Origin: Candidatus Uhrbacteria bacterium
GTDB lineage: Bacteria; Patescibacteriota; Patescibacteriia; JACRJV01
DNA length: 64,000 bases
Direction of reading: 5' to 3'
Assembly (NCBI GenBank): GCA_016215325.1
Contig: JACRJV010000026.1
Span: 31,955-95,954, forward strand
Shown here: in pieces, positions 1 to 64,000 of the stretch
How positions within the stretch are numbered: position 1 is the stretch's first letter
Layout: the number at the start of each line of letters is the position of its first letter
The notes under the pieces: generated by a model
What the model saw: only the letters and a program-made list of their open reading frames with translations
What the model was told of the DNA's origin: nothing
Database searches by the model: none
Position numbers and translations under genes: made by a program

Positions 1-573
1 CGAATCGGTTGCCGCAGAAACATGGCCCACAGCAGAGAGCGCCTCTTGGATAATATGCTGTTTTTGGGATTCAACATTCGGGATGCTTTGGGCAACTGAT
101 GCCGCAACCATCACCACCATGCCAAGGGTGATCACGACCAATAATTCTTTAGGCAGTGACGGAAGGAACGGATGATCTTGCAGCGCCCGCCAGAGCGCTT
201 GGCCGTGATCGGGCGATCCTTCTTCTCGACTGCTGCGCCACTGCCGATGCGTATCGCGTACGGCGCGAACCAATTGCAACGGGCTCTTGATGATCACAAT
301 GCTCCACATCCGTGCCCCGTGCATGGCTCGCGAAACAACCGCAAAGAGCCGACTGCCGATATTCCAATCGAATTCCGAGGGAGTCCACTGGGATTTGGTC
401 GACTCAAAAAAATCGAACGCCGGAGAGTGCGGTTCGGGCGCAGCGTGCTCGGGCGCTCGATTTGCCGACCGTAAATCAACCACATGCGGACTGGCTTGTC
501 CGGCCGCATTGGAGTGTGTTCCGCTGCCACTACGTACGCGGATTCGCGGTTGTGAATAATGAGGGCGATCCAT
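1..573 (-). CDS. hypothetical protein, N-terminal part (gene runs off window start); one predicted TM segment
   Basis: Manual translation of minus strand from ATG at 573 gives an open frame to position 1 (MDRPHYSQPRIRV...LLVVITLGMVVMVAASVAQ...). It is not in the ORF track because there is no in-window stop. Composition at the N-terminus is weakly protein-like. Confidence 0.25.
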   Translation of the reverse strand, partial: MDRPHYSQPRIRVRSGSGTHSNAAGQASPHVVDLRSANRAPEHAAPEPHSPAFDFFESTKSQWTPSEFDWNIGSRLFAVVSRAMHGARMWSIVIIKSPLQLVRAVRDTHRQWRSSREEGSPDHGQALWRALQDHPFLPSLPKELLVVITLGMVVMVAASVAQSIPNVESQKQHIIQEALSAVGHVSAATDS

Positions 574-586
574 GGTGATCAGGGTG

Positions 587-913
587 TCAGTGTGTTTGAA
601 GAGCGCCTAAGGCAGCGTCATCAAGGCGTTGCCAATCATCCCCTGCCCAACGGTAGAGCTCGAATACGGTGACTGTTTCATCGGCAGAATAGGTAGGTTC
701 GACAATCACCGGCGCCCCGGCGCGCCGGTTGTATGTGGTATGAGCCCCCAAAAATTTCGGCTTGATCACAAAAACCAACTTCATCTTCCCCGCTGGTGTC
801 GCCGTAATCACAGTCTGGGTGGTTGTTTGATCCGTTTGTTGAGAGTCTTCTTGCTCAATCCACCCTTGTTTACGCAATTGCTCCACCAATTGATCCCATC
901 GTTCTTGGGTCAT
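587..913 (-). CDS. hypothetical protein (ORF extends to 991; internal Met MTQERWDQLVEQLRK is the likely start)
   Basis: ORF track 587..991. No recognisable domain. Confidence 0.35.
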   Translation of the reverse strand: MTQERWDQLVEQLRKQGWIEQEDSQQTDQTTTQTVITATPAGKMKLVFVIKPKFLGAHTTYNRRAGAPVIVEPTYSADETVTVFELYRWAGDDWQRLDDAALGALQTH

Positions 914-991
914 AGAGAAATTGTAACCAAAAACTGTTAAGACGATCTCGCTTAACAGTTGTATTATACCACAAACCTCGTTCAGACACAC

Positions 992-2821
992 TCACGGGGT
1001 TGGACTGTCCACAGCAGGTATGCTCTCTGATGGGGCCGCCTCCGGCGCTGCCGGGGGTTTGGGCACTCCAACCAAGAATTGCTCTGGCCAAGGGCAGTAG
1101 AAGCTTTTGAAAACCTTGGTTTCGACACGACCATCCGGATAATTGATGGTATAAGTGGCGACAGCAGAACCGCCCGGATGCGCGCGCTCAATCTGTTTGA
1201 CCTTGCCTTCGGGCAGCGTTTCGGTAGGGATGCGAATCGCCGGACCTGCGGGACTGGTGGTGAGCGTTGTCGGCCCTTCGATCGTTGACGTGCGGCCATC
1301 CGTGGTACCGTAAAATTCAAACACAACTCTGGTGCCGCTCACATAACCGTGCAACAGCATCGGACTGCCCGTATCATTAACGAAGCGGAAATCGGGGTTT
1401 GGGCTATAGATGGTCGCATCCAATCCCGGACCAATGGTGTTGCCATCACCATCTTTTTCGTAATAGCTTACGCGGTAGGAATGATTTTGGCGAGCGGTGA
1501 TAGGCAACCCCGCATTCATTACGGCGCGGAAGAGGGTTGTGGAAACTTGGCACAGCCCTCCGCCGAATTCTGGTATGGTCCGATTCTGTTTGATGACCAG
1601 CTCGGGAAGATACCCCGTGGTGTTATCAATGCGGCCCAGCGCCTTAATGGTGGAAAACTCTTCGCCCGGAGCAATGAGAAGCCCATTCAAAAATTTGACC
1701 CCGTTTTTGATGTTGCTGATACGGTTCGGGGGGCTGCCGGCAAACGACGTCACCGCTCGGCCAATGAGTTCGCGGATGCCGCTGGCTTGGGCTTGAGCAT
1801 TAAACCCGGTGGGTTTCGCAATTTGGATATCCAAGGAGACCGCATCGTCGGATGGAGCGGCCGGGACATCGCGCCGGAGCTCCAGTGCCGCAATGATGTC
1901 AGCGATAGCTCTTTCCTGATCAAGGACACGGCCCGCGACCGGGGGCTCAAACTCAATGACCTTTTTCCCTTCGATCACTAACTTGGGCTCGCGCGGCTCG
2001 ACAGTAAGGCCGGACGCAAGGCGCGCGACGTATTGGCTCACGACCTGGCGGTCGACCTCGGCCACCAACTGGCGATCGCGAGAGCCGGAAGCCAACCATG
2101 AGCCGATTTGCTCCGGAGCAATGACGATTCCCTCATGCTCGGGAATAGTACTCTTAATCTGGAGCGGCCGACCGATCATGGAACGGGCCCCTTCGAGCGC
2201 AGCCGAGACGCTCCCCAAATCAATAACCGGTTCTTGGACAATAGTTTCAATGTTCAAACGAGGGGATTCGATCTGCTGGAGCAAGCGCGTGACTTGTTCA
2301 AGCAGCGCTTCACGATCAATCGCTCGGCCAGGCTGGGTATCCGTGGCCACCTCAACATTGCCGGCATTTACGACCAAGCGCACGTCACGCAAAGGATAGT
2401 CAACGCGCAGTGCAATTGCATCAATCACCGACACTACGGCATCGCGATTCACCTTTACCAGTGGATCGACTGTTACCCCCCCAGCCATCGCCGCAACGAC
2501 CCCCCGCACTCGTTGGGCCAATGTCCCGGACCGACCCACGCCAACGGCTTGAGCAACCGAAGTATCTACATCAACCGCATATCCAACACTCTCCAGTGCG
2601 ATGGGGTACGATGCGCCATCGACGGTGATAGTGGCCCCCTCTTGCAAAACAGTGTTGGTGCGAGTCTCGACGGCCTGCCGAGCCTGCGCCGCTGTCAGTC
2701 CCCCGACCGGGACAGATCCCACCTGCACGCTCGGCAAAATGCGCCCAGAAAACAAAAACACACTCGCCCCGGCGATCGCCACAACGATGACGCTACTAAC
2801 AATCCAGAAAGTGGGTTTCAC
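992..2821 (-). CDS. VanW domain-containing protein with N-terminal signal anchor (ORF extends to 2986; GTG at 2821 gives a K-P-T-F-W-IVSSVIVVAIAGASVFLF membrane-anchor start)
   Basis: C-terminal region YSYRVSYYEKDGDGNTIGPGLDATIYSPNPDFRFVNDTGSPMLLHGY is VanW-like. An N-terminal TM helix is present. The upstream 5' extension overlaps divergent gene 2907..3563 and is Cys-rich/AT-rich, so it is unlikely to be coding. Confidence 0.6.
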   Translation of the reverse strand: MKPTFWIVSSVIVVAIAGASVFLFSGRILPSVQVGSVPVGGLTAAQARQAVETRTNTVLQEGATITVDGASYPIALESVGYAVDVDTSVAQAVGVGRSGTLAQRVRGVVAAMAGGVTVDPLVKVNRDAVVSVIDAIALRVDYPLRDVRLVVNAGNVEVATDTQPGRAIDREALLEQVTRLLQQIESPRLNIETIVQEPVIDLGSVSAALEGARSMIGRPLQIKSTIPEHEGIVIAPEQIGSWLASGSRDRQLVAEVDRQVVSQYVARLASGLTVEPREPKLVIEGKKVIEFEPPVAGRVLDQERAIADIIAALELRRDVPAAPSDDAVSLDIQIAKPTGFNAQAQASGIRELIGRAVTSFAGSPPNRISNIKNGVKFLNGLLIAPGEEFSTIKALGRIDNTTGYLPELVIKQNRTIPEFGGGLCQVSTTLFRAVMNAGLPITARQNHSYRVSYYEKDGDGNTIGPGLDATIYSPNPDFRFVNDTGSPMLLHGYVSGTRVVFEFYGTTDGRTSTIEGPTTLTTSPAGPAIRIPTETLPEGKVKQIERAHPGGSAVATYTINYPDGRVETKVFKSFYCPWPEQFLVGVPKPPAAPEAAPSESIPAVDSPTP

Positions 2822-2906
2822 AATACTATGGTGAGGATTATGTTGTATACTATCACCATATAATCCACATATCAACGCCCTGCCCAAAATATTAACACAC
2901 AAGCTT

Positions 2907-3563
2907 ATGTTGATATATGGCATCACCATGCAGGGGAAAAAGGAAGAAGTGCCCTCCGACGTTGCGGCATGGTTGGTTGATCGCATGAAAAAATATCCAA
3001 CGGTGGATTTTACAATTGATCGCGATGAAATGACGCGATTGAGTCCGCAACATCGAGAGCAAACGGCTGAGCTGATGAAGAAATTTTCTCGATTCTTTTA
3101 TCCCGAGCATAAGACGAGAGGAGAGAATGGTGTTCTTATAGTTGTCTTCCCGTACCAAAACGAAATATGGAGTGTACGGATCACCGGCGGCTTAGACGGC
3201 GAAGGAAATATCATTGGAAGGAGCGATCCTGAAATCAATACGAAGCTAAAACGACCGCTCCCTGCGCAACTGCGAAATGATATTGCAGGACTAACGGAAG
3301 AGAAAAATATTGAACAAGTCCAAGTCGGCGGCAACGAGGGCTTCAGGGCAAAAGTAAGAAGAGAAGATGAGCCATTGTTGAGCGAGCCAAGGGAGTTTTT
3401 TCCACTGCCGGCAGAACTCAAATGGTTATCGGAGATGACGATGAGCGGTGAACAATTCAATAATTTGATGAGTAGCCCCGAGAAAAAAGAGAGGGTAGTA
3501 AAGGCGTTGTACGAAAAAGATTGGGGTGCCTTACGAAAACTGAGAGGCGAGGAGTTGCCTTGA
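2907..3563 (+). CDS. hypothetical protein
   Basis: 218-aa ORF on the plus strand with protein-like composition, divergent from the VanW gene. No recognisable motif. Confidence 0.45.
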   Translation: MLIYGITMQGKKEEVPSDVAAWLVDRMKKYPTVDFTIDRDEMTRLSPQHREQTAELMKKFSRFFYPEHKTRGENGVLIVVFPYQNEIWSVRITGGLDGEGNIIGRSDPEINTKLKRPLPAQLRNDIAGLTEEKNIEQVQVGGNEGFRAKVRREDEPLLSEPREFFPLPAELKWLSEMTMSGEQFNNLMSSPEKKERVVKALYEKDWGALRKLRGEELP

Positions 3564-3617
3564 ATACAAAAACCAGCGCCCATCGGGTACGCTCAGCGCA
3601 TCTTTCGGCGTTTTTGT

Positions 3618-4493
3618 CTACCGTGAACGGACTTGGGCTTGACTCTTGGCCGACCGGCCGAACGCCGCGATCACATAGCCGGTGGTGTACGATGGGGATC
3701 CCCCGAGCTGGGCAGAGTTGACTACATCAAACACTTGCGCTGTTGTGGCCCCTCGGGCTTTGACAAAGGAGAGCAGCGCCGCAAGGCTCTGCTGGGAATC
3801 CGTGTCGACCAATTCCACCGCATCGACAGCAAGAGTTTTTAATAATTGCGCGCTCTTGCGCTCGCGGGCGGCGGCGGATTCTGCCGAATGATAATGCGAG
3901 AAGTCAATACTGGCGATCACGATTGCGTCCTTTGGCAACACCCGTGCAAGGGTCTTGCCCAATGCTTGGGCTTGGGCCACAGAATACGTCGAAGAGATCG
4001 CAATGGGGACAATCCGTGCCCCGGGGAATATCGCAGCAATCGGCTGCACTTGGGAATAGATGGAATGTTCAATGTTAAACAGTGCGGAGGTTTCTGGCAG
4101 CGGTACCTGCTGTTGGAGTGTTGTAATTGCTCCCCGATCCGCCTGCACAATCCCAAAGCGTGTTTGAAATGAATCGGTGGTCGTCACGATCGGCCACCCC
4201 CCAATGTCCTGGTGATTCGGCCCCAAGACCACAAACGTTCGCGGGCGAGTCAGAGCCGACAACCCCTTGTACAATGCAATGTTCAAGCCCATGGCATTGG
4301 GAATGTGATGGCTCACGATTGCGCCGTCCACGCGCGAGAATCCCAAAACAGAATACGGACGACGGCCACCGTTGTTGCGCGTGAGCAACCGCTCAACAAC
4401 CGAATCACGCACATCATGCACCCGCACGGCACGGGAAGGCAGTGCGGGTGCAGTGAGTACGATTGCGCTCAGCAGCACGGCAGAGAGCATCAT
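3618..4493 (-). CDS. MEMO1 family protein (AmmeMemoRadiSam system protein B-like) with predicted N-terminal signal peptide
   Basis: Motifs GPNH, EHS, SIDFSHYH match the MEMO1/LigB-like fold signature. N-terminus MMLSAVLLSAIVLTAPALPSRA is signal-peptide-like. The ATGA at 4490-4493 overlaps the stop of the upstream giant gene (translational coupling). Confidence 0.7.
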   Translation of the reverse strand: MMLSAVLLSAIVLTAPALPSRAVRVHDVRDSVVERLLTRNNGGRRPYSVLGFSRVDGAIVSHHIPNAMGLNIALYKGLSALTRPRTFVVLGPNHQDIGGWPIVTTTDSFQTRFGIVQADRGAITTLQQQVPLPETSALFNIEHSIYSQVQPIAAIFPGARIVPIAISSTYSVAQAQALGKTLARVLPKDAIVIASIDFSHYHSAESAAARERKSAQLLKTLAVDAVELVDTDSQQSLAALLSFVKARGATTAQVFDVVNSAQLGGSPSYTTGYVIAAFGRSAKSQAQVRSR

Positions 4494-7400
4494 TGGATGA
4501 CAAATGGATTATCCGGACCAAAGTTGTACTGATCGGGGTGCAGAATCCCGCGGATATTAGGGCCGTCTGCACGGAAGGTTCCTTGCTGGACCGCACGGGC
4601 ACGGTACACCACCGTCTGGGTGTTGCTGCCCCGCGGACCTTTGCCCACATGCAGGCGAACGATTTGGCCCTCGATTTCTTGGATGCCAACAATGCGCACG
4701 TCTTCGTCCTGCCGTCCCCCATCACCGAAATAGGTGATCGCGGAGGTGGGCTTGAGCCCTGAAGGCAAGTAGTCGGTGATCACATAGTCATTCTCCTCAC
4801 TACTCGGATCGATGCGATAGGTGAGGACCACATCCACCGTATCACCGACTCGCGTGACTGCCCCACCGCTGCTGCGATTACGATACCGGCGCTCAACCGA
4901 TAGTTTTGGATTGCGCGCCCCGTCATAGGTAACGGCCGGGAGGCGGGCGAACGAAACAACAGATGCAGAACCCTTGAGGTTCTTAATCGACAATTGTGAA
5001 AGTTCTTCCGCGGTGACTTCGACCGACTGATCACGCACCTGCCCATCCAGGCGCACGGCAATGGTGCGGGAACCGGCAACCAAATCAAACGTGGTCTCGG
5101 TCGATGGTGGCGCCGAAATACCCTGTGCGCGTACCCGAGCGGCTGCCCACAGCTCAAAATCGATCAAGTCTGAATCCCCTGCCCGTGCCTTACTATAGGC
5201 GTATTCAGAAAGCGCTTGGGCATCGGGGCTGCCAACAGCGATCGCCACGCTCACGGCCAATGCGCTCTGACGCAATGTCTGGACCTGATTGTCCCCGGGG
5301 ATCACGGCACTGGCGGCTTCGCGTGTAATCGATGGAGCAATGTGATCCTCAAAAATTGCCCGGGACTGATCGGTGGCACCCAAATTTTGGAAGCTTGCGG
5401 CAAGATAAATCCAATCTCCGACCGAAAGATCAGAACGCGAAGATAATTGCTCCAACTGTGGGAGGATTGCTGCCCGGACGGCGGAGAGGCCGTAGAATAC
5501 TTTTGCCGCAATGTGGACATCGCCAGTTTCTCCCGCTGCTATCTGTGAGAGCAAATATCGTTTTACCGACCCGGAATCATACAGGGTAGATTGGGGCAGA
5601 GCATTGACAAGACCAATGGTGGCATCCAAGTCACTGCTGCCATACGGCACGACAGCAACACCGCCATCCGGTTGTCTGTACGGGGTAATATCGGCCGTGT
5701 CCGCCGCGGGCGCGCTGCAGGACTGTTGGAAGTTCGGCAACAGTTCTTTGGCGACGCGGGGGCCCACCTCCCATTCGAGCCGCACGCCATCCGCATAGCA
5801 GGATTGCTGGAGATGGCTGACCAACGCGGCATCAGTTTGGTCGATAATGGTGAGTGTTGTGGTGCCGCTGGGGTTGCCCTTGATTGATAGTTTGCCGTCC
5901 TTGACCGATTGGCGATCCACTCGAAGTGCAACTTTATGCGAGCGGCGCACAGATATAACGCGCTCGATCGCATCGCGAAGCCCACCGGCAATGCCTTCAA
6001 TCGACACGCGGTGTTCCCCTTCAGGCAAAGCGCCCAAGGGAATATTGACCTGCGCAGTGCCGCTGACTGTTTTATCCAGGTTGAGCGTCGGACTTTTAAT
6101 GGAATATTGGACAGTGCTGGGGGGTTGCCCAGTGGCGGTTGCAGAGCGCACGACCATCACCGGTGCATCGCCCACAAGATACACTTCATTGAGAATCGAC
6201 CGGACAAAAAATGGCAAGTTGGTCGTAATCGATTTTATCGCAGACCCAAAATACAGATCACTGCTGGCCGCCTGCAACCGCACCCTCCAACCGGTGAGGT
6301 TGTCGGGCAGAGGAATCGTGAATTCGGTGCGTCCGTCGTTGTCGGTATCCTGCGTTGCCACAAATGCGGTATTCTTAAAATTCTTGCGTACATCCCCCAC
6401 CGGCAACCCACGGCTCCCATCCCCGCCCCCGCGTTCGGCACCCAACTGGTTGCCAGAAAACCCATACCGCAATTCAAACGGATGGGAAGTGCGCGTCTGG
6501 ATATCATAGACAAACCCGCGATAAGTTTCGGTCAGCACAGTATCGTCATACCCATAGAGGCTATAGAGTGCTTCGTCCACGAGGGTGAGTTCGGTGTTGG
6601 AAAGCTTGCCCTGCCCATCCGGCGTGGTCACCCGAGCGCGCGCCACGGCGCGATCCCCCGGGCGGTACGACGCTTTATCAAATTGGAGATCAATCGTGAG
6701 CTTGCGATCCTCCGTATCAAGCGAAAACGTGGCTTGCTCAATCCGTTGGAATCCCCGCGGCCCCCAAAATATTCCGCCGACCACCAACGTCGGGATGTCC
6801 CGCGCCAAAAATGTGTCTTTATAATTTGCTTCTGTTTGGACGGTGACGGATTCGATCCCAGAGCCCGATGCACGATATAGCAATACCTGCTGACCCGCGA
6901 TGGCAACCGGCTCGTTGCGTTCGTTAACGACCTGGGCTGTTATGGGCTGGCCGACCTTATAGAGTGCAGGAGTCCATTGGTCTTTACTATTGGCCAATAC
7001 CGGGTTCACGCGCAGATAACCGGGCTGTTGATCGGTGTCGCTCGATCGCAAGAACGAAGAAAAATACCACCCGGAAACATACCGATGCTCAAGAACCAGA
7101 CGGCCATTTGGGTCCACAGTCGAAAAACTCACTTTATACCAACCGTTTGTTTTTTTCACTGTCACAGAATAATCAACAGCCCCATTGCTATTGGTAAGCA
7201 AAGGGGGATGAGCCACCGCTACTTCTTCGACGCGCTCGACATACTCATGCACCGGATAGGTTGTCTTGGTAATAGGGTCAAACCGGCGTTCTTTGACGAC
7301 GGCTTCGGTCCAATGGTAATCAACGGTCACGTTGATTGTTGCATTTGCAAGCGGTGAGCCGACATAGTTCGTTTCGGCTGGTTTCGACAAATCGATCGTT

Positions 7401-9547
7401 GATGTCTTCACGTGGAACGTCGTTGTTTTCTCCTTCTGCTCGCTGTCGATATCCATCATAATAGTCGGCCCATAGACGCCGAACGATGCGCTCGCCGTAA
7501 TCTCCGCTTCTTCTTGTTCTACCGGCGAAACAGATAGATAGGCATAGTACGGGTACGATGTGGTCAGCACATATTGGGGCTTGAGCCGGAGCACGGCGTT
7601 ACCGGAAGCATCCAATCGCACTCGCCCGGTTACGCTCTGGGGAATATTGCCAGAGTATTGGAGATCCATGAGCCCCACTGGTTCGCCGCTAAAAAAACGC
7701 GCTTGAATATCGAGAGCGATTTCATCACCGACAAACAGTGCGTCTCGTTTCGGCATGACGGTGATTTGATACGAAGGCTTCGTGAACGTGGCGACTTCAA
7801 TGCCTTTATCCAAGAGCACTTGATCACCCTGGCGCATGCGCACGGAGTAATACCCCGGTTTGAGGGTATTGATCGCGAGTTTCCCGCTGAAGGTGTTTTG
7901 ACGACTGATTCGACCCGTTGTGGTGGCATAGACAGGAATTGACTGTGACTCGCCCCCCGGCCCGAAGTATTGATTGTACAACCCTTCAAACCCCCAAAAC
8001 TGTTGGTCAATGAGCTCGATCGTCACTTCCTGGTCGGCCATCGTTTTGCCGGGGGCGCTCACAACACCCCAAACCCACACCTCATCGGTGGGCAAATACA
8101 TCTTTCGATCGGTGGAAAGAAAACTGTACATGCGCTCCTGGGGCGCAACACGGACATCATCCACCGGAATAAACGCCACATCAGTGCCAGCGCTCACTTG
8201 CACCAGCGCACCGATCCCATGGGCGCTGCTGGATGCCTCCCGCTCTGGAGGTGATGAATATTTCCATTGTTCAGGCGTAGCAAACTGCGCAACCCCCCGG
8301 TCATCGGTTTGCGCGAGTGGCACAGAGGAACTCGCCACGGTGGCGTTGGCAACGCCCGTGGATTCGTCTATTTTACGGACCCAGAGCACGGATTGCGATT
8401 CGCTCACTGACAGCGCCGTGTGCAATGGAGTCACCTGGAACCACAAAAATTGACCCCCACCGGTGGCCTGGGGTGCCATCAACAGATACTGCCCGCCCTG
8501 GAGGCTTGTTGGCAAGACCAGCCGTGCCGATGTTTGGCTTTCTTCCTCTGCAGTAAAGGTTGCTGCAAAGGTGCTTACGCGGTTGCGTTCAGGCGGCGCG
8601 TACCGGGGATTGTAGAGACCATAGATACTCCATTGATTCTCGAAGATCATGGATTTCTTCCATTCTTGCTCAAATTCAGACGGATCAAAACGATAGAGTT
8701 CAAAATTCCACTTACGCTTGAGGGCATGCTCATTAACCGAAACGTAAAATGTTGGGCTTTGGCGATCAAAATCGGGCAACGTGCTATCGCTATAGATATA
8801 CCAATAGCTTGGATCCTTCGATTCTTGAGCACCAGGGGTTGTTGCCGGATCTGCCTCTGTTTCGAACGAAACAACAATATCATCGGAGAGCGTATCCTTC
8901 CCATCTTGCTTGGGGAGGGCCGCAAAACCGCTCTTTAACCGGAATGTATAGACCGTGCGGTACTGAAGCTTCTGCTGCGGCGTAACAACAACTCGATTAT
9001 TGTCGACCTCCACTGCTGCGGGTATTGCGGGATCCAAACTCCAAAGACCATCGACTGAACCCAATTGCGGGCGATTGAATTGGAGCTCGATGCCGGTATC
9101 AATGGGCACGCGGGTTGCCAGATGCCGCGGAACCGAAGAAATAAGCGCCAAATTCGATTTGGTTTGGATCGCAAAGGAAACCGGTGCGGCAGAGCCGTTA
9201 GCAGCCGCCAAGGCAATGGTATATACGGTGTTTTCTTTCAGCGGCGCGTTGGCCGTAATTTCAAAAATGTTGGACGTTTGCGCAACGGGCTTGACAGTGA
9301 CATCTGTTGCAGGGGTCACGCGCAAATTCTCCTGCACCTGGACGCTGGTCATCGCGCCTTCGGTCTGTAAATAAATTTTACTGTTTGCGTCCATGATGCG
9401 GCTGGTATTGCCAATCGCGGTGGTATAGAGTTGATACCCCCCAGAGGCCACGGGCTTACTCCCCTTCCGCATTGCCAGAAACCCTCCGGCAACAATCAAC
9501 AACAAGACAACGATCACAGTGAGTGTTCGTTTTATGCCATGAGACAT
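4490..9547 (-). CDS. alpha-2-macroglobulin family large surface protein with N-terminal membrane anchor and apparent thioester-less TED (ORF extends to 9598)
   Basis: About 1700 aa; N-terminal TM TLTVIVVLLLIVAGG. A2M-domain-like block NLTGWRVRLQAASSDLYFGSAIKSITTNLPFFVRSILNEVYLVGD. Helical TED-like region where PYGSSDLDAT sits in place of PxGCGEQxM. C-terminal VITDYLPSGLKP resembles the bacterial A2M MG10/RBD motif (xxEDxLPAGxE). The size fits ECAM/YfhM-type proteins. Confidence 0.55.
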   Translation of the reverse strand: MSHGIKRTLTVIVVLLLIVAGGFLAMRKGSKPVASGGYQLYTTAIGNTSRIMDANSKIYLQTEGAMTSVQVQENLRVTPATDVTVKPVAQTSNIFEITANAPLKENTVYTIALAAANGSAAPVSFAIQTKSNLALISSVPRHLATRVPIDTGIELQFNRPQLGSVDGLWSLDPAIPAAVEVDNNRVVVTPQQKLQYRTVYTFRLKSGFAALPKQDGKDTLSDDIVVSFETEADPATTPGAQESKDPSYWYIYSDSTLPDFDRQSPTFYVSVNEHALKRKWNFELYRFDPSEFEQEWKKSMIFENQWSIYGLYNPRYAPPERNRVSTFAATFTAEEESQTSARLVLPTSLQGGQYLLMAPQATGGGQFLWFQVTPLHTALSVSESQSVLWVRKIDESTGVANATVASSSVPLAQTDDRGVAQFATPEQWKYSSPPEREASSSAHGIGALVQVSAGTDVAFIPVDDVRVAPQERMYSFLSTDRKMYLPTDEVWVWGVVSAPGKTMADQEVTIELIDQQFWGFEGLYNQYFGPGGESQSIPVYATTTGRISRQNTFSGKLAINTLKPGYYSVRMRQGDQVLLDKGIEVATFTKPSYQITVMPKRDALFVGDEIALDIQARFFSGEPVGLMDLQYSGNIPQSVTGRVRLDASGNAVLRLKPQYVLTTSYPYYAYLSVSPVEQEEAEITASASFGVYGPTIMMDIDSEQKEKTTTFHVKTSTIDLSKPAETNYVGSPLANATINVTVDYHWTEAVVKERRFDPITKTTYPVHEYVERVEEVAVAHPPLLTNSNGAVDYSVTVKKTNGWYKVSFSTVDPNGRLVLEHRYVSGWYFSSFLRSSDTDQQPGYLRVNPVLANSKDQWTPALYKVGQPITAQVVNERNEPVAIAGQQVLLYRASGSGIESVTVQTEANYKDTFLARDIPTLVVGGIFWGPRGFQRIEQATFSLDTEDRKLTIDLQFDKASYRPGDRAVARARVTTPDGQGKLSNTELTLVDEALYSLYGYDDTVLTETYRGFVYDIQTRTSHPFELRYGFSGNQLGAERGGGDGSRGLPVGDVRKNFKNTAFVATQDTDNDGRTEFTIPLPDNLTGWRVRLQAASSDLYFGSAIKSITTNLPFFVRSILNEVYLVGDAPVMVVRSATATGQPPSTVQYSIKSPTLNLDKTVSGTAQVNIPLGALPEGEHRVSIEGIAGGLRDAIERVISVRRSHKVALRVDRQSVKDGKLSIKGNPSGTTTLTIIDQTDAALVSHLQQSCYADGVRLEWEVGPRVAKELLPNFQQSCSAPAADTADITPYRQPDGGVAVVPYGSSDLDATIGLVNALPQSTLYDSGSVKRYLLSQIAAGETGDVHIAAKVFYGLSAVRAAILPQLEQLSSRSDLSVGDWIYLAASFQNLGATDQSRAIFEDHIAPSITREAASAVIPGDNQVQTLRQSALAVSVAIAVGSPDAQALSEYAYSKARAGDSDLIDFELWAAARVRAQGISAPPSTETTFDLVAGSRTIAVRLDGQVRDQSVEVTAEELSQLSIKNLKGSASVVSFARLPAVTYDGARNPKLSVERRYRNRSSGGAVTRVGDTVDVVLTYRIDPSSEENDYVITDYLPSGLKPTSAITYFGDGGRQDEDVRIVGIQEIEGQIVRLHVGKGPRGSNTQTVVYRARAVQQGTFRADGPNIRGILHPDQYNFGPDNPFVIQ

Positions 9548-9641
9548 AGGATGATCGCCGGTAATACCGGGAGTGCGAAGAAATAAGCCTACTCGCACAA
9601 TATCATTTTTTTTCGTATAATGGCAACATCAATGCAATATC

Positions 9642-9699
9642 AAATTTCCAATTACCAAAACATTGTCAGTGGAAATTAGACATTAGAAATTGGAAATTT
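9642..9699. repeat. 12-bp perfect inverted repeat (aaatttccaatt / aattggaaattt) with 34-nt spacer, ending 7 nt before the ATG of the 7TM gene; contains the ACATTAGAAATTGG leader motif
   Basis: Read directly: 9642-9653 is the reverse complement of 9688-9699. Confidence 0.6.
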
Positions 9700-9705
9700 C
9701 GTGCT

Positions 9706-10410
9706 ATGTGCTTCTCCCCCAAAGTCACCCTCGCCACATTCGTACTCGAATGGAGCCTTGCAATTTGGGCATGGATCCAATACCGCTACCACCGGTTTGG
9801 CCAACTGGCTATAGCACTGCTTGTGCTGCTCGGGTTCTACCAATGGAGCGAGTATGCGATTTGCCGCGGGTCCAATCCGGTCGACTGGGCGCGGCTGGGG
9901 TTTGCCGCGGTGGGCTTTATGCCGGCCATTGGGCTCCACTTGATTATGCTCTTTGATAAACAAAAACCCGGACGCACGCATGTCGAAACCGTCACGCGCT
10001 ATTTGGTGCCGATCGGATATGCCCTGGCGAGCCTGTGGGCGCTGGTGTTTTGGGTCGAACCCGCTGTGATCCGCTCGGCCACCTGCATGCCAAATTTTAT
10101 CCTGTACGGCAAAAGCATGAGGCCCTACACATGGTTCGGGTATTACTATACGACCCTGATCGCCTGGTCGCTGGTCGCAATGGCAGCGCTGCGCGAACGT
10201 ACCGCCGGTGCTTTGCGGTCGGCGACCAACTGGTTGGCAATTGGGTATCTCTCGTTTATCATCCCCACCTATCTCGTGATCTTTATGTTTCCAAAGATGA
10301 TACCGGGGTTCCCGAGCGTCCTGTGCGGATTTGCCGTGATCCTCGCAATCATTATGGTCAAAAAAGTATTGCCGGAATACGAAAAGACCCATCGGGATAT
10401 GAGGATATAA
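9706..10410 (+). CDS. 7-TM integral membrane protein (receptor-like), unknown function
   Basis: 234-aa ORF with seven hydrophobic helices. The antisense ORF 9676..10392 is His/Arg-rich low complexity, so the plus-strand gene is taken as the real one. Confidence 0.6.
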   Translation: MCFSPKVTLATFVLEWSLAIWAWIQYRYHRFGQLAIALLVLLGFYQWSEYAICRGSNPVDWARLGFAAVGFMPAIGLHLIMLFDKQKPGRTHVETVTRYLVPIGYALASLWALVFWVEPAVIRSATCMPNFILYGKSMRPYTWFGYYYTTLIAWSLVAMAALRERTAGALRSATNWLAIGYLSFIIPTYLVIFMFPKMIPGFPSVLCGFAVILAIIMVKKVLPEYEKTHRDMRI

Positions 10411-10431
10411 GGAGATATGGATATAACAAAC

Positions 10432-10476
10432 CGCTCCAGACCGACCCCCCTCTTGGGTCCAGCCTGGAGCGTTTTT
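10432..10476. terminator. putative bidirectional intrinsic terminator between convergent genes (cgctccag ... ctggagcg stem, TTTTT after; T-rich on the other strand too)
   Basis: 8-bp inverted repeat 10432-10439 / 10464-10471 followed by tttttg on plus and GGTTTGTTATAT on minus. It sits between the stop codons of the 9706..10410 (+) and 10501..12396 (-) genes. Confidence 0.45.
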
Positions 10477-10500
10477 GAATTGGATTCAATGCAAATACGA

Positions 10501-12396
10501 TCACGCGCGCTCGAGCAGCTTGGCAGTCGGGTAGACTCGGAAGAGTTCGTGCTCATCCGGTACGCCCTTGAGGGCCACCGCCCCCATGGCCTCCACTCGG
10601 ATGAGCCCGTCGCGCTTGAGCGCCTGCACGCGCGGGCCCTCTCGGACAGCCTGGGACACGACCACATGGTCACCCAGTTCAAGGTCGACCTTGCCCTCAA
10701 GCCGTGCGGCGAAGTTGACGATCGAATTCATGATGTCAAACTGCCGCACAATGCTCGAGCCCAAGAAAACCGACCCATAGTGGAGCCCGAACCGAGCACG
10801 GAATGGGAGACCGCTTGTGTGGATCTCGTGCTGGGCCTGGAGCCAAGCCAGCACGCCGTCGCTGCGACGCCGAAACAAGGCCATGATGCCGTCGCCGGTG
10901 GTCTTGAGCACTGCCCCGTGGTAGCTCTCGACCCACTTCTCGAGGATGAGCATCGCTCTTCGGACCGTGATCGCCGCCTGGACTTGGTCTTGTGCCAGCG
11001 CCCAGAATGTCGTGGATTTCTCCAAGTCGCAGAAACCCACAGCCCCTGAACCCATCGACAGTCCGGCCACAACTTCCCACGGAAGGCACTCGCTGGGGAA
11101 GTTGTAGCGGAATTCGCCGAGCATGACGAGGTCCAATGCCGAGACCATGTCTACCCGCCAGGCCTCTTGCTCGATCACGACTACGGCTTTCTTGCCGGTA
11201 TAATTGACCAAGCAGAGTGTTTGGCGTGGGTAGGCGATCGAATGCTCTAACTTCACCTGATCTCCACGATGGAGCACCACAGTGAATAGGTCGCCGGGGT
11301 CTGATCCTGCGACGACCTCGAACCGTGATTCGGCCGAACTGCCGAGTACCCGGATCCGGTACCACCCTGATTCCAGTGGCGACGAAAACCGACGCATGAT
11401 TCCGTCGCACGCCACGTCCGGATCCAGCTCGAGCTCGAGCTGGATGTGCTGCGAGTGCATAGGGCTGGACAGACAGTGTGTCGGCTGCTGGGATCTCCGG
11501 GGCTTTGCGATGTTCGGATTCGCTCCGGCGACCACTTCCAGTGTCTGATGGAGTGTGAGCGGGTAACGCGCCGCGCACGACTCGCAAGGAACAACCGGGT
11601 TGATGGCCTTGAACGTTGTCTTGGTCTCCTTCACCCCACGACAACTCTGACAGATGCTGTCGTAGTGGATAGTGACCAAATCGCGCGTTGCCATCAGCAC
11701 GAGCGCTTTGAGCACAGCGTGCCAATCCAAGCCCTGAGCTTGCGCCCGCTCGCGTGGCCGAATGGTTTCGTAGGTCTCGAGCCATTCAACAATTGTATCC
11801 CAGAGCTTCGGCTCGATCTTCTGTTGCTCGATCACAAGCGCTTGTCGGGCCGCGGCGATCTTCTTTGCAGCGCCCCACCGCAACTTGCGGTGCTTGGGTG
11901 GCGAGGGCCGGCTGTTGATCTGCCAGTCGTAGATCCAGAACTGGATCTTGAACCGCAAGAGCACCACGCGCAGAAGCAGCCACCCAACCAGCCACAACAG
12001 GACGTTGGGCTGGTGGCACTCAAGTTGGTACTTGAGCAAGCTCCTGCACTTGGGCCGATCGGCGTTGTAGGGAAACCCCGTTAACTGCATCCGGGCCGTG
12101 AACATCTTTGCCCAGAGGATCGGAATGAACCAGAACAAGTAGACTGTGAAATCCTCCCGTCGGAACAAGAAGTACTGCTCACTCACCCACTCGGCTTTGC
12201 GCTCGACCCACTCGACGCGCAAGAACCGGCCGATGATCTTCTGGACCACGAGCGGCTCGAAGCCGACCCCTCGCTCGATCTTCTGGATGCCGTTGTCCTG
12301 GTTGAACTGCTCAGTGTCGGCCGACTTTGGCCAGAACATCCCGACCGTGGACCACAGCCATACCTGGATGGATGCCGAGATTTTTGTCGTGGACAT
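10501..12396 (-). CDS. membrane-anchored class III nucleotidyl (adenylate/guanylate) cyclase with central CxxC...CxxC zinc-ribbon-like segment; high-GC, probably horizontally acquired
   Basis: C-terminal catalytic domain motifs: FCDLEKSTTFW (metal Asp), AVLKTTGDGIMALF (second Asp and substrate Lys), NSIVNFAARLE (Asn/Arg). The N-terminus has about three TM helices. GC is about 60% with GC3-rich codons (GTC/GAC/CTC/AAG), against roughly 53% in the flanking DNA. Confidence 0.75.
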   Translation of the reverse strand: MSTTKISASIQVWLWSTVGMFWPKSADTEQFNQDNGIQKIERGVGFEPLVVQKIIGRFLRVEWVERKAEWVSEQYFLFRREDFTVYLFWFIPILWAKMFTARMQLTGFPYNADRPKCRSLLKYQLECHQPNVLLWLVGWLLLRVVLLRFKIQFWIYDWQINSRPSPPKHRKLRWGAAKKIAAARQALVIEQQKIEPKLWDTIVEWLETYETIRPRERAQAQGLDWHAVLKALVLMATRDLVTIHYDSICQSCRGVKETKTTFKAINPVVPCESCAARYPLTLHQTLEVVAGANPNIAKPRRSQQPTHCLSSPMHSQHIQLELELDPDVACDGIMRRFSSPLESGWYRIRVLGSSAESRFEVVAGSDPGDLFTVVLHRGDQVKLEHSIAYPRQTLCLVNYTGKKAVVVIEQEAWRVDMVSALDLVMLGEFRYNFPSECLPWEVVAGLSMGSGAVGFCDLEKSTTFWALAQDQVQAAITVRRAMLILEKWVESYHGAVLKTTGDGIMALFRRRSDGVLAWLQAQHEIHTSGLPFRARFGLHYGSVFLGSSIVRQFDIMNSIVNFAARLEGKVDLELGDHVVVSQAVREGPRVQALKRDGLIRVEAMGAVALKGVPDEHELFRVYPTAKLLERA

Positions 12397-12534
12397 CGTT
12401 GTCCTTCCTTCCCGCGGTCTCCCGCGAAATCGATGTGAACATTTCTAAAATCAAGGTGCTCAACGACACTCAGAAACCCCGCCGGCAATGCCGCCAGCGA
12501 AGCAAATGTTTATACCACAAAAATAACACCAGCG

Positions 12535-13185
12535 TCAACCATTGCGCCACCCGAAGAGCGGATCCAGTCTGGCAAGAACGGCTTGATGGGTCTTGCGCGT
12601 TTGCGCTTGTGAATCCCCTGGGATCTTTACCTCTGCGTAGCGGTGCGTCCATCCATCGCCGACATAGTGGGAGAGCCGATCCCCTGCGCCCACAAAGAGG
12701 TTGATGCGGATGCCGGGGAATCGCGCTTCGATTGCCTGTACTTGCTCGGGTGTGGGAACGCTGGCAACAACCGCGTCTTCATGCTGGCGCAAGATAAAGC
12801 AAATACACACAGTGGGCCGCCCTTGTTTGCGAGCGATCCTGCGCACCGCTCGCTTGCCCACCGCGACCTCCAGTGCGGCATGGAATGGATGATGGCCGGT
12901 TACGGAATCAATCAAGTACATAAACTGCTGGCTCACCCGGCTGTTGATCTCAATAATCTTAATCAAACCCGTCGTGGGATTACACTTGAGTTCGACATCA
13001 AACAGCGTGTTGTCTAATCCCAGAGCTTGGACGAGTTTGCGCACAACGGTTTCGAGTTTACGCCGGAACGCTCGCTTGTGTTGGTAGTATGGATAATGGA
13101 AGCTTTCAAAACTGAGCGTGCCAGGGATAAACTCAGACCGTGTGATACCAAAAAAAAGAAACGTAGCCAGCAGCGACAAACCCAT
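12535..13185 (-). CDS. ATP-grasp domain protein, C-terminal half only (possible N-terminally truncated remnant)
   Basis: IIEINSR ATP-grasp C-terminal motif. At 216 aa it lacks the N-terminal ATP-binding subdomain. No in-frame extension is possible because of an upstream stop. Confidence 0.45.
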   Translation of the reverse strand: MGLSLLATFLFFGITRSEFIPGTLSFESFHYPYYQHKRAFRRKLETVVRKLVQALGLDNTLFDVELKCNPTTGLIKIIEINSRVSQQFMYLIDSVTGHHPFHAALEVAVGKRAVRRIARKQGRPTVCICFILRQHEDAVVASVPTPEQVQAIEARFPGIRINLFVGAGDRLSHYVGDGWTHRYAEVKIPGDSQAQTRKTHQAVLARLDPLFGWRNG

Positions 13186-13265
13186 CCACAGTCACTTGAT
13201 CCGACGCCTCGATGTACTCTTCGGCCAATAAAATATTTTGGAATTCTTGGTATACTGATTCCTGT

Positions 13266-15071
13266 ATGCGATCGTTTATCCCCATCCGGGATTATCTGTT
13301 CATCGGCGACCTCTATTCGGCGGCCCTTGTTTCCAATACCGGATCCATCGACTGGCTTTGCTGGCCGAACTTCGACTCCCCGAGTCTGTTTGGGAAGCTG
13401 CTGGACAACGAACGTGGCGGCCGATTCGCCTTGGACCACCCGCAAGCGAACATCCAAACGCAGTACCTGGGCGATACGGCAGTGCTGGAACATATCGTGG
13501 ATGATCCAACGACCGGGTCGTTCCTTGTGCATGATTGTATGCTGCCGCAGCCCATCCAGCAATGCCCGAGCCACCTCCTTTGCCGCAACGTACAGACGCT
13601 CCATCAAGAGGCGCTCGTCCGTTTTGTCTTTGACCCACGACCAAACTTTGGGCAAGAGCATCCGGTTATGCAACAAGAACAGGACCGCCTTCGTTTTATG
13701 GATGGCCAAACGATGGTCGATCTCATCCTTCCCCCTATGGCAGAGGTGCGACAACAACCCAGTGGTTCATGGGGGATCACTCTGCCCTTGTCCGCACATC
13801 AACGATGCGCACTGGTCCTGGAATACCGTGATCACTCCCCATTTTCCTGCTATACCGGGCAAGATATCGAATCAGAAACAACAGAGTTTTGGCAGCAATG
13901 GGTGGCGCGCGGCCGTTACCCAACTTCGCGGCGCGCACAACTCGTCCGCAGCGCAATCACGCTCAAGCTCATGCAATATTACCCTACCGGCGCCCTTGTT
14001 GCCGCGCCCACCACGTCGTTGCCGGAATGTATCGGCGGGGGGCGGAATTGGGATTACCGCTATGTATGGATCCGTGATGCGACATCCACGATCTATGCAT
14101 TCTTAACGCTTGGGCATACCGAAGAAGCTAAACACTTCCTCCAATACATGGAGCGGGTCTTGCGTAAAGAACGAGATTGGAATCTGGATGTCATCTATAC
14201 GATTGAAGGGAACCGAGCACCCACAGAAAAAATCCTGGACCATTTGAGCGGATATCAGGATTCAGTCCCCGTGCGCGAAGGCAACGCCGCAACAGAACAA
14301 TTCCAACTCGATGTCTACGGCGCGCTCATTGACGCGATCTATTATTCGATTCGCAACGGCATTGAGCTCACCGATAATACGCGCTCCATGCTGTTGCGCC
14401 TGGCAGAACACATCCGCACGAAATGGCAACAACCGGACCATGGGTTCTGGGAAGCGCGCATCGGACCGCAACAGTATACCTACAGCAAGGTGATGTGCTG
14501 GGTAGGGATCGACCGCATCCTTCGACTCAACACGGAATTACAGTTAGACGCGAACCAGCAGGAGCAGTTCCATCAATTGCTCGAGACAATCCGACAATGG
14601 ATCTATACCCATTGTTTTGATGCACGCCGCAATATCTTCTATCAATTCGCCGGGGCACTTCACCATGATGCAACAACCATCTTGTTTGTCCTGCTGCAAT
14701 TCCTGGACCGATCGGATCCGCTGACGCGGTCCACAATCGAAGCCACTCGCAACGAACTAACATCCAACAATATTCTGCTGTATCGCTACCATGCTGATGA
14801 CGGAATAGAGGGCAACGAAGGGGTATTTTTGCTGCCCACGTTTTGGTTGATTTCGGCGCTATGCGTGTTGGGCGATACCGACCAAGCCGAGGCGCTCTTG
14901 CGATGGTTTGAAGGGATATTACCCGCGTCTGGCCTTATGGCAGAAGAAATGGAACCCACCACACAGGAATACCTCGGCAACTTCCCGCAGGCCTTCTCCC
15001 ATATCGGGTACATCATGGCGGCATCGTATATCCAGCGGTACCGGAATCGCGCCTCATCCCCTGACCGTTAA
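13266..15071 (+). CDS. glycoside hydrolase family 15 (glucoamylase/trehalase-like) protein (ORF from 13212)
   Basis: N-terminus IRDYLFIGDLYSAALVSNTGSIDWLCWPNFDSPSLF and the YRYVWIRDATSTIYAF catalytic motif are typical of GH15. Confidence 0.8.
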   Translation: MRSFIPIRDYLFIGDLYSAALVSNTGSIDWLCWPNFDSPSLFGKLLDNERGGRFALDHPQANIQTQYLGDTAVLEHIVDDPTTGSFLVHDCMLPQPIQQCPSHLLCRNVQTLHQEALVRFVFDPRPNFGQEHPVMQQEQDRLRFMDGQTMVDLILPPMAEVRQQPSGSWGITLPLSAHQRCALVLEYRDHSPFSCYTGQDIESETTEFWQQWVARGRYPTSRRAQLVRSAITLKLMQYYPTGALVAAPTTSLPECIGGGRNWDYRYVWIRDATSTIYAFLTLGHTEEAKHFLQYMERVLRKERDWNLDVIYTIEGNRAPTEKILDHLSGYQDSVPVREGNAATEQFQLDVYGALIDAIYYSIRNGIELTDNTRSMLLRLAEHIRTKWQQPDHGFWEARIGPQQYTYSKVMCWVGIDRILRLNTELQLDANQQEQFHQLLETIRQWIYTHCFDARRNIFYQFAGALHHDATTILFVLLQFLDRSDPLTRSTIEATRNELTSNNILLYRYHADDGIEGNEGVFLLPTFWLISALCVLGDTDQAEALLRWFEGILPASGLMAEEMEPTTQEYLGNFPQAFSHIGYIMAASYIQRYRNRASSPDR

Positions 15072-15787
15072 AATGCCAAATAGTCTTTCCAGCGCCGGTA
15101 CAATTCTCGGGTTGCTACAAGATCGCGCGTATTGTATCGGGCAATATCCAGATAGCGCCCTTGCTGAAAAAGTCGCTTCACATCATTGCCGGTGATCCCC
15201 TCTTCTTTCGGGCTGGCAATCCCGAACGCCCGACACCACAGGTGGAGGTTTGACTTGCGCCGCACGGCACCATTGAAGGTAAGCTGTTCTAAGAGATCCA
15301 CATGACGCGCGCCGGATTTTTGGCTAGAAAGGTAGCGATTGTTCATAAAATCCTTGCTCACCCGCACTCCATGGATTGCGGAACGGATCATAAGGAAAGG
15401 CAGATCAAAACACCGGCCATTGAATGTGACGATTTCTTGGTATTGGAGCACGCCTTTCCAGAACAACGCGAGCATATCTTTCTCGCTCATGCACTTAAAG
15501 GTGAATTTCCCCTCGACAAACTCCTCCTGCCCCCCGGCATCGCCCAGCGGCGCTTGATAGTAAACAACGCCATGATCCTTGGCATCGTCCATTACCCCAA
15601 TCGCCACAATCTGGCCAGTGACGGACGAAAACCCCAGGCCATCCTTAAGCATCTGCAATTCTTTTTGTTGACGTTCGGGCGGGAACCCTTCTTCCTCGAT
15701 CCAGCGCGTGAGCATCGCCTGCGACGTCGAATCCATCGCATCAAAATCCTCCCCCACAGTTTCGATGTCGATGATGAGAGCAGACAT
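15068..15787 (-). CDS. RNase H-like 3'-5' exonuclease (PolB-exo-related DEDD family)
   Basis: IIDIETVGEDFD Exo I motif at the N-terminus; 239 aa. Confidence 0.55.
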   Translation of the reverse strand: MSALIIDIETVGEDFDAMDSTSQAMLTRWIEEEGFPPERQQKELQMLKDGLGFSSVTGQIVAIGVMDDAKDHGVVYYQAPLGDAGGQEEFVEGKFTFKCMSEKDMLALFWKGVLQYQEIVTFNGRCFDLPFLMIRSAIHGVRVSKDFMNNRYLSSQKSGARHVDLLEQLTFNGAVRRKSNLHLWCRAFGIASPKEEGITGNDVKRLFQQGRYLDIARYNTRDLVATRELYRRWKDYLAF

Positions 15788-15812
15788 ATGGTTGAGCTTT
15801 TTTATAGGTGAT

Positions 15813-16328
15813 TCAATAATTTAATACCCAAATAGCGGAATTGAGGTACATCGCGAAGCTCACCCAAAGAATATACGGCACGAGGAGTAATGCTGCTGGC
15901 TTTGAGATGTTGTAGAAAAAGATGATCGTTGCAAGGATGGCAACCCAGAGGAACACAATCTCGATCAAGGCGCCGCCGGGGCTGCGCAGACCAAAGAATA
16001 TAATGGACCAAAGGGAATTCAAGATCAGCTGTACAAAAAAGACCGTGATACTAATTTTCCGCCAACGCAACATGCCAATATACTCCAGTTTGTTGGTATG
16101 TTGGTTCCAGACGAAAAAGAACGCGCCCCCAATCAATGCGTAAAGTGTAATCCACACTGGACCAAACACCCACGCGGGAGGGTTAAGGGCCGGCTTCATG
16201 AGCGCCGCATACCATCCGGTAATGGACGGCGTCGTAAAGACCGAGCCAATAATCCCGGCCAACTCTGAAACGCCAATGGATATAATGAGCTTGGATGTAG
16301 TGCTAATCTTCATATCTCTATTTTTCAA
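15813..16328 (-). CDS. tspO: tryptophan-rich sensory protein TspO/MBR
   Basis: WYAALMKPALNPPAWVFGPVWITLYALIGGAFF is the canonical TspO N-terminal signature; five TM helices; 171 aa. Confidence 0.85.
   Translation of the reverse strand: MKNRDMKISTTSKLIISIGVSELAGIIGSVFTTPSITGWYAALMKPALNPPAWVFGPVWITLYALIGGAFFFVWNQHTNKLEYIGMLRWRKISITVFFVQLILNSLWSIIFFGLRSPGGALIEIVFLWVAILATIIFFYNISKPAALLLVPYILWVSFAMYLNSAIWVLNY
16068..16104. repeat. hairpin-forming repeat copy A (caacatgccaa-N13-ttggtatgttgg) embedded in the tspO coding sequence
   Basis: Near-identical to 17341..17373 and inverted relative to 16972..17005. The arms are reverse complements of each other. Confidence 0.6.
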
Positions 16329-16337
16329 CGCGGAAAA

Positions 16338-16892
16338 TTATTTCCCCTTCTTGGTATGCCCGAGAATAGCGGCGAGCCAACGATCGGACCACCTCCAGTG
16401 ACGCGCCGAATCTAAGAATAGCATAGCGGCGAAACCGTATCCAACCGTACTCCCAAAGCGTTCGACGATAAAATCTAAAACCCCAGATATGGGGATGAGT
16501 CGAAACAACACATAGAACGCTACGACGATAAAATACAACCACACACCACTAACAACATAAAAAAATCCTTTCAATAACGAAACGCCGATATGGTTCCACA
16601 ACCATACGAAGGATGTCTCTATGGTGGTGGATAGTCTCGGAGTAGTACCGCGCCATCGCTCTACCAGTGTTGCCGGTATGAAGAATAGAGCAAAAATCAG
16701 TAATGCGCCTTGAATACCCCAATACAACAAAAAGAACGACCGCGCGACAGACTCCGCTGTATGAGGGACACCCAACCAGCCCAATACCATTAAATCAACG
16801 TCAACCGGGGGAATAAAAGCTCGCGCGATGAGTAAAAACGCAACGCAATGAAGTATCCAGTAACGAAGGGCGAGCATACGGGATAATGACAA
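16338..16892 (-). CDS. hypothetical membrane protein
   Basis: 184-aa ORF with multiple TM helices. Confidence 0.5.
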   Translation of the reverse strand: MSLSRMLALRYWILHCVAFLLIARAFIPPVDVDLMVLGWLGVPHTAESVARSFFLLYWGIQGALLIFALFFIPATLVERWRGTTPRLSTTIETSFVWLWNHIGVSLLKGFFYVVSGVWLYFIVVAFYVLFRLIPISGVLDFIVERFGSTVGYGFAAMLFLDSARHWRWSDRWLAAILGHTKKGK

Positions 16893-16971
16893 ACAATTGA
16901 TATATGCTGATCCACGTGAGTTGGATTTCCATCAGGATCCACCACAATTACATAGTATTTCAACTACTGAA

Positions 16972-17005
16972 GCACCAACAAACTGGAGTGTGTTGGTATA
17001 TTTTT
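16972..17005. repeat. hairpin-forming repeat copy C (inverted orientation), immediately downstream of the arsR-family gene; followed by a T-run on the plus strand
   Basis: caccaacaaactggagtgtgttggtatatttttt: the core aaactggagtRtRttgg matches the reverse complement of copies A and B. Confidence 0.55.
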
Positions 17006-17015
17006 TGGGATAGCA

Positions 17016-17294
17016 TTAACCGAAGGTTTTTAAGAACTTCACGCATTGCCTGCCATAGGGTGAAAGTACGTGCTGGACGCTCCGGCCTTTATACTTCTTG
17101 TCGACCAGTCCTGCGCGATGCAATCGCCGAGCATGCTCGCCGATGGTTTTTTCATTAGCGCCCAGCTCGTCAACAATGTGTTCCAGTGTTATGCCACTAT
17201 TTCTATCAATACACAAAAGAATTTCGATCCGCCAATGATTCGCGATTCCCTTCAGGTGGCGTTCCAATTGTTGAGCGGTTTTTGGCTTCGGCAT
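17016..17294 (-). CDS. ArsR/SmtB family winged-helix transcriptional regulator
   Basis: 92-aa ORF. HTH region ITLEHIVDELGANEKTIGEHARRLHRAGLV is typical of ArsR. Confidence 0.75.
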   Translation of the reverse strand: MPKPKTAQQLERHLKGIANHWRIEILLCIDRNSGITLEHIVDELGANEKTIGEHARRLHRAGLVDKKYKGRSVQHVLSPYGRQCVKFLKTFG

Positions 17295-17340
17295 AGCGGA
17301 CTATATAAGCGGCCAAAATCATCGTACTCTTATCCTACCA

Positions 17341-17373
17341 CAACATACCAACATACTCCAGTTTATTGGCAAG
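17341..17373. repeat. hairpin-forming repeat copy B in the promoter region of the arsR-family gene; its reverse-complement reading includes NKLEYVGMLW*, which mimics the tspO segment NKLEYIGMLRW
   Basis: caacataccaacatactccagtttattggcaag has about 28/32 identity to 16068..16100. Confidence 0.55.
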
Positions 17374-17571
17374 TTGAGTAGGGTCTGAAATGAACCAATT
17401 ATTTGGATTTGAATGAGATTTCCGCCGGTATTGTCAGAACGAGCTATGATTACATTCTCCACTACCTTTGTCGGCTCCACGATGAATTTTACACCCAGCG
17501 CTTTGAGCCGTTCATACTCTACTACCTGCTCCTTGCGACAAATAATCGATCCCGTCTCCGTTGCCCCCTTC

Positions 17572-18249
17572 TTACGGTGACGAAGAAATGGCGTACCCCA
17601 AAATTACGGCAATAATTATTCCGGCAATGACAAACGTCCAAAAATCATTGGACGCTGTATTGAGTTTTTTGAGAGAAAGCTGCTTAAGATTGGCGGTGAT
17701 CACCCGACCGACCGCATCCTCAACTTCCGGCTCTGCTACCACAATAATAGACCGTAACGCCGGCAAATAGGTCCAATATCCCCACGGCTTAACGAGCTGA
17801 TAGATCGTGCCAAACACCGCTCGGGACTTCGCCATCGCAGATTCCATTTGATGAGGGGCAACGAATGTTCTTCCCCGCCCAAAACTGGCGGGAACCTCGG
17901 CGGCCACCTGCTGTGTGATCAGATATCCGGCAAAATCGCTCCAACCGTATTTCTTTGTCGAGGTACGGCGGACGACGGTAATTCCTTGTTCTGTGAGAAT
18001 ATAGCGATGCGGTAACGTAGAGTAATCCCAAAGAATATACAACAGGATGAGAACTTGGATGCCAAAAAGCGCTACGCCTCCCGCGTACACGGCCGTCCAT
18101 CCCCCTTGTATCGATAAGAGCAGCAATCCACCCATGTTAGCGGCAACAATAATCGGCATCATCACCGGCAAATACTGACGATACCGATCCCGCCATTCTG
18201 CCTTAGTAATTTCCCACTCAATAATCGGTGGAGGAGTTTTCATACTCAT
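17572..18249 (-). CDS. hypothetical membrane protein
   Basis: 225-aa ORF with TM helices. Confidence 0.5.
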   Translation of the reverse strand: MSMKTPPPIIEWEITKAEWRDRYRQYLPVMMPIIVAANMGGLLLLSIQGGWTAVYAGGVALFGIQVLILLYILWDYSTLPHRYILTEQGITVVRRTSTKKYGWSDFAGYLITQQVAAEVPASFGRGRTFVAPHQMESAMAKSRAVFGTIYQLVKPWGYWTYLPALRSIIVVAEPEVEDAVGRVITANLKQLSLKKLNTASNDFWTFVIAGIIIAVILGYAISSSP

Positions 18250-18256
18250 AGAGCTT

Positions 18257-18311
18257 ACGCATTTGGGTCTGGTTATATACCCTGGCTTTTCCAGGGATGA
18301 CCCAAATGCGT
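18257..18311. repeat. nested inverted repeat (acgcatttgggtc ... gacccaaatgcgt enclosing ccctgg-cttttc-ccaggg) in the intergenic spacer
   Basis: Read directly: 13-bp outer arms and 6-bp inner hairpin. Confidence 0.55.
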
Positions 18312-18325
18312 GAATCCTAACAATG

Positions 18326-18973
18326 TTAGATTTCTAGGTTGGTCTGTTTAAGGCGAACACCGGCTGGTTTGGAAAACAATATAGTATGGATTTCCATAAC
18401 TGCAAGGGTGACGAAATACAGCGCCCCCCATACCAGCACGGATTGCGGGCCACCCACCCACTGGGGCGTACTGTTATCGGGAGGAAACGGAAACAGTAGC
18501 GCCCAAAGCCAAGCGGTGAAGACCATACAGAAAAACGTCCAGCCAATAAACGGAATGATCGTGATCATCGTCTTCCGATAGTCTTTCTCCGACACTTTGG
18601 TGCTCGCAAATTTAGAAAAAAGGCTTAAGAAAAAATAGAGAAAAAGCCAGCGATCATGGAATACCACACTAAACGCAAGCGCAAAGATGCTGTAAAATCC
18701 AATAAGCGCAATCCCCTTCCATTGCCTGCGGAACTCACCACCCGGATGAAAGAAAAACCCACTGGAATGAATAGAAAAAAACTCGAAGAAATAGAGCGCG
18801 CCGGCAGTTTTCTGGATAAACAACGCGTGGTCAGATGGCCAAAGTAAGGCAGAAGCATAGGCCCATGAGAGCACGAGATAGCCGCCAAAGGCGGTGAAGG
18901 CAGAGAGCGTACGAGACGCGGCGGACAATGGCGAGGAGTCGGGATGCATACTGCAGACCCACAGAGAGCGCAT
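18326..18973 (-). CDS. hypothetical membrane protein
   Basis: 215-aa ORF with TM helices. Confidence 0.5.
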   Translation of the reverse strand: MRSLWVCSMHPDSSPLSAASRTLSAFTAFGGYLVLSWAYASALLWPSDHALFIQKTAGALYFFEFFSIHSSGFFFHPGGEFRRQWKGIALIGFYSIFALAFSVVFHDRWLFLYFFLSLFSKFASTKVSEKDYRKTMITIIPFIGWTFFCMVFTAWLWALLFPFPPDNSTPQWVGGPQSVLVWGALYFVTLAVMEIHTILFSKPAGVRLKQTNLEI

Positions 18974-19737
18974 TATTGTAAAAACGGCTGGATCGCTTCC
19001 ATGCCCGCTTTGCGGTAATTACAAAAGTCGCAATCCGGATTGTTTTTTGGTAAGACGCTCCCCATGAGGCACGCATGGATGTCACGGATCGTTGGTTCGA
19101 CCCAATCATCGCTGCCCTCATAGGCAATGAGCTTGACGTCAAATTCGAGCCGACCATCAAATGCTTCCTTGTCGCGATTGCCGTTGCAATAGACAAAGTA
19201 TCCAATGTTGGAAACGGTAAAACCGTTTTGGCGGAAGAGCCACTGGTATACCTCCATTTGCCGCTTATAACCATCCTGCCACTGGGCGTCGAGGGTAATT
19301 TCGCCCGACTTACTGGTGGCTTTGTAATCGACGATAATAAGCTCCCTCCTGGGATTAACCCACACGTCGTCGACTCCGCCGGTAACGAAGAGATTGGTTG
19401 GAATATGGAGGAACTGGATCCCCCGCTTGAGCGAGTCGCGCCATTCGTCCATTTTTTCGTGCTTGAACGGGACTGCATCTAAGCCATAGGCCTTCATGAG
19501 TGGATGCGGCTGGCCCTTGGCACGGTGCGCGTCAAATTCTTTTTTAAGCAGTGCATCCACTGCCGAGTTTAGATTAAAAGGATACCCAGGCGGGCGTTCT
19601 ACCCCGAGGCGGCGATCCAAATAGAAACAGCGGGGGCAAGAGACAAACAAATCGATCTTGCTGCGGCTCACCCGAAACGGCTGCGTGCTCTTGGGATCAA
19701 ACACGCTGCGTCGTTTGACAGTATAGTATTGGCTCAT
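18973..19737 (-). CDS. PD-(D/E)XK nuclease family protein (Cas4/RecB-nuclease-like) with Cys cluster
   Basis: ELIIVDYKAT core motif (D...E/D-x-K). Cys residues CPRC near the N-terminus and C...CDFC at the C-terminus, as in Cas4-type Fe-S nucleases. Confidence 0.55.
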   Translation of the reverse strand: MSQYYTVKRRSVFDPKSTQPFRVSRSKIDLFVSCPRCFYLDRRLGVERPPGYPFNLNSAVDALLKKEFDAHRAKGQPHPLMKAYGLDAVPFKHEKMDEWRDSLKRGIQFLHIPTNLFVTGGVDDVWVNPRRELIIVDYKATSKSGEITLDAQWQDGYKRQMEVYQWLFRQNGFTVSNIGYFVYCNGNRDKEAFDGRLEFDVKLIAYEGSDDWVEPTIRDIHACLMGSVLPKNNPDCDFCNYRKAGMEAIQPFLQ

Positions 19738-19758
19738 AATACCCTACACACAACATTC

Positions 19759-20415
19759 TCACATTCTCAAGTTTGTAAGGATGTTGTGTGGGAGAGAAAT
19801 AATCCGCTGGCGATATACGGAGATAATTAATGCGATCGCCGACATCAACAGATAGATTTGGAATGCGACATTTTGAATATTCCAGACTGAGATGGATGGC
19901 AGCACTAAGAGGGTCGCCACGAAGACTAATATATAGGTAATCCCAGTTTCGCTATCGGGATAACGCCATGCTTTGACAAGGGTCGGCAGGGTCGCAAACC
20001 CGTCGGCAATCGCAAGCAACAAGATAGCCGCAATTGGTGATTCTAACGCCGCCCAGATAATGAGCGCAATAATAGAAAACAATCCGCAGGCAATATCAAA
20101 TCGGGTGACTTGCCAATAACTGGATGTATTGGAAAATGAACAGAGGAAGATGATGAGTGGCATGAATCCCGCCATAAAGACGCGCGCTAACGCCCATGGA
20201 TCGGCACCGGCCGAGTGCGCAGCGGCAACGGCAACTAGCGGTGCTGCTGCCCAAAGGAACCAGCTGACGCGGTTCGGCTTCGTACGCCCGGCCAGGGTAT
20301 CGATGATATACGCGGATGATCCGACGAGCGATATCGCGATACTCAAGAATACCAATATGTGTTCCAAGCGCATAAAGGGATGAATGTCTATTCCGTCGGT
20401 TGCGATGTGCGCCAA
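19759..20415 (-). CDS. hypothetical membrane protein
   Basis: 218-aa ORF with multiple TM helices. Confidence 0.45.
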   Translation of the reverse strand: MAHIATDGIDIHPFMRLEHILVFLSIAISLVGSSAYIIDTLAGRTKPNRVSWFLWAAAPLVAVAAAHSAGADPWALARVFMAGFMPLIIFLCSFSNTSSYWQVTRFDIACGLFSIIALIIWAALESPIAAILLLAIADGFATLPTLVKAWRYPDSETGITYILVFVATLLVLPSISVWNIQNVAFQIYLLMSAIALIISVYRQRIISLPHNILTNLRM

Positions 20416-20792
20416 TCCGGGGGCTCAGTGATCCGCAGATAAAACCCAAACGGATCTTCGACCCGAAAATCCCACAACCCCCAGTGTTTTTTTTCAAGCG
20501 GCGTAATAATGTTCATCTTGTCTTTGACGGCGTCATAGAGAGCGCGAACGTCATCAACCGGGATCACAATCTCGACCGCGTAGCCACGCTTGGTTTGCCG
20601 ATCAAATTTTCGGAAGTATGATTGATTATATACCGCGTCGCTGCCTTCGTTAAAACAGAGGATGTACCCCTGCCGCTCCAGCACAAGATACCGATCATCG
20701 CGTCGGGCCACCGTAAATCCAAGCATGCCGTAAAATACAATCGCCGACTCGAAATCCGGGACATGGAGCTCCACAACAAAAGGATGGGGCAT
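20388..20792 (-). CDS. VOC (glyoxalase/bleomycin-resistance) family protein
   Basis: The N-terminal PHPFVVELHVPDFESAIVFYGMLGF fold signature places it in the VOC family (glyoxalase/bleomycin-resistance fold); 134 aa. Confidence 0.65.
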   Translation of the reverse strand: MPHPFVVELHVPDFESAIVFYGMLGFTVARRDDRYLVLERQGYILCFNEGSDAVYNQSYFRKFDRQTKRGYAVEIVIPVDDVRALYDAVKDKMNIITPLEKKHWGLWDFRVEDPFGFYLRITEPPDWRTSQPTE

Positions 20793-20843
20793 ACGAGGGA
20801 ATCATACGTCCAATCCTTACGATCGACAAGCGCTGTTGCTGCA

Positions 20844-21320
20844 CTAGGGTTGTGACGGAACCGGCGGCATCTGGCGATTGTTAAAGAGTTGCGTTGTATC
20901 GCCCACTCGGATCATCCGCGCATTCAAACTCCCATCCTGGTTCGCTGTTCCATTCAAAACAACCGAATCCCCGGCCTTGAGTGCACTGGGCTTGATTGTC
21001 TGCGACTGCGTGACGGTTGTTTCAGAGCCAATCAAAACGATCCGCGATCCTCCGCCGATAAGCTCAACGCGGAGCTCTGTGGCATCCGTACTGATGATTT
21101 TCCCTGTGACGAATTCGTCGTTGCCGCTACCACCAGGACCGCGCATTCGAAACTCTCCACTCCCATTCTGCCCCATCATCCTGCCGGCAAATCGCGAACC
21201 AGCACCAACGCCTGTGGAAGACGTCGATTGTGAACGACCGTACTGCAAGCCGCCGTAAAATGCGCCGCCGGCGACAAGCACTACAGCGGCAACGAAACTG
21301 ATAATCTGTTGTTGTTTCAT
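20844..21320 (-). CDS. Gly-rich exported protein, last gene of the ECF/MacAB-like operon (ORF to 21341)
   Basis: N-terminus MKQQQIISFVAAVVLVAGGAFYGG is a signal/anchor; the mature part is Gly/Ser-rich. Confidence 0.5.
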   Translation of the reverse strand: MKQQQIISFVAAVVLVAGGAFYGGLQYGRSQSTSSTGVGAGSRFAGRMMGQNGSGEFRMRGPGGSGNDEFVTGKIISTDATELRVELIGGGSRIVLIGSETTVTQSQTIKPSALKAGDSVVLNGTANQDGSLNARMIRVGDTTQLFNNRQMPPVPSQP

Positions 21321-21351
21321 AGATAATTCATCAATAAACAATTAAACGAAG

Positions 21352-22566
21352 TTATTCATATCGCAACGCATCAATCGGGTGCAATTTCCCAGCCCGACGT
21401 GCCGGGTAAAACCCAAAAATAATACCGATAGAACTGCTCATCCCCACCCCCAACACAACCGACGACGCCGTGACACTCGTATTGATCCCAGCAAACGTAG
21501 TGACGAGTAACGAAAGAAGCCAGCCCAGAAGTATCCCCAAAATGCCCCCTAACAACGTGAGAGCAACCGATTCGGCCAAAAACTGGAGGCTGATTTGCCA
21601 TTGCTTTGCGCCGATCGCCCTACGCAGCCCAATCTCGCGCGTGCGTTCGGTGATCGTCATGAGCATCATGTTCATTATGCCGATCCCACCCACCACCAAC
21701 GAGATGCCGGCGACGGAGCCCAGAAACATCGTGAACGTATTGGTCACCTGGTTGAGGGTCCCCAACACATCCTCTTGAGAAAATATGGAGAAATCGGGTG
21801 CGGCCGGATCCACGCGATGGCGGCTCGCAAGCAACTCGGTCACCTGCGCTTTGACATCCGCCATCTGTGTTTTGTCCGCCACACTCACGGCGATCGTGGA
21901 AACAACGTCTGCCCCGACAAGAATTCTTTGCATTGTCTCCAGCGGCACAAATGCAGTATCGTCGGGATTAAAGAATCCGCTACTGCCTTTGGCAACAGTC
22001 GTCCCAATCACACGGAAATCCATGCGGTTGATACGAATGGTCTTGCCGATTGGGTCTGCGTCACCGAACAAATCCTTTACCGTCGTCGGGCCCAACACCG
22101 CCACACGAGAGAACGCGGCGTTGTGCTGCGATGTTATAAATGTTCCCGCATCTATTGCTAAGGAACGCGCCGTCAAATATCCTGATTCGACGCCGATCAC
22201 ATTGGAATTCGTATTGTTGCCCAGCGACGACGTCATTTGGAACCGGCGATTGAGCTCGGGCGACACCGCCGCAACACCCGCGATACCGGCGATCGCAGAG
22301 GCGTCGTCAATCGAAAGCGGCGCCATGCCGCGGCCGGTCGAAACTCCACCACGGGCATTCGAAAGCGCACCCGGGCTCACCGTCAACAGGTTTGATCCTA
22401 ATCCTTGGATACTGGACTCAATCGACTTTGCTCCGCCCTGCCCAATCGAAACCATCGCAATCACCGAGCCAATCCCGATGACAATACCCAACACCGTGAG
22501 GCCGGTACGAACTTTATTCGAAGTTAAGGCCGAGCCTAATTCAATCGCAAGATCAATCGCGGTCAT
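21352..22566 (-). CDS. ABC transporter permease, FtsX/MacB family
   Basis: 404 aa with an N-terminal TM, a large periplasmic domain and a C-terminal 3-TM FtsX-like region. 4-bp overlap with the ATPase gene. Confidence 0.8.
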
Positions 22567-23270
22567 ATCGTTTTTCGATCCTCGATAATTTCTCCGTCCT
22601 TCAGGCGCACGATACGCGCTGCGTACGCCGCCACGTCTGACTCATGCGTGATAAGCACAATCGTGCGACCATGCTGCCGATGGAGCGACTGGAACGTTTC
22701 CAACACCATTTGGCCCGTTTTGCTATCGAGGTTGCCGGTCGGCTCATCCGCCAAAATCATCACGGGGTCGTTGGCCAACGCACGAGCGATCGCCACCCGC
22801 TGCATCATGCCGCCCGAAATTTGATTGGGCGAATAGTTGTAAAATTTTTCGGGCAAAGCTGCTTTCTCTAAGGCTGCCCGCGCCCGCGGTTCGCGCTGCT
22901 GCCGCGGCACACCGGCATACATAAGCGGCAACATCACATTACGGAGGACTGTTGCACGCGGGAGCAAGTAAAATGCTTGGAACACAAACCCGATGCGGGT
23001 ACTGCGGATCTGCGCCAGCTCATTTTCGTTCATCTCGGTCACGTCTTGGCCATCCAGCGTATACGTCCCGCTGGTGGCAACATCCAAGCACCCCAGTATA
23101 TGCATGAGCGTGGACTTGCCCGAACCGGACTGCCCCATAATCGCGACAAATTCGCCGGTGCCAATGGAGAACGTAATCCCCTTCAAAGCTTCGGTTGGCC
23201 CCGCTTGAGAAGCATAGATCTTGCGGATACTCTGGCAGTCAATCATACCGGCAGTCACCCGCCACCTCAC
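22563..23270 (-). CDS. ABC transporter ATP-binding protein (MacB/LolD-like)
   Basis: Walker [10 protein letters not shown], signature [15 protein letters not shown], Walker [12 protein letters not shown]. Confidence 0.85.
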
Positions 23271-25081
23271 GGCCGGCGGATCATCATGCCGCCACCGCTG
23301 CCCGCGCCGCCGCCAACCCCGCGGCCAACGCCGGGGAAGCCGAAGAAGGTTCCGTTGGCATTGCCGCTGCCGCCAGCGGTCGCATTCTGCCCGACAACGC
23401 GAGTGACAATGACGTCGCCGGCCGTGAGCCCGCCGGTCACCTCGACGATCGTGTCATTGGCGAGCCCCAACTGGACCGGAACGGACTCTATGGCACTCGT
23501 AAGCGCGACCGGACGATTGCGGTCGACCTCTTCGGCAACGGCGGTATTGACGTTGTCCACGCGCTGTACGACGGAAACATCCCCTTGCGTTTTCACAGCC
23601 CCCAAGGGGACAATGATGGTATCGTTTTTGACATCAACGATGATGGATGCCGAAACGCTCATGCCATGTTTGATCCTCTGGTCTTGCGTATCGAAGACAA
23701 TCTGCACATGATACGTGGTCACCCCTTGCGATATGGTTGCCAGTGTATCGACCTTCGCAACACTGCCGCTGACCGTAAGAGCGGGAATCGCGTCAAATGT
23801 GAGGGTCGCCGCTTGGCCGGTCGCCACCCTCGCCACATCAACCTCGCTCAATGAAATGTCCGCGAGTTTTTGAGCTGTCGTCATTGTTGCAATCACTGTG
23901 GAGGCGCCGGCGCTGTCCCCCACTTGAACCGGAACCGACGCCGCGATGCCGGCGATCGGGCTACGAATTGTATAATCGGAGAGTTGCTCCAACGCGTCGG
24001 TGAGGGCGTTCTGTCGTTGGGTAATTGCCAGCTCTTGTGAGCGGATGTCCAACGCGTCGGCGCCGCTGGTTAACTTTGCGAGGTTGGCCTTCTTTTCGGC
24101 AATGGAACGAACGATATTAGTTGCTGTGTTGGTATTGTTGGCAATCGTCTGACGGACTGTAAGCAGGCTGCTTTGGTGCTGGCTGATCGTATTCGTGTCG
24201 GTATTGAGTGTTGTAATATGCGTGTCTGCGATGGCAACCGGCTTCCGGCCATTCGTGGTTACGGTATCTTTGTAAAACAGGATAAAGTTGTTCAGCTCTT
24301 TTATCGCTTCGCCGGCCAGTTGCGCAGTGTAATGCGTTTGATCAATCAGCGCCTGAATAGCCACGCGATCCGACGACCGCGAGGTCCCCTTGTACGCGAT
24401 AAAATTGGCATCGTAGGAGCTGCGCGATTTCTGGTATGCGGCGATCGCTTGATCGCGATATTTTGTGATCCGACTATCAAATTCGTTCGCGCTGCTCATA
24501 TAATAATCCGTATTCCATTGCGTTGGCGAGAGGTCATTGCCATAGAGAATTTTCTGCAAATTGCTCATGACCGAGGGCAAATCCGTGAAGGCTTCCGCGA
24601 TGGCAGCAAATCCGTCATCATACGCTTTAGCGATTGTCGTTTGAGCTTGTTCTTTATCTTGATAGGCTTGATCAATGGAATTTTGCGCCTGCAAGAGCGT
24701 AAGGGTATCAACTGGTTGTTTGAGTTTTTCCAACGCTAACTGCGCGCTTTGGAGATTCGTCCGCGCATCACGCACTGCCTTTTGCGCGCTGGTGGAATCA
24801 AGCACCGCTAGAGTAGTACCGGCGCCCACACTCGCGCCTTGCTTGATCGGCAACGACCGAATGGTGCCGCCCACGGTGGGCTTCACGTCCACTTGGTTAG
24901 ACGCAGACACTTGGCCGCTGCCAGAAATCGAGACAACGACCGATCCCTTCTCGACAGTTGCGAGCACGTATTGCGGCCCAATGTCAGCAGAAGAATTGCT
25001 CCGCCGCCATACCCAACCACCACCAGCAACGGCCAATGCTGCCACTAACAGTACCCAGCGCTTTGACGCCATCCCAAGCAT
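23267..25081 (-). CDS. HlyD/MacA-family periplasmic adaptor (membrane fusion protein) with long coiled coils
   Basis: N-terminal anchor, extended Q/A/L-rich coiled-coil region, then beta-barrel and lipoyl-like parts. Operon partner of the ABC pair. Confidence 0.75.
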   Translation of the reverse strand: MLGMASKRWVLLVAALAVAGGGWVWRRSNSSADIGPQYVLATVEKGSVVVSISGSGQVSASNQVDVKPTVGGTIRSLPIKQGASVGAGTTLAVLDSTSAQKAVRDARTNLQSAQLALEKLKQPVDTLTLLQAQNSIDQAYQDKEQAQTTIAKAYDDGFAAIAEAFTDLPSVMSNLQKILYGNDLSPTQWNTDYYMSSANEFDSRITKYRDQAIAAYQKSRSSYDANFIAYKGTSRSSDRVAIQALIDQTHYTAQLAGEAIKELNNFILFYKDTVTTNGRKPVAIADTHITTLNTDTNTISQHQSSLLTVRQTIANNTNTATNIVRSIAEKKANLAKLTSGADALDIRSQELAITQRQNALTDALEQLSDYTIRSPIAGIAASVPVQVGDSAGASTVIATMTTAQKLADISLSEVDVARVATGQAATLTFDAIPALTVSGSVAKVDTLATISQGVTTYHVQIVFDTQDQRIKHGMSVSASIIVDVKNDTIIVPLGAVKTQGDVSVVQRVDNVNTAVAEEVDRNRPVALTSAIESVPVQLGLANDTIVEVTGGLTAGDVIVTRVVGQNATAGGSGNANGTFFGFPGVGRGVGGGAGSGGGMMIRRP

Positions 25082-25091
25082 AGTAAATAAA

Positions 25092-25877
25092 TTAATACTC
25101 CATCATAACACCTCTCTGCATCATTGGGGATGTAACCGGACGATCAAACCGATCGACGCGTCGATTGATCCGGCGAATCCCGCGCGCGGCAATCGTGCCG
25201 TCCATTCGCTTGCCCACAACCACCACCTCATCGCCGTCGATAAAAATCATTCCATCCGGCAAAATTGTTTTTTTGGTGATTACCACCGTCAACGGCATCC
25301 GATCATCCCATTCAAATGGATCCAACCGGAACTGATCTTGGCCATTCCATTGCGCCACAATTCCACGATACCCTTGGTGCAGCCCATAGAGTCGTCGATG
25401 CTGGTACATCATGCCCATGACCGGAACGCGCGAAACCAACCCTTGTTGCTCGAGGCGCTCATGGAGCCGCACACGGCGTATCCCCGCAGCCGCAATACCC
25501 ACAAATAGCAGTAGCGCCACCAACCCGATAATGACGGTCCGTCGGTACCCGCCAAAAAACGTCCGGCGGAAGAATTCGAGCAGGACAATGCCCGCCACGA
25601 CGATTACGATCGCGATCCATGGGGCAGAAACAATGAACTCTTCGACCCCGAGCAGACCCAACGCCAGCAACGACAACGACTGATTGATGGTCACCACAAA
25701 CACCACCCAACTGGCCGCATAGAGCACAACGGCCGCAAGCAACCCATAGCAAACGACGGCGACAACCTTAGTGAACTGGGCGCGCGTGCGCGTGCGCATG
25801 GTGACCTGGCCGTGTTCAATCGAGTCCATCACGCGGTCGACAATCGGCGGTTGATGCGTGGGTTGTTCAGACGTCAT
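25092..25877 (-). CDS. membrane protein, putative anti-sigma factor (by position)
   Basis: Directly follows the ECF sigma gene with a 4-bp overlap; multi-TM protein. The call rests on gene neighbourhood only. Confidence 0.4.
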   Translation of the reverse strand: MTSEQPTHQPPIVDRVMDSIEHGQVTMRTRTRAQFTKVVAVVCYGLLAAVVLYAASWVVFVVTINQSLSLLALGLLGVEEFIVSAPWIAIVIVVAGIVLLEFFRRTFFGGYRRTVIIGLVALLLFVGIAAAGIRRVRLHERLEQQGLVSRVPVMGMMYQHRRLYGLHQGYRGIVAQWNGQDQFRLDPFEWDDRMPLTVVITKKTILPDGMIFIDGDEVVVVGKRMDGTIAARGIRRINRRVDRFDRPVTSPMMQRGVMMEY

Positions 25878-26452
25878 AGCGTTATTCCTCGATTGCGAGC
25901 AATAGCTTGCACCATCGACCGTGCCCGATTAAGGCGGACACCAACAGTAGAAACGGGAATATGCAGAATATCCGAAATCTGGCCGTAACTCAAATCATCA
26001 TTATAATACAGCAAAAGCGGTTCACGATATTTTTCTGGCAACTCCTTGAGGCAGTCAAACACCGTATCGTTGAGCTCCGTGCGCAAGATATCGGCATCGG
26101 TCCGTTCTTTTGATATCGGATGGGGCAGCATCACGTCCCAATCCACCGCAAACACTAGTGCACGCTGCTTTTTGCGAAGGACGTTGACAAATTCATTATG
26201 CGCTATCCGATAAATCCATGGGGAAAAAACGCGGCGTGAATCGAATTCTTGGATGTGGGCGTAGGCTTTGATCATGACTTCCTGCACCACATCTTCTTGT
26301 TCTTCCCGCGAGGAAAAGAAAGTTCTGGCATAGCGCAGGAGCTTGGGCGTGAACCGTTCGACAAGCTGGCGGAATGCAAAATGGCTCCCGCGCTGGACTG
26401 CTCGAGCAAGTTGTTCGTCGGGTAATGCTGCGTAGTCGGACGGCGAATCCAT
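25874..26452 (-). CDS. ECF-type RNA polymerase sigma-70 factor
   Basis: Region 2 VQEVMIKAYAHIQEFD...FSPWIYRIAHNEFVNVLRK and a region 4 HTH are present. Confidence 0.8.
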   Translation of the reverse strand: MDSPSDYAALPDEQLARAVQRGSHFAFRQLVERFTPKLLRYARTFFSSREEQEDVVQEVMIKAYAHIQEFDSRRVFSPWIYRIAHNEFVNVLRKKQRALVFAVDWDVMLPHPISKERTDADILRTELNDTVFDCLKELPEKYREPLLLYYNDDLSYGQISDILHIPVSTVGVRLNRARSMVQAIARNRGITL

Positions 26453-26556
26453 AGCGGTGTTTGATACCTATTACACCAAAACTTCTATTTTGTTTCAAAT
26501 CCAAAAAACCAGCAGCGCAGATGCTGCTGGTTTTTATCCCTAGCGGTCGAAGTCTG

Positions 26557-27810
26557 TTACGCATAGGCCTCCTCACCATGCTGGCTGACATCCAGACCAT
26601 GCCCCTCTTCTTCCTTGCTGACACGCACCGGTGTCATCCAATTGGTAATCTTGAGCAATAGGTACGACCCACAGAAGGCAAACGCAGCAACAACCACCGA
26701 GGCGATCAGTTGGGCCATAAACTGCTTGGGGTTACCGTAGAACCAGCCGTTGGCGCCTGCGGAGTTCACGGCGAGCGTGGCAAAGAGTCCGGTTGCTAAC
26801 GCCCCCCAGACGCCGCTGATGCCATGGCAAGCAAATACATCCAGCGAGTCGTCGAGTTGTGTCCGCGTTGTCCGCCAATGCGCAACGAGGTTAGAAAGCA
26901 CCCCCGCGACCAGCCCGATCAAAATGGCAGCACCCACACCCACATACCCCGATGCTGGAGTAATGGCAACGAGCCCACAGACCGCGCCCACAGAAATTCC
27001 GACCGCCGATGGCTTGCCAAGCTTTATCCAATCCGTGATCATCCAGCTCACCGCAGCGGCAGCAGCGGCTAAATTGGTGACCACCAAGGCCGAGACCGCT
27101 AAACCATTTGCTGCTAAGGCGCTGCCCGAGTTAAACCCAAACCATCCAAACCATAGCAGTGCCGTTCCTAAAATCACAAAGGGGATGCTGTTAGGCTTAA
27201 ACTCAATGGGCTGGCCATTTTTGTAATCATGGCGCTTACCGATAAAAATCGCCGCCGCCAAGGCAGAAAACCCCGCCGCAATATGCACCACCGTCCCTCC
27301 CGCAAAATCAATCGCCCCAACAGCCTTGAGCCAACCCGCGGGGTTCCAAACCCAATGCGCAACCGGAGCGTAGATCAGGGTTGCCCATAACACGATAAAC
27401 AACAGCAGTGCTTTAAATCGAATGCGTTCCGCAAATGCGCCAATAATCAGTGCAGGAGTGATGGCCGCAAACTTGAGTTGAAAAAAGAAGAAGAGCAATT
27501 CAGGAATCGTTGCGGCATAGCCTGGGTTGGCGGCAGCGCCAACGCCCGTTAACGCGAATAATGAAAGGTCTCCGATCCAACCGCGCACCGATGGGCCAAA
27601 GGCCAGGGAATATCCCCACAACGCCCACACCAAACTCACAACAGCAAAAATCACAATGCACTGCACTAATGTCGAAACAAGATTTTTTTTGCGCACCAGC
27701 CCTGCATAGAAGAATCCTAATGCGGGCGTCATCAGCATAACCAGTGCGGAGGAGGTCGATACCCAGGCAATGTCTCCGGAATTTAATGCATCCATAGGCA
27801 ATGAGGTCAT
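26557..27810 (-). CDS. amt: ammonium transporter Amt (ORF to 27891; start at 27810 or 27795 is more likely, given the leader structures)
   Basis: Classic Amt TM architecture and motifs (FAGLVRKKN, DFAGGTVVHI, GALATGLFA). Confidence 0.85.
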   Translation of the reverse strand: MTSLPMDALNSGDIAWVSTSSALVMLMTPALGFFYAGLVRKKNLVSTLVQCIVIFAVVSLVWALWGYSLAFGPSVRGWIGDLSLFALTGVGAAANPGYAATIPELLFFFFQLKFAAITPALIIGAFAERIRFKALLLFIVLWATLIYAPVAHWVWNPAGWLKAVGAIDFAGGTVVHIAAGFSALAAAIFIGKRHDYKNGQPIEFKPNSIPFVILGTALLWFGWFGFNSGSALAANGLAVSALVVTNLAAAAAAVSWMITDWIKLGKPSAVGISVGAVCGLVAITPASGYVGVGAAILIGLVAGVLSNLVAHWRTTRTQLDDSLDVFACHGISGVWGALATGLFATLAVNSAGANGWFYGNPKQFMAQLIASVVVAAFAFCGSYLLLKITNWMTPVRVSKEEEGHGLDVSQHGEEAYA

Positions 27811-27823
27811 TGAACGATAAAAC

Positions 27824-27889
27824 AAAAAATCCTCAGTGTACAAAACAGAGGACTCCATTGTCCAGGGGCTCGCAGGCACTCCATTGTGC
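27824..27889 (-). promoter_or_regulatory. ANTAR-type dual hexaloop RNA motif overlapping a weak terminator-like hairpin and U-run in the amt 5' leader
   Basis: On the minus strand, the RNA GCAC-AAUGGA-GUGC and GGAC-AAUGGA-GUCC are two hairpins with hexaloops carrying A1 and G4. The 3' arm of the second overlaps stem UCCUC...GAGGA, followed by UUUUUUGUUUU. Confidence 0.5.
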
Positions 27890-27954
27890 ACATCGGGATG
27901 GTTTGCTCTTCCATTACGCTAGCACAGAGAAAATTTTTGCGTCAATGGGGATAA

Positions 27955-28683
27955 CTATTGCGCAATCTCGCTGGCAGTGACAATCGCTTCGGCAACTTCC
28001 TTCAGGCTCTTGCGTAAATCCATACTCTTCTTAAGCAGGAGTTGGTGCGCTTGCGGTTCGGTGAGGGAATACTCTCGCATGAGGATCCCCTTGGCGCGTT
28101 CAATAACTTTGCGCAATTCCAAGGCATCTTTGAGCGTGTTGGTTTCGGAAGACAATCGTGCCATTTCGATCGCCCCCGCCACTTGCCGAGCGATAATTTC
28201 CAAAAATGCAATGGTCTCTTTCGAGTAGCCATGCCGCCTCCGGTGCTGAATATTAATCACTCCAACAACGCGCTTCTGATCTAAAATAGGGATGGAACAA
28301 ATGGCCTCGTACCGATCTTCGGGCAGTGCGGTAAAGACCTTAAACCGATCATCCTGGTAGGCGCGGGCGCCGAGTGCCACCGCCTGTTGATGTTCGGCCA
28401 CCCACCCGGTGATCCCCTCGCCTTTCTTGAGTTGGATGTGACCCAAGACACGCGCGTGCGGGTTCTGCGATGCTTCGAGCACAAGTATGTCCTCGCGCAG
28501 AAGATAAATAAAGCAGGAATCCGCCTGCACGTAGGCATTAACCACGCGGATAATCGAATCGAGCACGTCTTTGAGCGTCCGATCCCAGCGGTACGCGATG
28601 GTTTCACTGATGGCGCGTAATATGGCAATCTCCTTTTCCCGCTGTTTGAGCTTTGCTTTATAATACCCAATGTCTTTGGTCAT
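27955..28683 (-). CDS. GAF and ANTAR domain-containing RNA-binding antiterminator-type regulator
   Basis: N-terminal GAF; C-terminal ANTAR helix pattern ERAKGILMREYSLTEPQAHQLLLKKSMDLRKSL. Confidence 0.8.
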   Translation of the reverse strand: MTKDIGYYKAKLKQREKEIAILRAISETIAYRWDRTLKDVLDSIIRVVNAYVQADSCFIYLLREDILVLEASQNPHARVLGHIQLKKGEGITGWVAEHQQAVALGARAYQDDRFKVFTALPEDRYEAICSIPILDQKRVVGVINIQHRRRHGYSKETIAFLEIIARQVAGAIEMARLSSETNTLKDALELRKVIERAKGILMREYSLTEPQAHQLLLKKSMDLRKSLKEVAEAIVTASEIAQ

Positions 28684-28698
28684 AAGGATGGACGATAG

Positions 28699-28720
28699 TT
28701 GAAAGAGTTTGTGGTATACT
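28699..28720 (+). promoter_or_regulatory. extended -10 promoter candidate (TGgTATACT) for the M23 peptidase gene
   Basis: tgtggtatact at 28710-28720. No well-spaced -35. Confidence 0.3.
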
Positions 28721-28750
28721 GTACTCTACCATATCATCTTTTGTCCACCT

Positions 28751-29413
28751 ATGCGCCGTTTGATTATTATCCTCCCACTGCTGCTCATTGCCCTCACCAC
28801 GGTGGCCGTTGGCCGATGGGACCGGAACACACTCGGGCCAACAGTTGATACAAACGCACCTGCCCAAGAACCGCAGAATGATGCTTCGGTCGCTCAAGAA
28901 CAACGCCAGGCGATCATCGCATCGCCACTACCGAGCGCCTATTACCGGGTAACAAAAAAACCGTTTGGGATCTTCGTATCCCCCAAGAAATCACCGGTGA
29001 ACCCCGAACGCTTCACCGGGTATCACACCGGGGTCGATTTCGAGACAGGCCCCAGCGAACAACAGTTTGACCTGCCTGTATCAGCGATTTGCACCGGGAA
29101 TATTCTCGCAATGCGTGCTGTCAGCGGCTATGGTGGCGTCGTGGTACAGGCATGCCGGATCCAAGAACAAGACGTCACGGTAGTATACGGTCACTTAAGG
29201 CTTTCGAGTATCAACGGGTCTGTCGGAGAGTCGCTTGAGCGCGCGCAACCATTTGGGGTATTGGGAGCGGGGTTGACTGCCGAGACCGATAAGGAGCGTA
29301 AACATTTACATCTCGCCATTCACAAAGGCACCGCCATCAACACGGCGGGGTACGTTTCAACGGCATCGCAACTCAGCGATTGGATCGATGCGCAAGGATG
29401 GCTGGAACCGTAA
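28751..29413 (+). CDS. M23 family metallopeptidase (LytM-like), secreted (ORF from 28709)
   Basis: HTGVDF (HxxxD) and HLHLAIH (HxH) zinc motifs. N-terminus MRRLIIILPLLLIALTTVAVG is a signal peptide. Confidence 0.75.
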   Translation: MRRLIIILPLLLIALTTVAVGRWDRNTLGPTVDTNAPAQEPQNDASVAQEQRQAIIASPLPSAYYRVTKKPFGIFVSPKKSPVNPERFTGYHTGVDFETGPSEQQFDLPVSAICTGNILAMRAVSGYGGVVVQACRIQEQDVTVVYGHLRLSSINGSVGESLERAQPFGVLGAGLTAETDKERKHLHLAIHKGTAINTAGYVSTASQLSDWIDAQGWLEP

Positions 29414-29457
29414 TCTTGTTGTAATGGAATCAAGGATGAACGGTCTATAGTACTGAT

Positions 29458-30288
29458 ATGGCACACACATTCCAAAAACATAACGTGTATCCGTCGTTAA
29501 CGCTATTACTGCTGGCAACCGCCATGATCGGGGGCGCTATTGTGATGTTATCACGCGAGCATCTCCCAATCGGCCAATCAGACGAATCACAACCGACCAC
29601 AGCCGCTCCTTCTTCTCCAGAACAACCTTCTACCAATTCGCCGGCACCAGCAGATGATTCCAAGACGTCGGCATTGCTCACCCGCCCGCCAAAAAATTCC
29701 GCACAAGAACAAATCCGCATTACTGTACCATTCTTTTCTCAAGCGCCCTACGGGCAATGGGATGATCCTCGGCACCAAGATGGATGCGAAGAAGCCTCCG
29801 CGATTATGGCGGTCGCCTGGGCACAGCAAAAATCGTGGACAACGCAACAAGCCAATACTCTCATCGAAGAGATCGCCGCCTATCAAGAGAGGAACTTTGG
29901 CAATTACCATGACACGTCCGTAGAAGATACGGCAGAGCGCATTCTCAAGGGCTATTTTACATTCTCGAATTTTGAGGTGCAATCGAATGTCACCGTCACC
30001 GATATCCGCACCGCGCTTGAGGCCGGCAATATTGTGATTATTCCGGCGGACGGTAAAAAACTAAAAAATCCCTATTTTACCAATGGGGGTCCAGAACGGC
30101 ATATGTTAGTCGTTATCGGCTACAACCCGTCGACCAACCAATTTATTACCAATGATCCGGGCACGCGCCATGGCGCAGGGTATCGCTACTCCTCTGCCAC
30201 AATTCAAGCGGCGATCCGAGACTATCCCAGTGGATATCACGAACCGATCACCTCGCTTCCGACGGCGATGATCGTGGTGCATCGATGA
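29458..30288 (+). CDS. C39-like (papain-fold) peptidase domain protein, exported
   Basis: DGCEEASAIMAVAW resembles the C39 catalytic Cys motif; N-terminal TM/signal. Confidence 0.5.
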   Translation: MAHTFQKHNVYPSLTLLLLATAMIGGAIVMLSREHLPIGQSDESQPTTAAPSSPEQPSTNSPAPADDSKTSALLTRPPKNSAQEQIRITVPFFSQAPYGQWDDPRHQDGCEEASAIMAVAWAQQKSWTTQQANTLIEEIAAYQERNFGNYHDTSVEDTAERILKGYFTFSNFEVQSNVTVTDIRTALEAGNIVIIPADGKKLKNPYFTNGGPERHMLVVIGYNPSTNQFITNDPGTRHGAGYRYSSATIQAAIRDYPSGYHEPITSLPTAMIVVHR

Positions 30289-30295
30289 TCAATGA

Positions 30296-30952
30296 CTACG
30301 AACGCCTCTTCAATCCTAAATTATTAATCGTAATGGCAATGCCCGGCGGAAGCTTGGCTCCAAAGAAGCTGGCTTCGGTAAAATTTGTTGTCTCTGTGAC
30401 TGTCGCTTGCGACAAATCCGCTCCTTCAAAATTACATCCACGGCAATCCGCTGCGCTCAAATCCGCATACCGCAAATTGGCATTGCTAAAATCGCTTCCA
30501 CCCACAACCGCTCGGGAAAAATTCGCTTCCTGAAAGTTAGCATTGCGCCAATCCCTGCATAGATTCCATTCTCTGCTATAATCGGCAAACTGCGCTTGCG
30601 CGGGCGGCGGTGCGTCTTCCCCGCGCCGATCCCGAAGTGGAGTGATGTTGGGGACTTGGCTGCGCATCGCTTGCTCGAATTCTTCCCGAATGCGAATCAG
30701 CTCTGGGATTACCGCATCCGTGAGATCGACCGGATGCTGTTTGTGGAGGTCTTCCATAACCCGTCCAATATCGAGATCGCGTTGCCGGATGGCTGGGGGG
30801 TCTGCCTCGGACTTCTGGCGATTGCTCCGATCCATCCGACGTCGTGCAATAAACCGTTGGCGCGCCATATAAAAACTCGGCTCGCTCTTTTTTTTATCAG
30901 AAGGCGCTTGTTCACGTGGGGCATTGCCAAGTTCCCCAAATTGCTCACTCAT
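30296..30952 (-). CDS. pentapeptide repeat-containing protein
   Basis: C-terminal NFQEANFSRAVVGGSDFSNANLRYADLSAADCRGCNFEGADLSQATV are tandem A(D/N)LxX pentapeptides. Confidence 0.7.
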   Translation of the reverse strand: MSEQFGELGNAPREQAPSDKKKSEPSFYMARQRFIARRRMDRSNRQKSEADPPAIRQRDLDIGRVMEDLHKQHPVDLTDAVIPELIRIREEFEQAMRSQVPNITPLRDRRGEDAPPPAQAQFADYSREWNLCRDWRNANFQEANFSRAVVGGSDFSNANLRYADLSAADCRGCNFEGADLSQATVTETTNFTEASFFGAKLPPGIAITINNLGLKRRS

Positions 30953-30958
30953 AAACGA

Positions 30959-31507
30959 TTATTGGACAGGTTGATAAATTTTGCGAAATTGATAGTTGGA
31001 TATCCGGGAGTACCCTTGCTGACTGATCATTGATAAAAAAATGCGATCCCAATCATTGGGTGTAATGGCATCGCTCGGATTTTTCTCAACAATGTGCGTT
31101 ACTGCTTTCTTCCGTTTGGTTGAAAGGTCCTGAAGGAACGGAAAAAGAGACTGGTACAGCACACGGCCGAGACCACGGGGAAGCTTTTTGTGATTATCGA
31201 ATCGCTCGATGCTGGTGCTCACCTCTACCATCGTATCGTTGATAACATCAATAGCCACAAACAGTTCGACCATTGCATCACCCACCCCGATTGCAAAGGT
31301 AAAGGATTCGGACTCACGAGATCCTTGGCGTTTTTTGTGGATGCCAATGAGCGAACAATCAATGTCGTGCAGCCGGAGCGGACGGTGCGCGTATGCGACT
31401 TCCTTAACCTCCGAATTCGGAATGGATCCAAACGGCCATTGGCGCGCCGTATCATGAACGGAATGGATGCGATCCATTACTTCTGGTCGCTGCGTGCTCC
31501 AATCCAA
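30959..31507 (-). CDS. hypothetical protein
   Basis: 182-aa ORF; no clear motif. Confidence 0.4.
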   Translation of the reverse strand: MDWSTQRPEVMDRIHSVHDTARQWPFGSIPNSEVKEVAYAHRPLRLHDIDCSLIGIHKKRQGSRESESFTFAIGVGDAMVELFVAIDVINDTMVEVSTSIERFDNHKKLPRGLGRVLYQSLFPFLQDLSTKRKKAVTHIVEKNPSDAITPNDWDRIFLSMISQQGYSRISNYQFRKIYQPVQ

Positions 31508-31575
31508 CGTTATAAAATCAACGGGCCGTGCGTCGGGGATGTTTGGGATTTCAGACTTTTATGCCATACACACCG

Positions 31576-32034
31576 TCACTTCTTACGGCTCAACTGCAGT
31601 TCTAATTCTTCAATTTTATGGGCCACATCAACAAGCTCTTGTCGGATTTCGCCGATAGCACCGGCTTCGGTGCGATTTTCTCCTTCAATTTTTTTGCTTA
31701 ATTGTTTTTCGCCCCGCAACCCGGCCAATATTATTTCATTGCCAATAAAACTCGATACAAACGACCCCGACAACAACAAAATCACAAAACCCACAATCAT
31801 CGATACTGGCCCATCCCACCAAGGGGTAATCGTCCAGTCGATCGAGGATTGCGCATTGTTCGTCACTTGACTGATATACAAATGGAAGAAATCAACCGAA
31901 TGCCAAATCCCGCGCCAAAACAAAATAATCCCAGTGCCGGCGATGATGGCATAGAGCACGGGGTAATGACTCAAAAACCCTTGGAGGCGGTGTTCAACCC
32001 GTCGGATCGTTGCGTTCATCATAATACATCCCAA
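31576..32034 (-). CDS. hypothetical membrane protein
   Basis: 152 aa with two or three TM helices and a C-terminal coiled coil. Confidence 0.45.
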   Translation of the reverse strand: MGCIMMNATIRRVEHRLQGFLSHYPVLYAIIAGTGIILFWRGIWHSVDFFHLYISQVTNNAQSSIDWTITPWWDGPVSMIVGFVILLLSGSFVSSFIGNEIILAGLRGEKQLSKKIEGENRTEAGAIGEIRQELVDVAHKIEELELQLSRKK

Positions 32035-32112
32035 TTGTATGTCGAATTTTCCTGTCTGACAACGGGGTATTTAACGCTACGCACTATAGTCTACCCCATC
32101 GATACATTTAAT

Positions 32113-32145
32113 AAAAATACTTCAGTATCGCACTGAAGTATTTTT
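32113..32145 (-). terminator. intrinsic terminator downstream of tRNA-Asn (13-bp perfect stem aaaatacttcagt / actgaagtatttt, 5-nt loop, U-run)
   Basis: Read directly. It lies immediately 3' of the tRNA on the minus strand and is followed by TTTTTATT. Confidence 0.55.
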
Positions 32146-32146
32146 A

Positions 32147-32221
32147 TGGCTCCGGGGGTGGGATTCGAACCCACGACCAAGAGATTAACAGTCTCCTGCG
32201 CTACCGCTGCGCTACCCCGGA
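32147..32221 (-). tRNA. tRNA-Asn (anticodon GUU)
   Basis: Cloverleaf with 7-bp acceptor stem tccgggg/ccccgga, anticodon loop cuGUUaa, T-loop GGTTCGAATCC, 3' discriminator G plus CCA. Confidence 0.85.
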
Positions 32222-32287
32222 ATACTAATGCAGTGTATAGTCTAGCCTTAATGAAATGAATGGTCAACAGTTTTAATAGTCCCTGTT

Positions 32288-33607
32288 TTAATAGTCTCGA
32301 AGCTTTTCGATGCCTTCGTAACGCTTAATTTTTTCTAACGACTTGGCCTCGATTTGTCGAATACGTTCGCGGGTGACGCCGAATTCTTGGCCGACTTCTT
32401 CCAACGTATGTGTAACGCCATCCACCAGCCCAAACCGCATTTCCAAAATTTTCTGCTCTCGTGGAGTCAATCCCCGGATCGCGTCCTGCACGTAGCCGCG
32501 CAAGAGTTGGAGTTGCGCCGCGCGGTCAGGGGTAACGCTCCGGACGTCCTCGATAAAATCCTCGAGCGTCGAATCTTCCTCATCCTCCCCAACCGATGTT
32601 TCCAACGAAACGGTATCTTGGCTGATCTTGATGATGTAGTGGATTTTTTCGATCGGCTCGCTCATTTCCGCCGCAATTTCCTCCGGCAATGGCTCACGAC
32701 CCAGGTCTTGGATAAGCTGCCGTTCAATCTGCTGGAACTTATTGATTGTCTCCACCATGTGTACGGGGATGCGGATCGTCCGGCTCTGGTCGGCCAATGC
32801 CCGCGTAATCGCCTGCCGGATCCACCACGTGGCGTATGTCGAAAACTTGTAGCCTTTCCGGTATTCAAATTTCTCCACCGCGCGGAACAACCCAATATTG
32901 CCCTCTTGGATCAAGTCGAGCAACGATAACGATTTGCCCACGAACTTTTTGGCAATCGACACCACCAAACGGAGGTTCGCTTCAATCAATTTCTTTTCGG
33001 CCTCTCGCTCCCCTCGCTCCTTGCGTTTGGCTAATTGTATTTCCTCCTCGCCGGTCAACAGCGGGACTTTGCCGATTTCGCGCAAATACATCTGGATAGA
33101 ATCCTGTGCAATCTCGCCCAAATTAAAATTCATGATCTCTTCGTCTTCTTCCTTCTTTGCAACGCCCCCTCCCGCAGCACTCCGATGCCGCCGCGTATGC
33201 GAGGCGGGCTTGGCCGGCTCGGGCTTGGGTGCCAAGCTCACATTCACATTAATAAATCCGGTCGATTCCACCACCCGCGCCCCCATCCGGTCCACCTGAT
33301 CAAGGATATCTTCTGCGATGGACACGTATTCTTCCAGGTACGGGAGCGTATTCATGAGCTCTGTCTCGGTAATAAAGTTGCGCTGTCGCGCTTTATTAAT
33401 CAGAGCATCCAGCTCTTCTTTCGCCGGCGGCAAAATTTTCTCGACAACTTCTTTTTCTTTGGGCCTACTACGGATCGAGTGCTTACCCTTGTGAACACGT
33501 GGGCGCGAAAATTTTTTTGCTCGCGCGTTCACGCGGGAACGACGCGCCGGTTTACGCGCGACCTTCTTGATTTTACGCTTGCCGTGTTTTTTCTTTTTTT
33601 GTGCCAT
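32288..33607 (-). CDS. rpoD: RNA polymerase sigma-70 factor RpoD (ORF track starts at an alternative TTG at 33667; ATG MAQKKKK at 33607 is likely)
   Basis: Regions 1.2 to 4: [24 protein letters not shown] and [29 protein letters not shown]. Confidence 0.9.
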
Positions 33608-33617
33608 AGATGCATCA

Positions 33618-35450
33618 TCATGCCGGGTGAGCGGAAAGCTCCCGTGTGAGTTGTACTGCGCGCTCAAGTAACGTATTCAAATGGTCAGTTTCTGCCGGCG
33701 GTTGACCGGAATGCTCAATTGCATTCAACTCTCTTTGAATCCGCTCTAATTCCTGCTGAAAATACCGGCGGCGGATAAGCCGCGCCAGGCGCTCAAGCTC
33801 GCGCGTTCGATCGACGATTTCAAGATGATGGTACAACTCCTCCGCGGCTGTGATGACGCGGGCGTACAATGGAGTTCCTTGGGGTATTTGTTCCATCTGC
33901 CCTTGCGGCTCCTGTGTCCCATACCATGCCCGAAACTCTTCCTGGCTTAACATTGTTGGCTCAACAATGCGTTTAACGGCACCCGAAAATTCTGGCCCAA
34001 GTAGCAATAACAATCCCATAAACGCGTGCTCAATGTCAAGGGATGCACGGTCTGCCTTCTGGGGATAATTGTCCTTTGGTCCGGCCGCGGCGGCAGAAAC
34101 CGCGGGCAGGCGAATCGATTGGATCCATTGCACGATCGCAGGTTGGGAATATCCCAGCGTATCGGCCAATGTTTTAATCCAAAATGATTGTTCCAACGGG
34201 TTTTTGATTTGGGCCAAAATGGGTAAAAATTCTTTCCCAATCTTTTCTTGCGTCGGCAATGCAGAAACATCCAACCCCTGTGTTACCCGCTGCCACAGTA
34301 CCTCCACAAATGGCCGGAATTGCGCGGACACCTGCTTCCAAACGCCCGCATCATTGCGGATACACTCGTCGGCGTCTTTGCCCAGCCCTTCGGGGATGGT
34401 GAGCATGCCGATCTTGAACTCCGACCGAAGCAGCAGCTCAATCCCCCGTTTGGCCGCTGCAGCGCCAGCCAAATCCATGTCAAAACTAAGGACCACGCGC
34501 TGCGTAAACCGCTTGAGCAATTGGAGATGTTCCAGAGTGAGCGCCGTGCCGCAGGTGGCAACTGCGTTGGCGACCCCTGCCTGGTGCGACGCAATCACAT
34601 CCATGTACCCCTCCAAGATGATCACGCTATTGGCAGAACGGATGGCCATCTTTGCCTGATCGATCCCATACAATACCGTCCGCTTATCATAGAGGATAGT
34701 TTGCGGCGTATTCATGTACTTTGCTTCCTCCACAACAGCGCGGGTGTTGGGCGTTGCGGCGGCCGCGCTGGGCAGAATCCTCCCGCCAAAGCCCACCAAC
34801 ATCCCCCGCGCGTCGCGGATCGGGAACATGATGCGGCCCCGGAACCGGTCGTAATAGGGTGTGGGGAAATTGCCGCGACTGCCAGCCGGGCGTTCGATCA
34901 CCAGCCCGCTGTCCAAAATATCAACGGGATCAAGCTGTTGGACACTCAAATATTGCGATAGATTATCCCAACCACTGGGTGCATACCCCACTTGCCACGC
35001 CCCAAGGGTCTCGGGCTGAATCGCCCGGGTGCCGGTCATATACTCCCATGCCAGGCGATTATTGGCGGGCTGTAATTGTTGCTGGTACCATTGGAATGCC
35101 GTTTCTAACACCCTGGTAACACGCTCTTTTTTACTGGCGCTTGCTCCGGCAGATTGGCGTTCTGGCAGTGTGACGCCCGCTTTTTGGGCCAACATCTTGA
35201 GCGCTTCGGGGAATTCGATATTTTCGATTTTCATCACAAACGAAAAATGATCCCCGCCTTCGCTGCAGCCAAAGCAGTGCCACACCTGCTTGGTCTGGCT
35301 AACCATAAAGGAGGGACTCTTTTCTTCGTGGAAGGGACAGCGCGCTTTCCAGCTACTTCCTGCCTGTGCCAGGGTGCCCACATATTCGCGGATAAGCTCC
35401 ACGATATCCAGCCGGGATTTAATTTCTTCGGTCGGAGTCATACAGTTCAC
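33618..35450 (-). CDS. dnaG: DNA primase
   Basis: N-terminal zinc-binding [30 protein letters not shown] and the TOPRIM motif EGYMDVIA. Confidence 0.9.
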
Positions 35451-36484
35451 CTCCGCTGGACGGTAATATGAAAATGTCCCCTATGGCCAGGGGGTTTACC
35501 ATTGGGCCATACTTCGGCTCCAGCCCCGCTCCTGCCGACGCCATTGACGGTATTATAATTAAACTCATTGAGGGCCGGATCATCAATAATAATTTGAGTG
35601 ATATGGAGACGTTCACGATTTGCATAATAGAACGCCGCAATTCGACGTGCCTCTTCTCCATTGGATGGTTTGTCAATATCAAGACCGCGGCCGTTGCCAT
35701 CCGTATCGGCGTGAGGTGACGCACCAGCGCCCCCAACCTGTTGTGAATCATGACCGCCGACAATGGATTGGACATCTACTGGTATTCCCGCCGCAACTGT
35801 TGCGTTGAGGACCTCGCAAATATATGGACTCACGTTGATTCTCCGCCCGTCAAAACGACTGGTAATGACACCACTCGATAGCTCCCTTGCATCATTGGGC
35901 TGCACAAAATGCAGCCCTGCTCTTTCGATGAGGTCCTTACATTCTTGCGAAACCGCACCCACCGTCGGGGTCCCGGGGGGTACTTGAGTCTGTGGTGATG
36001 CCTGACTGGTCGCCCCAGTAAGGCCGGAGGTATAATCCTGAGCCGTTCCGCCTTCGGCTTCCGTGATCCCTACTTTTGGGATGTCAACCTTCTGCTGCTT
36101 TGTCACCTCGGGGAATTTAATTGCAACGGTTTTAGTTAAATCGGGGTTAATGGCATTCAGCAGCAACACGGCCCCGAGCGCTAATCCAAGCCCAACGATG
36201 GCGCCCCACATAATCTCGCTGGATTCCTCCACCTTGCCGCTGTCACCGCCGGCGGTAATGCGCTGAAGCCCAGCCCATAAAATCATGACGATCGCCGCAA
36301 CCCCTGCGACCTTTGTACCAAAATCCACGATATCCACAACAAGATCGCCAATGCTGTTTTCAGTAATGTTAGAGAGTTCTACCTTAAAATCGGATGAAGT
36401 AAACCGCGAAGCGGTTGCGCCAACACTAAACGGGAGGATCAACAAAATCCCCACCAATGGAATGGAACAAAGGAATTTTTTCAT
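35447..36484 (-). CDS. secreted T4SS-pilin-like (VirB2/TrbC-type) N-terminal module fused to an M15/LAS-like zinc peptidase domain
   Basis: Signal peptide, then two hydrophobic helices around QRITAGGDSGKVEESSEIMWGA (VirB2-like). C-terminal SPHADTDGNGRGLDID and RGHFHITV resemble the VanY/M15 motifs (SxHxxGxAxD, EPWHF). Confidence 0.55.
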   Translation of the reverse strand: MKKFLCSIPLVGILLILPFSVGATASRFTSSDFKVELSNITENSIGDLVVDIVDFGTKVAGVAAIVMILWAGLQRITAGGDSGKVEESSEIMWGAIVGLGLALGAVLLLNAINPDLTKTVAIKFPEVTKQQKVDIPKVGITEAEGGTAQDYTSGLTGATSQASPQTQVPPGTPTVGAVSQECKDLIERAGLHFVQPNDARELSSGVITSRFDGRRINVSPYICEVLNATVAAGIPVDVQSIVGGHDSQQVGGAGASPHADTDGNGRGLDIDKPSNGEEARRIAAFYYANRERLHITQIIIDDPALNEFNYNTVNGVGRSGAGAEVWPNGKPPGHRGHFHITVQRR

Positions 36485-36559
36485 GCGTCCTTACTTTACC
36501 ACAAAAATAGTGGCTTTGACGAGTGTGGATGAGGCTGAGCAAATCAAGAAATCACTCAA

Positions 36560-37570
36560 TTAATACGGATCGATCGGGCGAATCGGTGGCGACCCGTCTA
36601 AAACCGTGATTGTCATTCCTGAATTATCTGGTTGCCGGCCATCAAATGTCCGTGCCTGAGGATCCCCATTGGATGTATCAGAGGGAATGTCGATATTATT
36701 TGGATTGCCCTGGAAGTCTCCGCCGGTATCATGGAAATAAACGTAGAAGTCCCGCGCCTCATGCGCTTGGTTCTGATTATTCACCCACTTTCTAACATTA
36801 ACCTTGGCCCATTTCCCAAATAACGGCGAGTCCCTTCCGACTGCGCCAGAAACATAGTTACACTCCCCGCGATACAACATTTCTAATGTACAGACCCCCT
36901 CCTTACCTGCAGCCGGTGGTGTGGCAGAATTGCCTATCCTTCCCTCCGTTGTCGCCGGTCCATCACCATCAACAGGCCAGTAATGCGTAACTCGATAGGG
37001 TTTCCCATCCGCAGCATTTGTTGAAATCGCCTCCCCCCATTCCCCGGCTCGACCCCCTCGGATATTGCGAGCGCCTCCTCCACTGCCACCACCACCAATG
37101 CGACTGACTGGTTTTATCCCCACCTCTGGTTTTTTTGCCTCAATCGAATTCTTGACCTCCGGGAACTTAATAGGCCCAAGCAATGTCAGGTCCGGATTGA
37201 TGGTATTCAGTATCAGAACACTGCTTAACGCAATGCCCAGGCCGATGATCGCCTCCCACATCATGTCCCCGCTTGTTTTGACGCGATCCGCATTGCCCGC
37301 GGCCACAACCCTTGTAATACCGGCGATGATAATCATCACCAGCGCCGTCACACCGGCTACTGGCACTAAAAACGTAACTAACCCCTCAATCAAATTTGCG
37401 ACCCCATTGCCGCTTTCATCCACCAGGTCGGTGAGTTTAAGATTGGGATTGTTAAAATCGATCTTGGAAACCGATTGTGCCCAGACAAAGCTGGGAATGG
37501 CCAGGAGCCAGGTTCCAGTGGCCAGGGCGATACGGTGGGGACGACGCATACAAAAAATCCCAAATGCCAA
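36560..37570 (-). CDS. secreted T4SS-pilin-like N-terminal module fused to a 3D (MltA/Rpf-like) domain; paralogue of 35447..36484 (start may be 37549)
   Basis: The N-terminal module is alignable with the neighbour (VAGVTALVMIIIAGITRVVAAGNADRVKTSGDMMWEAIIGLGIALSSVLILNTINPDL). C-terminal AVGRDSPLFGKWAKVNV ... DTGGDF ... IDI is the 3D-domain signature. Confidence 0.6.
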   Translation of the reverse strand: MAFGIFCMRRPHRIALATGTWLLAIPSFVWAQSVSKIDFNNPNLKLTDLVDESGNGVANLIEGLVTFLVPVAGVTALVMIIIAGITRVVAAGNADRVKTSGDMMWEAIIGLGIALSSVLILNTINPDLTLLGPIKFPEVKNSIEAKKPEVGIKPVSRIGGGGSGGGARNIRGGRAGEWGEAISTNAADGKPYRVTHYWPVDGDGPATTEGRIGNSATPPAAGKEGVCTLEMLYRGECNYVSGAVGRDSPLFGKWAKVNVRKWVNNQNQAHEARDFYVYFHDTGGDFQGNPNNIDIPSDTSNGDPQARTFDGRQPDNSGMTITVLDGSPPIRPIDPY

Positions 37571-37660
37571 TTCCTAATTTCTAATGTCCGCCAAGGGCGG
37601 AGCAGCCTTTGGCTGGAAATGCATCTACACCAACATTTTATATTCCAAATTGCGCATTTA

Positions 37661-38107
37661 TCATTCCACATTCAACATTCCAATCTGCTCCACAAACTTC
37701 CGACCTGTCTCAAAAAAATTATATTTCGATAACTCTGCTTTTGGAACCCAGCGCACATCGTTGATCTCTTCTTCCAAGCATGTGGGTTCCCCGCCCACAT
37801 ACCGACACCGGAAACACACCAAGTGGATCTGGACATGACGCTCGCCAAAATCCCAGGTATGGCTCACCGGGCGTGGGAACAATTCCAATGGCTCTACATC
37901 CACCCCAAGCTCTTCTTTGAGCTCCCGCACGCAAGTCTGCTCCAATGTTTCGCCAAAATGGTTGGTGCCGCCCGGGAATTCCCACACCAAGTGAACCGCG
38001 GGGTTAGTCGGCTCATTGCGCTGGCTTAACAACACCTTCCCGTCGTGTTCAACATAGCCAAGGACAACCAGGATTTGCTGTTGTTGCATATGTATTGAGA
38101 CGACCAA
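37661..38107 (-). CDS. NUDIX hydrolase
   Basis: Nudix box GGTNHFGETLEQTCVRELKEELG. Confidence 0.8.
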   Translation of the reverse strand: MVVSIHMQQQQILVVLGYVEHDGKVLLSQRNEPTNPAVHLVWEFPGGTNHFGETLEQTCVRELKEELGVDVEPLELFPRPVSHTWDFGERHVQIHLVCFRCRYVGGEPTCLEEEINDVRWVPKAELSKYNFFETGRKFVEQIGMLNVE

Positions 38108-38131
38108 TCGTCACGAACCTCGGGGAATATT

Positions 38132-38180
38132 GATTTTTAAGCCGAGCACTGTTCGAGGCAAGTTTCTCGGCCAAAAATCA
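38132..38180. repeat. 49-bp imperfect palindrome between the pckA stop and the Nudix gene start
   Basis: gatttttaagccgag...ctcggccaaaaatc. The arms are reverse complements apart from 2-3 positions. Confidence 0.45.
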
Positions 38181-38215
38181 GAATTCCACGGGGTTCGCGT
38201 AGTAAACAACTGACA

Positions 38216-39856
38216 TCACTTTCCTGGACATTGAGCAACAACATTCTGGTCGAACCCTTGCCCCGCAAAATTCTTGTCAAAATAATCGCTAAATTCTTTG
38301 GTGAGCTTCTGTGCTCGCGCGTCGTAGGCCGCAGGGTCTGCCCATGTTTGGCGGGGGTGCAACACCGTCGCATCCTCTACCCCCGGGCATGTGCGCGGCA
38401 CCATGATATGGAAAAGCGGATCGTGATCGTACTCCACTGTCTCTACAGTACCATCAATGGCGGCATGGACCAATGCCCGGGTCAAATTGATGTCCATGCG
38501 CTTACCCATTCCATAGGGGCCACCGCTCCAGCCGGTGTTAATGAGGTAAACGTTTGTTTGATGGTGCTGCGTGTACTGGTCAAACAACGTGGTGTAGTCC
38601 TTGGGCAGCCGTGGCATAAACGGCGCGCCAAAGAATCGCGAGAATGTCGTGGACGGTTCCTTGACCCCGACCTCGGTCCCAGCCAGCTTGCTGGTGTAGC
38701 CCATCAAAAACCAAAGGATCGCTTGTTCGCGTGTGAGCTTTGCCAAGGGCGGCAGCACGCCGTTGGCATCGGCCGTCAGTAAAATAAGTGTCTTGGGGTG
38801 CGAGCCGATGGCCCCGGGGTTGGTATGCTCTAAAAACGAAATTGGGTACGAGGTCCTGGAGTTTTCGGTCAACCGTTCGTCGTTCAAATCAAAGGTTCCG
38901 TCCGGCCACATCAAGGCATTCTCGATGATGCACCCATTCTGTTCAACTGGGCGGGGATCAAACGTAGCATGGTAAATGGCCGGCTCGCGGCTTGCATCCA
39001 GGCGCACTAATTTTGCATAGCAGCCGTACTCGTAATTGGCAATTCCCTCGCTGTTCCACCCGATTTCATCGTCCCCAATAAACGAATATTTCGGATCCGA
39101 CGAAAGCGTTGTTTTGCCGGTGCCAGAAAGCCCCAAGAACACGACGGTCTCGTGCGCATCCGTCTCGATCGCCGAAGCATGCAGCGACAAGATTCCATTG
39201 CCTGGCAACAAGTGGTTCATCACGGTAAACATCATTTTTTTGACAGTACCGCAATAGAGCGTGCCCATCACCAGGCAAATCCGCTGGTCCAAGTCCATGA
39301 CAATAGCAATCGGGATGGTTTTTCCATTTTCTTGCCGCAACCGGCCCTGGTACTTTTCGTGGCTCACAATCGCTGTCGGGGCAACCACAATCGTAAAGGG
39401 TTGGCTGGCAAACAGGCTCGACGCAACATCCGGTGGCACCGGGCGGAACATGGTGTCGGCGAACAATACCGAAGTGGCGCGATCGCTCACCACGGTCACG
39501 GGCAGGGCATATGAGCTGCGCGCCCCGATCACGCGATCGATCGCATAGATTTTTTTTGCTTGCCCCAACTGCGCCAAGGCATCGGCCAAGAGTTCTTCGA
39601 ATAATTCCGGCGCCATGGCGTTACTATTGGGCGATGTCCAGTCAGTTGTCACCTCGCTATCCGCGCGTTTTACAATGTACGTGTCTTTAGGACTGCGGCC
39701 CGTGGCATTGGCTGGATTCCACGTTGCCAAGGCACCGCTGGCAGTAACCAACGCCTCTTTGTTCGCGATGACTTCGTGGATCAGCGTTGGGCGCGATGGA
39801 TTTTTGATCGGCTGTGGATGCGATCGAAGCAGCGTTTGAATATCGGATGACGGCAT
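38216..39856 (-). CDS. pckA: phosphoenolpyruvate carboxykinase (ATP)
   Basis: 546 aa; kinase-1a loop GLSGTGKTTLS and full-length similarity to the ATP-PEPCK pattern. Confidence 0.9.
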   Translation of the reverse strand: MPSSDIQTLLRSHPQPIKNPSRPTLIHEVIANKEALVTASGALATWNPANATGRSPKDTYIVKRADSEVTTDWTSPNSNAMAPELFEELLADALAQLGQAKKIYAIDRVIGARSSYALPVTVVSDRATSVLFADTMFRPVPPDVASSLFASQPFTIVVAPTAIVSHEKYQGRLRQENGKTIPIAIVMDLDQRICLVMGTLYCGTVKKMMFTVMNHLLPGNGILSLHASAIETDAHETVVFLGLSGTGKTTLSSDPKYSFIGDDEIGWNSEGIANYEYGCYAKLVRLDASREPAIYHATFDPRPVEQNGCIIENALMWPDGTFDLNDERLTENSRTSYPISFLEHTNPGAIGSHPKTLILLTADANGVLPPLAKLTREQAILWFLMGYTSKLAGTEVGVKEPSTTFSRFFGAPFMPRLPKDYTTLFDQYTQHHQTNVYLINTGWSGGPYGMGKRMDINLTRALVHAAIDGTVETVEYDHDPLFHIMVPRTCPGVEDATVLHPRQTWADPAAYDARAQKLTKEFSDYFDKNFAGQGFDQNVVAQCPGK

Positions 39857-39920
39857 ACCATGGCTGTCATTCCGGGCTTGACCCGGAATCCAAAAAATAA
39901 AAAATGCCTGAGAATAAAAA

Positions 39921-40763
39921 TCAATTTGACTCTTTCAAATATTCTTCCTTCTTCACTAAATACACCATGGGCTGGGAGATCGTTCCCAATTCTTTCGGCA
40001 GCACTACCCACCGGCCGATATACCCTTTGGTCAATGCGGTCAGAATAAGCATAGTTTCGCTATGGTCGATCAACAACGGTTGATCGCCCGTGATCTCTTG
40101 TTCTTTGCGGGCAATCGACGCATGCAACAGCTCTTCGCTCGCGGGTGCTTGCAGCTTGGGCGTATTCAAATTTCGCAGCATCCGATACGCAAGACTCACA
40201 CGACGTCGATCCGCCAACGCGTTTTGGGGGAGATCTTCAATAATAAACCCGTCTTTCATGATGGTCCGCAGTGCTGGCCCATTGTTTGCGGCGACGATGG
40301 CTGTTGCCACTTCGCAGCCTGCTTCACGGGCAACATCAAGGCGCTTCTGTACAAGAAGGTTTGCGATGTTTTGTTCACGGTATTCTGGCAACACGAATTT
40401 AGAACCCAGATACGCCATCTTTACGCCGTTGCGATCATGCAGGTCCACTTGCGCGCCAGCAATAATATTTTCTTCTTTATCTCGAATCACGAATTTTCGC
40501 TTCACCACTTCATCGGGGCTGATAATACTGTAGTCGTAGGCATGTTCCTCTTTCGCCCATTCAGCCGATTGCTCAAAATCCCTTTGATCGTCCCATCCGT
40601 CGATATGCCCATGGTAGACCTTTCTGGCGGTATGACCAAACTCATAGTGTTCATCGGGAGGCAGAATTTCTTCCACATCGTCAATCGTAAACTGGCGTTC
40701 ATCCTTGGACTTGCGTTGCTCTTTCGGCGCCGCTGTTGTCGATGGCTTTAAAAATTCGAACAT
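39921..40763 (-). CDS. GNAT-domain protein (ORF to 40817)
   Basis: C-terminal half has GNAT motif A (REQNIANLLVQKRLDVAREAG). The N-terminal half is unassigned. Confidence 0.5.
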   Translation of the reverse strand: MFEFLKPSTTAAPKEQRKSKDERQFTIDDVEEILPPDEHYEFGHTARKVYHGHIDGWDDQRDFEQSAEWAKEEHAYDYSIISPDEVVKRKFVIRDKEENIIAGAQVDLHDRNGVKMAYLGSKFVLPEYREQNIANLLVQKRLDVAREAGCEVATAIVAANNGPALRTIMKDGFIIEDLPQNALADRRRVSLAYRMLRNLNTPKLQAPASEELLHASIARKEQEITGDQPLLIDHSETMLILTALTKGYIGRWVVLPKELGTISQPMVYLVKKEEYLKESN

Positions 40764-40803
40764 AACTCGTAATGACGTTCGCTGGGAGCAGACGATATAA
40801 TCC

Positions 40804-41607
40804 TTAGTTTCGTCCAAACACTCTCATCAATTCCTTAATAGTATCTGCGATACTCTGGAAAGTAAATGTATCCACCGATCGGATCGGTACAACACCAATA
40901 CTCGTGCCCGTCAATAATGCTCCGTCGTACGACTTAAGTGCGTCTGGTTTGACAAGGCGATCCACAACCTTGAATCCATTGCGTTTTGCGATAGCGAGCA
41001 CATGGCGCTGGGTCACCCCATCCAAAATCAGTTTGCTTGGCGGCTTACACAGCGTCCTGCCTTTGACAGCAAAAAAATTTGTGCGCGTCCCCTCGCGGAT
41101 AAACCCCTTGCTATCCACTGCCAGAGCATCATAGCACCCACATTGCTTTGCCTGCCGGTACGCTAAATAACTCCCGAGCATACTCAATGTCTTTGCCTGC
41201 GGAAAGGGACGCTCAAATGAAACAACCGTCGTCGATACTCCGTGCGTATACCACTCTTTCTTTGGGAACAGCGGTGCCATGGGAAGGAAAAAACAACGGG
41301 CATCCTTCGGCTCACTGGCGCCCACCAACAATATTTTTAGGTTGTATGCCGGCTCTTGGATCTTACTCGTAAGCCGATCAATCCATTGCGTAAGTTGTTG
41401 GGTGCTCAATCGGTGCTCAAGGCCAATAATGCGCGCCGAACGGAATAATCGCTCCAAGTGTTCATCACAATACTGCGCTCCGCCCTTAACCACTCGTAAG
41501 TGCTCATACGCCCCAAACCCATACGCAAACTCAATATTGGTGACTGGCAATACCGCTTGGTTGATCGGAACAATCTTGCCGTTTATGGAACAGTGATCAA
41601 GTGGCAT
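40804..41607 (-). CDS. class IV aminotransferase (BCAT / D-amino-acid aminotransferase / ADCL family) (ORF to 41634)
   Basis: The conserved fold IV start INGKIVPINQAVLPVTNIEFAYGFGAYE and the overall length support the call. Confidence 0.75.
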   Translation of the reverse strand: MPLDHCSINGKIVPINQAVLPVTNIEFAYGFGAYEHLRVVKGGAQYCDEHLERLFRSARIIGLEHRLSTQQLTQWIDRLTSKIQEPAYNLKILLVGASEPKDARCFFLPMAPLFPKKEWYTHGVSTTVVSFERPFPQAKTLSMLGSYLAYRQAKQCGCYDALAVDSKGFIREGTRTNFFAVKGRTLCKPPSKLILDGVTQRHVLAIAKRNGFKVVDRLVKPDALKSYDGALLTGTSIGVVPIRSVDTFTFQSIADTIKELMRVFGRN

Positions 41608-41726
41608 ACATAATTCCCAACTTCTAATATCCAATGTCTAATAAAATGTTCAATGTTTATTTTGGCATTTGACATTGAGAATTTTATTAGGAATTAGATA
41701 TTGTTGAGCGACTCCTCTAAACTAAC

Positions 41727-42320
41727 TCAAGGCAATGACATGCCAATTCGTGCGAGCTCGCCTCTCAACTGCTCCGTGCTTTGATAGAGCACCGCCTTCA
41801 TACCAAACCCGCGCGCCCGGTCAACATTCTTCCGGAGATCATCAATGAGTACGATATCCGCGGCCGGGACTCCCAGCGAACGGATGACATGGGGGAAACT
41901 CCCCGGATCCGTTTTAATCATCCCCATCTCGTGCGATTCAAACACATTGTTTGAAAGCGCGACCAGATCGATAAAACCGGCAATGCGCCGATGTTGCCAT
42001 GCATTCGTGTCCGTAATAATTGCCACGCGTTCCCGCGGAATCGACTGGATAATTCCAACAACGTTATCATTGCGGCGAGTAAAGTGCTCGTCATGCGCGC
42101 GCTGAATTGTCGCAATATCAACAACTTTATTGAAATGACGGTCATTGAGCAACCGCACATATTCATTGTCGCTCAATCTACCGCGGCTAAAGTCTTCGAA
42201 TTCTTGCTTATACATTTGCATTGCTCCGGCGCGATGTACTCCCGCTTCTTGCAATATCCGAAACGATATTTCATCGTCAAAATCGACCATCACCCCGGCA
42301 ACATCACACAGGACAATCAT
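41727..42320 (-). CDS. HAD-superfamily hydrolase (ORF to 42368)
   Basis: Motif I VLCDVAGVMVDFDDE (DxD). Overlaps the holin-like gene by 4 bp. Confidence 0.7.
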   Translation of the reverse strand: MIVLCDVAGVMVDFDDEISFRILQEAGVHRAGAMQMYKQEFEDFSRGRLSDNEYVRLLNDRHFNKVVDIATIQRAHDEHFTRRNDNVVGIIQSIPRERVAIITDTNAWQHRRIAGFIDLVALSNNVFESHEMGMIKTDPGSFPHVIRSLGVPAADIVLIDDLRKNVDRARGFGMKAVLYQSTEQLRGELARIGMSLP

Positions 42321-42676
42321 ACTCGATGCTCCCCCAGACCGGTCCGCAACAGGCCATTCACCACCCAAAGTACAATGCTAAAGAAGAGAGCGGGCAAGAA
42401 TCCCGCGACTTCAAACCCGGGCACCAAGGACCCGGCCAATTGCACCAGCAGTGCATTGATCACCAATGTAAGGAGCCCAAGCGTCATGATATTGAGCGGC
42501 AATGTGAGTACGATAATAATGGGCCGGATGAACATATTGATAAACCCGAGTACAAGCGCTGCCACAAAGGCGGCGAAAACGCTCGTGACCGTGACCCCAG
42601 GGATAATGTAGGCGCTCACCAGCACCGCAAGGGTCGCAATAAACCAGTGGACAAGGGGGTGGACGCGATAGGCCAT
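42317..42676 (-). CDS. small 4-TM membrane protein, phage-holin family (holin_4_2-like)
   Basis: 119 aa with four hydrophobic helices, highly similar to the widespread holin-4 family membrane proteins. Confidence 0.55.
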   Translation of the reverse strand: MAYRVHPLVHWFIATLAVLVSAYIIPGVTVTSVFAAFVAALVLGFINMFIRPIIIVLTLPLNIMTLGLLTLVINALLVQLAGSLVPGFEVAGFLPALFFSIVLWVVNGLLRTGLGEHRV

Positions 42677-42799
42677 AGGATATCAAGGGATAACAGGTTA
42701 ATAGGGATATAGAGGGCACAAGGCAAATGGATCAGTTTCGCTCCCCTATATCCATTACATCCTTATCTCCTGATATTCTCTATCTCCAAATTTTAAACT

Positions 42800-44101
42800 C
42801 TAAATCTCCCGCAAATACCCCCACGTGTGCAGCCGATCGCTGTCTTCGTACCATCGGTCTCCAATATCCGTACGGTAATACATGTGGGGGATATTAATGT
42901 GCTTAATGCGGTTGTAGGCCTGCGTTTGCGCCTGCCGCATGGTCTGACCTTGGCCGCACACCACCATCACCACGCCCGACGTCCCAGTCACCACCCACTC
43001 GCCATTCACCAGCTTAACATCCTCGATGTGGATGCCTTCCGTGGGATTTTTGGTATTTTTATCAAAAAAGACGACGTTATCTTTTGACTGCACTTCAAAG
43101 GTTTCTTTGTCTTTGAATGGGAACGGCGGCACAACAATTTGGACTCCGATCGTAAACCCGCTTTTGACTTTGAATTTTTGCAGCGTCCCATTGGCCAAAT
43201 CAAAGAACAATTCTCCCATTGGCGTAATAATTCCCTCCTGTTGGATAAAAATCGTCGGCCACCCAAACCGCGCGGTCCATTCGAGCGGATAGATGCCGTA
43301 GTTATTGGCAATGCAGTTAATGTCGATGTACCCCACAAATCCCTCCTGGGCAAGCTTGCCTTCCATCCTTTTAAGCGTTTGGTTAAAGATCCGGTTCGGC
43401 CCGGACCAAAATAAACTGGTGCCCATTTCGCCCGTCGATGGCCCAATATTGCCGGGGAACAATTTTTTGTGTTCAAAGTTGATGTTAATGGGCATGGCAA
43501 ATTCCTTGCCATTAAAAAATCCGCCCACCGCAAGTTCTACCCCTTGGATCGTCCGCTGGAGTTGGAACTGCGGGATCTTTTTCGACCATGCCTTTTGATA
43601 ATCCTCTAAGACCGCAATCACATCGCGGCCGTCGTCTTCGCTGCCCACAAACAATAAACTTTTGTTTGTTTGTGCCTGGCCGCTCGGCTTTATCACATAG
43701 CGGTTTGGGTTTTCGCGCACGTAGGCAATTGCGTCATCAAAAGACGTAAAATCTTTATACGGGATTATCGAAACACCGTTACTTTTGAGCTCTTCTTGGC
43801 CAAAGGCGCGATCATCCTCCAGCCGATCGGTGTACGGGGTGCCGCCGATCACGGCTTTCCCAATCTGACGCAACTTCTGCGCTTTCACCCCTTGGCCCAA
43901 CACGTCATCAAGCACAATCACGTCGGCCCAATCCACTTCCGCCTTCCAGTCGTCACACTTTGGCACAAAGCCATCAGCGACGTCTTTTTCCGACCCGTGT
44001 TCAATACAGTACTTTACCTGGTGCCCCTCTTTAGTAAGCTGCCAGGCAATGTCGCCAATGAGTCCTTCCAGTGAAATGAATAAAAACTTTTTTGGTTCCA
44101 T
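42800..44101 (-). CDS. phosphoribosylamine--glycine ligase-like ATP-grasp enzyme (PurD family; ORF to 44263, start at MEPKKFLFISLEG likely)
   Basis: PurD-like N-terminus (KFLFISLEGLIGDIAWQL...GHQV) and an ATP-grasp core. No other pur genes are nearby. Confidence 0.55.
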   Translation of the reverse strand: MEPKKFLFISLEGLIGDIAWQLTKEGHQVKYCIEHGSEKDVADGFVPKCDDWKAEVDWADVIVLDDVLGQGVKAQKLRQIGKAVIGGTPYTDRLEDDRAFGQEELKSNGVSIIPYKDFTSFDDAIAYVRENPNRYVIKPSGQAQTNKSLLFVGSEDDGRDVIAVLEDYQKAWSKKIPQFQLQRTIQGVELAVGGFFNGKEFAMPININFEHKKLFPGNIGPSTGEMGTSLFWSGPNRIFNQTLKRMEGKLAQEGFVGYIDINCIANNYGIYPLEWTARFGWPTIFIQQEGIITPMGELFFDLANGTLQKFKVKSGFTIGVQIVVPPFPFKDKETFEVQSKDNVVFFDKNTKNPTEGIHIEDVKLVNGEWVVTGTSGVVMVVCGQGQTMRQAQTQAYNRIKHINIPHMYYRTDIGDRWYEDSDRLHTWGYLREI

Positions 44102-44231
44102 ATCTTTAGTAATGCATCCTCTGTCATCCTGGCCGAGACCAGCCTGCCTGCCGGCGGGGATCCGGATTCTGACTAAGCCAGAAGGATCGCGGATGATTAT
44201 TGCATACACCAATCCTAGCAGATCCTGCGAT

Positions 44232-44681
44232 TCAATCAATGCCTTCAACAAATTCACTATCACTGTCGAATTGCATGTTGTTCAAATTACCATGGAGCAC
44301 AATCGGCTTTGTCGCCTCAATCTCGGTTTTATAAAGTTCGATATTCGGGATTGGGTTGAGTAAATAAATTTTCTTGTCCAACACATGGGCGAATCCGATC
44401 TCCATCAGCGTATTACCGCCAATATAATGTGCGATGCCCTTGCGATCAAGATTCATCACAAGGATAGCATCCGAAGCTTTTATTTTTTCCCAATGCTCTT
44501 TGATGGCATCGTTTTGATATTTATGGTGCAAGGTAAGCGCCAGTTTGTCTTCGTCGCTGCGCCCCAAGTAGCTCTCAATAAATTCCGAAACAAAAACCCG
44601 ATGCCCCAAGGCCTCGAGTTTCTGTTGATAATCGATCATCTGCTCGGCCAATGCCATGCTTCCACAAATCGTGATGGTCAT
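44232..44681 (-). CDS. nucleoside 2-deoxyribosyltransferase-like protein
   Basis: ICGSMAL ... MEIGFAHVLDKKIYLL pattern of the NDT/LOG-like Rossmann family; 149 aa. Confidence 0.45.
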   Translation of the reverse strand: MTITICGSMALAEQMIDYQQKLEALGHRVFVSEFIESYLGRSDEDKLALTLHHKYQNDAIKEHWEKIKASDAILVMNLDRKGIAHYIGGNTLMEIGFAHVLDKKIYLLNPIPNIELYKTEIEATKPIVLHGNLNNMQFDSDSEFVEGID

Positions 44682-44712
44682 ACACTAAACGGCATCCTCA
44701 AGAGTATCTTTT

Positions 44713-45237
44713 TCACAATGGCGCGGGTGTAGCAACGGCACGCTTGGAGCGGATCAAATACCCAAACCCCTGATACGCTCCGAAGAACGCTCCGGTATAC
44801 AGGAGATCCCCTAACAACGTGTTGCGGAAGAATGGGAGCCCCAGAGTATACGAAAGCATCAACCCCGCCGGAGTATGCGGATACCAACTCGAGAGTAACC
44901 ACACGGCGAAGTTTGTAACCAAAAAAAAGAACGTCGAGGCAACAAGGGAGCCTGCCAGCAATATGCTCGGGTCTTTCCATCGCCGCAGAACCCGCCCAAT
45001 CCCGACGGTCACGATAAAACTCCCATACACGGTCGCCATCAAGCGCAGATCATAAAACCCCACAAACAGATCGCTCGCGAGCATGGCCCCAATAGGCAAT
45101 GCCCAACCCCACCGCTTGGGCAGATAGACGCCTGCCCACAAGGCCAAGGCGGCAATGGGTGCAACATTGGGCGCATGCGGGATCAGTCGGGTGATGATGC
45201 TAACGAGCAAAAACGTTCCTCCAAAAATCAAATTCAT
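44713..45237 (-). CDS. hypothetical membrane protein (possible substrate-capture component paired with the DUF4430 protein)
   Basis: 174 aa with five or six TM helices; directly downstream of the DUF4430 gene. Confidence 0.45.
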   Translation of the reverse strand: MNLIFGGTFLLVSIITRLIPHAPNVAPIAALALWAGVYLPKRWGWALPIGAMLASDLFVGFYDLRLMATVYGSFIVTVGIGRVLRRWKDPSILLAGSLVASTFFFLVTNFAVWLLSSWYPHTPAGLMLSYTLGLPFFRNTLLGDLLYTGAFFGAYQGFGYLIRSKRAVATPAPL

Positions 45238-45265
45238 ACCATGTCAGTTAAATCCGTAACAAAAT

Positions 45266-45700
45266 TCACATCCTCGCCCCGGTGAATTTCCACTCTACAA
45301 CATCACCGCTCTTGAGTAAATACTGGTCTGCCCCCACTGCCGGATACCGGCCATTCACCCAGTATTGCCAATATTTCGTCTCCCCATTTTGCACGGGCCC
45401 AATTTTTGTCACCATGGTGCCGATCCCTTTGTATTCCTTTGTTTCAACTGTGATCTCCTTCGCAGCCAGCGCTGCAATGACTGCTTGCAATACTGTATGC
45501 CCGTCGGAAAACGCTGCATCATTAATCACGGTCAATGTCTTATCATCGTTATAATCGACCATCAATTGGAATACTCCTGCCGTTTGCTTTTGGGCCGGGG
45601 CTTCAACGGGGGTTGGCGCATCGGGGACTCCCCAAACCATGTATCCAATAACCAAGCCCGTGACGAGAAACAACGGTGAGAGAAACATTTTGCGATTCAT
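45266..45700 (-). CDS. DUF4430 domain-containing exported protein (BtuG-like)
   Basis: Signal peptide. The YWQYWVNGRYPAVGADQYLLKSGDVVEWKF C-terminus is typical of DUF4430. Confidence 0.55.
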   Translation of the reverse strand: MNRKMFLSPLFLVTGLVIGYMVWGVPDAPTPVEAPAQKQTAGVFQLMVDYNDDKTLTVINDAAFSDGHTVLQAVIAALAAKEITVETKEYKGIGTMVTKIGPVQNGETKYWQYWVNGRYPAVGADQYLLKSGDVVEWKFTGARM

Positions 45701-45712
45701 AGAATGAAGAAT

Positions 45713-46222
45713 TTATGGCAGCGATAGCGCCTCCGCAATCACCTCAAGCGGGTGACGTTTTGAAGAGTACCATTTGAGCGACCGCAGCGCCTCTATGTTG
45801 CTGGCATCTTTCCATTCTGCCAATTCCATGTACTCCTTTTCACGTCCGTCAAAAAACTTCGTACTCAGCGCTCCGCCCACCACCCTGCACCGATAGTACA
45901 AAAGCACTGCATGGAAATACCGGTCTGCATCCCATTGTTTATAAAACGACGTATCAGCGGTGATGAGATGCCCAACCTCGACCTCTAACCCCGTCTCTTC
46001 TTTTACTTCCCGTTGGAGCGCTTGGCTGATTGTTTCGCCAATTTCAACTCCCCCGCCCGGGAAATCGTACCCTCCCCATTGTTTGGAGAGCAAGATCTTG
46101 CCATTGTCAATAATCACGCCGTACACCGATGGCCGAAACACGAGGCGTTCCCGGGGGGTGGTGTACAAGTTCCCGTCGCGGTCGTGGCAGACAACAGTTG
46201 ATGGAGTGCTCATACTACCCAT
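45713..46222 (-). CDS. NUDIX hydrolase
   Basis: Nudix box GGGVEIGETISQALQREVKEETG. Confidence 0.75.
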   Translation of the reverse strand: MGSMSTPSTVVCHDRDGNLYTTPRERLVFRPSVYGVIIDNGKILLSKQWGGYDFPGGGVEIGETISQALQREVKEETGLEVEVGHLITADTSFYKQWDADRYFHAVLLYYRCRVVGGALSTKFFDGREKEYMELAEWKDASNIEALRSLKWYSSKRHPLEVIAEALSLP

Positions 46223-47084
46223 TCTTCTGCTGTTTGCGCTCCAGTGCGGTCAATTGTGATTCCGCCGCGGCCATAAAATGGGTAGGATCATCGCCCAACG
46301 CGCCGTGGCCGCCCACCATCGAGACAAATCCAGTGATCATATCGCTCTTGACCATTTTCTGCATGCGGTCCATGGGGTAGAGCGGATCATCCACGCTGCT
46401 CATCACAACCACCTGAACACCGTTTTCATGCAGCTTCTTGAGCATGTCCTGTATCTGGACACTGGAAATATCCCAAATTTCTTTTGCCGCGCGGGCTGGA
46501 TTGGCCGCCACGTACTTAGTTCCTTCTTTCAGGGCCGTGATCGGCACTTCTTTTTCTGTTTTGGCCGGCGTCGGAAACCGCCGATTCATACTTTCGGTGC
46601 GCCCAAGAAATTGCTGCATGTATCTGCCGGTCATCTGCAGAATGCTATCGCCGCCAATAAGTCCGCTGGGGGCAACGATGATAACGGAATCGAATAGTCC
46701 CGGATTATCGTGGGCTGCCTTCACCAAATTCGACCCGCCATTGGAGTGCGTAATGGCTTGGAGATGCGACAACCCTTTGTGGCGCAGCACATCACGGATC
46801 GTCGCCGCTTTGCGTTCTTCTTCGGTGGCAAACTTGGCCCCTCCGCGACGCGGGCTATCCAAGGCGATCACGCGACGGCCCTGATTGTAGAGTTCTTCCA
46901 ATCCCGGTCGGTACACTTCAAGAGGGCACGCCCATGCATTGGCAAAAAAGACCGGGGTCTCGCTTTTACAATTGGGCGGCGTGATGTCGATTACGTCTGC
47001 TACTCCCCCGGCAGTCTCAATCTTCTCCCGTTTTGCATACTGCGCGTCGAATGAGCGTTCATTCTGATTCATCTCAAAGGGCAT
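46215..47084 (-). CDS. alpha/beta hydrolase
   Basis: THSNGG nucleophile elbow; 289 aa. Confidence 0.65.
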   Translation of the reverse strand: MPFEMNQNERSFDAQYAKREKIETAGGVADVIDITPPNCKSETPVFFANAWACPLEVYRPGLEELYNQGRRVIALDSPRRGGAKFATEEERKAATIRDVLRHKGLSHLQAITHSNGGSNLVKAAHDNPGLFDSVIIVAPSGLIGGDSILQMTGRYMQQFLGRTESMNRRFPTPAKTEKEVPITALKEGTKYVAANPARAAKEIWDISSVQIQDMLKKLHENGVQVVVMSSVDDPLYPMDRMQKMVKSDMITGFVSMVGGHGALGDDPTHFMAAAESQLTALERKQQKNG

Positions 47085-47102
47085 AGATGAGGCTCAAAAG
47101 TA

Positions 47103-47564
47103 TTAAATTTTCTTTGAAAAAACGTAGGAATCATCATTATCCCAATTCTTTGTAATTCGACCACAACGACCAAATCCCATTCTTCTGTGGAGGGCGATAG
47201 AAGGTTTGTTTATGGTATCACAATCGCTCATGATTTCTCTATACCCTTGTCGCTTGGCAATAGCAATGACGTGTTCGACCAATGCTCGGGCAACCCCGTG
47301 TCGACGCAGCGGTGCTTGGACAAACACATCCTGAAGGTGGATTTTATTCCAAAGAGTGCCCCAAACGAGGTAGGCGATCACTTCCCGATTGCTGACGGCC
47401 ACTAGGCAGCGACGTCCACGGATACACTCACGAATATGTCGCGATCCCTGTTGCGTATTGTTCGCCCACCACCCAGGCCATGAGCACTTGCTGAGCCGGA
47501 TGCACGCGGCGACATCGTTTGAACGGGCATACCGAATCAACACTTCACCAATGGGGCGGTCCAT
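47103..47564 (-). CDS. GNAT family N-acetyltransferase
   Basis: 153 aa; RRHGVARALVEHVIAIAKRQG motif A. Confidence 0.7.
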   Translation of the reverse strand: MDRPIGEVLIRYARSNDVAACIRLSKCSWPGWWANNTQQGSRHIRECIRGRRCLVAVSNREVIAYLVWGTLWNKIHLQDVFVQAPLRRHGVARALVEHVIAIAKRQGYREIMSDCDTINKPSIALHRRMGFGRCGRITKNWDNDDSYVFSKKI

Positions 47565-47570
47565 ACAATA

Positions 47571-48122
47571 TTACATCTTTTCCAATTCATCCTTTGCGTC
47601 TTGATACCATACCTTGGCTATTCTTTTTGCCTCAGATGATTTCAATCGAGTGTTAAACATGTAATCGAGTTTTTCTTTCATCCATTCCTTCATTCTCCCA
47701 TTTTTGAGATAATTTTTCACCTGCCGGAGAGCCTTTTGTTCAAAGAAACTCAAACAATCTGCATCGCATAGCACATTCTGGTCATTATCGCCGCCGATTT
47801 CGTATGCATGAACAAGATGCTGGACGCGGTCGATAAAGTCCAATGATGCGCCTTCCTTGGTCAGGAACATTCCGACGATGGTTGCCGAAAACTCCTGGTG
47901 CATGGTGAGCAGCTCGGAGTCCATGGACCCGTGCTTCCAATCTCCGAATAACGCTCGCTCGATATCGTGAGCCACGGCCGCGGTGAGTAATGCTTCGTCT
48001 GCATCTGGTTTGAGCTTCTTCACCCACCCAGCCGTATTCAATTGATGCTCGATGTCCCGGAGCTTCCCAGTCTTCGTGCAAATATCGATCATGAATTCTT
48101 CTGTTTTTTTGTAGAGATCCAT
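47571..48122 (-). CDS. HD domain-containing phosphohydrolase (ORF to 48176)
   Basis: The H...HD...D pattern (AAVAHDIERALFGDW) places it in the HD-domain phosphohydrolase family. Confidence 0.55.
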   Translation of the reverse strand: MDLYKKTEEFMIDICTKTGKLRDIEHQLNTAGWVKKLKPDADEALLTAAVAHDIERALFGDWKHGSMDSELLTMHQEFSATIVGMFLTKEGASLDFIDRVQHLVHAYEIGGDNDQNVLCDADCLSFFEQKALRQVKNYLKNGRMKEWMKEKLDYMFNTRLKSSEAKRIAKVWYQDAKDELEKM

Positions 48123-48129
48123 ATTGCCC

Positions 48130-48390
48130 CTATTGATAGACAAATCTCCGATGCTCGATCTCATAGAATAACGCACTATTCTTTGCTTTCCATGCGTACA
48201 ACACCCTGTATCTGCGCGTCACACGAAAACTCCATAATCCTTTCAAACGCCCTCGCAGCGGCTTGGCATGAAGGCGAGAGTCAATAGGGTTCAATCGGAA
48301 TATTCGTTCTTGCTCAATGGCGAGACGCTGGATATCGATGAGTAATCGTCGAAACGAGCGCACAAAGTTCGACGAATACTCGATGGTCAT
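48130..48390 (-). CDS. type II toxin-antitoxin system RelE/ParE family toxin
   Basis: 86 aa; the HAKPLRGRLKGLWSFRVTRRYRVLYAW block matches the RelE/ParE family pattern. Confidence 0.7.
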   Translation of the reverse strand: MTIEYSSNFVRSFRRLLIDIQRLAIEQERIFRLNPIDSRLHAKPLRGRLKGLWSFRVTRRYRVLYAWKAKNSALFYEIEHRRFVYQ

Positions 48391-48394
48391 AGAT

Positions 48395-48688
48395 CTACCC
48401 GAGCAGTTGTGACAGCGAGGCCGCTTTCACGGTCTTACGGGCCGCATATTCTTGATTGCCTTGTGCGACAATATCAAGAATTTCGTCTTCTTCGTGATGC
48501 TTCATTTCCTCCAGTGTTCGCAGCGCCTCATATCGATCTAATCCCATAATTACGGCAGCGGGCTTCTCACGGACAGAGAGAATATACTCCCCGCCATATC
48601 GATCCAAATCGCGCACAACCGTCTTGGTTTGCCGCTGGAGCTTTGCCATGCCAATGATGCGAGGGATGAATTTAGAAGGCCGTCTCAT
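48395..48688 (-). CDS. type II toxin-antitoxin system Phd/YefM family antitoxin (start may be 48649, MAKLQRQ)
   Basis: EYILSVREKPAAVIMGLDRYEALRTLEEM matches the Phd/YefM pattern; 4 bp upstream of the toxin gene. Confidence 0.65.
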   Translation of the reverse strand: MRRPSKFIPRIIGMAKLQRQTKTVVRDLDRYGGEYILSVREKPAAVIMGLDRYEALRTLEEMKHHEEDEILDIVAQGNQEYAARKTVKAASLSQLLG

Positions 48689-48699
48689 ATATGAAAATT

Positions 48700-48750
48700 A
48701 TATGATAAAAATCATATTAATATCATATAAATGTTATCGGAATTTGTCAA
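48700..48750 (-). promoter_or_regulatory. sigma-70-like promoter (TTGACA-17-TATGAT on the minus strand) overlapping AT-rich palindromes (atatgat-aaaa-atcatat; atattaatat), a putative TA operator
   Basis: The -35 is complementary to plus 48745-48750, the -10 to 48722-48727. Palindromes are at 48700-48717 and 48715-48724. Confidence 0.45.
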
Positions 48751-48756
48751 CAATGT

Positions 48757-50340
48757 TCACTCTGCATCCGGAGCCTCGATCAGCCCCAACTTGACAAGGC
48801 GAGAGCGGATAGCGCACTTCCGTCGGCCAAAAGCCGTTGAAATATCCTCGATGTCACTGCCCGCGGTATACTGGTCTGTGAGCAATGCGTCGTCTGCCTT
48901 GCTCCAGGCGCGGTAGGCATTGGGGTACTCCTTGCGAATCCTGTCTACAGCGTAGGCTTTTTGCGCCCTTCCAACAAGTGGGACGACGGGTTTTTTCTTT
49001 GGTTCCTCCGATAATTGCCCCCCGCAAGCAACAACAAAATTATTCTGCATTCGTGAGAATTCTTCAGGGTTAATGGTGCCAAACGCATCACGCGTCTGTT
49101 GGCTGCGTTGCCGCAGCGCATGGTCATATTCGAGCACGTGGACATTGATGGTAAGCGCCGTCTGATTCCATCCGGACAAATAGAGCCCTTCCATGGTTCG
49201 CACCCGTGAGAGCGCCACATAGCCCTGCCCTTCCACAAACGCATGCTCTAAATCCACGTAGGCGTAATCGAGCGACATCCCCTGGCTTTTGTGAATAGTA
49301 ATTGCCCAGGCCAGACGCAAGGGCACCTGCGAAATTTGAGCCAGCACCCGCCCATGCTCTTCCAACGACCAGGACGCGGGTTCGGCAAGAATTGTCCGCC
49401 CCCCACGCGTTTGGACGATTGGATACTGCGTATCGTCATCAAAGTCGACCACCACCCCCAATGTTCCATTCACAAACGCACCCGTTATACTATTTTTGGT
49501 AAACATCACGGATGCTCCTTTTTTAAGCAACAATTGTTCGGGCGAAAGGCAGCCGCGCTTGAGCTGCTCTGCCAATGCCGCACGACCAGAATACGTCATG
49601 TCATGACGCACCGGCTCCCCGGGGATGCGTGCGAGTTCTGCACTGTTGATACGATCCACATCAACCGTATGCGGGTAGAGCTTGGGCGTATCATTGCTCA
49701 ACCGTGTGGGATCCGCGATGCAGCGAGTACTCAACTGCGTGCAATGCGCATCGGTGATCGCATTGTTGCGCAGCGCAGAAAGAATAGACAACAATGTTTG
49801 ATCTTCTTGCCGGTAATGCTCTTCAAGATAGCACACAAATGGGCTCACTTCCGCCCAAGCTTGAGATTCAAACGCAAATTGCGCGAGTGGCTCCCCCGGG
49901 CGCGACACCGGCGGGAGTTGAAAAAAATCGCCCACAAACAATACTTGCATCCCCCCAAATGGCTCATCGCGGCGTTTGACTTCGCGACATACGCGGTCCA
50001 CATTGCCCAAGATCGCCCCATCCAGCATCGAGATTTCATCAATTACTAGTACCCGCGTCCGATCAATGCGCTTGGCTACGCGCTCATTGCTGGCAATGCG
50101 GTCGATATCCCAATTGGAAAGATTCTTGCTAATGCCAATCCCGCTCCAGCTGTGCACCGTCATGCCGCCCAAGTGCGTTGCCGCAATGCCCGTGGAAGCC
50201 GTCACCGCCACATCAATCTTTGCCTGTTTTAAATACCGGACATACGCATTGGTCACATGCGTCTTGCCGCTTCCGGGCTCCCCGGTTAAAAACACGTTCG
50301 CGCCGGTCTTGAGGATATCCAGCGCTTCGGATTGGAGCAT
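48757..50340 (-). CDS. PIF1/RecD-family ATP-dependent DNA helicase
   Basis: Walker A TGEPGSGKTH, VLVIDEISM Walker B, and SF1B helicase motifs through KSQGMSLDY. Confidence 0.8.
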   Translation of the reverse strand: MLQSEALDILKTGANVFLTGEPGSGKTHVTNAYVRYLKQAKIDVAVTASTGIAATHLGGMTVHSWSGIGISKNLSNWDIDRIASNERVAKRIDRTRVLVIDEISMLDGAILGNVDRVCREVKRRDEPFGGMQVLFVGDFFQLPPVSRPGEPLAQFAFESQAWAEVSPFVCYLEEHYRQEDQTLLSILSALRNNAITDAHCTQLSTRCIADPTRLSNDTPKLYPHTVDVDRINSAELARIPGEPVRHDMTYSGRAALAEQLKRGCLSPEQLLLKKGASVMFTKNSITGAFVNGTLGVVVDFDDDTQYPIVQTRGGRTILAEPASWSLEEHGRVLAQISQVPLRLAWAITIHKSQGMSLDYAYVDLEHAFVEGQGYVALSRVRTMEGLYLSGWNQTALTINVHVLEYDHALRQRSQQTRDAFGTINPEEFSRMQNNFVVACGGQLSEEPKKKPVVPLVGRAQKAYAVDRIRKEYPNAYRAWSKADDALLTDQYTAGSDIEDISTAFGRRKCAIRSRLVKLGLIEAPDAE

Positions 50341-50352
50341 ACGATCTTGAAT

Positions 50353-50958
50353 TTATTCCAATATTCTCCCGCCAGAGGCGGGCAAGCAAGAATTTGAGAA
50401 TGATAAAAAGAACTGATGCACGGTGGGCTTCTCTAAATATTCTGGATGAAACGTGCTCACCAGCACATTGCCTTGTTGTGCAAGGATCGGCCCACCCCGG
50501 AGGTTGGCCAATACGGCCACACCATCCCCTACCGTGACGATCTTCGGCGCACGGATAAACACGGCTCGAATTTGCTCTCCTGTCGGTGTAAATACGACAT
50601 CTTCTTCAAACGAGTAAATCTGCGATCCGTAGGCATTGCGCGAAATTGCGATGTCGATGAGTTTGAGAGAGTCGATCGGTTTGGGCGATCCCACTTCCGA
50701 AGCCAGCGCAATGGCCCCTGCACAGGTGCCCATCACCGCAAGCGTGTTCGCTCGCACGCGCTCCTGGATTGTTACCCCCAGCCCACTTTCGTTTAGAAAT
50801 GCCGTGATGACCGTGCTCTCCCCGCCCGGGATAATCAAATGTGTAAGGGCATCGAGCTGCGCTCGGTCCGTTACCCGCAGTGATGTGGTGCCCAACCGTG
50901 CCAAAGCGTGTTCGTGCTCCGCGACATCGCCCTGAAATGCGAGGATACCACACGGCAT
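50353..50958 (-). CDS. pdxT: pyridoxal 5'-phosphate synthase glutaminase subunit PdxT
   Basis: GILAFQGDV...HLIIPGGEST and the catalytic triad pattern. Confidence 0.85.
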   Translation of the reverse strand: MPCGILAFQGDVAEHEHALARLGTTSLRVTDRAQLDALTHLIIPGGESTVITAFLNESGLGVTIQERVRANTLAVMGTCAGAIALASEVGSPKPIDSLKLIDIAISRNAYGSQIYSFEEDVVFTPTGEQIRAVFIRAPKIVTVGDGVAVLANLRGGPILAQQGNVLVSTFHPEYLEKPTVHQFFLSFSNSCLPASGGRILE

Positions 50959-50959
50959 A

Positions 50960-51832
50960 CTAGGCGTCGCGCCCCGCCATGTTAATTGCCAGCGCCCCCA
51001 TCTCCAACCCTTTCATCGCTGCGCCAAGACCCTCCGATACTTCGGCCAATTTTTTATAGTCTTGATAGTGCGTCGTTGCCTGCACAATCGCCTTGGCCGT
51101 CTTGACGGGATTCTCTGACTCAAAAATCCCAGAACCCACAAATACGCCATCGCTGCCCAAATACATGAGCAGAGCGGCGTCCGCCGGCGTCGCAATCCCG
51201 CCGGCAGCAAAATTCACTACCGGCAACTTCCCTCCTTTGGCAACCGCGGTCAGTAGATCCAACGACACGCCGAGTTCCTTGGCATACACAACAAGCTCTT
51301 CGTGCCCCATGGATTGCGCGCGCTTGATTTGCGACTGGATCGCACGCTGGTGTTTGACGGCTTCCACCACATTGCCGGTCCCGGCCTCGCCTTTCGTTCG
51401 GATCATGCTTGCGCCCTCCGCGATGCGCCGCAATGCTTCCCCAAGATCTCGGCACCCGCAAACAAAAGGAATTCGAAATTGCGTTTTGTCAATATGGAAC
51501 TGGTCATCCGCAGGCGTCAAGACTTCGGATTCATCGATAAAATCGATTTCAAGCGCTTCTAATATATGGGCCTCAATACCATGCCCGATACGCACCTTGG
51601 CCATCACGGGGATCGTCACCGCGCGTTTGATTTCCTTGATAAGCTTGGGGTCGCTCATGCGCGCTACTCCCCCCTCGGCTCGAATCTTTGACGGGATGCG
51701 TTCCAAGGCCATCACCGCGCATGCACCGGCCTCTTCGGCAATCCGCGCTTGATCGGCCGTGGAAACATCCATGATCACGCCGCCTTTGAGCATCTGTGCC
51801 AGCCGAATTCCTTGAATGTTTTGCGACTCCAT
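50960..51832 (-). CDS. pdxS: pyridoxal 5'-phosphate synthase lyase subunit PdxS (ORF track extends to 52000 via a non-native N-terminus)
   Basis: [35 protein letters not shown] is the canonical PdxS N-terminus. Confidence 0.9.
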
Positions 51833-51837
51833 AACAA

Positions 51838-52122
51838 TTATTTTGAGAACAATGTCCAAATGCCGACAACAATAAAACCGGTTCCGCCCAACAGCTTGAG
51901 TGTTTTCTCGCTGACAAATTGCGAAAGGGTGCTGCCCAACAGCACGGCAATCGCGCTGGTGGCAATCAGTGCCAACGCGGCGCCGGCAAATACCGCCCAC
52001 CGACTATACTCCTTATTCGCACTAAACAGCAAGGTGGCGATTTGCGTCTTGTCCCCCAACTCTGCAAGAAAGATCGTCACAAACGCTGTAAAAAAAATAT
52101 TCATAACCGTTGCTTCTGCCAT
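51838..52122 (-). CDS. TMEM165/GDT1 (UPF0016) family membrane protein, single-repeat form
   Basis: ELGDKTQ signature motif; 94 aa with 3 TM. Confidence 0.6.
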
Positions 52123-53897
52123 AATGAAAAAAATTTTCCTGTTTGGTCCATGAGTTCATTAAAACTCCCTTGCTCGATAATTTGGCCGTCTTCGATCATC
52201 AAAATCTTATCCATTTCGCGGATCGTCGTCAAACGATGAGCGATCACGATCGCGGTGACATGCTCGAAGAATGTATGCAGCGAATCCCTGATTTTTTCTT
52301 CCGATTCTAGATCTAAATGTGAAGTTGCTTCATCCAGCAGTAATAACTGCGGCTGCTTAAATATCGCGCGGGCAATCCCTAACCGCTGACGTTCGCCGCC
52401 CGAGAGCTTAATGCCTTTTTCCCCAATCATCGTTTCCAGCCCCTGCGGCAACCGTTTGACAACCGTGTCCATGTGCGCGATTTGGAGGGCGCGTTTGAGC
52501 AGCGTGTGGTCATTGTGTTTTTCGGAATTCGTAATGGTAATGTTATCCTTGAGCGAAAAATTAAACACCTCGGTGTCCTGGAGCACCACCGACACTGCGC
52601 CAAAGTAACTCTGTTTGCGGATCTGTTGGATTGGAACATCGTCAAGGGTGATAGAGCCCGTGAACTCTTCGCGCTCTTTAAGCAGGAGTTTAAACAGCGT
52701 TGACTTCCCTGCCCCCGAGAGCCCAACAATACCGACCTTTTCGCCCCTGGCAACATCAAATGTAAGGTGAGACAACACTGGGTTTCGCCCGTAGGCAAAC
52801 GTAACATCCTGCACACGGATTGTTTTCCAGTCCTGGGGGACGTCGACTTTACCGGTGTCATCATCGATCGTTATCGGTGTATTCAAAATATCCTTCATGC
52901 GCATCACGCTGATCTTTGCGATCACCAAATCTTGTGTGACGGCCGAAAGTTCGTCGATCGACTCGCGTAAATTTGTATAGTAGGTGCTAAACATCACCAA
53001 AAATCCAATGCCATGTCGGCCATCAATAATCCCTAGTGCGATCATGACGACGATCGCCAGGCGCATCCCGCCGCTGTAAAAATACGCAAACATGTTGCGC
53101 GATTGATGCCAAAAAATACGTACACGCAGGCGGGCAAACAACTCATCCATTTGGGCAAGCACGAGCCGGACGATTGTTCCGGCCATGCTCATCACCTTTA
53201 CGGTCTTGATGTTGTTGATCGCCTCGTACACCAAGCCGTTCACTTTTTCCTCTTGGACATTGACATGGTACGAAGAGAGCCCGGCGCGGCGCGTGATCGC
53301 GCTGGAGATAAAGAAGTACGTTATGAGGTAGAAGACCAGCACCAATAACACCGAGCGATCAAACTGGGAAATAATAATGTTGATCGCCACGAGATTGACG
53401 GCAATTTCAATCAGGTTATCAAACCAGATACGCAACATCTTATTCAACCCCTCCCCCGCATTCTGGATGCGCTTGATTTTATTGCCGGTATTTTCCCGTT
53501 CATGCCAGCGCATGTCTAACCGAAAAAGATGTTTGAGTGTGGAAAGGTTCGCGTCAATACCCACCCGCTCAGCCACCTGATAGCCGAAGAATTTTGCCAA
53601 AAATTGAGCGAGCGCCCGCGTAAACAATGCCACTAACCACAGCGCCATGATCCGCCAAAATGGAGTTAATGACGCGCCCGGAGAATACGTTGTCAAATAC
53701 GTTACAACAGCAGCAAATGCGTACGCGGGATACAACCACGCCATGTCCCCGACGACACGAATGAGCGATGCAGCAACAAAACGCCCGCGATAGGGCGTAA
53801 GCAGATGCACCAGATCGCGAATCAACTGGCCATTGCTATACTGGCCAATCGCCTCACGGGCTTCAGTGGGATCGATGAGTCTATGCGCGGATGTCAT
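52101..53897 (-). CDS. ABC transporter ATP-binding/permease fusion (exporter, MsbA-like)
   Basis: Six N-terminal TMs. Walker A GLSGAGKST, signature LSGGERQRLGIARAI, Walker B LLLDEATSHLD. Confidence 0.85.
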   Translation of the reverse strand: MTSAHRLIDPTEAREAIGQYSNGQLIRDLVHLLTPYRGRFVAASLIRVVGDMAWLYPAYAFAAVVTYLTTYSPGASLTPFWRIMALWLVALFTRALAQFLAKFFGYQVAERVGIDANLSTLKHLFRLDMRWHERENTGNKIKRIQNAGEGLNKMLRIWFDNLIEIAVNLVAINIIISQFDRSVLLVLVFYLITYFFISSAITRRAGLSSYHVNVQEEKVNGLVYEAINNIKTVKVMSMAGTIVRLVLAQMDELFARLRVRIFWHQSRNMFAYFYSGGMRLAIVVMIALGIIDGRHGIGFLVMFSTYYTNLRESIDELSAVTQDLVIAKISVMRMKDILNTPITIDDDTGKVDVPQDWKTIRVQDVTFAYGRNPVLSHLTFDVARGEKVGIVGLSGAGKSTLFKLLLKEREEFTGSITLDDVPIQQIRKQSYFGAVSVVLQDTEVFNFSLKDNITITNSEKHNDHTLLKRALQIAHMDTVVKRLPQGLETMIGEKGIKLSGGERQRLGIARAIFKQPQLLLLDEATSHLDLESEEKIRDSLHTFFEHVTAIVIAHRLTTIREMDKILMIEDGQIIEQGSFNELMDQTGKFFSLWQKQRL

Positions 53898-53902
53898 GGT
53901 TG

Positions 53903-55225
53903 TTATTTCATGGCGGATTTGACCAGAGCATTGAATTGCTTGTTGGTGAGCAACCTCCGCTCGATGATCACTCTGCGCAACGTTTTGCCCGACCGCACCG
54001 CCTCTTTCACCGCGGAGGCAACCGCCTCATACCCGAGCCGCGGGGAAAGGCCCACGCCAAACGCAGTGGAGCGCTCTAATAATTCTCTACAGCGTTTTTT
54101 ATCAGCGATAATACCAGCGACGCAGGCCATGGCAAATTGCCGGAGCATTTCATCCATCATCTGGATTGACTCCAACAGGCGATCCGTGATAATCGGCAAA
54201 AACACCGCCATCTCCAATTGTGCGCTTTGTGCCGCAAGCTCAATAGTAAGATTGTTGCCGGAAACAAGACAATACAGTTGCGTGAGTGCTTCGGGCATGA
54301 TCGGATTCACTTTACCGGGCATAATGGACGAACCAGGCTGAAGTTCTGGTAAATGGATTTCTCCGATGCCGCCCTTTGGACCGCTCGAAAGGAACCGAAG
54401 ATCATGCGCAATCTTTGTGAGATCCGTACACAGCGCGGTCAAACTCTGGGAAAACGCCACAAAATCCGAGCTGCTGCTCGTCAAGGGCATAAAATTATCA
54501 GCTGGCTTGATGGGTAACTCCGTAATTTTTTTAAGCTGCGGGTAAAGGGCGCGAATATATTTAGGCGAAGCGTTAATAGAATTGCCGACCGCACTGCCAC
54601 CCAAATTAAGTTCAAACAATGGCTGGAGGGCCGCTTCAACGCGCCGACCCCCCCGCTTGATCACATCGCCATAGGCTTTGAATTCACTCCCAACAGTAAT
54701 TGGCGCCGCATCCTGCATGTGCGTACGCCCGAGTTTTTGAATGCTGCGGAATTGCTCCGCCTTTTTATGAAACACTTTTACGAGCTCTTTGACCGTCGCT
54801 AATAGACTGTGCGTTCGTCGGATTGCCGCGATGCGCAATGCCGACGGCATCACATCGTTTGTGGAGTGTGAACGATTGACGTGATCATTGGGGTGAATAA
54901 CAATTTTTTTATGGCCTTGCGCAGCCAGTTCAGTGGCCCGCGTTGCAATCACTTCATTCACATTCATGTGATTGGAGGTCCCTGCCCCGCCTTGGAAGGC
55001 GGGGAGAACAAATTGATCGTCAAATTGCCCAGCAAGAATCTCATCACAGGCCCGGATAATTGCTTGCGCACGCGTCCCCTTCAGTTCGTGAACAGTACGG
55101 TGTGCGATGGCTGCAGCCTTTTTGATTTCAACGATCGCATACAAAAAATCCTTGGGTGTGGCCCGGGAGGTAAACGGGAAGTTCCTGATCGCCTTTTTGG
55201 TTTGATAGTCGTAATAGATTTTCAT
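53903..55225 (-). CDS. class II fumarate hydratase / aspartate ammonia-lyase family enzyme (lyase-1 superfamily)
   Basis: GSSIMPGKVNP signature sequence; 440 aa. The adjacent malic enzyme suggests fumarase, but the aspartase/fumarase split cannot be settled by eye. Confidence 0.8.
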   Translation of the reverse strand: MKIYYDYQTKKAIRNFPFTSRATPKDFLYAIVEIKKAAAIAHRTVHELKGTRAQAIIRACDEILAGQFDDQFVLPAFQGGAGTSNHMNVNEVIATRATELAAQGHKKIVIHPNDHVNRSHSTNDVMPSALRIAAIRRTHSLLATVKELVKVFHKKAEQFRSIQKLGRTHMQDAAPITVGSEFKAYGDVIKRGGRRVEAALQPLFELNLGGSAVGNSINASPKYIRALYPQLKKITELPIKPADNFMPLTSSSSDFVAFSQSLTALCTDLTKIAHDLRFLSSGPKGGIGEIHLPELQPGSSIMPGKVNPIMPEALTQLYCLVSGNNLTIELAAQSAQLEMAVFLPIITDRLLESIQMMDEMLRQFAMACVAGIIADKKRCRELLERSTAFGVGLSPRLGYEAVASAVKEAVRSGKTLRRVIIERRLLTNKQFNALVKSAMK

Positions 55226-55234
55226 ATCCTTGGG

Positions 55235-56413
55235 CTATCGAATCGCACTTGCCACTGCCGTAACCACCCTCTTATCCAGCGCACCCGGCAGGATACGCGT
55301 TCTGGTCGGCCGATGAATGCACGCTGCAAGGCGCTTTGCGGCAGCCAAAAGCATTGCCTGCGTGATCGTTCGTACCTGGTGGTCCAATGCGCCGCGGAAC
55401 ACCCCGGGGAATGCCAAAACATTATTCAATTGATTGGGGTAATCCGAACGACCAGTGGCCACGATCAGTGCCCCCGCATTCTTGGCAACCTTCGGATCAA
55501 TCTCTGGGTCAGGGTTAGATAATGCAAAAATAATAGGGTCTGGATTCATTGTTCGGACCATTGGTGCGGTCACAATACCGGCGGCGCCACTGACCCCGAT
55601 AAAGACGTCCGCGCCGATCAGGGCGTCTATGAGTTTTCCAACCTGCTTTTGGCGATTGGTATGCCGCGCCAGCTCGGCCATGGGTTTGTTCAAGCGCCGG
55701 TCACCATGACATAAAATCCCATGCCGATCCACAACAATAACATCGCTCGCCCCATATTGTACCAAAAGATTGGTGATCGCGGTACCCGCCGCGCCAGCCC
55801 CGCACACGACAATACGGCAGGCTTGAATGCGCTCTCCCTTGACCTTGAGCGCATTGATGAGCGCCGCCAAGGCAACAACCGCCGTGCCATGCTGGTCGTC
55901 ATGAAGTACCGGAATACTAAGCGCACTGCGCAGACGCCCCTCAATTTCAAAACAGCGGGGAGCGGCAATGTCTTCAAGATTGATCGCCCCAAATACCGGG
56001 GCGATGTGCTTAATCGTGGCAATAACTTCCTCAACATCTTGCGTATCCAAACAAATCGGGAACGCATCAATGTTCGCCAGCTTCTTAAAGAGGATGCACT
56101 TCCCCTCCATCACGGGCAACGCTGGCAACGGCCCCAAGTTCCCAAGTCCCAACACGGCGCTGCCATCCGTGATCACCGCAACGGAATTTTTTTTAATCGT
56201 CATCGAGGCAGCTGCGCGGGGGGTTTTGGCGATGGCGCGGCACACCGCGGCCACTCCCGGGGTGTAGGCAACGCTCAAATCGCGGCGGTTGTTGATGGGC
56301 GCCTTTGATCGTACCTCAAGTTTTCCGCCCCATTGTTTGTGGAGTTTTATCGATCGCCGTCTAATGGCCATGGGATGGTTCATGCCGTTGCTGTGCCTTT
56401 GCGCGTCTTCCAA
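55235..56413 (-). CDS. NAD(P)-dependent malic enzyme (true start probably a few codons downstream)
   Basis: Malic enzyme N-terminal and NAD-binding regions (VVCGAGAAGTAI), about 390 aa short form. Confidence 0.8.
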   Translation of the reverse strand: MEDAQRHSNGMNHPMAIRRRSIKLHKQWGGKLEVRSKAPINNRRDLSVAYTPGVAAVCRAIAKTPRAAASMTIKKNSVAVITDGSAVLGLGNLGPLPALPVMEGKCILFKKLANIDAFPICLDTQDVEEVIATIKHIAPVFGAINLEDIAAPRCFEIEGRLRSALSIPVLHDDQHGTAVVALAALINALKVKGERIQACRIVVCGAGAAGTAITNLLVQYGASDVIVVDRHGILCHGDRRLNKPMAELARHTNRQKQVGKLIDALIGADVFIGVSGAAGIVTAPMVRTMNPDPIIFALSNPDPEIDPKVAKNAGALIVATGRSDYPNQLNNVLAFPGVFRGALDHQVRTITQAMLLAAAKRLAACIHRPTRTRILPGALDKRVVTAVASAIR

Positions 56414-56820
56414 TACGCATCAAGGCTCCATGCTCCAGCGCCGTACGCCGCCAAAAAGAGGAAGATAAAACACAGGAGCACCGCGGGCTGACCTTGGTTG
56501 AGCAGCGGCACGAACAGATTGCCCTGCGCCGCATGGCCCATAAAGTAGGCAACCGCCATTTCACCAGAAAGGATGAATGCCACGGGGCGCGTAAAGAGTC
56601 CGAACAGGATTGCAATTCCGCCAAAAAACTCCAGGACACCCGCAACCAGCATGAGTGGTGGCAACGCACCGCCGGGCATACCTCCGAACCATCCCCACAA
56701 TTTCAATCCACCCACTTGTATAAACAATCCTGCAGCGACCACGCGCAGCAAAAATACGGCGATTTGAATTTGACGATCTCGACTCATCATAATAATGAAG
56801 TTATGAATAACAAAATACAA
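56380..56820 (-). CDS. DoxX family membrane protein
   Basis: 146 aa with four TMs, and the glycine-rich helix spacing (AAGLFIQVGGLKLWGWFGG) is characteristic of DoxX. Confidence 0.6.
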   Translation of the reverse strand: MYFVIHNFIIMMSRDRQIQIAVFLLRVVAAGLFIQVGGLKLWGWFGGMPGGALPPLMLVAGVLEFFGGIAILFGLFTRPVAFILSGEMAVAYFMGHAAQGNLFVPLLNQGQPAVLLCFIFLFLAAYGAGAWSLDAYWKTRKGTATA

Positions 56821-56989
56821 ACACTGCTCAACTGTTGTTCTGGGGCTACCCCTTCAACCACAGTGCTTCGATTGTACATGATTTATCCAGAATGTAAAAG
56901 AAAAATAGGGCGAATGATGCTATTTTCTAAATGAATATCAATAAATATATATTGACAAACGATAAAAATGAACACATCGCGCATTGTGC

Positions 56990-58510
56990 TCAATCAGCAT
57001 CGTTCAGCTGGAAGTCTTTGTACAACTCAAGCTCTTTCATTATTGGACCGAGGATTTGGTCTGCTTTCCGCCGCGACAAGTTAAACGATTGCCATGTTGA
57101 ACGATCGGGTGAATCGATCTGTCGAGCCCGCCAATACAACTGGTGACCGACCGATTTCCGCACCTCTTCATTGGACATCGTTAAGAGCGGTACCAGGTCC
57201 GGTAGAGCATCACTCGAAAGCTCCAACAAATAAAACGCATCAAACTTCCCTGTGGCCGAAAATCGCTCAATGTTGCGACGCACGATAAACGCATCGGGAT
57301 TCAGTATATTCATCGACACCAGAAACAGTGCTATCGAAACAAATACTCGAAACGCAAATGCATTTTCTCGGTTATCGTTGTGCATCTTATACAGTAATAA
57401 ACAGAAAACGACTGCGAGCAAGATGATAAACGCATGGCTATATAATCGGAGGGTGGTCAGCCCGTACGCTTCTTCATAGAGTGACAAACGACGTACGGCA
57501 GAAGCCATAATAAGCATGACTTGGACTACAAGGGCGGTGCCGAGGATTTTGAAGCCGATCGCATGGCGCATTTCTCTTTTAAGGACATACTGGTCGAGAG
57601 CGAGCAGAAGTAACAAGGAGATAATCGCGACCGTAATCAACTCAAAAAATCCCCGTCGCGCATATTCCGCATACGTTAAACCCAGGTCAGCCAGGGCAAT
57701 CCCTCCTCCAAAAAGATATGTTAACTGAACAAGGATAAACAGAAAAAAAAGACCATTCACTGAACCGAGGAGAATAGAACTTTCTATTTGGCCAAGGCCG
57801 TAGTTTGTACTATTGTCCTCCATGGTAGTCTGATCATTCTTTTCCGACAATAAATAGGAATACGCGCCAATGAAAATGAGTGTGACAACCAACACCAGGA
57901 TCCCGCGAGCAATCACTTCTTCTTCAATATGAAACGCGATCAGATCCGATACATATTTTTGGAATACTAAATCTGCTGAGGAGAACAGGAGTGCGAAGAT
58001 GACGAAAACAGGCACTGTGATCAACAAACCCTTAACAACCTGCGATGCTATTTTCCCATCATTATATGCCCGCCGCAGCAAAAACAACGCAGACAAGGTG
58101 GGGATAATCCGACGGATAAACGCAAAGGGAAGGGAGAAGATTGATAGGTAATCTCTAATTAAAAATTTTTTTATATTCTGCCCAAAAGACACTTCATTAA
58201 TGATCAATAACAGTAGTAGTGAAGCGACAATGTTGAGAAATGTGAGAAGACCGCTTGAACGGACAAACACCATTGTGCTGAAAAAAATAAGCGGCATCAA
58301 AAGCCAAAGGACATCCGAATTTACCGGTTTATGTATAGAGCGTGCAATGCCAAATACCCCGAGAACCACCAACGTAACGTAGATCGGGAAAGAAATGCCG
58401 GGAACTTTTTCAACAAAGAAATAATTAAATAGCAATCCCAACAACAACGATATTCCGACCACGAGCCCGGTACTAGATAACGGATTTGCTTGCGGATGTT
58501 GTCTATCCAT
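56990..58510 (-). CDS. large polytopic membrane protein of unknown function (ORF track extends to 58624 across the tRNA-Ser; trimmed to Met MDRQHP)
   Basis: About 500 aa with at least 10 TM helices. Confidence 0.5.
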   Translation of the reverse strand: MDRQHPQANPLSSTGLVVGISLLLGLLFNYFFVEKVPGISFPIYVTLVVLGVFGIARSIHKPVNSDVLWLLMPLIFFSTMVFVRSSGLLTFLNIVASLLLLLIINEVSFGQNIKKFLIRDYLSIFSLPFAFIRRIIPTLSALFLLRRAYNDGKIASQVVKGLLITVPVFVIFALLFSSADLVFQKYVSDLIAFHIEEEVIARGILVLVVTLIFIGAYSYLLSEKNDQTTMEDNSTNYGLGQIESSILLGSVNGLFFLFILVQLTYLFGGGIALADLGLTYAEYARRGFFELITVAIISLLLLLALDQYVLKREMRHAIGFKILGTALVVQVMLIMASAVRRLSLYEEAYGLTTLRLYSHAFIILLAVVFCLLLYKMHNDNRENAFAFRVFVSIALFLVSMNILNPDAFIVRRNIERFSATGKFDAFYLLELSSDALPDLVPLLTMSNEEVRKSVGHQLYWRARQIDSPDRSTWQSFNLSRRKADQILGPIMKELELYKDFQLNDAD

Positions 58511-58532
58511 ATATCTTGGGGGGTGGGGAATT

Positions 58533-58622
<90 letters not shown>

Positions 58623-58636
58623 ACGAATTAATTGTT

Positions 58637-59437
58637 TTAATTTTTCACCCGCGTTGTCCCTCTGGCGATTCTCCATTGAACAGCAACCACTGCCAAAATG
58701 ACCAGAGCAATCATACCGATATATTGCGACGGGGTCAAACCAAAATACCGTGCTTCTGGTAGTGCAATATCCGCAGCACGATTAAAATCGAGCGCAAACC
58801 GGGCCAGCCCCTTTAACGCGATAAACAAGAGCGCCACTGCTCCCGCCGAAAGTTTCTTCCGACTCAAAAAAAGGAACAAGGCGAAGATGGCTCCATCCGC
58901 GAGCGCCATCTCCAATCCCCCATCATGGCGAATCCCATCGGGGTAATTAACGCCGAGGAACAAACTGGTGAATTTTCCAGGATGATCATTGATGAAATAG
59001 CATCCAATGCGGCCGAACATGAGCCCCAGTGGCGCGGCAAACGCAAAGACATCCAGCCACTCAAGCGCTGGCAAACGGTGTCGGCGAATAAACCAATAAA
59101 CAAATAAACCAGCCCCAATAATCCCCCCGGTCGAACTCATCCCTCCGTCCCAAATCCTCACGATATCCCAGGGGTGCTCCCAAAAATAATCGGGCCGATA
59201 AAAAAAGATTTCAAACAACCGTGATCCAATGATACTGGAGAGCACAATCATCCCGGCTGCATCCCAAACGATTTTAGGATCCAATCCCACCGCGCGCGCT
59301 CTGCGCGCCGCGACAATCGTGCCAATCAAAAAACCAGCGGCAGCCATCGCTCCCCACACACTCAAGGTGATCGGTCCGAGTGGAACAGTAGTGAGTCCAA
59401 AATATGGGATCACACGGTCGTCGTTTAATGACAACAT
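58637..59437 (-). CDS. lgt: prolipoprotein diacylglyceryl transferase
   Basis: FGRIGCYFINDHPG (the Lgt GRxGN-type signature) with appropriate TM topology. Confidence 0.85.
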   Translation of the reverse strand: MLSLNDDRVIPYFGLTTVPLGPITLSVWGAMAAAGFLIGTIVAARRARAVGLDPKIVWDAAGMIVLSSIIGSRLFEIFFYRPDYFWEHPWDIVRIWDGGMSSTGGIIGAGLFVYWFIRRHRLPALEWLDVFAFAAPLGLMFGRIGCYFINDHPGKFTSLFLGVNYPDGIRHDGGLEMALADGAIFALFLFLSRKKLSAGAVALLFIALKGLARFALDFNRAADIALPEARYFGLTPSQYIGMIALVILAVVAVQWRIARGTTRVKN

Positions 59438-59910
59438 CAGAGTAGGCCGAGCCTCTGGAAGGCTTTTTCAAACTCATTGAGCGCCCCCTTCAGGCGCCCA
59501 CGGGGCATATCATGATGTTCATGCACAAGATCGTTGCGCACCTTGTGCGCCCACCAGACGTCTTTCAGCTCCGGGTATTTGTGCCCAGCGACCTTGAGTC
59601 GTTCTGCTAGCGTCGTACCCGGAAGCATCATGCTTTTAAGCAATTGGTCTAGCAGGCGATCCGATCGAATGACAGCCAGTTCCAGTTGATGGGGATCGTT
59701 AGAATTGCGCATCTGCTGGATATCCCCCCATTCTGCTTTCATACGCTGGCGGTCTTGTGGGTCATGCATGCGCTGCCGGAGCCAATGGCGCAACATCCGG
59801 AATGCGAAGGCAAAAACACTGATCACAAGGAGGATCAGGACCGCTGCCGCGAAGACCGCTTGGAAGGGAGTGAGTTCTATCATGGAATTCGTTGCTTGAG
59901 ATCGGAACAT
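59437..59910 (-). CDS. small membrane-anchored protein with HEPN-like Rx4H motif (ORF to 59997 runs into a repeat element)
   Basis: TM helix FQAVFAAAVLILLVISVFAFAF, then a helical domain with VRNDLVHEH (R-x4-H). Confidence 0.4.
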   Translation of the reverse strand: MFRSQATNSMIELTPFQAVFAAAVLILLVISVFAFAFRMLRHWLRQRMHDPQDRQRMKAEWGDIQQMRNSNDPHQLELAVIRSDRLLDQLLKSMMLPGTTLAERLKVAGHKYPELKDVWWAHKVRNDLVHEHHDMPRGRLKGALNEFEKAFQRLGLL

Positions 59911-59940
59911 GGTAATGAAAAATTGAAAATAGCGCCAAGA

Positions 59941-60004
59941 TCGTTCGTTCCCAATTTCTACGAACCATTCCCCATTACTAATTTCTATTTCCGACAACCA
60001 TTTT
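59941..60004. repeat. about 64-nt intergenic element homologous to 61871..61935 (downstream of gatA)
   Basis: attactaatttctatttccgacaaccattttctag aligns with attactattttctagtttccagcaaccattttctac, and shared cccaatYtct / ttccNNatt blocks lie upstream of both. Confidence 0.6.
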
Positions 60005-61558
60005 CTAGATCAATGGTTTTCTCAAATGCCACTCGGTTGCTTGCTCGTAGGCTGAACCAATCTGCAGCAATCGACCCTCATCAAAGTAATTGCCAACCAG
60101 TTGTAGGCCGATCGGGAGTTTATTTTTTGTAAACCCGCAGGGGACCACCAATCCTGGAACGCCTGCCACATTGAGCGTTACCGTAAACACATCCGCAAGA
60201 TACATTTGGAGGGGATCGTTTGATTTTTCGCCAATAGGGAACGCCGGCGTGGGGGTCGTTGGCGCTGCAATGCAATCCACTTCTTGGAATGCATTGATAA
60301 AATCTTGGCGGATCAACGTCCGAACCTTTTGCGCCTTGGCATAATAGGCATCGTAATACCCTGCCGATAGCGCATAGGTGCCAATCATGATGCGCCGGCG
60401 CACTTCCGGACCAAACCCTCGACCGCGCGAATCCCGATACACATCCAAAAGCGAAAATGACGGATGTTGCGCCAGGTATTCACGATCATTCTCTACCGAA
60501 TACCCATAGCGGATGCCATCATATCGAGCCACATCGGCGCTCACCTCGGACGGCACAATAATGTAATACACCGCCAGTCCATATTTTGTGTGCGGCAAAC
60601 TGATCGGCTTAATCTCGGCGCCCAAGTCCTTCAACTGATCAATGGCGGCGCGAACCGATTTTTCAATTTCAGCATCCATGCCTTCGATAAAATACTCGCG
60701 CGGAACGCCTACGCGCGTTCCGCGCAGATTTGAGATTTGAGACCCGCCTGCATCGCTATGCGAAGCATTGCGAGCAGATTTGAGATTTGAAATTTCTTTT
60801 TGTACGGTGACCGCATCTTTTGGGTCATGGCCAGCAATAGCTTCAAAGAGAATTTTTACATCTTCCACGGTTTTCCCAAGCGGAGCAATTTGATTGTGGC
60901 TTGCCGCCATGGGCATAAGGCCGTATCGTGAAACGCGCCCATACGTGGGCTTAAGCCCCACGATGCCACAGAAGGCCGCTGGTTGCCGGATCGATCCACC
61001 AGTATCAGACCCCAGCGCCGCAATGCACTGGTCCGCTGCCACCGCCGCTGCAGACCCACCCGAAGAACCTCCGGGCACGCGCGTGGTATCCCATGGATTG
61101 GCTGTTTTTTGGAACGCAGAATTTTCGGTAGACGCGCCCATGGCAAATTCGTCGCAATTGGTCTTGCCTAAAAATACACCGCCCGCCGCCCGCAACTTCT
61201 TAATCACGGTGGCATCGTAAACGCTCACATAATTGGCGAGAATCTTTGATGCCCCGGTCGCAAGATCACCGGCGATCAATATCACATCTTTAATCGCAAG
61301 AGGGATCCCATCCAGTACGCCCAGGCGCTTACCGGCCTTGATCCGTAAGTCGGATTCTTGGGCCTGTTGGAGAGCGTTCTGCGCGAATACAGTGATGAAG
61401 GCCTTGAGCTGTGGTTCGGTGCTCGCAATCCGATCTAGGCACGCTTGCGTCAACTCAACAGCGCTACACTCCCCGCAATTCAATCGATCAGAGGCCTGGG
61501 CAATGCTAAGCTCGTTGGGCAGGGGGTACCCGTTTTCATGAGGCATATCGTTATTCAA
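60005..61558 (-). CDS. gatA: Asp-tRNA(Asn)/Glu-tRNA(Gln) amidotransferase subunit A
   Basis: Amidase signature GGSSGGSAAAVAA and full-length GatA pattern. Confidence 0.9.
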   Translation of the reverse strand: MNNDMPHENGYPLPNELSIAQASDRLNCGECSAVELTQACLDRIASTEPQLKAFITVFAQNALQQAQESDLRIKAGKRLGVLDGIPLAIKDVILIAGDLATGASKILANYVSVYDATVIKKLRAAGGVFLGKTNCDEFAMGASTENSAFQKTANPWDTTRVPGGSSGGSAAAVAADQCIAALGSDTGGSIRQPAAFCGIVGLKPTYGRVSRYGLMPMAASHNQIAPLGKTVEDVKILFEAIAGHDPKDAVTVQKEISNLKSARNASHSDAGGSQISNLRGTRVGVPREYFIEGMDAEIEKSVRAAIDQLKDLGAEIKPISLPHTKYGLAVYYIIVPSEVSADVARYDGIRYGYSVENDREYLAQHPSFSLLDVYRDSRGRGFGPEVRRRIMIGTYALSAGYYDAYYAKAQKVRTLIRQDFINAFQEVDCIAAPTTPTPAFPIGEKSNDPLQMYLADVFTVTLNVAGVPGLVVPCGFTKNKLPIGLQLVGNYFDEGRLLQIGSAYEQATEWHLRKPLI

Positions 61559-61841
61559 AAACCGCTTTCACTTTCAACAAATTTCCTTCGTGTTGCGGGA
61601 ACTGATTGAGGATTCGTTGGTGCTCGTCAACATTGGCCAACTCAACGCGATCTTCGCGGGTAACATCCGTAAGGCCGGTCACTTGGCTCGTGGGCTCAAC
61701 GTTGCTCGTATCCACCTCTTTCAACTGCCCAACGTAATCCAAAATCGAGGAAAGCTGCCCACGGTAGAGCTCAACTTCTTCATCGGTCAAATGCAACCGT
61801 GCGAGGTTTGCAATCTTCTTGACTTCGTCTATATTCAACAT
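61551..61841 (-). CDS. gatC: Asp-tRNA(Asn)/Glu-tRNA(Gln) amidotransferase subunit C (ORF to 61880)
   Basis: The motif-containing N-terminus MLNIDEVKKIANLARLHLTDEEVE matches GatC, and the gene overlaps gatA by 8 bp. Confidence 0.85.
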   Translation of the reverse strand: MLNIDEVKKIANLARLHLTDEEVELYRGQLSSILDYVGQLKEVDTSNVEPTSQVTGLTDVTREDRVELANVDEHQRILNQFPQHEGNLLKVKAVFE

Positions 61842-61870
61842 AAGAATCGGATTAATGGGAGTCGGAAATT

Positions 61871-63998
<2,128 letters not shown>

Positions 63999-64000
63999 GT

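Follow-up and report, generated by a model that had tools for sequence, protein, structure and literature searches.

A thioester-less A2M-like giant protein encoded in an overlapping gene pair with a protein of an exported Memo subfamily in a Candidatus Uhrbacteria bacterium

Type I bacterial alpha-2-macroglobulins (A2Ms), such as ECAM/YfhM and SaA2M of Salmonella, are membrane-tethered, extracytoplasmic lipoproteins composed of bMG3, MG2, bait-region (BRD), MG7, TED and bMG10 domains. They trap covalently by means of the CxEQ motif, and pbpC, for the peptidoglycan enzyme PBP1c, is their partner gene. Type II A2Ms (MagD of Pseudomonas aeruginosa, YfaS of E. coli) share the full architecture including the bait region, but have no CxEQ. 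MagD, which is soluble and periplasmic in its Gram-negative host, traps proteases non-covalently after bait cleavage; its stability and its localisation to the membrane require partners from the six-gene mag operon, and it relies on MagB (PMC5764988). Among CPR bacteria, the predator Vampirococcus lugosii has large A2M-domain membrane proteins (Vamp_6_203 and Vamp_19_245), for which a defence against host proteases was proposed in passing, with no word on a Memo partner, the thioester or the operon (PMC8080830). The Memo family (PF01875) belongs to the LigB-type extradiol dioxygenase superfamily, and the metal ligands of MEMO1 are His49, His81 and Cys244 (PMC11081632).

The window, i.e. the whole 64-kb stretch of DNA analysed, carries on its minus strand a gene for an A2M-like giant protein (4490-9547), followed by a gene for a Memo-fold protein (3618-4493; Table 1). 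This locus is best explained as a cell-envelope operon of two genes, and the pair looks like a possible third type of bacterial macroglobulin system. No link between macroglobulins and Memo proteins was found in the searched literature and both described A2M operon types differ from this one (PMC5764988), in agreement with an earlier note on this DNA that had called the pairing undescribed.

Table 1 Features of the locus and its surroundings (positions refer to the window)
Feature	Position	Strand	Evidence
DUF4012 protein, cut by window edge	1..606	-	phmmer 5e-15 to L003 DUF4012 gene
Conserved ~105-aa protein of clade-specific cluster	590..991	-	phmmer 3.8e-36 to L003 105-aa gene
VanW-domain protein (PG_binding_4 + VanW)	992..2986	-	Pfam VanW 5e-38, PG_binding_4 1e-21
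Memo-family protein gene, putatively exported product, 291 aa + stop	3618..4493	-	Pfam Memo 2.3e-19; TIGR04336 7e-25
Asp232, aligned with the third metal ligand of MEMO1, Cys244	3798..3800	-	alignment with canonical Memo P0006, P0008; codon verified
His94 of GPNH, counterpart of MEMO1 His81	4212..4214	-	invariant; codon verified
His62-His63, counterpart of MEMO1 His49 ligand	4305..4310	-	invariant in A9; codons verified
Putative hydrophobic N-terminal export signal or anchor of Memo protein (MMLSAVLLSAIVLTAPALPSRA)	4428..4493	-	translation; kept in orthologues
ATGA stop/start overlap, translational coupling	4490..4493	-	sequence
A2M-like giant membrane protein gene	4490..9547	-	ORF and translation; 1685 codons, then TGA (4490-4492)
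bMG10 C-terminal domain (ITDYLPSGLKP motif)	4553..4903	-	Pfam PF17973, 3e-7, above cut-off
TED-like all-helical domain, ~11 helices	5123..5830	-	AF2 model helices and profile alignment
Thioester-site counterpart GVRLEW, Cys replaced by Arg1256	5771..5788	-	MAFFT against canonical CxEQ A2Ms; translation verified
A2M (MG7) domain core, LPDNLTGWR…LPFFV	6200..6361	-	Pfam PF00207, 1.8e-5, above cut-off
Disordered Gly-rich bait-like linker (…GAERGGGDGSRGLPVG)	6395..6523	-	low pLDDT; translation verified
A2M BRD-like segment	6557..6964	-	Pfam A2M_BRD E=0.0037, below cut-off
Big_5 bacterial Ig-like domain (better-scoring of two stretches)	8858..9154	-	Pfam PF13205, 2.3e-12
N-terminal signal-anchor, residues ~7-27 (RTLTVIVVLLLIVAGGFLAMR)	9467..9529	-	read from translation
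Promoter-like site TTGCCA-N18-TATTGT with TG, upstream of A2M-like gene (candidate)	9597..9626	-	consensus scan
DUF5939 + nucleotide cyclase, upstream neighbour conserved in clade	10501..12396	-	Pfam; orthologues in L003, L005

The larger ORF spans 4490..9598 (1702 codons) when read from the first GTG, while translation from the ATG at 9547 yields the 1685-aa protein, which is 100% identical to the NCBI protein P0009. Given its length of 5.1 kb and homologues at E-values of 0 to 1e-125, it is no chance ORF. The strings quoted in the earlier note (NLTGWRVRLQAASSDLYFGS, PFFVRSILNEVYLVGD, DYLPSGLKP and PYGSSDLDAT) were all found in its translation, and the membership of the A2M superfamily claimed there is backed by HMM, profile and fold comparisons. 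The Pfam domains Big_5, bMG10 and A2M scored above the cut-off, whereas MG2, bMG3 and A2M_BRD fell below it. Comparison of the family profile with solved structures yielded SaA2M (4u48, 2e-23) and ECAM of E. coli (6e-22), and ECAM (5a42) was also matched, at 3e-53, by an AF2 model covering residues 486-1685. Type I A2Ms are the best matches by both sequence profile and fold, whereas the similarity to YfaS-type proteins is local only (P0025, P0031; 9-47% coverage). The better Big_5 stretch comprises ORF residues 149-247. The MG7 core aligns with human and frog A2M, and its residues D1082, T1085, W1087 and R1088 are invariant. A helical TED-like region had also been proposed; its helices occupy model residues 755-990, and the profile aligned to the SaA2M TED (residues 1224-1639). 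The bMG10 domain aligns to the 'VDLLPAGLE' region of SaA2M. As judged from sequence and model, the ectodomain of about 1650 residues has the full A2M architecture of Ig-like/MG domains, bait-region domain, MG7, helical TED and C-terminal bMG10. The promoter-like site upstream of the gene stays a candidate, since the region holds no more such sites than expected from shuffling.

The earlier note was correct in stating that the thioester is absent, but had taken PYGSSDLDAT as its replacement. This candidate was ruled out: in the alignment the string pairs with the 'WWxGD...LTAY' hairpin, which follows the thioester by about 50 residues, and it is (D)GVRLEW that corresponds to (Y)GCxEQ. Arg occupies the Cys column in 114 of the 116 relatives, and the accompanying columns hold G in 109, D/E in 112 and Q in 87. 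In this alignment CxEQ is replaced by the family motif Rx(D/E)Q, here RLEW, which sets the protein apart from Type I A2Ms, with their Cys, and is not a feature of Type II A2Ms either. YPYGCVEQ is retained in a small number of A2Ms paired with Memo, from Limisphaerales and Saccharibacteria.

Although the BRD-like segment of the window protein scored below the Pfam cut-off, A2M_BRD values of 5.6e-10 to 1.8e-15 were obtained for the relatives P0015 and L049. The bait-like linker (model residues 524-566, protein residues 1009-1051) has pLDDT values of 23-43 and aligns with the SaA2M segment immediately before MG7; in relatives, a HINT insertion occupies this slot. Within the family the linker contains a semi-conserved GAExGGG motif, whereas true A2M baits are usually variable, which weakens the interpretation as a bait.

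From its sequence, the A2M-like protein is a type-II membrane-anchored protein with a short cytoplasmic N-tail (6 residues, no anti-sigma region) and one transmembrane helix. In some relatives the same hydrophobic segment is preceded by an anti-sigma-like cytoplasmic extension (50-70 residues before the helix in P0014 and P0015, those checked), and an ECF sigma gene lies directly upstream, often overlapping, in P0014, P0015/L008, L087, L090, L132 and L143. Relatives with such an extension behind an overlapping sigma gene support an N-in/ectodomain-out topology. Association with the cytoplasmic membrane and a dedicated partner encoded alongside are shared with Type II A2Ms. In contrast to MagD, the protein has its own transmembrane anchor, occurs in CPR/monoderm hosts and has a Memo protein of the exported subfamily as its single conserved partner, while the mag operon contains no Memo gene. 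Compared to Type I A2Ms, a transmembrane anchor takes the place of the lipoprotein anchor and no PBP gene is located nearby. The Vampirococcus proteins resemble it in being large A2M-domain membrane proteins of a CPR genome.

The downstream gene product begins with MMLSAVLLSAIVLTAPALP and contains GPNH, EHS and SIDFSHYH. Pfam, TIGR04336 and the AF2 model (pLDDT 92.1) agree with the MEMO1/LigB fold proposed earlier: the top Foldseek matches were the MEMO1 structures 7l5c, 7kq8 and 3bcz (~1e-14, TM 0.69), human MEMO1 being the best PDB match. The HH, GPNH, EHS and DFSHY motifs of MEMO1 are conserved. However, Asp in the column of Cys244 shows no variation in 42 and in 31 members of the subfamily, so that a 2-His + Asp metal site is predicted instead of the 2-His + Cys site of MEMO1, resembling the 2-His-1-carboxylate triad of dioxygenases.

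Members of this Memo subfamily (about 1500 clusters) have hydrophobic N-termini in 75 of 76 cases and a lipobox in 18, neither of which is found in canonical Memo, and they appear to be almost uniformly exported or lipid-anchored, with the signal, lipobox or anchor replacing the N-terminal strand. For the window protein itself, the suggested signal peptide holds in part. Its N-terminus is hydrophobic (residues 1-20, pLDDT <50-67) and an in-frame stop 5 codons upstream leaves no earlier start possible, but the putative signal lacks a basic n-region. In place of the ties to AMMECR1 and radical SAM known for Memo, the subfamily is genetically linked to A2M-like or PGA_cap domains. Members without an adjacent A2M gene are usually fused to a CapA-like PGA_cap domain; such fusions occur in 33 of 80 loci, and at least three loci combine one with an A2M-like gene. 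Fusions without a nearby A2M argue for an envelope role of the Memo domain of its own, rather than that of a dedicated A2M chaperone.

The overlap of the two genes, also reported before, can be read directly from the junction (...atc caa tga / ATG ATG ctc), where the first ATG (4493-4491) overlaps the TGA (4492-4490) in a 4-nt ATGA. Among 76 related pairs, the same 4-nt overlap was found in 25, any overlap in 35, and overlap or a spacing of ≤30 nt in 55. The pair recurs in dozens of ultra-small CPR bacteria, Firmicutes and one Verrucomicrobium, i.e. in at least three phyla. Starting from the A2M side, Memo is located directly downstream in 41 of 60 informative metagenome loci (those with sufficient downstream DNA); the remaining 19, about one third, have no adjacent Memo, so that not every A2M-like protein would require this partner, unless its gene lies elsewhere. 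Seen from Memo, the pair is present in 34 of 80 GTDB loci, which belong to Patescibacteria, Limisphaerales and Bacillota, with Pseudobacteroides cellulosolvens ATCC 35603 and Tepidanaerobacter GT38 among the last. Since the flanking genes differ between phyla, the conservation of the pair is more than synteny inertia.

The nearby VanW gene mentioned in the earlier note is present, and probably starts some 60 codons after the listed ATG (598-605 aa in orthologues), but it adjoins the pair only in L002-L006, the narrow clade of the window, and is not general to the pair. VanW is an LD-transpeptidase family domain (PMC11348318). Together with DUF4012 and, in relatives, a MurC/MurB fusion, it forms a cell-wall cluster around the pair in this clade, which echoes the Gram-negative 'trap and repair' pairing of A2M with PBP1c. 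In Oscillospiraceae loci a MurA-like gene is located downstream.

We tentatively favour, with slightly less than even confidence, a protease trap or envelope guard that is tethered to the membrane, works non-covalently and has the Memo protein as a presumably obligate partner. The A2M-like ectodomain would be exposed on the outside of the cytoplasmic membrane, in cells without an outer membrane. A role as protease trap or in defence is plausible by analogy with MagD, from which as a thioester-less Type II A2M the non-covalent mode is taken; none of the anti-phage defence models matched. The Memo protein would be a stoichiometric partner made in step with the A2M-like protein, and may keep the trap stable or in place, or else be an enzyme whose substrate is the trap or what it has caught. 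An unlikely, but not negligible, alternative is the maintenance of the cell wall or an envelope polymer, in which Memo would be a 2-His-1-Asp metalloenzyme working outside the cytoplasm, with peptidoglycan, a lipid-linked precursor or a polymer of the capsule-like or gamma-glutamyl kind as its substrate, and the A2M-like protein a positioning scaffold or shield instead of a protease inhibitor. PGA_cap belongs to a capsule-synthesis family, so the fusions described above, including those beside an A2M-like gene, point in this direction, as do the clade's cell-wall cluster and the Oscillospiraceae MurA-like gene; the invariant His/His/Asp, Glu-His and Asp-x-x-His suggest an active enzyme. However, these neighbours are lineage-specific, no substrate can be named, and many hosts are strict anaerobes, which speaks against a dioxygenase reaction such as that of the closest relatives with enzyme activity. 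The whole trap architecture (BRD, TED, MG10) is also kept, which a mere scaffold would not need.

That the small protein is simply subunit B of an AmmeMemoRadiSam system, with the A2M-like neighbour irrelevant, is hardly credible, despite a TIGR04336 (AmmeMemoSam_B) score of 87.8 bits against a cut-off of 26 and the corresponding NCBI annotation of P0001 and many relatives. No AMMECR1 homologue was detected in the 64-kb window or in 170 fetched loci (queries: the AMMECR1 portions of two fusion proteins), and the AmmeMemoRadiSam system is cytoplasmic, whereas this protein is predicted to be exported, has Asp in place of the Cys ligand and a signal sequence in place of the 'PAVAGxFYP' strand at the N-terminus of canonical Memo. 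An extracytoplasmic sensor appears improbable. Here, linker cleavage would shift the conformation of an A2M-like ectodomain that reports proteolytic or envelope damage, with Memo as co-sensor, and signal across the membrane to an ECF sigma factor or, in this clade, perhaps to the neighbouring cyclase. The upstream sigma genes and anti-sigma-like extensions fit such a function, as does the conservation of the DUF5939-cyclase gene upstream within the clade of the window, but sigma genes occur in a small minority of loci, the 6-residue tail offers no anti-sigma region, and the cyclase adjacency is clade-specific and interrupted by an oppositely oriented membrane-protein gene. We see equally little probability that an episymbiotic CPR bacterium uses the protein as a surface adhesin or for host interaction, with the MG/Ig repeats serving attachment or protection from host proteases and Memo being an unrelated neighbour. 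The two N-terminal Big_5 domains and the role proposed for the Vampirococcus proteins (PMC8080830) would be in line with this, yet the same pair is present in free-living Firmicutes and a Verrucomicrobium, and its close spacing in most pairs despite differing flanks is unexpected for an incidental neighbour.

The locus, in which a Memo-like gene directly follows an A2M-like gene, represents a genuine variant of bacterial macroglobulin systems that is conserved and, it appears, has not been described. The A2M-like protein is a member of the alpha-2-macroglobulin/complement C3 superfamily. Translation from the ATG at 9547 yields 1685 amino acids and agrees with the NCBI entry (P0009), which is annotated, like those of its relatives, as 'Ig-like domain-containing protein'. 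All motifs quoted in the earlier note are present in the translations of both proteins, and its assignment to the A2M family was confirmed by Pfam matches to Big_5 (2e-12), bMG10 (3e-7) and A2M (2e-5), all above the cut-off. MG2, bMG3 and A2M_BRD gave weaker matches below the Pfam cut-off; BRD and MG2 are clearly significant in relatives. Searched alone against the PDB, the A2M-like protein yielded only a marginal match (E = 0.016) and the Memo-like protein none. Such single-sequence searches are nearly blind, so that recourse to family profiles and structure models was necessary. A 13-member family profile matches Salmonella A2M (SaA2M, 2e-23) and E. coli ECAM (4e-22 to 6e-22), as well as human A2M (~3e-14 to 4e-14), TEP1, CD109 and C5. 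With the AF2 model of residues 486-1685 (pLDDT 75, pTM 0.54), Foldseek retrieved ECAM (3e-53), SaA2M (1.5e-50) and CD109 (1e-46) over ~1350-1460 aligned columns, about 1380 for ECAM and SaA2M. The model consists of β-sandwich domains, a low-pLDDT segment, MG7, ~11 helices (TED) and C-terminal β-domains in this order, and shows the overall A2M/complement C3 fold, including a helical TED inserted ahead of the C-terminal MG domain.

The A2M-like protein begins with a signal-anchor. A minority of loci have an ECF sigma-70 gene just ahead of the A2M-like gene, often overlapping it, and the related A2M-like proteins P0014 and P0015 carry, after such an overlapping gene, an anti-sigma-like cytoplasmic N-terminal extension of 50-70 residues before the same helix. 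Because relatives carry this extension, the N-terminus is placed in the cytoplasm and the A2M part outside. The extension also suggests a second role, as anti-sigma sensors, for some family members. Sigma/anti-sigma control as the general logic was rejected, since it is confined to a handful of loci. The promoter-like site 5' of the A2M-like gene is a consensus match and nothing beyond that.

A CxEQ motif was found neither in the A2M-like protein nor in its 12 closest relatives; canonical bacterial A2Ms from the same search do carry it. When aligned with canonical A2Ms, (Y)GCxEQ stands opposite (D)GVRLEW, with Arg1256 (codons verified) in the Cys column. Across 116 family members from the fetched loci the motif is G-x-R-[LVI]-[DE]-Q, with G in 109, R in 114, D/E in 112 and Q in 87. 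Since the Arg-containing motif holds across these members, the protein is, on the evidence of the alignments, thioester-less by a specific and conserved replacement. The earlier note was thus right that no canonical thioester is present. The stretch PYGSSDLDAT, which it took for the equivalent of CGEQ, is a different element and aligns with the 'GGWGWW..D...LTAY' hairpin ~50 residues downstream of the thioester site (SaA2M residues from 1224 in the HMMER alignment). A canonical YPYGCVEQ or YPYGCNEQ is retained in three Memo-paired A2Ms (L015 from Limisphaerales, L056 and L041 from Saccharibacteria); the Memo association is therefore with A2M generally and not with the Arg variant alone. In the clade of the window, two Cys residues (QQSC...QQSC in the window protein), conserved in the related A2M-like proteins P0010-P0012 and missing from other family members, flank the Arg-motif helix, which suggests that the extracytoplasmic TED has a disulfide peculiar to this clade.

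At the place of the bait region, between BRD/MG6 and MG7, lies a disordered Gly-rich segment (...GAERGGGDGSRGLPVG, residues 1009-1051, pLDDT 23-43) with a semi-conserved GAExGGG motif. Exactly in this bait-like linker, between BRD and MG7, sits an intein-like HINT domain (Pfam PT-HINT/Vint/Hint) of about 127-128 aa in ~18 distinct A2M genes, all Memo-paired and including that of the thioester-bearing Limisphaerales protein. The three closest relatives of the window protein carry it (...GAERGG/CFGYGSR...YVHN/AEKGGG..., with slashes at the HINT borders), and the general flanks are AE[RG]GG/CF..GT ... VHN/[DEAQN]KGG. Each HINT features Cys1 and ends in His-Asn; the next residue is Asp, Glu, Ala, Gln or Asn and never Cys, Ser or Thr. 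The lack of such a +1 nucleophile speaks more for autocleavage of the bacterial-intein-like type than for splicing, and given the bait position, chain scission may be built into some members. The window protein is devoid of a HINT and reads GAERGG-GDGSR-GLP at that site. As GDGSR resembles the first HINT residues (GYGSR), its linker looks like a deletion derivative.

The assignment of the second protein to the MEMO1 family was borne out by Pfam Memo (PF01875; 2e-19, 70.1 bits, cut-off 27), and TIGR04336 matched as well (7e-25, 87.8 bits, cut-off 26). NCBI holds an identical protein from a MAG of Candidatus Uhrbacteria (CPR/Patescibacteria). The top five Foldseek matches of its AF2 model (pLDDT 92.1) are all human MEMO1, including Cu- and Fe-bound forms (~1e-14, TM 0.69), followed by LigB-type extradiol dioxygenases (1e-7). 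The metal ligands of MEMO1 are His49, His81 and Cys244, and a C244S mutant loses the metal (PMC11081632). Alignment with canonical Memo proteins shows that both His are retained (H62/H63 and, within GPNH, H94) and that Asp232 occupies the Cys column; the MEMO1-type site as such is thus absent. H62, H94, H143, D197, H200 and D232 are invariant across 42 diverse subfamily members. Asp in the Cys column, together with the two His, leads to the prediction of a 2-His-1-carboxylate site like that of dioxygenases. Many of the host organisms are anaerobes.

A stop codon lies in frame five codons upstream of the Memo start, so that MMLSAV... is the real N-terminus and a mis-called start, which would have undone the earlier claim of an exported protein, is ruled out. 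Canonical Memo proteins start with 'M(I)R.PAVAG.FYP', a strand that is replaced in this subfamily. A hydrophobic N-terminal stretch, usually after K/R, is present in 75 of the 76 A2M-paired members; 18 have a lipobox (LLSGC, LTGC or AACS, for example). The claim of export is well supported by these N-termini for the subfamily. The window protein itself features an h-region without basic n-region or lipobox, its clade (L002-L006, relatives with a VanW gene beside the pair) sharing a conserved hydrophobic start of 13-15 residues without basic residues, and its export is plausible.

The two genes are translationally coupled as proposed, stop and start overlapping by 4 nt (ATGA) in ...ATC CAA TGA / ATG ATG CTC. 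Even a 26%-identical A2M-like gene in another context (ECF sigma gene upstream, DNA polymerase I gene downstream) is overlapped at its stop by a Memo gene. A scan of GTDB species representatives with a Memo alignment yielded 245 relatives, and in 34 of the best 80 the gene immediately upstream, in the same orientation, encodes an A2M-like protein. Hosts of these pairs are many Patescibacteria, a Limisphaerales MAG and Bacillota (Oscillospiraceae, Clostridiaceae, Desulfitobacteriaceae, Pseudobacteroides cellulosolvens ATCC 35603 and Tepidanaerobacter GT38). Scanning metagenomes from the A2M side with a 7-sequence alignment gave 80 loci, 60 with enough downstream DNA. A Memo gene follows directly in 41 of these 60, and none was found in the other 19 (sequence up to 8 kb). 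The pair thus co-occurs in other genomes, as the earlier note had suggested checking. In 35 of 76 pairs the two genes overlap, by exactly 4 nt in 25 of them, and in another 20 pairs 0-30 nt separate them. Flanking genes are housekeeping genes that vary by lineage, with no further family common across phyla; an alternative conserved partner was looked for in the 19-21 Memo-less A2M-like loci and none was found. The exported subfamily comprises ~1500 clusters (50% identity, E ≤ 1e-30) of the 9832 Memo matches in 1.84 billion representatives. Members not located beside A2M are mostly ~600-aa fusions (33 of 80 loci) with a C-terminal PGA_cap domain (CapA/PgsA-like capsule-synthesis family), mostly from Patescibacteria and without an A2M neighbour. 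In L013, L041 and L090, an A2M-like gene is followed by such a fusion. No paper on the combination of Memo and PGA_cap was found in the literature searched.

The four closest relatives of the window locus agree in gene order: cyclase, A2M, Memo (overlapping A2M by 4 nt), VanW, 105-aa protein, DUF4012, CLIPPER-like and MurC/MurB. The VanW gene combines a VanW and a peptidoglycan-binding domain, which predicts an LD-transpeptidase. Its presence near the pair was correctly noted before; it adjoins the pair in L002-L006 only and was rejected as part of the conserved unit. The slot between Memo and VanW measures 16-93 nt in L003, L004 and L006, holds an opposite-strand ORF of 218 aa without Pfam or PADLOC match in the window, and in L002 an island of T5orf172, AAA_15 ATPase and tyrosine integrase genes; it appears to be an insertion hot spot. 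The divergent membrane protein has no Pfam family, and its 63% identity to the gene at the same position in L003 indicates a conserved rather than spurious ORF. The weak PADLOC match of the cyclase to the Pycsar model PycC (2.5e-6) probably reflects the shared cyclase fold alone. In relatives, further downstream in the clade-specific cluster, a ~830-aa fusion of a Mur ligase (MurC-like) and MurB (FAD_binding_4 and MurB_C) joins two peptidoglycan-precursor enzymes in one protein. Eight loci of Oscillospiraceae and related Bacillota (L016, L018, L027, L030, L038, L040, L050 and L066) feature a MurA-like gene (EPSP_synthase family) downstream of the pair and a convergent gene for an HtrA-like serine protease (Trypsin_2 and PDZ). 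Both were rejected as parts of the module and judged to be, probably, lineage synteny of Oscillospiraceae, although a secreted protease beside a putative protease trap may be of interest.

Features of the window and of related loci (L, fetched related loci; P, related proteins from database searches)
Feature	Location	Strand	Remark
DUF5939 + class III nucleotide cyclase gene	10501-12396	-	conserved upstream of the A2M-like gene in L003, L005
234-aa polytopic membrane protein	9706-10410	+	divergent from the A2M-like gene
A2M-like gene	4490-9547	-	
Signal-anchor	N-terminus of A2M-like protein		MSHGIKR-TLTVIVVLLLIVAGGFLAM-RK, read from translation
HINT-site counterpart	6395-6440		
Cys pair around Arg-motif helix	5690-5810		residues ~1247-1285
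Memo-like gene	3618-4493	-	
218-aa ORF	2907-3563	+	Memo-VanW slot
VanW gene	992-2986	-	VanW 5e-38, PG_binding_4 1e-21
~105-aa gene	590-991	-	
DUF4012 gene	cut by window edge	-	
Island in Memo-VanW slot	L002 3242-7237		
Mur ligase-MurB fusions	L003 16078-18600; L004 17446-19929		
Memo-PGA_cap fusions	L014 7806-9572; L022 7830-9578; L029 7824-9581; L068 2240-4096		~29 other loci
ECF sigma-70 genes	L008 9546-10004; L087 1585-2154; L090 1678-2259; L132 3320-3862; L143 4697-5227		
Thioester-keeping Memo-paired A2M genes	L015 2629-7764; L056 3-3017; L041 3-2213		
HINT examples	P0010 residues 1053-1181; L003 3222-8672; L004/L092; L087 2117-7768; L015 2629-7764		

Two types of bacterial A2M are known, both from Gram-negatives (PMC5764988). 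Type I carries CxEQ and forms an operon with PBP1c; Type II (MagD/YfaS) lacks CxEQ and is encoded in a six-gene mag operon, MagD trapping protease non-covalently and needing MagB for stability and membrane localisation (PMC5764988). The window protein differs from Type I (ECAM/SaA2M) in lacking the thioester and in having a TM anchor instead of a lipobox, and none of the genes around the pair, in the window or in the 34 paired loci, belongs to a PBP family. It resembles Type II in its A2M architecture with a bait-like segment and no CxEQ, and in having a dedicated partner. However, the neighbours are Memo, VanW, a 105-aa protein, DUF4012 and the cyclase instead of a magABCDEF or yfaSTAQP-type operon, and no Mag-type family is among the flanking families common to at least two loci. 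Neither operon definition thus fits the pair, which uses a TM anchor of its own, and its hosts, CPR bacteria and Bacillota, lack a classical outer membrane. A2M-domain membrane proteins were mentioned once for a CPR genome (PMC8080830). No paper linking a macroglobulin and a Memo-like protein was found in the literature searched, in keeping with the earlier view that the pairing is undescribed. Alongside these two types, the locus represents a third, large arrangement that occurs in CPR bacteria, Firmicutes and a Verrucomicrobium and has gone unannotated. Its marks are Arg in place of Cys (Rx(D/E)Q) and one conserved partner, a member of the Memo family.

Despite the TIGR04336 match, an AmmeMemoRadiSam system was rejected, since the Memo-like protein is probably exported and no AMMECR1 gene is nearby. 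With the AMMECR1 half of the related proteins P0007 and P0061 as query, no homologue was found in the window or 170 loci, which makes the PGAP name 'AmmeMemoRadiSam system protein B', given to P0001 (the Memo-like protein) and its relatives, misleading. No radical-SAM activase was noticed among the flanking families common to at least two loci. An anti-phage defence system was rejected, since PADLOC gave no match for the pair; the VanW protein had none either.

With the identities of both proteins, the logic of their topology, their coupling and their co-conservation established, we tentatively favour, at somewhat less than an even chance, a membrane-tethered, non-covalent protease trap or envelope guard. 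The A2M-like protein would be held at the membrane, where it would trap protease non-covalently or guard the envelope, and the Memo-like protein would be its stoichiometric partner; this function we infer. In the main rival, which we consider rather unlikely, the Memo-like protein would do the catalysis in an envelope-polymer or cell-wall module, with the macroglobulin as scaffold. This rival is favoured by the Memo-PGA_cap fusions and by the cell-wall neighbours in the clade of the window, VanW domains being LD-transpeptidases (PMC11348318). A role of the A2M-like protein as a sensor is supported in the sigma-linked minority only.

Improbable, in our judgement, is an enzyme-armed, two-component macroglobulin system, in which the Memo-like protein would act as an extracytoplasmic 2-His-1-Asp metalloenzyme on its A2M partner. 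Processing of the conserved GAExGGG linker is one conceivable activity, a step that a self-cleaving HINT at that linker would hard-wire in some lineages; another would be to create, or stand in for, the reactive group that disappeared with the thioester (Rx(D/E)Q site). Such a system would give the Memo family, for which we know of no molecular function, even for human MEMO1, its first defined biochemical role. Bacterial A2M systems would then comprise a third class, characteristic of bacteria that lack an outer membrane.

Since the pair is present in the cultured organisms P. cellulosolvens ATCC 35603 and Tepidanaerobacter sp. GT38, the role of a thioester-less macroglobulin on a monoderm surface and that of the Memo protein are both accessible to experiment. 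Further handles come from the Memo-CapA fusions and from the HINT domain that recurs as an insertion at the bait position.

Follow-up and report, generated by a model that had tools for sequence, protein, structure and literature searches.

A predicted ANTAR-responsive attenuator in the amt leader next to a GAF-ANTAR regulator gene in a candidate phyla radiation bacterium

Layout of the amt locus

The window, by which we mean the whole 64-kb stretch of DNA analysed here, comes from a tiny-genome bacterium of the candidate phyla radiation (CPR). Along its minus strand, a GAF+ANTAR regulator gene (27955..28683) is followed by a likely promoter, two hairpins (P1 and P2), an intrinsic terminator and the ammonium transporter gene amt (26557..27795). 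Protein domains and sequence bear out the original prediction that the GAF+ANTAR gene, a leader with twin hairpins and amt lie in this order on the same strand.

The amt product matches Pfam PF00909 (Ammonium_transp; 425.5 bits, model positions 1-399 of 399) and NCBIfam TIGR00836 (455.8 bits; cut-off 343.3), a full-length family match above the curated cut-off, and keeps the typical C-terminal region of Amt proteins (...EEEGHGLDVSQHGEEAYA). Translation most likely starts at ATG 27795, giving 412 aa; the N-terminus MDALNSGD encoded from this codon is common to the related loci L167 and L164 (related loci carry L numbers throughout), and the L164 orthologue is called at 412 aa. ATG 27810 is a possible alternative start. 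The 444-aa amt open reading frame listed from GTG 27891 is an artefact, over-extended into the leader beyond the conserved start. A terminator found by terminator scan, CAGCAGCATCTGCGCTGCTG followed by T-rich sequence (26510..26526, minus strand), lies after amt, which is therefore a single-gene unit.

The regulator gene (minus strand) encodes a one-component regulator of 242 aa, characterized from Pfam, PDB sequence matches, NCBIfam and an AF2 model, and 100% identical to the NCBI entry 'ANTAR domain-containing protein [Candidatus Uhrbacteria bacterium]'. From the N-terminus, the protein has a helix, a GAF domain of the PtsP type, a long helix as connector and, at the C-terminus, the RNA-binding ANTAR domain. 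Pfam places GAF_2/GAF at residues 35-173 and ANTAR (PF03861) at residues 183-235, the latter scoring 73.3 bits (cut-off 27.3), and the AF2 model (pLDDT 85.9) has helices at 155-205, 209-223 and 227-241. Both Pfam and the model show the arrangement expected of ANTAR proteins, a C-terminal helical domain joined to the sensor domain by a long helix, and the PDB ANTAR proteins 6wsh, 1s8n, 4akk and 1qo0 match this region by sequence. A tblastn search with the regulator found no second homologue in the 64-kb window.

The sensor domain has its best sequence and fold match in the GAF domain of PtsP (EI-Ntr). The regulator's PDB sequence matches include 3e0y (2e-34) and the PtsP GAF domains 3ci6 (1.5e-27) and 3trc (8.4e-21), and it matches the NCBIfam PtsP model (PRK11061) with an E value of 1.2e-17. 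Moreover, Foldseek ranks 1-3 for the regulator model are the PtsP GAF domains 3trc and 3ci6 (TM 0.88; rmsd ~2 Å, 26-27% identity), and the PtsP GAF motifs (D/V)xC-x-IYL and EG(I/L)(T/V)G are also present. The output differs: PtsP acts as a PEP-dependent phosphotransferase, whereas the regulator carries an ANTAR RNA-binding domain.

Consensus elements and an alignment of relatives point to a likely amt promoter at 27916..27945 (minus strand), past the stop codon of the regulator gene and ahead of P1. The predicted promoter has a -35 hexamer TTGACG (27945..27940), an 18-nt spacer and an extended -10 element TGcTAGCGT (27924..27916), and its TTGAC and TGnTAGnnT elements align in L167, L164, L165 and L081; the transcription start is likewise a likely one, predicted from the consensus. 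The automated promoter scan missed this site; the hexamers it picked in the region (27983..27954 and 27864..27835) overlap the 3' end of the regulator gene or P2 and are not conserved. Directly 5' of the -35 hexamer lies a conserved DnaA-box-like sequence, TTATCCCCA (27946..27954, minus strand), kept as TTATCC(A/C)CA in L164, L165, L167, L081, L003, L004, L005, L010, L011 and L086. The 8-mer of this box occurs nine times in the window against 3.2 expected.

Read from the sequence, the leader RNA can form P1, GCAC-AAUGGA-GUGC (27876..27889, minus strand; -3.8 kcal/mol), and P2, GGAC-AAUGGA-GUCC (27850..27863, minus strand; -4.0 kcal/mol), the latter also identified by the covariance models R1 and R2 described below. 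The two short stem-loops stand in tandem, as in the dual hexaloop architecture of ANTAR targets (Ramesh et al. 2012), separated by a 12-nt linker; each has a 4-bp stem and the same AAUGGA hexaloop, with the A at position 1 and the G at position 4 typical of ANTAR loops. The gene directly upstream of this leader encodes the ANTAR domain described above. Together, P1 and P2 are predicted to be the antiterminator, in its protein-bound form.

An intrinsic terminator follows at 27819..27856 (minus strand; -10.2 kcal/mol), formed by a GGAGUCCUC/GAGGAUUUU stem and the U-tract UUUUUUGUUUU, which reaches 27819. Its core, UCCUC (27852..27848) paired with GAGGA (27834..27830), is short, with five strong pairs and a 12-13-nt loop, and a generic terminator scan missed it because the loop exceeds 8 nt. 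The terminator 5' arm includes the whole P2 3' arm (four bases), so that the two folds are mutually exclusive, as in ANTAR-controlled leaders. The terminator is more stable than P2 in the window and in all leaders compared, and it overlaps P2 in 22 of 24 related leaders.

Conservation of the leader element

A bare dual-hairpin pattern proves nothing, because chance alone gives about two sites per 64 kb: a scan for any pair of 4-bp stems with AxxGxx loops and a linker of <=25 nt gave three sites in the window, where 2.1 were expected, and 30 in the related loci, where ~21 were expected. The regular-expression scan was therefore replaced by covariance models. The whole-leader fold is no better than those of shuffled sequences (z -0.82), and the minimum-energy fold is another, long hairpin; such a fold is uninformative for a protein-stabilised switch. 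The Rfam search proposed with the original prediction gave no relevant match: no family reached its gathering score anywhere in the window, 27700..28050 searched at E<=10 returned only a chance NsiR1 match (E 6.1), and neither the glutamine riboswitch (glnA RNA) nor other nitrogen-related Rfam cis-RNAs matched the leader. This leaves the finding unrefuted, because conservation was shown independently.

The closest relatives were gathered by exact-protein look-ups; protein-alignment scans were dominated by acidobacterial homologues and missed them. The leader element is kept in more than 30 related loci, mostly of Patescibacteria/CPR, with covariation in P1. Our curated set holds 24 leaders, and covariation was measured across 30. 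Across these 30, 95.9% of cells were paired, compared with 27-52% in slid controls, and 52 double-change cells were observed against 13.7 in shuffles. P1 shows compensatory changes at four of its five pairs, with 97% of cells paired and an invariant closing C-G, and the P2 core GAC/GUC is invariant in 28-30 of the 30 leaders. In the loops, G4 is invariant in both hairpins, and A1 is invariant in P1 and present in most P2 loops, a few having G.

When the 24 motifs were aligned with MAFFT, the 3' arm of P1 was broken up in six sequences with short linkers; these were left out of the seed, and the covariance model afterwards recovered most of them. Model R1 scores the P1-P2 element of the window at 35.9 bits. 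Its non-seed leader matches (L012, L006, L002, L030, L037, L008, L021, L112, L122, L087, L088, L167/L168 and L170-L172) all lie on the coding strand of the neighbouring genes and directly upstream of glnA or amt, except in L030, where the match precedes the regulator gene itself, and L088, where it lies beside a gene of unassigned identity.

Model R2 was built from 13 glnA leaders only, with the amt leaders and the window excluded. R2 nevertheless detects the window site at 27849..27890(-) (24.6 bits, E ~1e-3) as the sole significant match in the 128 kb of searched strand, the next-best window match having E 0.3, and it also finds all five amt leaders of the relatives. Since a model built without the amt leaders or the window finds the site, it is conservation, not the bare pattern, that decides the reality of the element. 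Two further model matches, 12390..12426(-) and 12284..12338(-), have E values of 0.18-0.65 and were treated as chance; the former has a tetraloop P1 and lies on the start codon of a cyclase-like gene.

In the relatives, the leader precedes amt, amt-glnA or glnA; most of them have it at glnA and not at amt. More than 25 loci, belonging to several CPR lineages and to one Anaerolineales contig, have the RNA and the regulator gene no more than ~200 nt apart. In L006 and L012, where glnA and the regulator gene lie apart, and in L002, where glnA comes before the regulator gene, the RNA stays with glnA. Around two close regulator homologues, those of L161 (73% identity) and L169 (68%), neither amt nor glnA nor the RNA motif occurs within 3-4 kb; regulator-RNA adjacency is therefore not obligatory. 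In the ~738-kb model search, no locus titled Acidobacteriota or Terriglobia matched at E<1. Acidobacterial homologues of the regulator, some of them 1-2 kb from amt-glnB, have no dual-hairpin motif before amt and were placed outside the module.

Proposed control of amt and alternative explanations

These comparisons strongly support the prediction that the amt leader carries a dual-hexaloop ANTAR target which overlaps a terminator and is regulated by the adjacent GAF-ANTAR protein. We consider it highly probable that this regulator controls amt by nitrogen-status-responsive attenuation. In the proposed model, amt would be transcribed from its own promoter just past the regulator's stop codon. 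By default, the ~100-nt leader would fold into the intrinsic terminator, and transcription would end before amt. We infer that the active regulator, probably as a dimer, binds the P1 and P2 hexaloop hairpins through its ANTAR domains. Closed P2 would then sequester the GUCC needed by the terminator 5' arm, and RNA polymerase would read through into amt. The GAF domain would set the activity of the regulator, with RNA binding presumably favoured under nitrogen limitation. Since the same regulator and leader module occurs at glnA or amt-glnA in related Patescibacteria, it would seem to be a compact means of regulating ammonium assimilation in small genomes such as these.

ANTAR proteins acting on terminator leaders of nitrogen-assimilation genes are known. 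In Geobacter sulfurreducens, GnfR, the ANTAR protein of the GnfK/GnfR system, relieves premature termination in the nifH, glnK and amtB leaders, those of amtB and glnK containing terminators (PMC2995071); NitR of Clostridium saccharobutylicum, as cited in PMC6316151, is an ANTAR protein that relieves premature termination in GS/GOGAT gene leaders. GnfR and NitR are two-component response regulators activated by phosphorylation, whereas here the presumed sensor, the GAF domain, is on the same polypeptide; in addition, Geobacter has leaders on both amtB and glnK, and no glnK lies near amt here. As early as 2012, ANTAR RNA matches were reported upstream of genes for ammonium transporters, for glutamine synthetase and for PII (PMC3369931 and its Table S2). 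In light of this report and of the GnfR leaders, calling the arrangement distinctive, as the original prediction did, was an overstatement.

The leader shares its main features with those of EutV (eut leaders of Enterococcus faecalis), NasR (nasF) and AmiR (amiE), compared by Ramesh et al. 2012 (PMC3369931): tandem short hairpins, A1/G4 hexaloops, a P2 sharing bases with the terminator and an ANTAR gene nearby. P1 is nearly identical to that of E. faecalis eutS (GCAC-AACGGC-GUGC, followed in that leader by GAGC-AAAGAA-GCUC; Figure S1, PMC3369931), whereas the P2 stem has GAC/GUC in place of AGC/GCU. The input domain is GAF here, in contrast to the receiver, pseudo-receiver or NIT domains of the EutV, NasR and AmiR-type systems, and the host lineage, Patescibacteria/CPR, also sets the present system, known from sequence alone, apart from theirs.

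Ammonium transporter genes in the canonical amtB-glnK operon share with the present locus an Amt-family transporter under nitrogen-status control, predicted in our case. The PII gene lies next to amt there, whereas none is adjacent here, and a tblastn search with E. coli GlnB and GlnK returned no significant match in the 64 kb (best E 0.18), in agreement with the expected lack of a glnK partner near amt. The same GlnB query detects PII in acidobacterial loci at 55-62% identity. No PII gene lies beside amt in L164, L165, L167, L081 or L082 either. A further proposal, that ANTAR control replaces PII control, is not supported, the absence of PII having been seen in the window and in the amt neighbourhoods of relatives. 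GlnK acts on AmtB post-translationally, and transcription attenuation does not replace such action: the channel is plugged in the canonical system, whereas the control proposed here would act on transcript elongation.

Glutamine and/or 2-oxoglutarate is the most likely ligand because the GAF domain is of the PtsP/EI-Ntr type, an assignment made from domain homology at 26-27% identity. The EI-Ntr GAF domain binds glutamine (PMC4848567), and the earlier suggestion that the GAF domain reads nitrogen status thereby gains indirect support. It is a distinct possibility, however, that the switch works as proposed with a different GAF ligand, such as a cyclic nucleotide, c-di-GMP, nitrate/nitrite or a redox signal through the invariant Cys57. 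GAF domains bind many ligands, the fold matches after PtsP include the cAMP-bound Lcd1 GAF and PDE GAF domains, NasT binds c-di-GMP (PMC10783516), and the regulator, in which D55-S56-C57 is invariant, weakly matches the nitrate sensor NreA (E 0.0056). Glutamine or 2-oxoglutarate is favoured by the PtsP GAF domains being closest in both sequence and fold, and by the target genes, amt and glnA being those expected to respond to either compound.

It is improbable that the hairpins, as a real ANTAR target, are bound by another ANTAR protein encoded elsewhere in the genome, for example a receiver-ANTAR protein like NitR or GnfR, the GAF-ANTAR protein having other targets. The orphan GAF-ANTAR genes of L161 and L169 would fit such a division, as would the fact that the characterised nitrogen-related ANTAR systems are all receiver-type. 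Against it stand the close spacing of regulator gene and RNA in the more than 25 loci and the single regulator homologue in the window; moreover, ANTAR domains are reported to share one common RNA specificity (PMC7496416).

Translational control, described for actinobacterial ANTAR targets that overlap start sites (bioRxiv 10.1101/660928; Figure S3 of PMC3369931), is very unlikely for these hairpins, as P2 ends 55 nt before the start codon and touches no ribosome-binding site, and a hairpin with U-tract overlaps P2 in 22-23 of the 24 curated leaders. The weakest alternative, that the hairpins are a chance match and the hairpin with U-tract is the terminator of the GAF-ANTAR gene or an unregulated attenuator, could draw on the near-chance pattern frequency, the unremarkable whole-leader fold and the missing Rfam match, but is already refuted by the conservation of the element with covariation, its detection by R2, the conserved -35/-10 elements before P1 and the association of the RNA with glnA rather than the regulator in L002, L006 and L012, and it retains next to no probability.

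Nitrogen control in Patescibacteria

That ANTAR proteins control nitrogen-assimilation genes is established, and antitermination of amt by the GAF-ANTAR regulator, the reading we prefer, overturns nothing. ANTAR leaders before amt and glutamine synthetase genes had been predicted in 2012; what is new is a GAF input within a one-component regulator, and its occurrence in CPR lineages. One-component RNA-binding regulators of the GAF-ANTAR type are a large class, none of whose members had been characterised, as stated in a 2020 study and a 2025 review. For this class, the locus and its ~30 relatives supply predictions of a target RNA and of a regulon, amt and glnA, together with a hypothesis on the ligand.

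Few regulatory circuits of CPR bacteria can be read as clearly as this one. To our knowledge, CPR bacteria have not been grown in pure culture; the system is compact, a 242-aa protein and a ~70-nt RNA, small enough for reconstitution in vitro or in a heterologous host. Taken further, our data raise the tentative and still doubtful idea that nitrogen regulation in Patescibacteria/CPR may depend mainly, perhaps solely, on one protein of 240 aa that joins a PtsP-type GAF domain, sensing glutamine/2-oxoglutarate, to an ANTAR domain. It would read nitrogen status directly and act by antitermination of amt and glnA, PII, NtrBC and similar systems having been lost. If true, this would be a minimal nitrogen-control circuit, and the large class of GAF-ANTAR proteins would gain its first known ligand and function.

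A GAF-ANTAR regulator and the amt leader

The regulator, the leader features and amt all lie on the minus strand. The regulator (27955..28683(-), 242 aa) is 100% identical to an NCBI protein entry, which places the window in a Patescibacteria/CPR (candidate phyla radiation) genome. By Pfam, its GAF domain spans residues about 35-173 and its ANTAR domain residues 183-235 (73.3 bits against a cut-off of 27.3). Its TAG stop codon occupies 27957..27955(-). Between it and amt we read a box, TTATCCCCA (27954..27946(-)), and a putative promoter from which transcription would start, with a -35 hexamer TTGACG (27945..27940(-)), an 18-nt spacer (27939..27922(-)) and an extended -10 TGcTAGCGT (27924..27916(-)). 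Two hexaloop hairpins follow, P1 (GCAC-AAUGGA-GUGC, 27889..27876(-), -3.8 kcal/mol) and P2 (GGAC-AAUGGA-GUCC, 27863..27850(-), -4.0 kcal/mol), separated by a 12-nt linker (27875..27864(-)). The leader terminator hairpin (core UCCUC/GAGGA, 27856..27826(-), -10.2 kcal/mol) takes all 4 bases of the P2 3' arm into its 5' arm and ends in the U-tract UUUUUUGUUUU (27829..27819(-)). Both hairpins and the competing stem are present where the original prediction placed them, and we confirm the observation of a GAF-ANTAR regulator with a dual-hexaloop amt leader.

The gene after the regulator belongs to the Amt family (PF00909, 425 bits; TIGR00836, 456 bits). Alignment with orthologous loci places its start at ATG 27795(-), which opens the conserved MDALNSGD; the orthologue in L164, a related amt locus, was called at 412 aa. 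The 444-aa reading frame from GTG 27891, originally taken as amt, is a mechanical longest ORF that is over-long and intrudes on the leader, and it was rejected. A terminator scan located a terminator 3' of amt (26510..26526(-)), and amt is therefore a single-gene unit. Directly downstream, past this terminator, lies an ECF-type sigma factor gene (Sigma70_r2, r4_2; 25874..26452(-)), whose stop codon is overlapped by the start of a 261-aa ORF (25092..25877(-)) with no Pfam match, which may encode an anti-sigma factor.

In the window and in ten related loci (L164, L165, L167, L081, L003, L004, L005, L010, L011 and L086), a DnaA-box-like nonamer, TTATCC(A/C)CA, sits immediately 5' of the -35 TTGAC in the promoter of amt or glnA. 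Against an expectation of 3.2, its 8-mer was counted 9 times in the window, and nonamer sites lie at 27946..27954(-), 58099..58107(-), 34060..34068(-), 37114..37122(+) and 13276..13284(+). The site at 58099 likewise adjoins a hexamer resembling a -35, which is followed by a good -10. Possible roles for the nonamer in these CPR bacteria are as an element upstream of promoters or as a binding site for a transcription factor.

Comparative evidence for the leader RNA

A generic pattern search (paired 4-bp hairpins, AxxGxx loops, linker up to 25 nt) found 3 sites in the window against 2.1 expected from shuffles, which is not significant. The leader as a whole folds no better than shuffled sequence (z -0.82). 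The proposed Rfam search likewise gave no relevant match, either across the whole window at gathering score or in the leader at E up to 10; the only window matches at gathering score were two tRNA genes (32150..32221(-) and 58538..58622(-)). Therefore, the decision rests on comparative evidence.

We collected 172 related loci (L001-L172), 80 from species-representative genomes, 80 from metagenomes and 12 by retrieving the nearest homologues by exact match; the genome and metagenome loci were gathered with a protein alignment of 37 homologues. Gene order was mapped by tblastn with the regulator, Amt, GlnA and PII. Three gene orders occur among the homologues that have a single GAF domain and a length of about 240 aa, most of which come from CPR lineages. 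The regulator precedes amt in the window, L167/L168 (regulator 72% and Amt 88% identical to those of the window), L164 (67% and 84%), L081 and L082; it precedes amt-glnA in L165/L166 (Doudnabacteria). It precedes glnA in L001, L003-L005, L007-L011, L015, L021, L025, L026, L037, L084, L086, L104, L112, L115, L122, L125, L170 and L171. Moreover, glnA lies upstream of the regulator in L002 and 2-3 kb downstream in L006, L012 and L087, with other genes intervening in L006 and L012. Orphan close homologues without amt or glnA within 3-4 kb occur in L161-L163 (73% identity) and L169 (68%).

The same RNA architecture was found in every leader between regulator and amt or glnA, as the original prediction required of orthologues. 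P1 has a 4-6-bp stem of variable sequence and an AAnGnn loop, P2 is (A)GAC-[A/G]nnGnn-GUC(U), and a hairpin-plus-U-tract terminator starts within P2. In 22 of 24 leaders, the terminator takes in 2 or more bases from the 3' arm of P2, and it is always the more stable of the two. A covariance model built from 18 leaders (R1) recovered non-seed leaders in L012, L006, L002, L030, L037, L008, L021, L112, L122, L087, L088, L167/L168, L170 and L171/L172. All matches are on the coding strand and, except in L030 and L088, immediately 5' of glnA or amt. In L002 (2526..2559), L006 (6994..7032) and L012 (7642..7679), it is glnA rather than the regulator that the RNA accompanies. The L088 match has no identified neighbouring gene; in L030, the dual-hairpin-plus-terminator element (3646..3682) precedes the GAF-ANTAR gene, and a 533-aa ORF other than glnA comes next; this arrangement suggests autoregulation in some lineages.

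A second model, R2, was seeded with 13 glnA leaders only. It scored 27849..27890(-) at 24.6 bits (E about 1.2e-3, rough calibration), the only significant match in the window with filters off (next best E 0.3). Among the relatives, R2 also detected 5/5 amt leaders; the orphan loci L161 and L169 gave no match. Weak R1 and R2 matches at 12390..12426(-) and 12284..12338(-) (E 0.18-0.65) are probably chance. At the former, a P2-like GGAC-AACGAU-GUCC includes the AUG of a 631-aa ORF with DUF5939 and adenylate/guanylate cyclase domains, and P1 has a tetraloop; ANTAR sites overlapping start codons are known in actinobacteria.

In a 30-sequence model alignment, in which model fitting favours pairing, standard pairs made up 95.9% of cells, versus 77.7% in shuffles and 27-52% with slid partners, and both sides had changed in 52 cells versus 13.7 in shuffles. 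Compensatory changes affect 4/5 P1 pairs; the closing C-G of P1 is invariant, as is the GAC/GUC core of P2. That P1 stems vary (GCAC/GUGC, GUAC/GUAC, UUC/GAA, UUGC/GCAA, CCGC/GCGG, CCAC/GUGG and AAAC/GUUU) is also evident in the raw sequences.

Homologues are very abundant in Acidobacteriota/Terriglobia loci (L013-L080 and most of L090-L160). Their tblastn matches are limited to query residues ~36-240, and some lie 1-2 kb from amt-glnB. No recognisable dual-hexaloop element was found near them, and R1, run over about 738 kb of related loci, gave no match at E<1 in those titled Acidobacteriota or Terriglobia. Elsewhere, a 491-kb Patescibacteria contig (L026) carries tandem GAF-ANTAR paralogues (3255..3953 and 4001..4660) upstream of one ANTAR leader and glnA. 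In L161-L163 and L167-L168, a conserved 103-aa ORF without Pfam match precedes the regulator; further upstream lies an asparaginase-domain gene, a nitrogen-related neighbour absent from the window. A 562-aa ORF without Pfam match separates the two in L161-L163.

Sensor domain and proposed mechanism

The best solved relatives of the regulator-family profile are GAF-only structures: 3e0y from Geobacter (2e-34) and the PtsP GAF domains 3ci6 (1.5e-27) and 3trc (8.4e-21), ahead of the ANTAR proteins 6wsh, 1s8n, 4akk and 1qo0. The top NCBIfam match is also PtsP (PRK11061, 1.2e-17). In the AlphaFold model (mean pLDDT 85.9, pTM 0.71), an N-terminal helix and a GAF fold are followed by a helix of 50 residues (155-205) and then by two more helices forming the ANTAR domain. 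PtsP GAF domains are again its top PDB fold matches (TM 0.88, rmsd about 2 Å, 26-27% identity). In the EI-Ntr of Sinorhizobium, E. coli and Caulobacter, the GAF domain binds glutamine, which inhibits autophosphorylation (PMC4848567). Therefore, glutamine or the glutamine/2-oxoglutarate balance would be the most economical ligand hypothesis, plausible by homology though tentative.

Antitermination of the amt leader by the adjacent regulator, as originally proposed, is well supported and probable. By default, transcription would stop at the leader terminator. Under nitrogen limitation, the regulator, either ligand-free at low glutamine or 2-oxoglutarate-bound, would become active and bind P1 and P2, perhaps as a dimer, withholding GUCC from the terminator stem and allowing read-through into amt.

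PII control and known ANTAR systems

The original prediction held that amt lacks a glnK partner, and we found no PII gene in the 64-kb window or beside amt in any of five related amt loci. GlnK blocks AmtB post-translationally, a level of control different from transcription attenuation. ANTAR leaders coexist with PII in Geobacter and Desulfotomaculum (PMC2995071; PMC3369931, Table S2). Given this coexistence, the different level of control and a search covering the window and amt neighbourhoods, replacement of PII control by ANTAR control is a candidate reading rather than a result.

The window element shares with published ANTAR RNAs two A1/G4 hexaloops, short stems, a short linker and terminator overlap, the stated defining features of the class (PMC3369931). 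The published seed includes E. faecalis eutS (GCAC-AACGGC-GUGC ... GAGC-AAAGAA-GCUC) and eutP (ACAC-AAUGGC-GUGU ... GGC-AAAGGA-GCC) (Figure S1, PMC3369931); only the P2 stem differs systematically, being GAC/GUC in the window element and AGC/GCU in the seed. The claimed distinctiveness was overstated. ANTAR leaders before nitrogen genes were already established: in Table S2 of Ramesh et al. (PMC3369931), ammonium transporter comes up 18 times and glutamine synthetase 25, Geobacter GnfR works on leaders including those of glnK and amtB (PMC2995071), and Clostridium NitR is cited in PMC6316151 as inducing GS/GOGAT genes. However, GnfR and NitR are receiver-type regulators, whereas the window regulator is a one-component protein with a PtsP-type GAF input. 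GAF-ANTAR proteins were called uncharacterised in 2012 (PMC3369931), were absent from the characterised one-component ANTARs in 2020 (PMC7496416) and appear merely as an architecture in a 2025 review; literature searches found no description of the module in CPR bacteria. Therefore, the leader RNA belongs to the known ANTAR target class, and what is new is its pairing with a one-component GAF regulator, kept across CPR lineages.

Follow-up and report, generated by a model that had tools for sequence, protein, structure and literature searches.

Tandem fusions of pilin-type modules to predicted peptidoglycan hydrolase domains upstream of dnaG-rpoD in Candidatus Uhrbacteria

Gene structure of the locus

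Two adjacent ORFs, A and B, are encoded on the minus strand of the analyzed window (the whole 64-kb stretch of DNA; Table 1), where they lie directly upstream of dnaG and rpoD (in the order ORF A, ORF B, dnaG, rpoD), as a preliminary description of this DNA had stated. The CPR setting assumed there agrees with the name, Candidatus Uhrbacteria, under which identical proteins are kept by NCBI. The NCBI model of ORF A is shorter (329 aa) and starts at the ATG at position 37549. In the spacer of 75 nt between ORF A and ORF B, no terminator-like site was found. The ATG of dnaG follows the TGA stop codon of ORF B by only 6 nt, and its ribosome-binding site (GGAGG) falls within the last codons of ORF B; the pair is apparently cotranscribed with dnaG-rpoD. 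The true start of rpoD is probably further downstream than the listed TTG. Neither T4SS genes (VirB4, VirB6, coupling protein) nor pilin-module genes besides the pair were found in the 64-kb window, and no candidate immunity gene lies beside the pair.

Table 1. Features of the locus (positions count from the first letter of the window; AF2, AlphaFold2 model)
Feature	Coordinates	Strand	Description
Promoter-like −35/−10 pair	37635..37664	-	Upstream of ORF A; consensus match only
ORF A	36560..37570	-	336 aa from TTG start; pilin-module/putative MltA-like-domain fusion; 100% identical to NCBI Candidatus Uhrbacteria protein
ORF A signal-peptide-like segment	37478..37570	-	Residues 1-31, ends VWA/QS (putative cleavage); AF2 helix 11-34
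ORF A T4SS_pilin-type two-helix module	37181..37408	-	Residues ~55-130, ends LNTINPDL; hydropathy; AF2 helices 56-89, 94-124
ORF A Gly-rich linker	37010..37180	-	Residues ~131-187; pLDDT <50 over 131-179; GGGGSGGG at 159-166
ORF A C-terminal domain	36563..37009	-	Residues ~188-336; putative MltA-like (3D-type) glycan-cleaving domain
ORF B	35447..36484	-	345 aa; pilin-module/predicted LAS-peptidase fusion
ORF B signal-peptide-like segment	36416..36484	-	Residues 1-23, ends VGA/TA (putative cleavage); hydropathy peak 4-22; AF2 helix 5-22
ORF B T4SS_pilin-type two-helix module	36131..36355	-	Residues ~44-118, ends LNAINPDL; hydropathy; AF2 helices 44-77, 82-112
ORF B low-complexity linker	35957..36130	-	Residues ~119-176; pLDDT <50 over 114-174
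ORF B C-terminal domain	35450..35956	-	Residues 177-345; predicted LAS-fold zinc peptidase domain
dnaG	33618..35441	-	ATG at 35441; L004 and L007 orthologues with DnaG Pfam domains
rpoD	32288..33667	-	Listed TTG start overlaps dnaG; L004 and L007 orthologues with Sigma70 regions 1.2-4

Pilin-type modules and C-terminal domains

The N-terminal ∼160 aa of ORF A and ORF B aligned with 37% identity (E = 5e-21), and both modules terminate in the motif INPDL; judged by sequence, these parts are paralogous, as the preliminary description had maintained. At the start of each protein is a signal-like hydrophobic stretch that carries an AxA-type site; two more hydrophobic helices follow (Kyte–Doolittle peaks), which, according to hydropathy and the AF2 models, are joined by a short charged loop. 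Both features favor the previous reading of this region as a signal peptide plus a VirB2/TrbC-like module, but the scores of the two proteins themselves against PF18895 (T4SS_pilin) were 20.5 bits (ORF A) and 25.4 bits (ORF B; E = 1.5e-5), which is just below the Pfam cut-off of 26.6 bits. The same model was matched by all 11 close family members (best E = 4.5e-7) and by 118 of the 129 more distant fusion proteins (best E = 2.4e-26 and 6.8e-27). Despite their individual sub-cut-off scores, the modules of the window proteins are placed, by sequence, in the Patescibacteria T4SS_pilin family. The conserved positions of the module (G73, A76, G84, G92, G110, L111, L121, N122, N125, P126, and L128) are identical between the fusions and short stand-alone pilins adjoining virB4. 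The window proteins are not small pilins, however; ∼200 residues follow the module.

The C-terminal domain ("head") of ORF B is predicted, from its modeled fold and its motifs, to be a LAS-fold zinc peptidase. It contains S256-P-H258, GLD269-ID, and H334-RG-H337-F-H339, of which S256, H258, D269, H337, and H339 do not vary among five homologues. When the head was scanned alone against Pfam (E ≤ 10; Peptidase_M15* and VanY included), no match was obtained, and the LAS assignment was rescued by fold and profile evidence: pneumococcal VldE, a LAS-fold L,D-endopeptidase, was the top match by both structure and sequence profile, with a borderline E-value of 0.071 in the sequence-profile search of the PDB and with both motifs in register. 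An hhalign comparison with the M15_4 heads of paralogues gave an E-value of 0.26, again with the motif in register. The closest type is the one comprising VldE (Spr1875, Streptococcus pneumoniae) and "motif 3" of the mycobacteriophage TM4 tape measure protein (PMC11667670), not the VanY/M15 models; thus, the motifs and the LAS fold of the previously claimed M15/VanY-like peptidase were confirmed, but not its family. VldE is targeted by a LysM domain instead of a pilin module; moreover, the His-Asp loop of ORF B is longer by 4 inserted residues (H-D spacing of 11, not 7), and in this region AF2 confidence was lower (mean pLDDT of 66 over residues 241-260).

The head of ORF A may be MltA-like, but this assignment is weak and not statistically secure. 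Its motifs GRD247SP, HD281TGG, and NID294IP follow the order found in the MltA/3D lytic transglycosylases (E. coli MltA, PDB 2ae0; PF06725), that is, a first position that is often Asp, D-T/V-G-G, and x-D-I; accordingly, D261, D297, and the catalytic D308 of MltA were matched by eye to D247, D281, and D294. Members of the MltA family supplied the top seven Foldseek matches in the PDB, all of them weak (E = 0.024-0.36), and none of the matches reached E < 1e-3. In contrast to fold and motif order, HMM and profile comparisons gave no similarity: neither this head nor 10 family members matched any Pfam model, 3D included, at E ≤ 10; the score of the domain profile against E. coli MltA was 1.0 bit, a value equaled or exceeded by 87 of 2000 shuffles; and the hhalign probability was 0.2. 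Of the "clear 3D domain" described before, the Asp motifs and a faint structural resemblance are what is left. Within the family, E209-G210, H280-D281-T-G, and D294 are invariant, HDTG and the last Asp also among the CPR and phage homologues. D247, in contrast, is kept in most members only, being replaced by Ala in slot B of L007, His in P0014, and Asn in L189. The family also has features of its own, namely invariant Y-x-P and M-E-G-G, the His preceding DTG, and, in CPR members, a Cys pair. It had no match in PHROGs, in the PDB (by sequence), or in deposited phage genomes; its only sequence relatives are uncharacterised proteins of uncultivated phages, and homologues of the head are located in phage structural modules.

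Conservation of the pair and distribution of the fusions

The order NUDIX–A–B–dnaG–rpoD is kept in the related genomes L001, L004/L005, and L007, among lineages whose DnaG proteins are 57-71% identical. The heads are 3D-like and LAS in the window and L001, M15_4 and glucosaminidase in L004/L005, and M15_4 and 3D-like in L007. In all four related genome types, one predicted glycan cutter is paired with one predicted peptidase, which upholds the two specificities in tandem proposed earlier. Between the window and L001, identity amounted to 74-76% for the N-modules, 71% for DnaG, and 83% for NUDIX, whereas the heads were 38% identical or unalignable. As far as these sequence comparisons go, the N-modules diverge at the pace of the housekeeping genes around them, and the heads change much faster; across related genomes, position and N-modules of the pair are retained, and the enzyme heads are swapped. 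In L004/L005, the slot B gene is followed by a 69-aa remnant (the 3′-part) of a 3D-like head that was displaced; in L004, this remnant is the sole small ORF after slot B.

The preliminary description had regarded the fusion pairing as not established. No paper describing a pilin-module/cell-wall-enzyme design was found in the literature search, but such fusions are common: C-terminal extensions are present on most pilin-module proteins sampled in Patescibacteria. Across that group, members of this pilin subfamily usually carry a passenger C-terminal to the module, and the window pair is no one-off. Many pilin-module proteins are encoded just downstream of virB4. A VirB4-like gene (E ∼1e-200), upstream and on the same strand, was present in 40 of the 98 survey loci for which 3 kb or more of upstream DNA was available; counted by fusion ORF and within the available flanking DNA, virB4 was seen in the loci of only 27 of 139, and none was seen for the other 112. 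One T4SS_pilin/Peptidase_M15_4 fusion (L055) is encoded 1 kb downstream of virB4. A LAS domain of the ORF B type, in this case without a pilin module (P0022), is encoded in a T4SS cluster together with TraC-like, VirB4-like, and Peptidase_C39_2 genes. VirB1 is absent from most Patescibacteria genomes that have VirB2, according to a published account (PMC12102498).

Possible function of the pair

The explanation favored here, tentatively and at slightly less than an even chance, is that the pair constitutes conserved, exported peptidoglycan hydrolases, a Patescibacteria version of the T4SS-associated wall-opening enzymes, which a pilin subunit delivers in cis, and which act on the wall of the producer and carry exchangeable heads. 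After Sec export and removal of the signal peptide, the two helices would form a hairpin within the cytoplasmic membrane, by analogy with VirB2/TrbC, with the short charged loop (R87/R96/K98 in ORF A) in the cytoplasm and the C-terminus with its enzyme head facing outward. The disordered linker of 45-60 residues would let the head reach the wall. Head A, if indeed an MltA-like, 3D-type double-psi beta-barrel, would cut glycan strands, with D294 in the place of D308, the catalytic residue of MltA. Head B, of the VldE/tape-measure-motif-3 type, would cut stem peptides, with H258, D269, and H339 as predicted metal ligands and H337 as the predicted catalytic histidine; VldE itself cleaves L-Ala|D-iGlx. 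Jointly, the pair could cut both bond classes of peptidoglycan, locally and in the producer's own wall, the heads serving as exchangeable cassettes. The association with T4SSs is supported by the module signature shared with virB4-adjacent pilins, the loci containing virB4, L055, P0022, and the reported occurrence of VirB2 without VirB1; it is weakened by the lack of T4SS genes in the window and the small share of fusions with virB4 in their loci.

VirB1-type hydrolases of Gram-positive conjugative T4SSs include CwlT (ICEBs1), TraG (pIP501), and PrgK (pCF10). As in such enzymes (described in general terms in PMC12102498), an N-terminal hydrophobic segment would provide the hold in the membrane, glycan- and peptide-cleaving activities are predicted to be combined, and the wall would be opened locally for an envelope-spanning machine; a homologue of the ORF B head is encoded in a cluster of this kind. 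In contrast to the bifunctional VirB1-type hydrolases, the two predicted activities are split over two proteins, a VirB2-type pilin module replaces the single helix as anchor, the predicted domains are MltA-like and VldE-like LAS instead of SLT/lysozyme and CHAP/NlpC-P60, and the genes adjoin dnaG-rpoD, outside any T4SS cluster. Tandem, sequence-divergent paralogues with a PF18895/TrbC-type two-helix module are also known from the VirB2-like pilin arrays of Patescibacteria, that is, the T4SS locus of Southlakia epibionticum and the "Sec secreted array" of TM7x (passages of PMC10633639, PMC12102498, and PMC12857230). The proteins described in those passages are small pilins in T4SS clusters, with no mention of enzyme heads, whereas the window genes encode predicted catalytic domains of 150-170 aa. 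A globular domain grafted onto the C-terminus of a pilin module is likewise found in modular type IV pilins (Streptococcus sanguinis PilB; bioRxiv 10.1101/2021.01.27.428410), but these belong to an unrelated pilin class with an unrelated assembly machine (type IV pilus, as opposed to T4SS-type pilin), and the grafted domains are adhesive, not peptidoglycan hydrolases.

The apparent cotranscription with dnaG-rpoD, amid housekeeping genes, fits growth-linked autolysins equally well, in which the pilin-like hairpin would be a mere membrane anchor whose tie to T4SSs was lost or never existed, and the heads would remodel the own wall during growth and division. The stable position of the pair despite the divergence of DnaG, the lack of T4SS genes in the window, and the scarcity of virB4 near the surveyed fusions point in the same direction. 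However, a mere anchor should neither retain the invariant Gly/Ala/Asn/Pro signature of virB4-adjacent short pilins nor diverge at the slow pace of the neighboring housekeeping genes when the heads are being replaced; head replacement this fast, of which the remnant in L004/L005 is one trace, would be unusual for core division autolysins, and a T4SS cluster also contains the ORF B type of domain (P0022). This reading is considered rather unlikely.

In F and T pili, both termini of the VirB2-family pilins are on the exterior. If the window proteins, the modules of which belong to this family, polymerized into or capped a T4SS-type pilus, their long flexible linkers would permit display of the heads, which could then breach a host bacterium's wall in an episymbiotic association. 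Turnover of the heads much faster than the genomic background is expected of host-interface proteins; the nearest relatives of both heads are virion-associated, wall-piercing proteins of phages; and the pilin arrays of Southlakia are essential for epibiotic growth, according to PMC10633639. Against this stand the lack of any report, in the literature examined, of a pilus made of PF18895 proteins, and the possible steric clash of a 150-170-aa head on every subunit with the tight helical packing of VirB2. Sequence does not separate self from host as the target, and the dedicated host-wall-attacking apparatus envisaged in the preliminary description is not borne out by a window devoid of T4SS genes, in which the pair is apparently cotranscribed with dnaG-rpoD. 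This reading is judged improbable.

That the proteins are polymorphic antibacterial toxins, with a conserved N-terminal delivery module and swappable toxic heads directed against competitors, is highly improbable despite the exchanged C-terminal cassettes and the displaced 3′-remnant in L004/L005, which is reminiscent of orphan modules in polymorphic toxin loci, because the tight spacing (75 nt between ORF A and ORF B, 6 nt from ORF B to dnaG) accommodates no candidate immunity gene, slot B of L004 is followed by no small ORF other than the head remnant itself, and the pair shares synteny with housekeeping genes instead of being located in a variable island.

In a broader reading, for which the chances are estimated to be low, the VirB2-type module of Patescibacteria would be a general carrier that places exchangeable passengers, among them wall-piercing enzymes shared with phage virions, on a T4SS-derived filament or its base, and the "armed pilin" pair would cut glycan and peptide bonds either of the host's wall or of the own wall at the machine. 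If true, this would explain why most of these genomes have VirB2 without VirB1 and why epibiotic growth depends on pilin arrays.

A tandem gene pair ahead of dnaG and rpoD

The tandem pair claimed in the preliminary description is a real feature, with both ORFs found on the minus strand in the interval proposed for them. The description as a whole was largely right, although it needs correcting on two points, namely which type of peptidase is present and how strongly a 3D domain was called. Deposited proteins that are identical to both gene products carry the name Candidatus Uhrbacteria, and ORF A is represented in NCBI by a 329-aa model starting at the ATG at 37549. The neighboring genes lie on the same strand and are tightly packed: the dnaG start codon (ATG at 35441) is 6 nt from the stop codon of ORF B, the GGAGG ribosome-binding site of dnaG falls within the last codons of ORF B, and dnaG is followed by rpoD. 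A promoter-like hexamer pair was found upstream of ORF A, and no terminator-like site was detected in the 75 nt separating ORF A from ORF B. Genes for NUDIX, PEPCK, GNAT, and class-IV aminotransferase proteins precede the pair, and the remaining large ORFs of the window have housekeeping or transport functions. Among the large ORFs elsewhere in the 64-kb window, no VirB4, VirB6, or coupling protein was found; probing the window ORFs with the pilin-module profile returned only ORF A and ORF B, and a VirB4 query from CPR returned none.

Some other genes of the window deserve mention in their own right. The rpoD ORF, as listed, has a TTG start and overlaps dnaG by 50 nt, and its product has a strongly basic N-terminal stretch, rich in Lys and Arg, before the sigma-70 regions. 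The window further encodes a 1702-aa protein resembling bacterial alpha-2-macroglobulins (matches to Big_5, MG2, and bMG10), which is a large investment for such a genome, a protein of 664 aa combining VanW and PG_binding_4 domains (another cell-wall-associated protein nearby), and, amid housekeeping genes, a PIF1-like helicase (PF05970, E 5e-38).

Features of the window and of other loci discussed in the text
Feature	Position	Strand	Description
ORF A	window 36560-37570	minus	336 aa from TTG start
ORF B	window 35447-36484	minus	345 aa
rpoD ORF	window 32288-33667	minus	sigma-70 factor
Alpha-2-macroglobulin-like protein	window 4490-9598	minus	1702 aa
VanW/PG_binding_4 protein	window 992-2986	minus	664 aa
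PIF1-like helicase	window 48757-50340	minus
Remnant of a 3D-like head	L004:10036-10245; identical copy L005:5329-5538		69-aa ORF
Head A-family protein of uncultivated phage	L008:2962-3789		structural module
Head A-family protein of uncultivated phage	L009:3181-4029		structural module
Head A-family protein of uncultivated phage	L173:1240-5685		structural module
Head A-family proteins of uncultivated phages	L174-L189		structural modules
CPR-type T4SS cluster	L171:1-8626		TraC-like, VirB4-like, 666-aa Peptidase_C39_2, two unknown genes, P0022

Over their first ∼160 residues, the products of ORF A and ORF B are 37% identical (E 5e-21). Both begin with a hydrophobic segment that resembles a signal peptide and carries an AxA-type site, followed by two more hydrophobic helices (hydropathy; AF2), the second of which ends in LN(T/A)INPDL in either protein. 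The sole family match is to Pfam T4SS_pilin (PF18895), with 20.5 and 25.4 bits, and searches of Pfam and NCBIfam with the full proteins and with the isolated C-terminal domains gave nothing beyond these matches. The pilin-type module described earlier stays below the PF18895 cut-off (26.6 bits) in the window proteins but is matched by all 11 close relatives (best E 4.5e-7), and by more distant ones with up to E 2.4e-26; the predicted PF18895 assignment is, thus, firmer at the level of the family than for the window proteins singly. Short pilins linked to virB4 share the module's conserved positions with the fusions, that is, with proteins combining the module with a C-terminal passenger domain. 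A conjugative pilin from Aeropyrum pernix gave weak matches to the helical hairpin, which were no different from the helical background. R87 of ORF A (window 37310-37312) and its counterpart in ORF B lie at the end of helix 1 that is predicted to face the cytoplasm; this arginine is invariant in the dnaG-linked family, and the position is occupied by Tyr or Trp in most other surveyed pilin modules of Patescibacteria.

The C-terminal heads

When the C-terminal domain of ORF B (head B) was scanned alone against Pfam at E≤10, no model matched, and an exhaustive HMMER search over 1.84 billion representatives yielded only five relatives, among them P0021 (49% identity), P0024 (another pilin fusion), and P0022 (without the pilin module). 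In the alignment of these relatives and P0007, the zinc-ligand signature claimed for this protein is retained: S256, H258, D269, H337, and H339 are invariant columns and form the LAS-enzyme motifs S-x-H...D and H-x-H, with a 4-residue insertion between His and Asp in ORF B. A profile of five heads of this type, compared with the PDB, matched best to VldE (E 0.071), with both motifs in register. VldE is an L,D-endopeptidase of LAS fold that cleaves the L-Ala/D-iGlx bond, and its domain is “motif 3” (MT3) of the tape measure protein of mycobacteriophage TM4 (PMC11667670). Judged from its sequence, head B is a predicted LAS zinc peptidase. Given the VldE match, the earlier LAS call named the correct kind of enzyme, the closest known relative being VldE/MT3 and not VanY/M15. 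Comparison of head B with the Peptidase_M15_4 (M15_4) heads of paralogues by hhalign also placed the motif in register, the score being not significant. Neither head family matched an entry in PHROGs.

For the C-terminal domain of ORF A (head A) and nine relatives, Pfam gave no match at E≤10, and phmmer and profile searches of PDB sequences with head A gave no meaningful one; superoxide reductase and ClpP appeared there as chance matches. Its sequence relatives are three pilin fusions from CPR and otherwise only uncharacterized proteins (E 1e-12 to 5e-6) encoded in phage structural modules, in the terminase–portal interval of a P22-like contig and beside T4-type neck/sheath genes in another. 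On uncultivated viral contigs, the domain resides inside proteins of 221-1481 aa. No match was obtained when deposited phage genomes were searched by tblastn with head A and a family member from a viral contig. The family, whose other known members are all encoded by uncultivated phages, is probably an unannotated family of virion-associated wall hydrolases.

Invariant in this family are Y-x-P near the start, M-E-G-G, H-D-T-G, and a final Asp. When an AF2 model of head A (pLDDT 73-92, residues 220-330) was compared with the PDB using Foldseek, the best seven matches were all MltA-family lytic transglycosylases, none of them passing E 1e-3 (3czb, E 0.024; E. coli MltA entries, E 0.076-0.36; ∼100 columns); N-domains of NSF, likewise double-psi barrels, were lower in the list. 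Alignment by eye pairs GRD247, HD281TGG, and NID294 of ORF A with VASD261, LD297VGG, and FD308IY of MltA, respectively, where D308 is the catalytic residue. The family profile scored E. coli MltA no higher than shuffled controls, hhalign of the family against E. coli MltA was not significant, and the first of the three Asp residues (D247 in ORF A) differs among the relatives, whereas the HDTG Asp and the final Asp do not. Because of this profile result and the variable first Asp, what had been called a clear 3D domain is better termed MltA-like. Based on the model and the motifs, head A is probably MltA-like and would cleave glycan strands.

Exchange of heads at a fixed locus

Three more genome types have the gene order NUDIX–A–B–dnaG–rpoD. 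Across these related loci, the N-modules specific to each position (slot A and slot B) are retained, whereas the heads differ. Slot A carries a 3D-like head in the window and in L001 but Peptidase_M15_4 in L004/L005 and in L007; slot B carries a LAS head in the window, a divergent one in L001, Glucosaminidase in L004/L005, and a 3D-like head in L007. Each pair, thus, consists of one predicted glycan cutter and one peptidase, in either slot. This rule rests on only four genome types because scans of genomes and metagenomes for further syntenic pairs mainly returned more distant pilin-module genes.

Heads change far more quickly than either their carriers or the genomic background, as is evident from comparing the window with L001: identity is 74-76% for the N-modules, 71% for DnaG, 83% for NUDIX, 84% for PEPCK, and 63% for the aminotransferase, versus 38% for head A, and head B cannot be aligned by BLASTP. 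Directly after slot B of L004/L005, a short ORF encodes the remnant of a 3D-like head (profile A6, E 2.2e-5); its sequence includes “...IPFLIHDHGKAFEGR”, and DHG now stands in place of the DTG motif. This ORF seems to have been left behind when one head replaced another. Together, the comparison shows that enzyme heads are exchanged like cassettes while the chromosomal locus stays fixed.

Distribution of pilin fusions and their proposed role

Patescibacteria account for a large share of bacterial diversity. Pattern-based scans derived from the N-module alignment retrieved 80 loci from metagenomes and 79 from species-representative genomes, the latter almost all belonging to many different classes of Patescibacteria; the NPDL motif in the patterns biases this survey toward the present subfamily, and ORF starts were assigned mechanically. 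By our own ORF calling and a module HMM, at least 100 aa past the module were present in 66 of the 98 pilin-module ORFs from genomes and in 72 of the 91 (complete) ones from metagenomes. Pfam confirmed T4SS_pilin in 118 of 129 fusions, and ∼1/10 of the 129 have a peptidoglycan hydrolase head recognized by Pfam (genomes: SLT, three times, SLT_3, VanY/M15_4, M23, and NlpC/P60; metagenomes: VanY, three times). The fusion pairing had been taken as apparently not an established system; the architecture is widespread in the survey and apparently undescribed, as no description of pilin–hydrolase fusions was found in the literature searched, the journal coverage of which is incomplete.

VirB4 (E ∼1e-200, full-length matches to the VirB4 of L171) is encoded upstream on the same strand in 48 survey loci; when only the 98 loci with 3 kb or more of upstream DNA are considered, 40 have it. 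Of the 139 fusion ORFs, 27 lie in such VirB4-bearing loci, as do 13 of the 35 short pilins. In L055 (Saccharibacteria), the virB4-adjacent fusion joins T4SS_pilin to Peptidase_M15_4, and in P0022 a head-B-type LAS domain is preceded by an extended helical region and, before that, a hydrophobic segment. Patescibacteria are known to have VirB2-like pilins and tandem arrays of them (PMC12102498; PMC12857230), and the T4SS and such arrays are essential for epibiotic growth in Southlakia, the one species tested (PMC10633639). In PMC12102498, VirB2 is treated as a small protein, most VirB2-carrying genomes are without VirB1, and genes downstream of virB4 for homologues of peptidases and lysozyme are reported as essential in Southlakia.

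ORF A and ORF B are predicted to encode two exported, tethered enzymes that jointly cut the glycan and peptide moieties of peptidoglycan, which is well grounded for ORF B and plausible for ORF A. A VirB1-like wall-opening role associated with a T4SS or pilus is favored over that of a generic autolysin because the carrier module evolves slowly and cannot be told apart from virB4-linked pilins, because T4SS clusters contain both the head-B type and an M15_4 fusion, and because most of these genomes otherwise lack VirB1. The autolysin is still a live alternative, in line with the dnaG–rpoD operon context and a window devoid of T4SS genes, and so is attack on the wall of a host, with which the fast turnover of the heads and the phage-virion affinities of both would agree. 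That the heads are polymorphic toxins with cognate immunity is unlikely because the locus has no room for an immunity gene. Compared with modular pilins and VirB1-like hydrolases, the pair is a variation on both and not a separate category.

The role of pilins and the identity of VirB1 in Patescibacteria are questions on which the fusions bear: they suggest that wall-cutting may be delivered on the pilin itself, which is directly testable with recombinant domains and in genetically tractable Saccharibacteria. They also define two unannotated, putative hydrolase domain families, that of head A also occurring in uncultivated phages. Beyond hydrolases, ∼90% of the C-terminal extensions on surveyed pilin modules have no Pfam match (alignments A8/A9; loci L011-L169). 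In a structure-universe preprint, PF18895 is the dominant domain of freshwater-specific structural clusters, which fits with many different passengers. The A8/A9 consensus contains recurrent Cys positions in the passengers, suggesting that these may be disulfide-rich extracellular domains.
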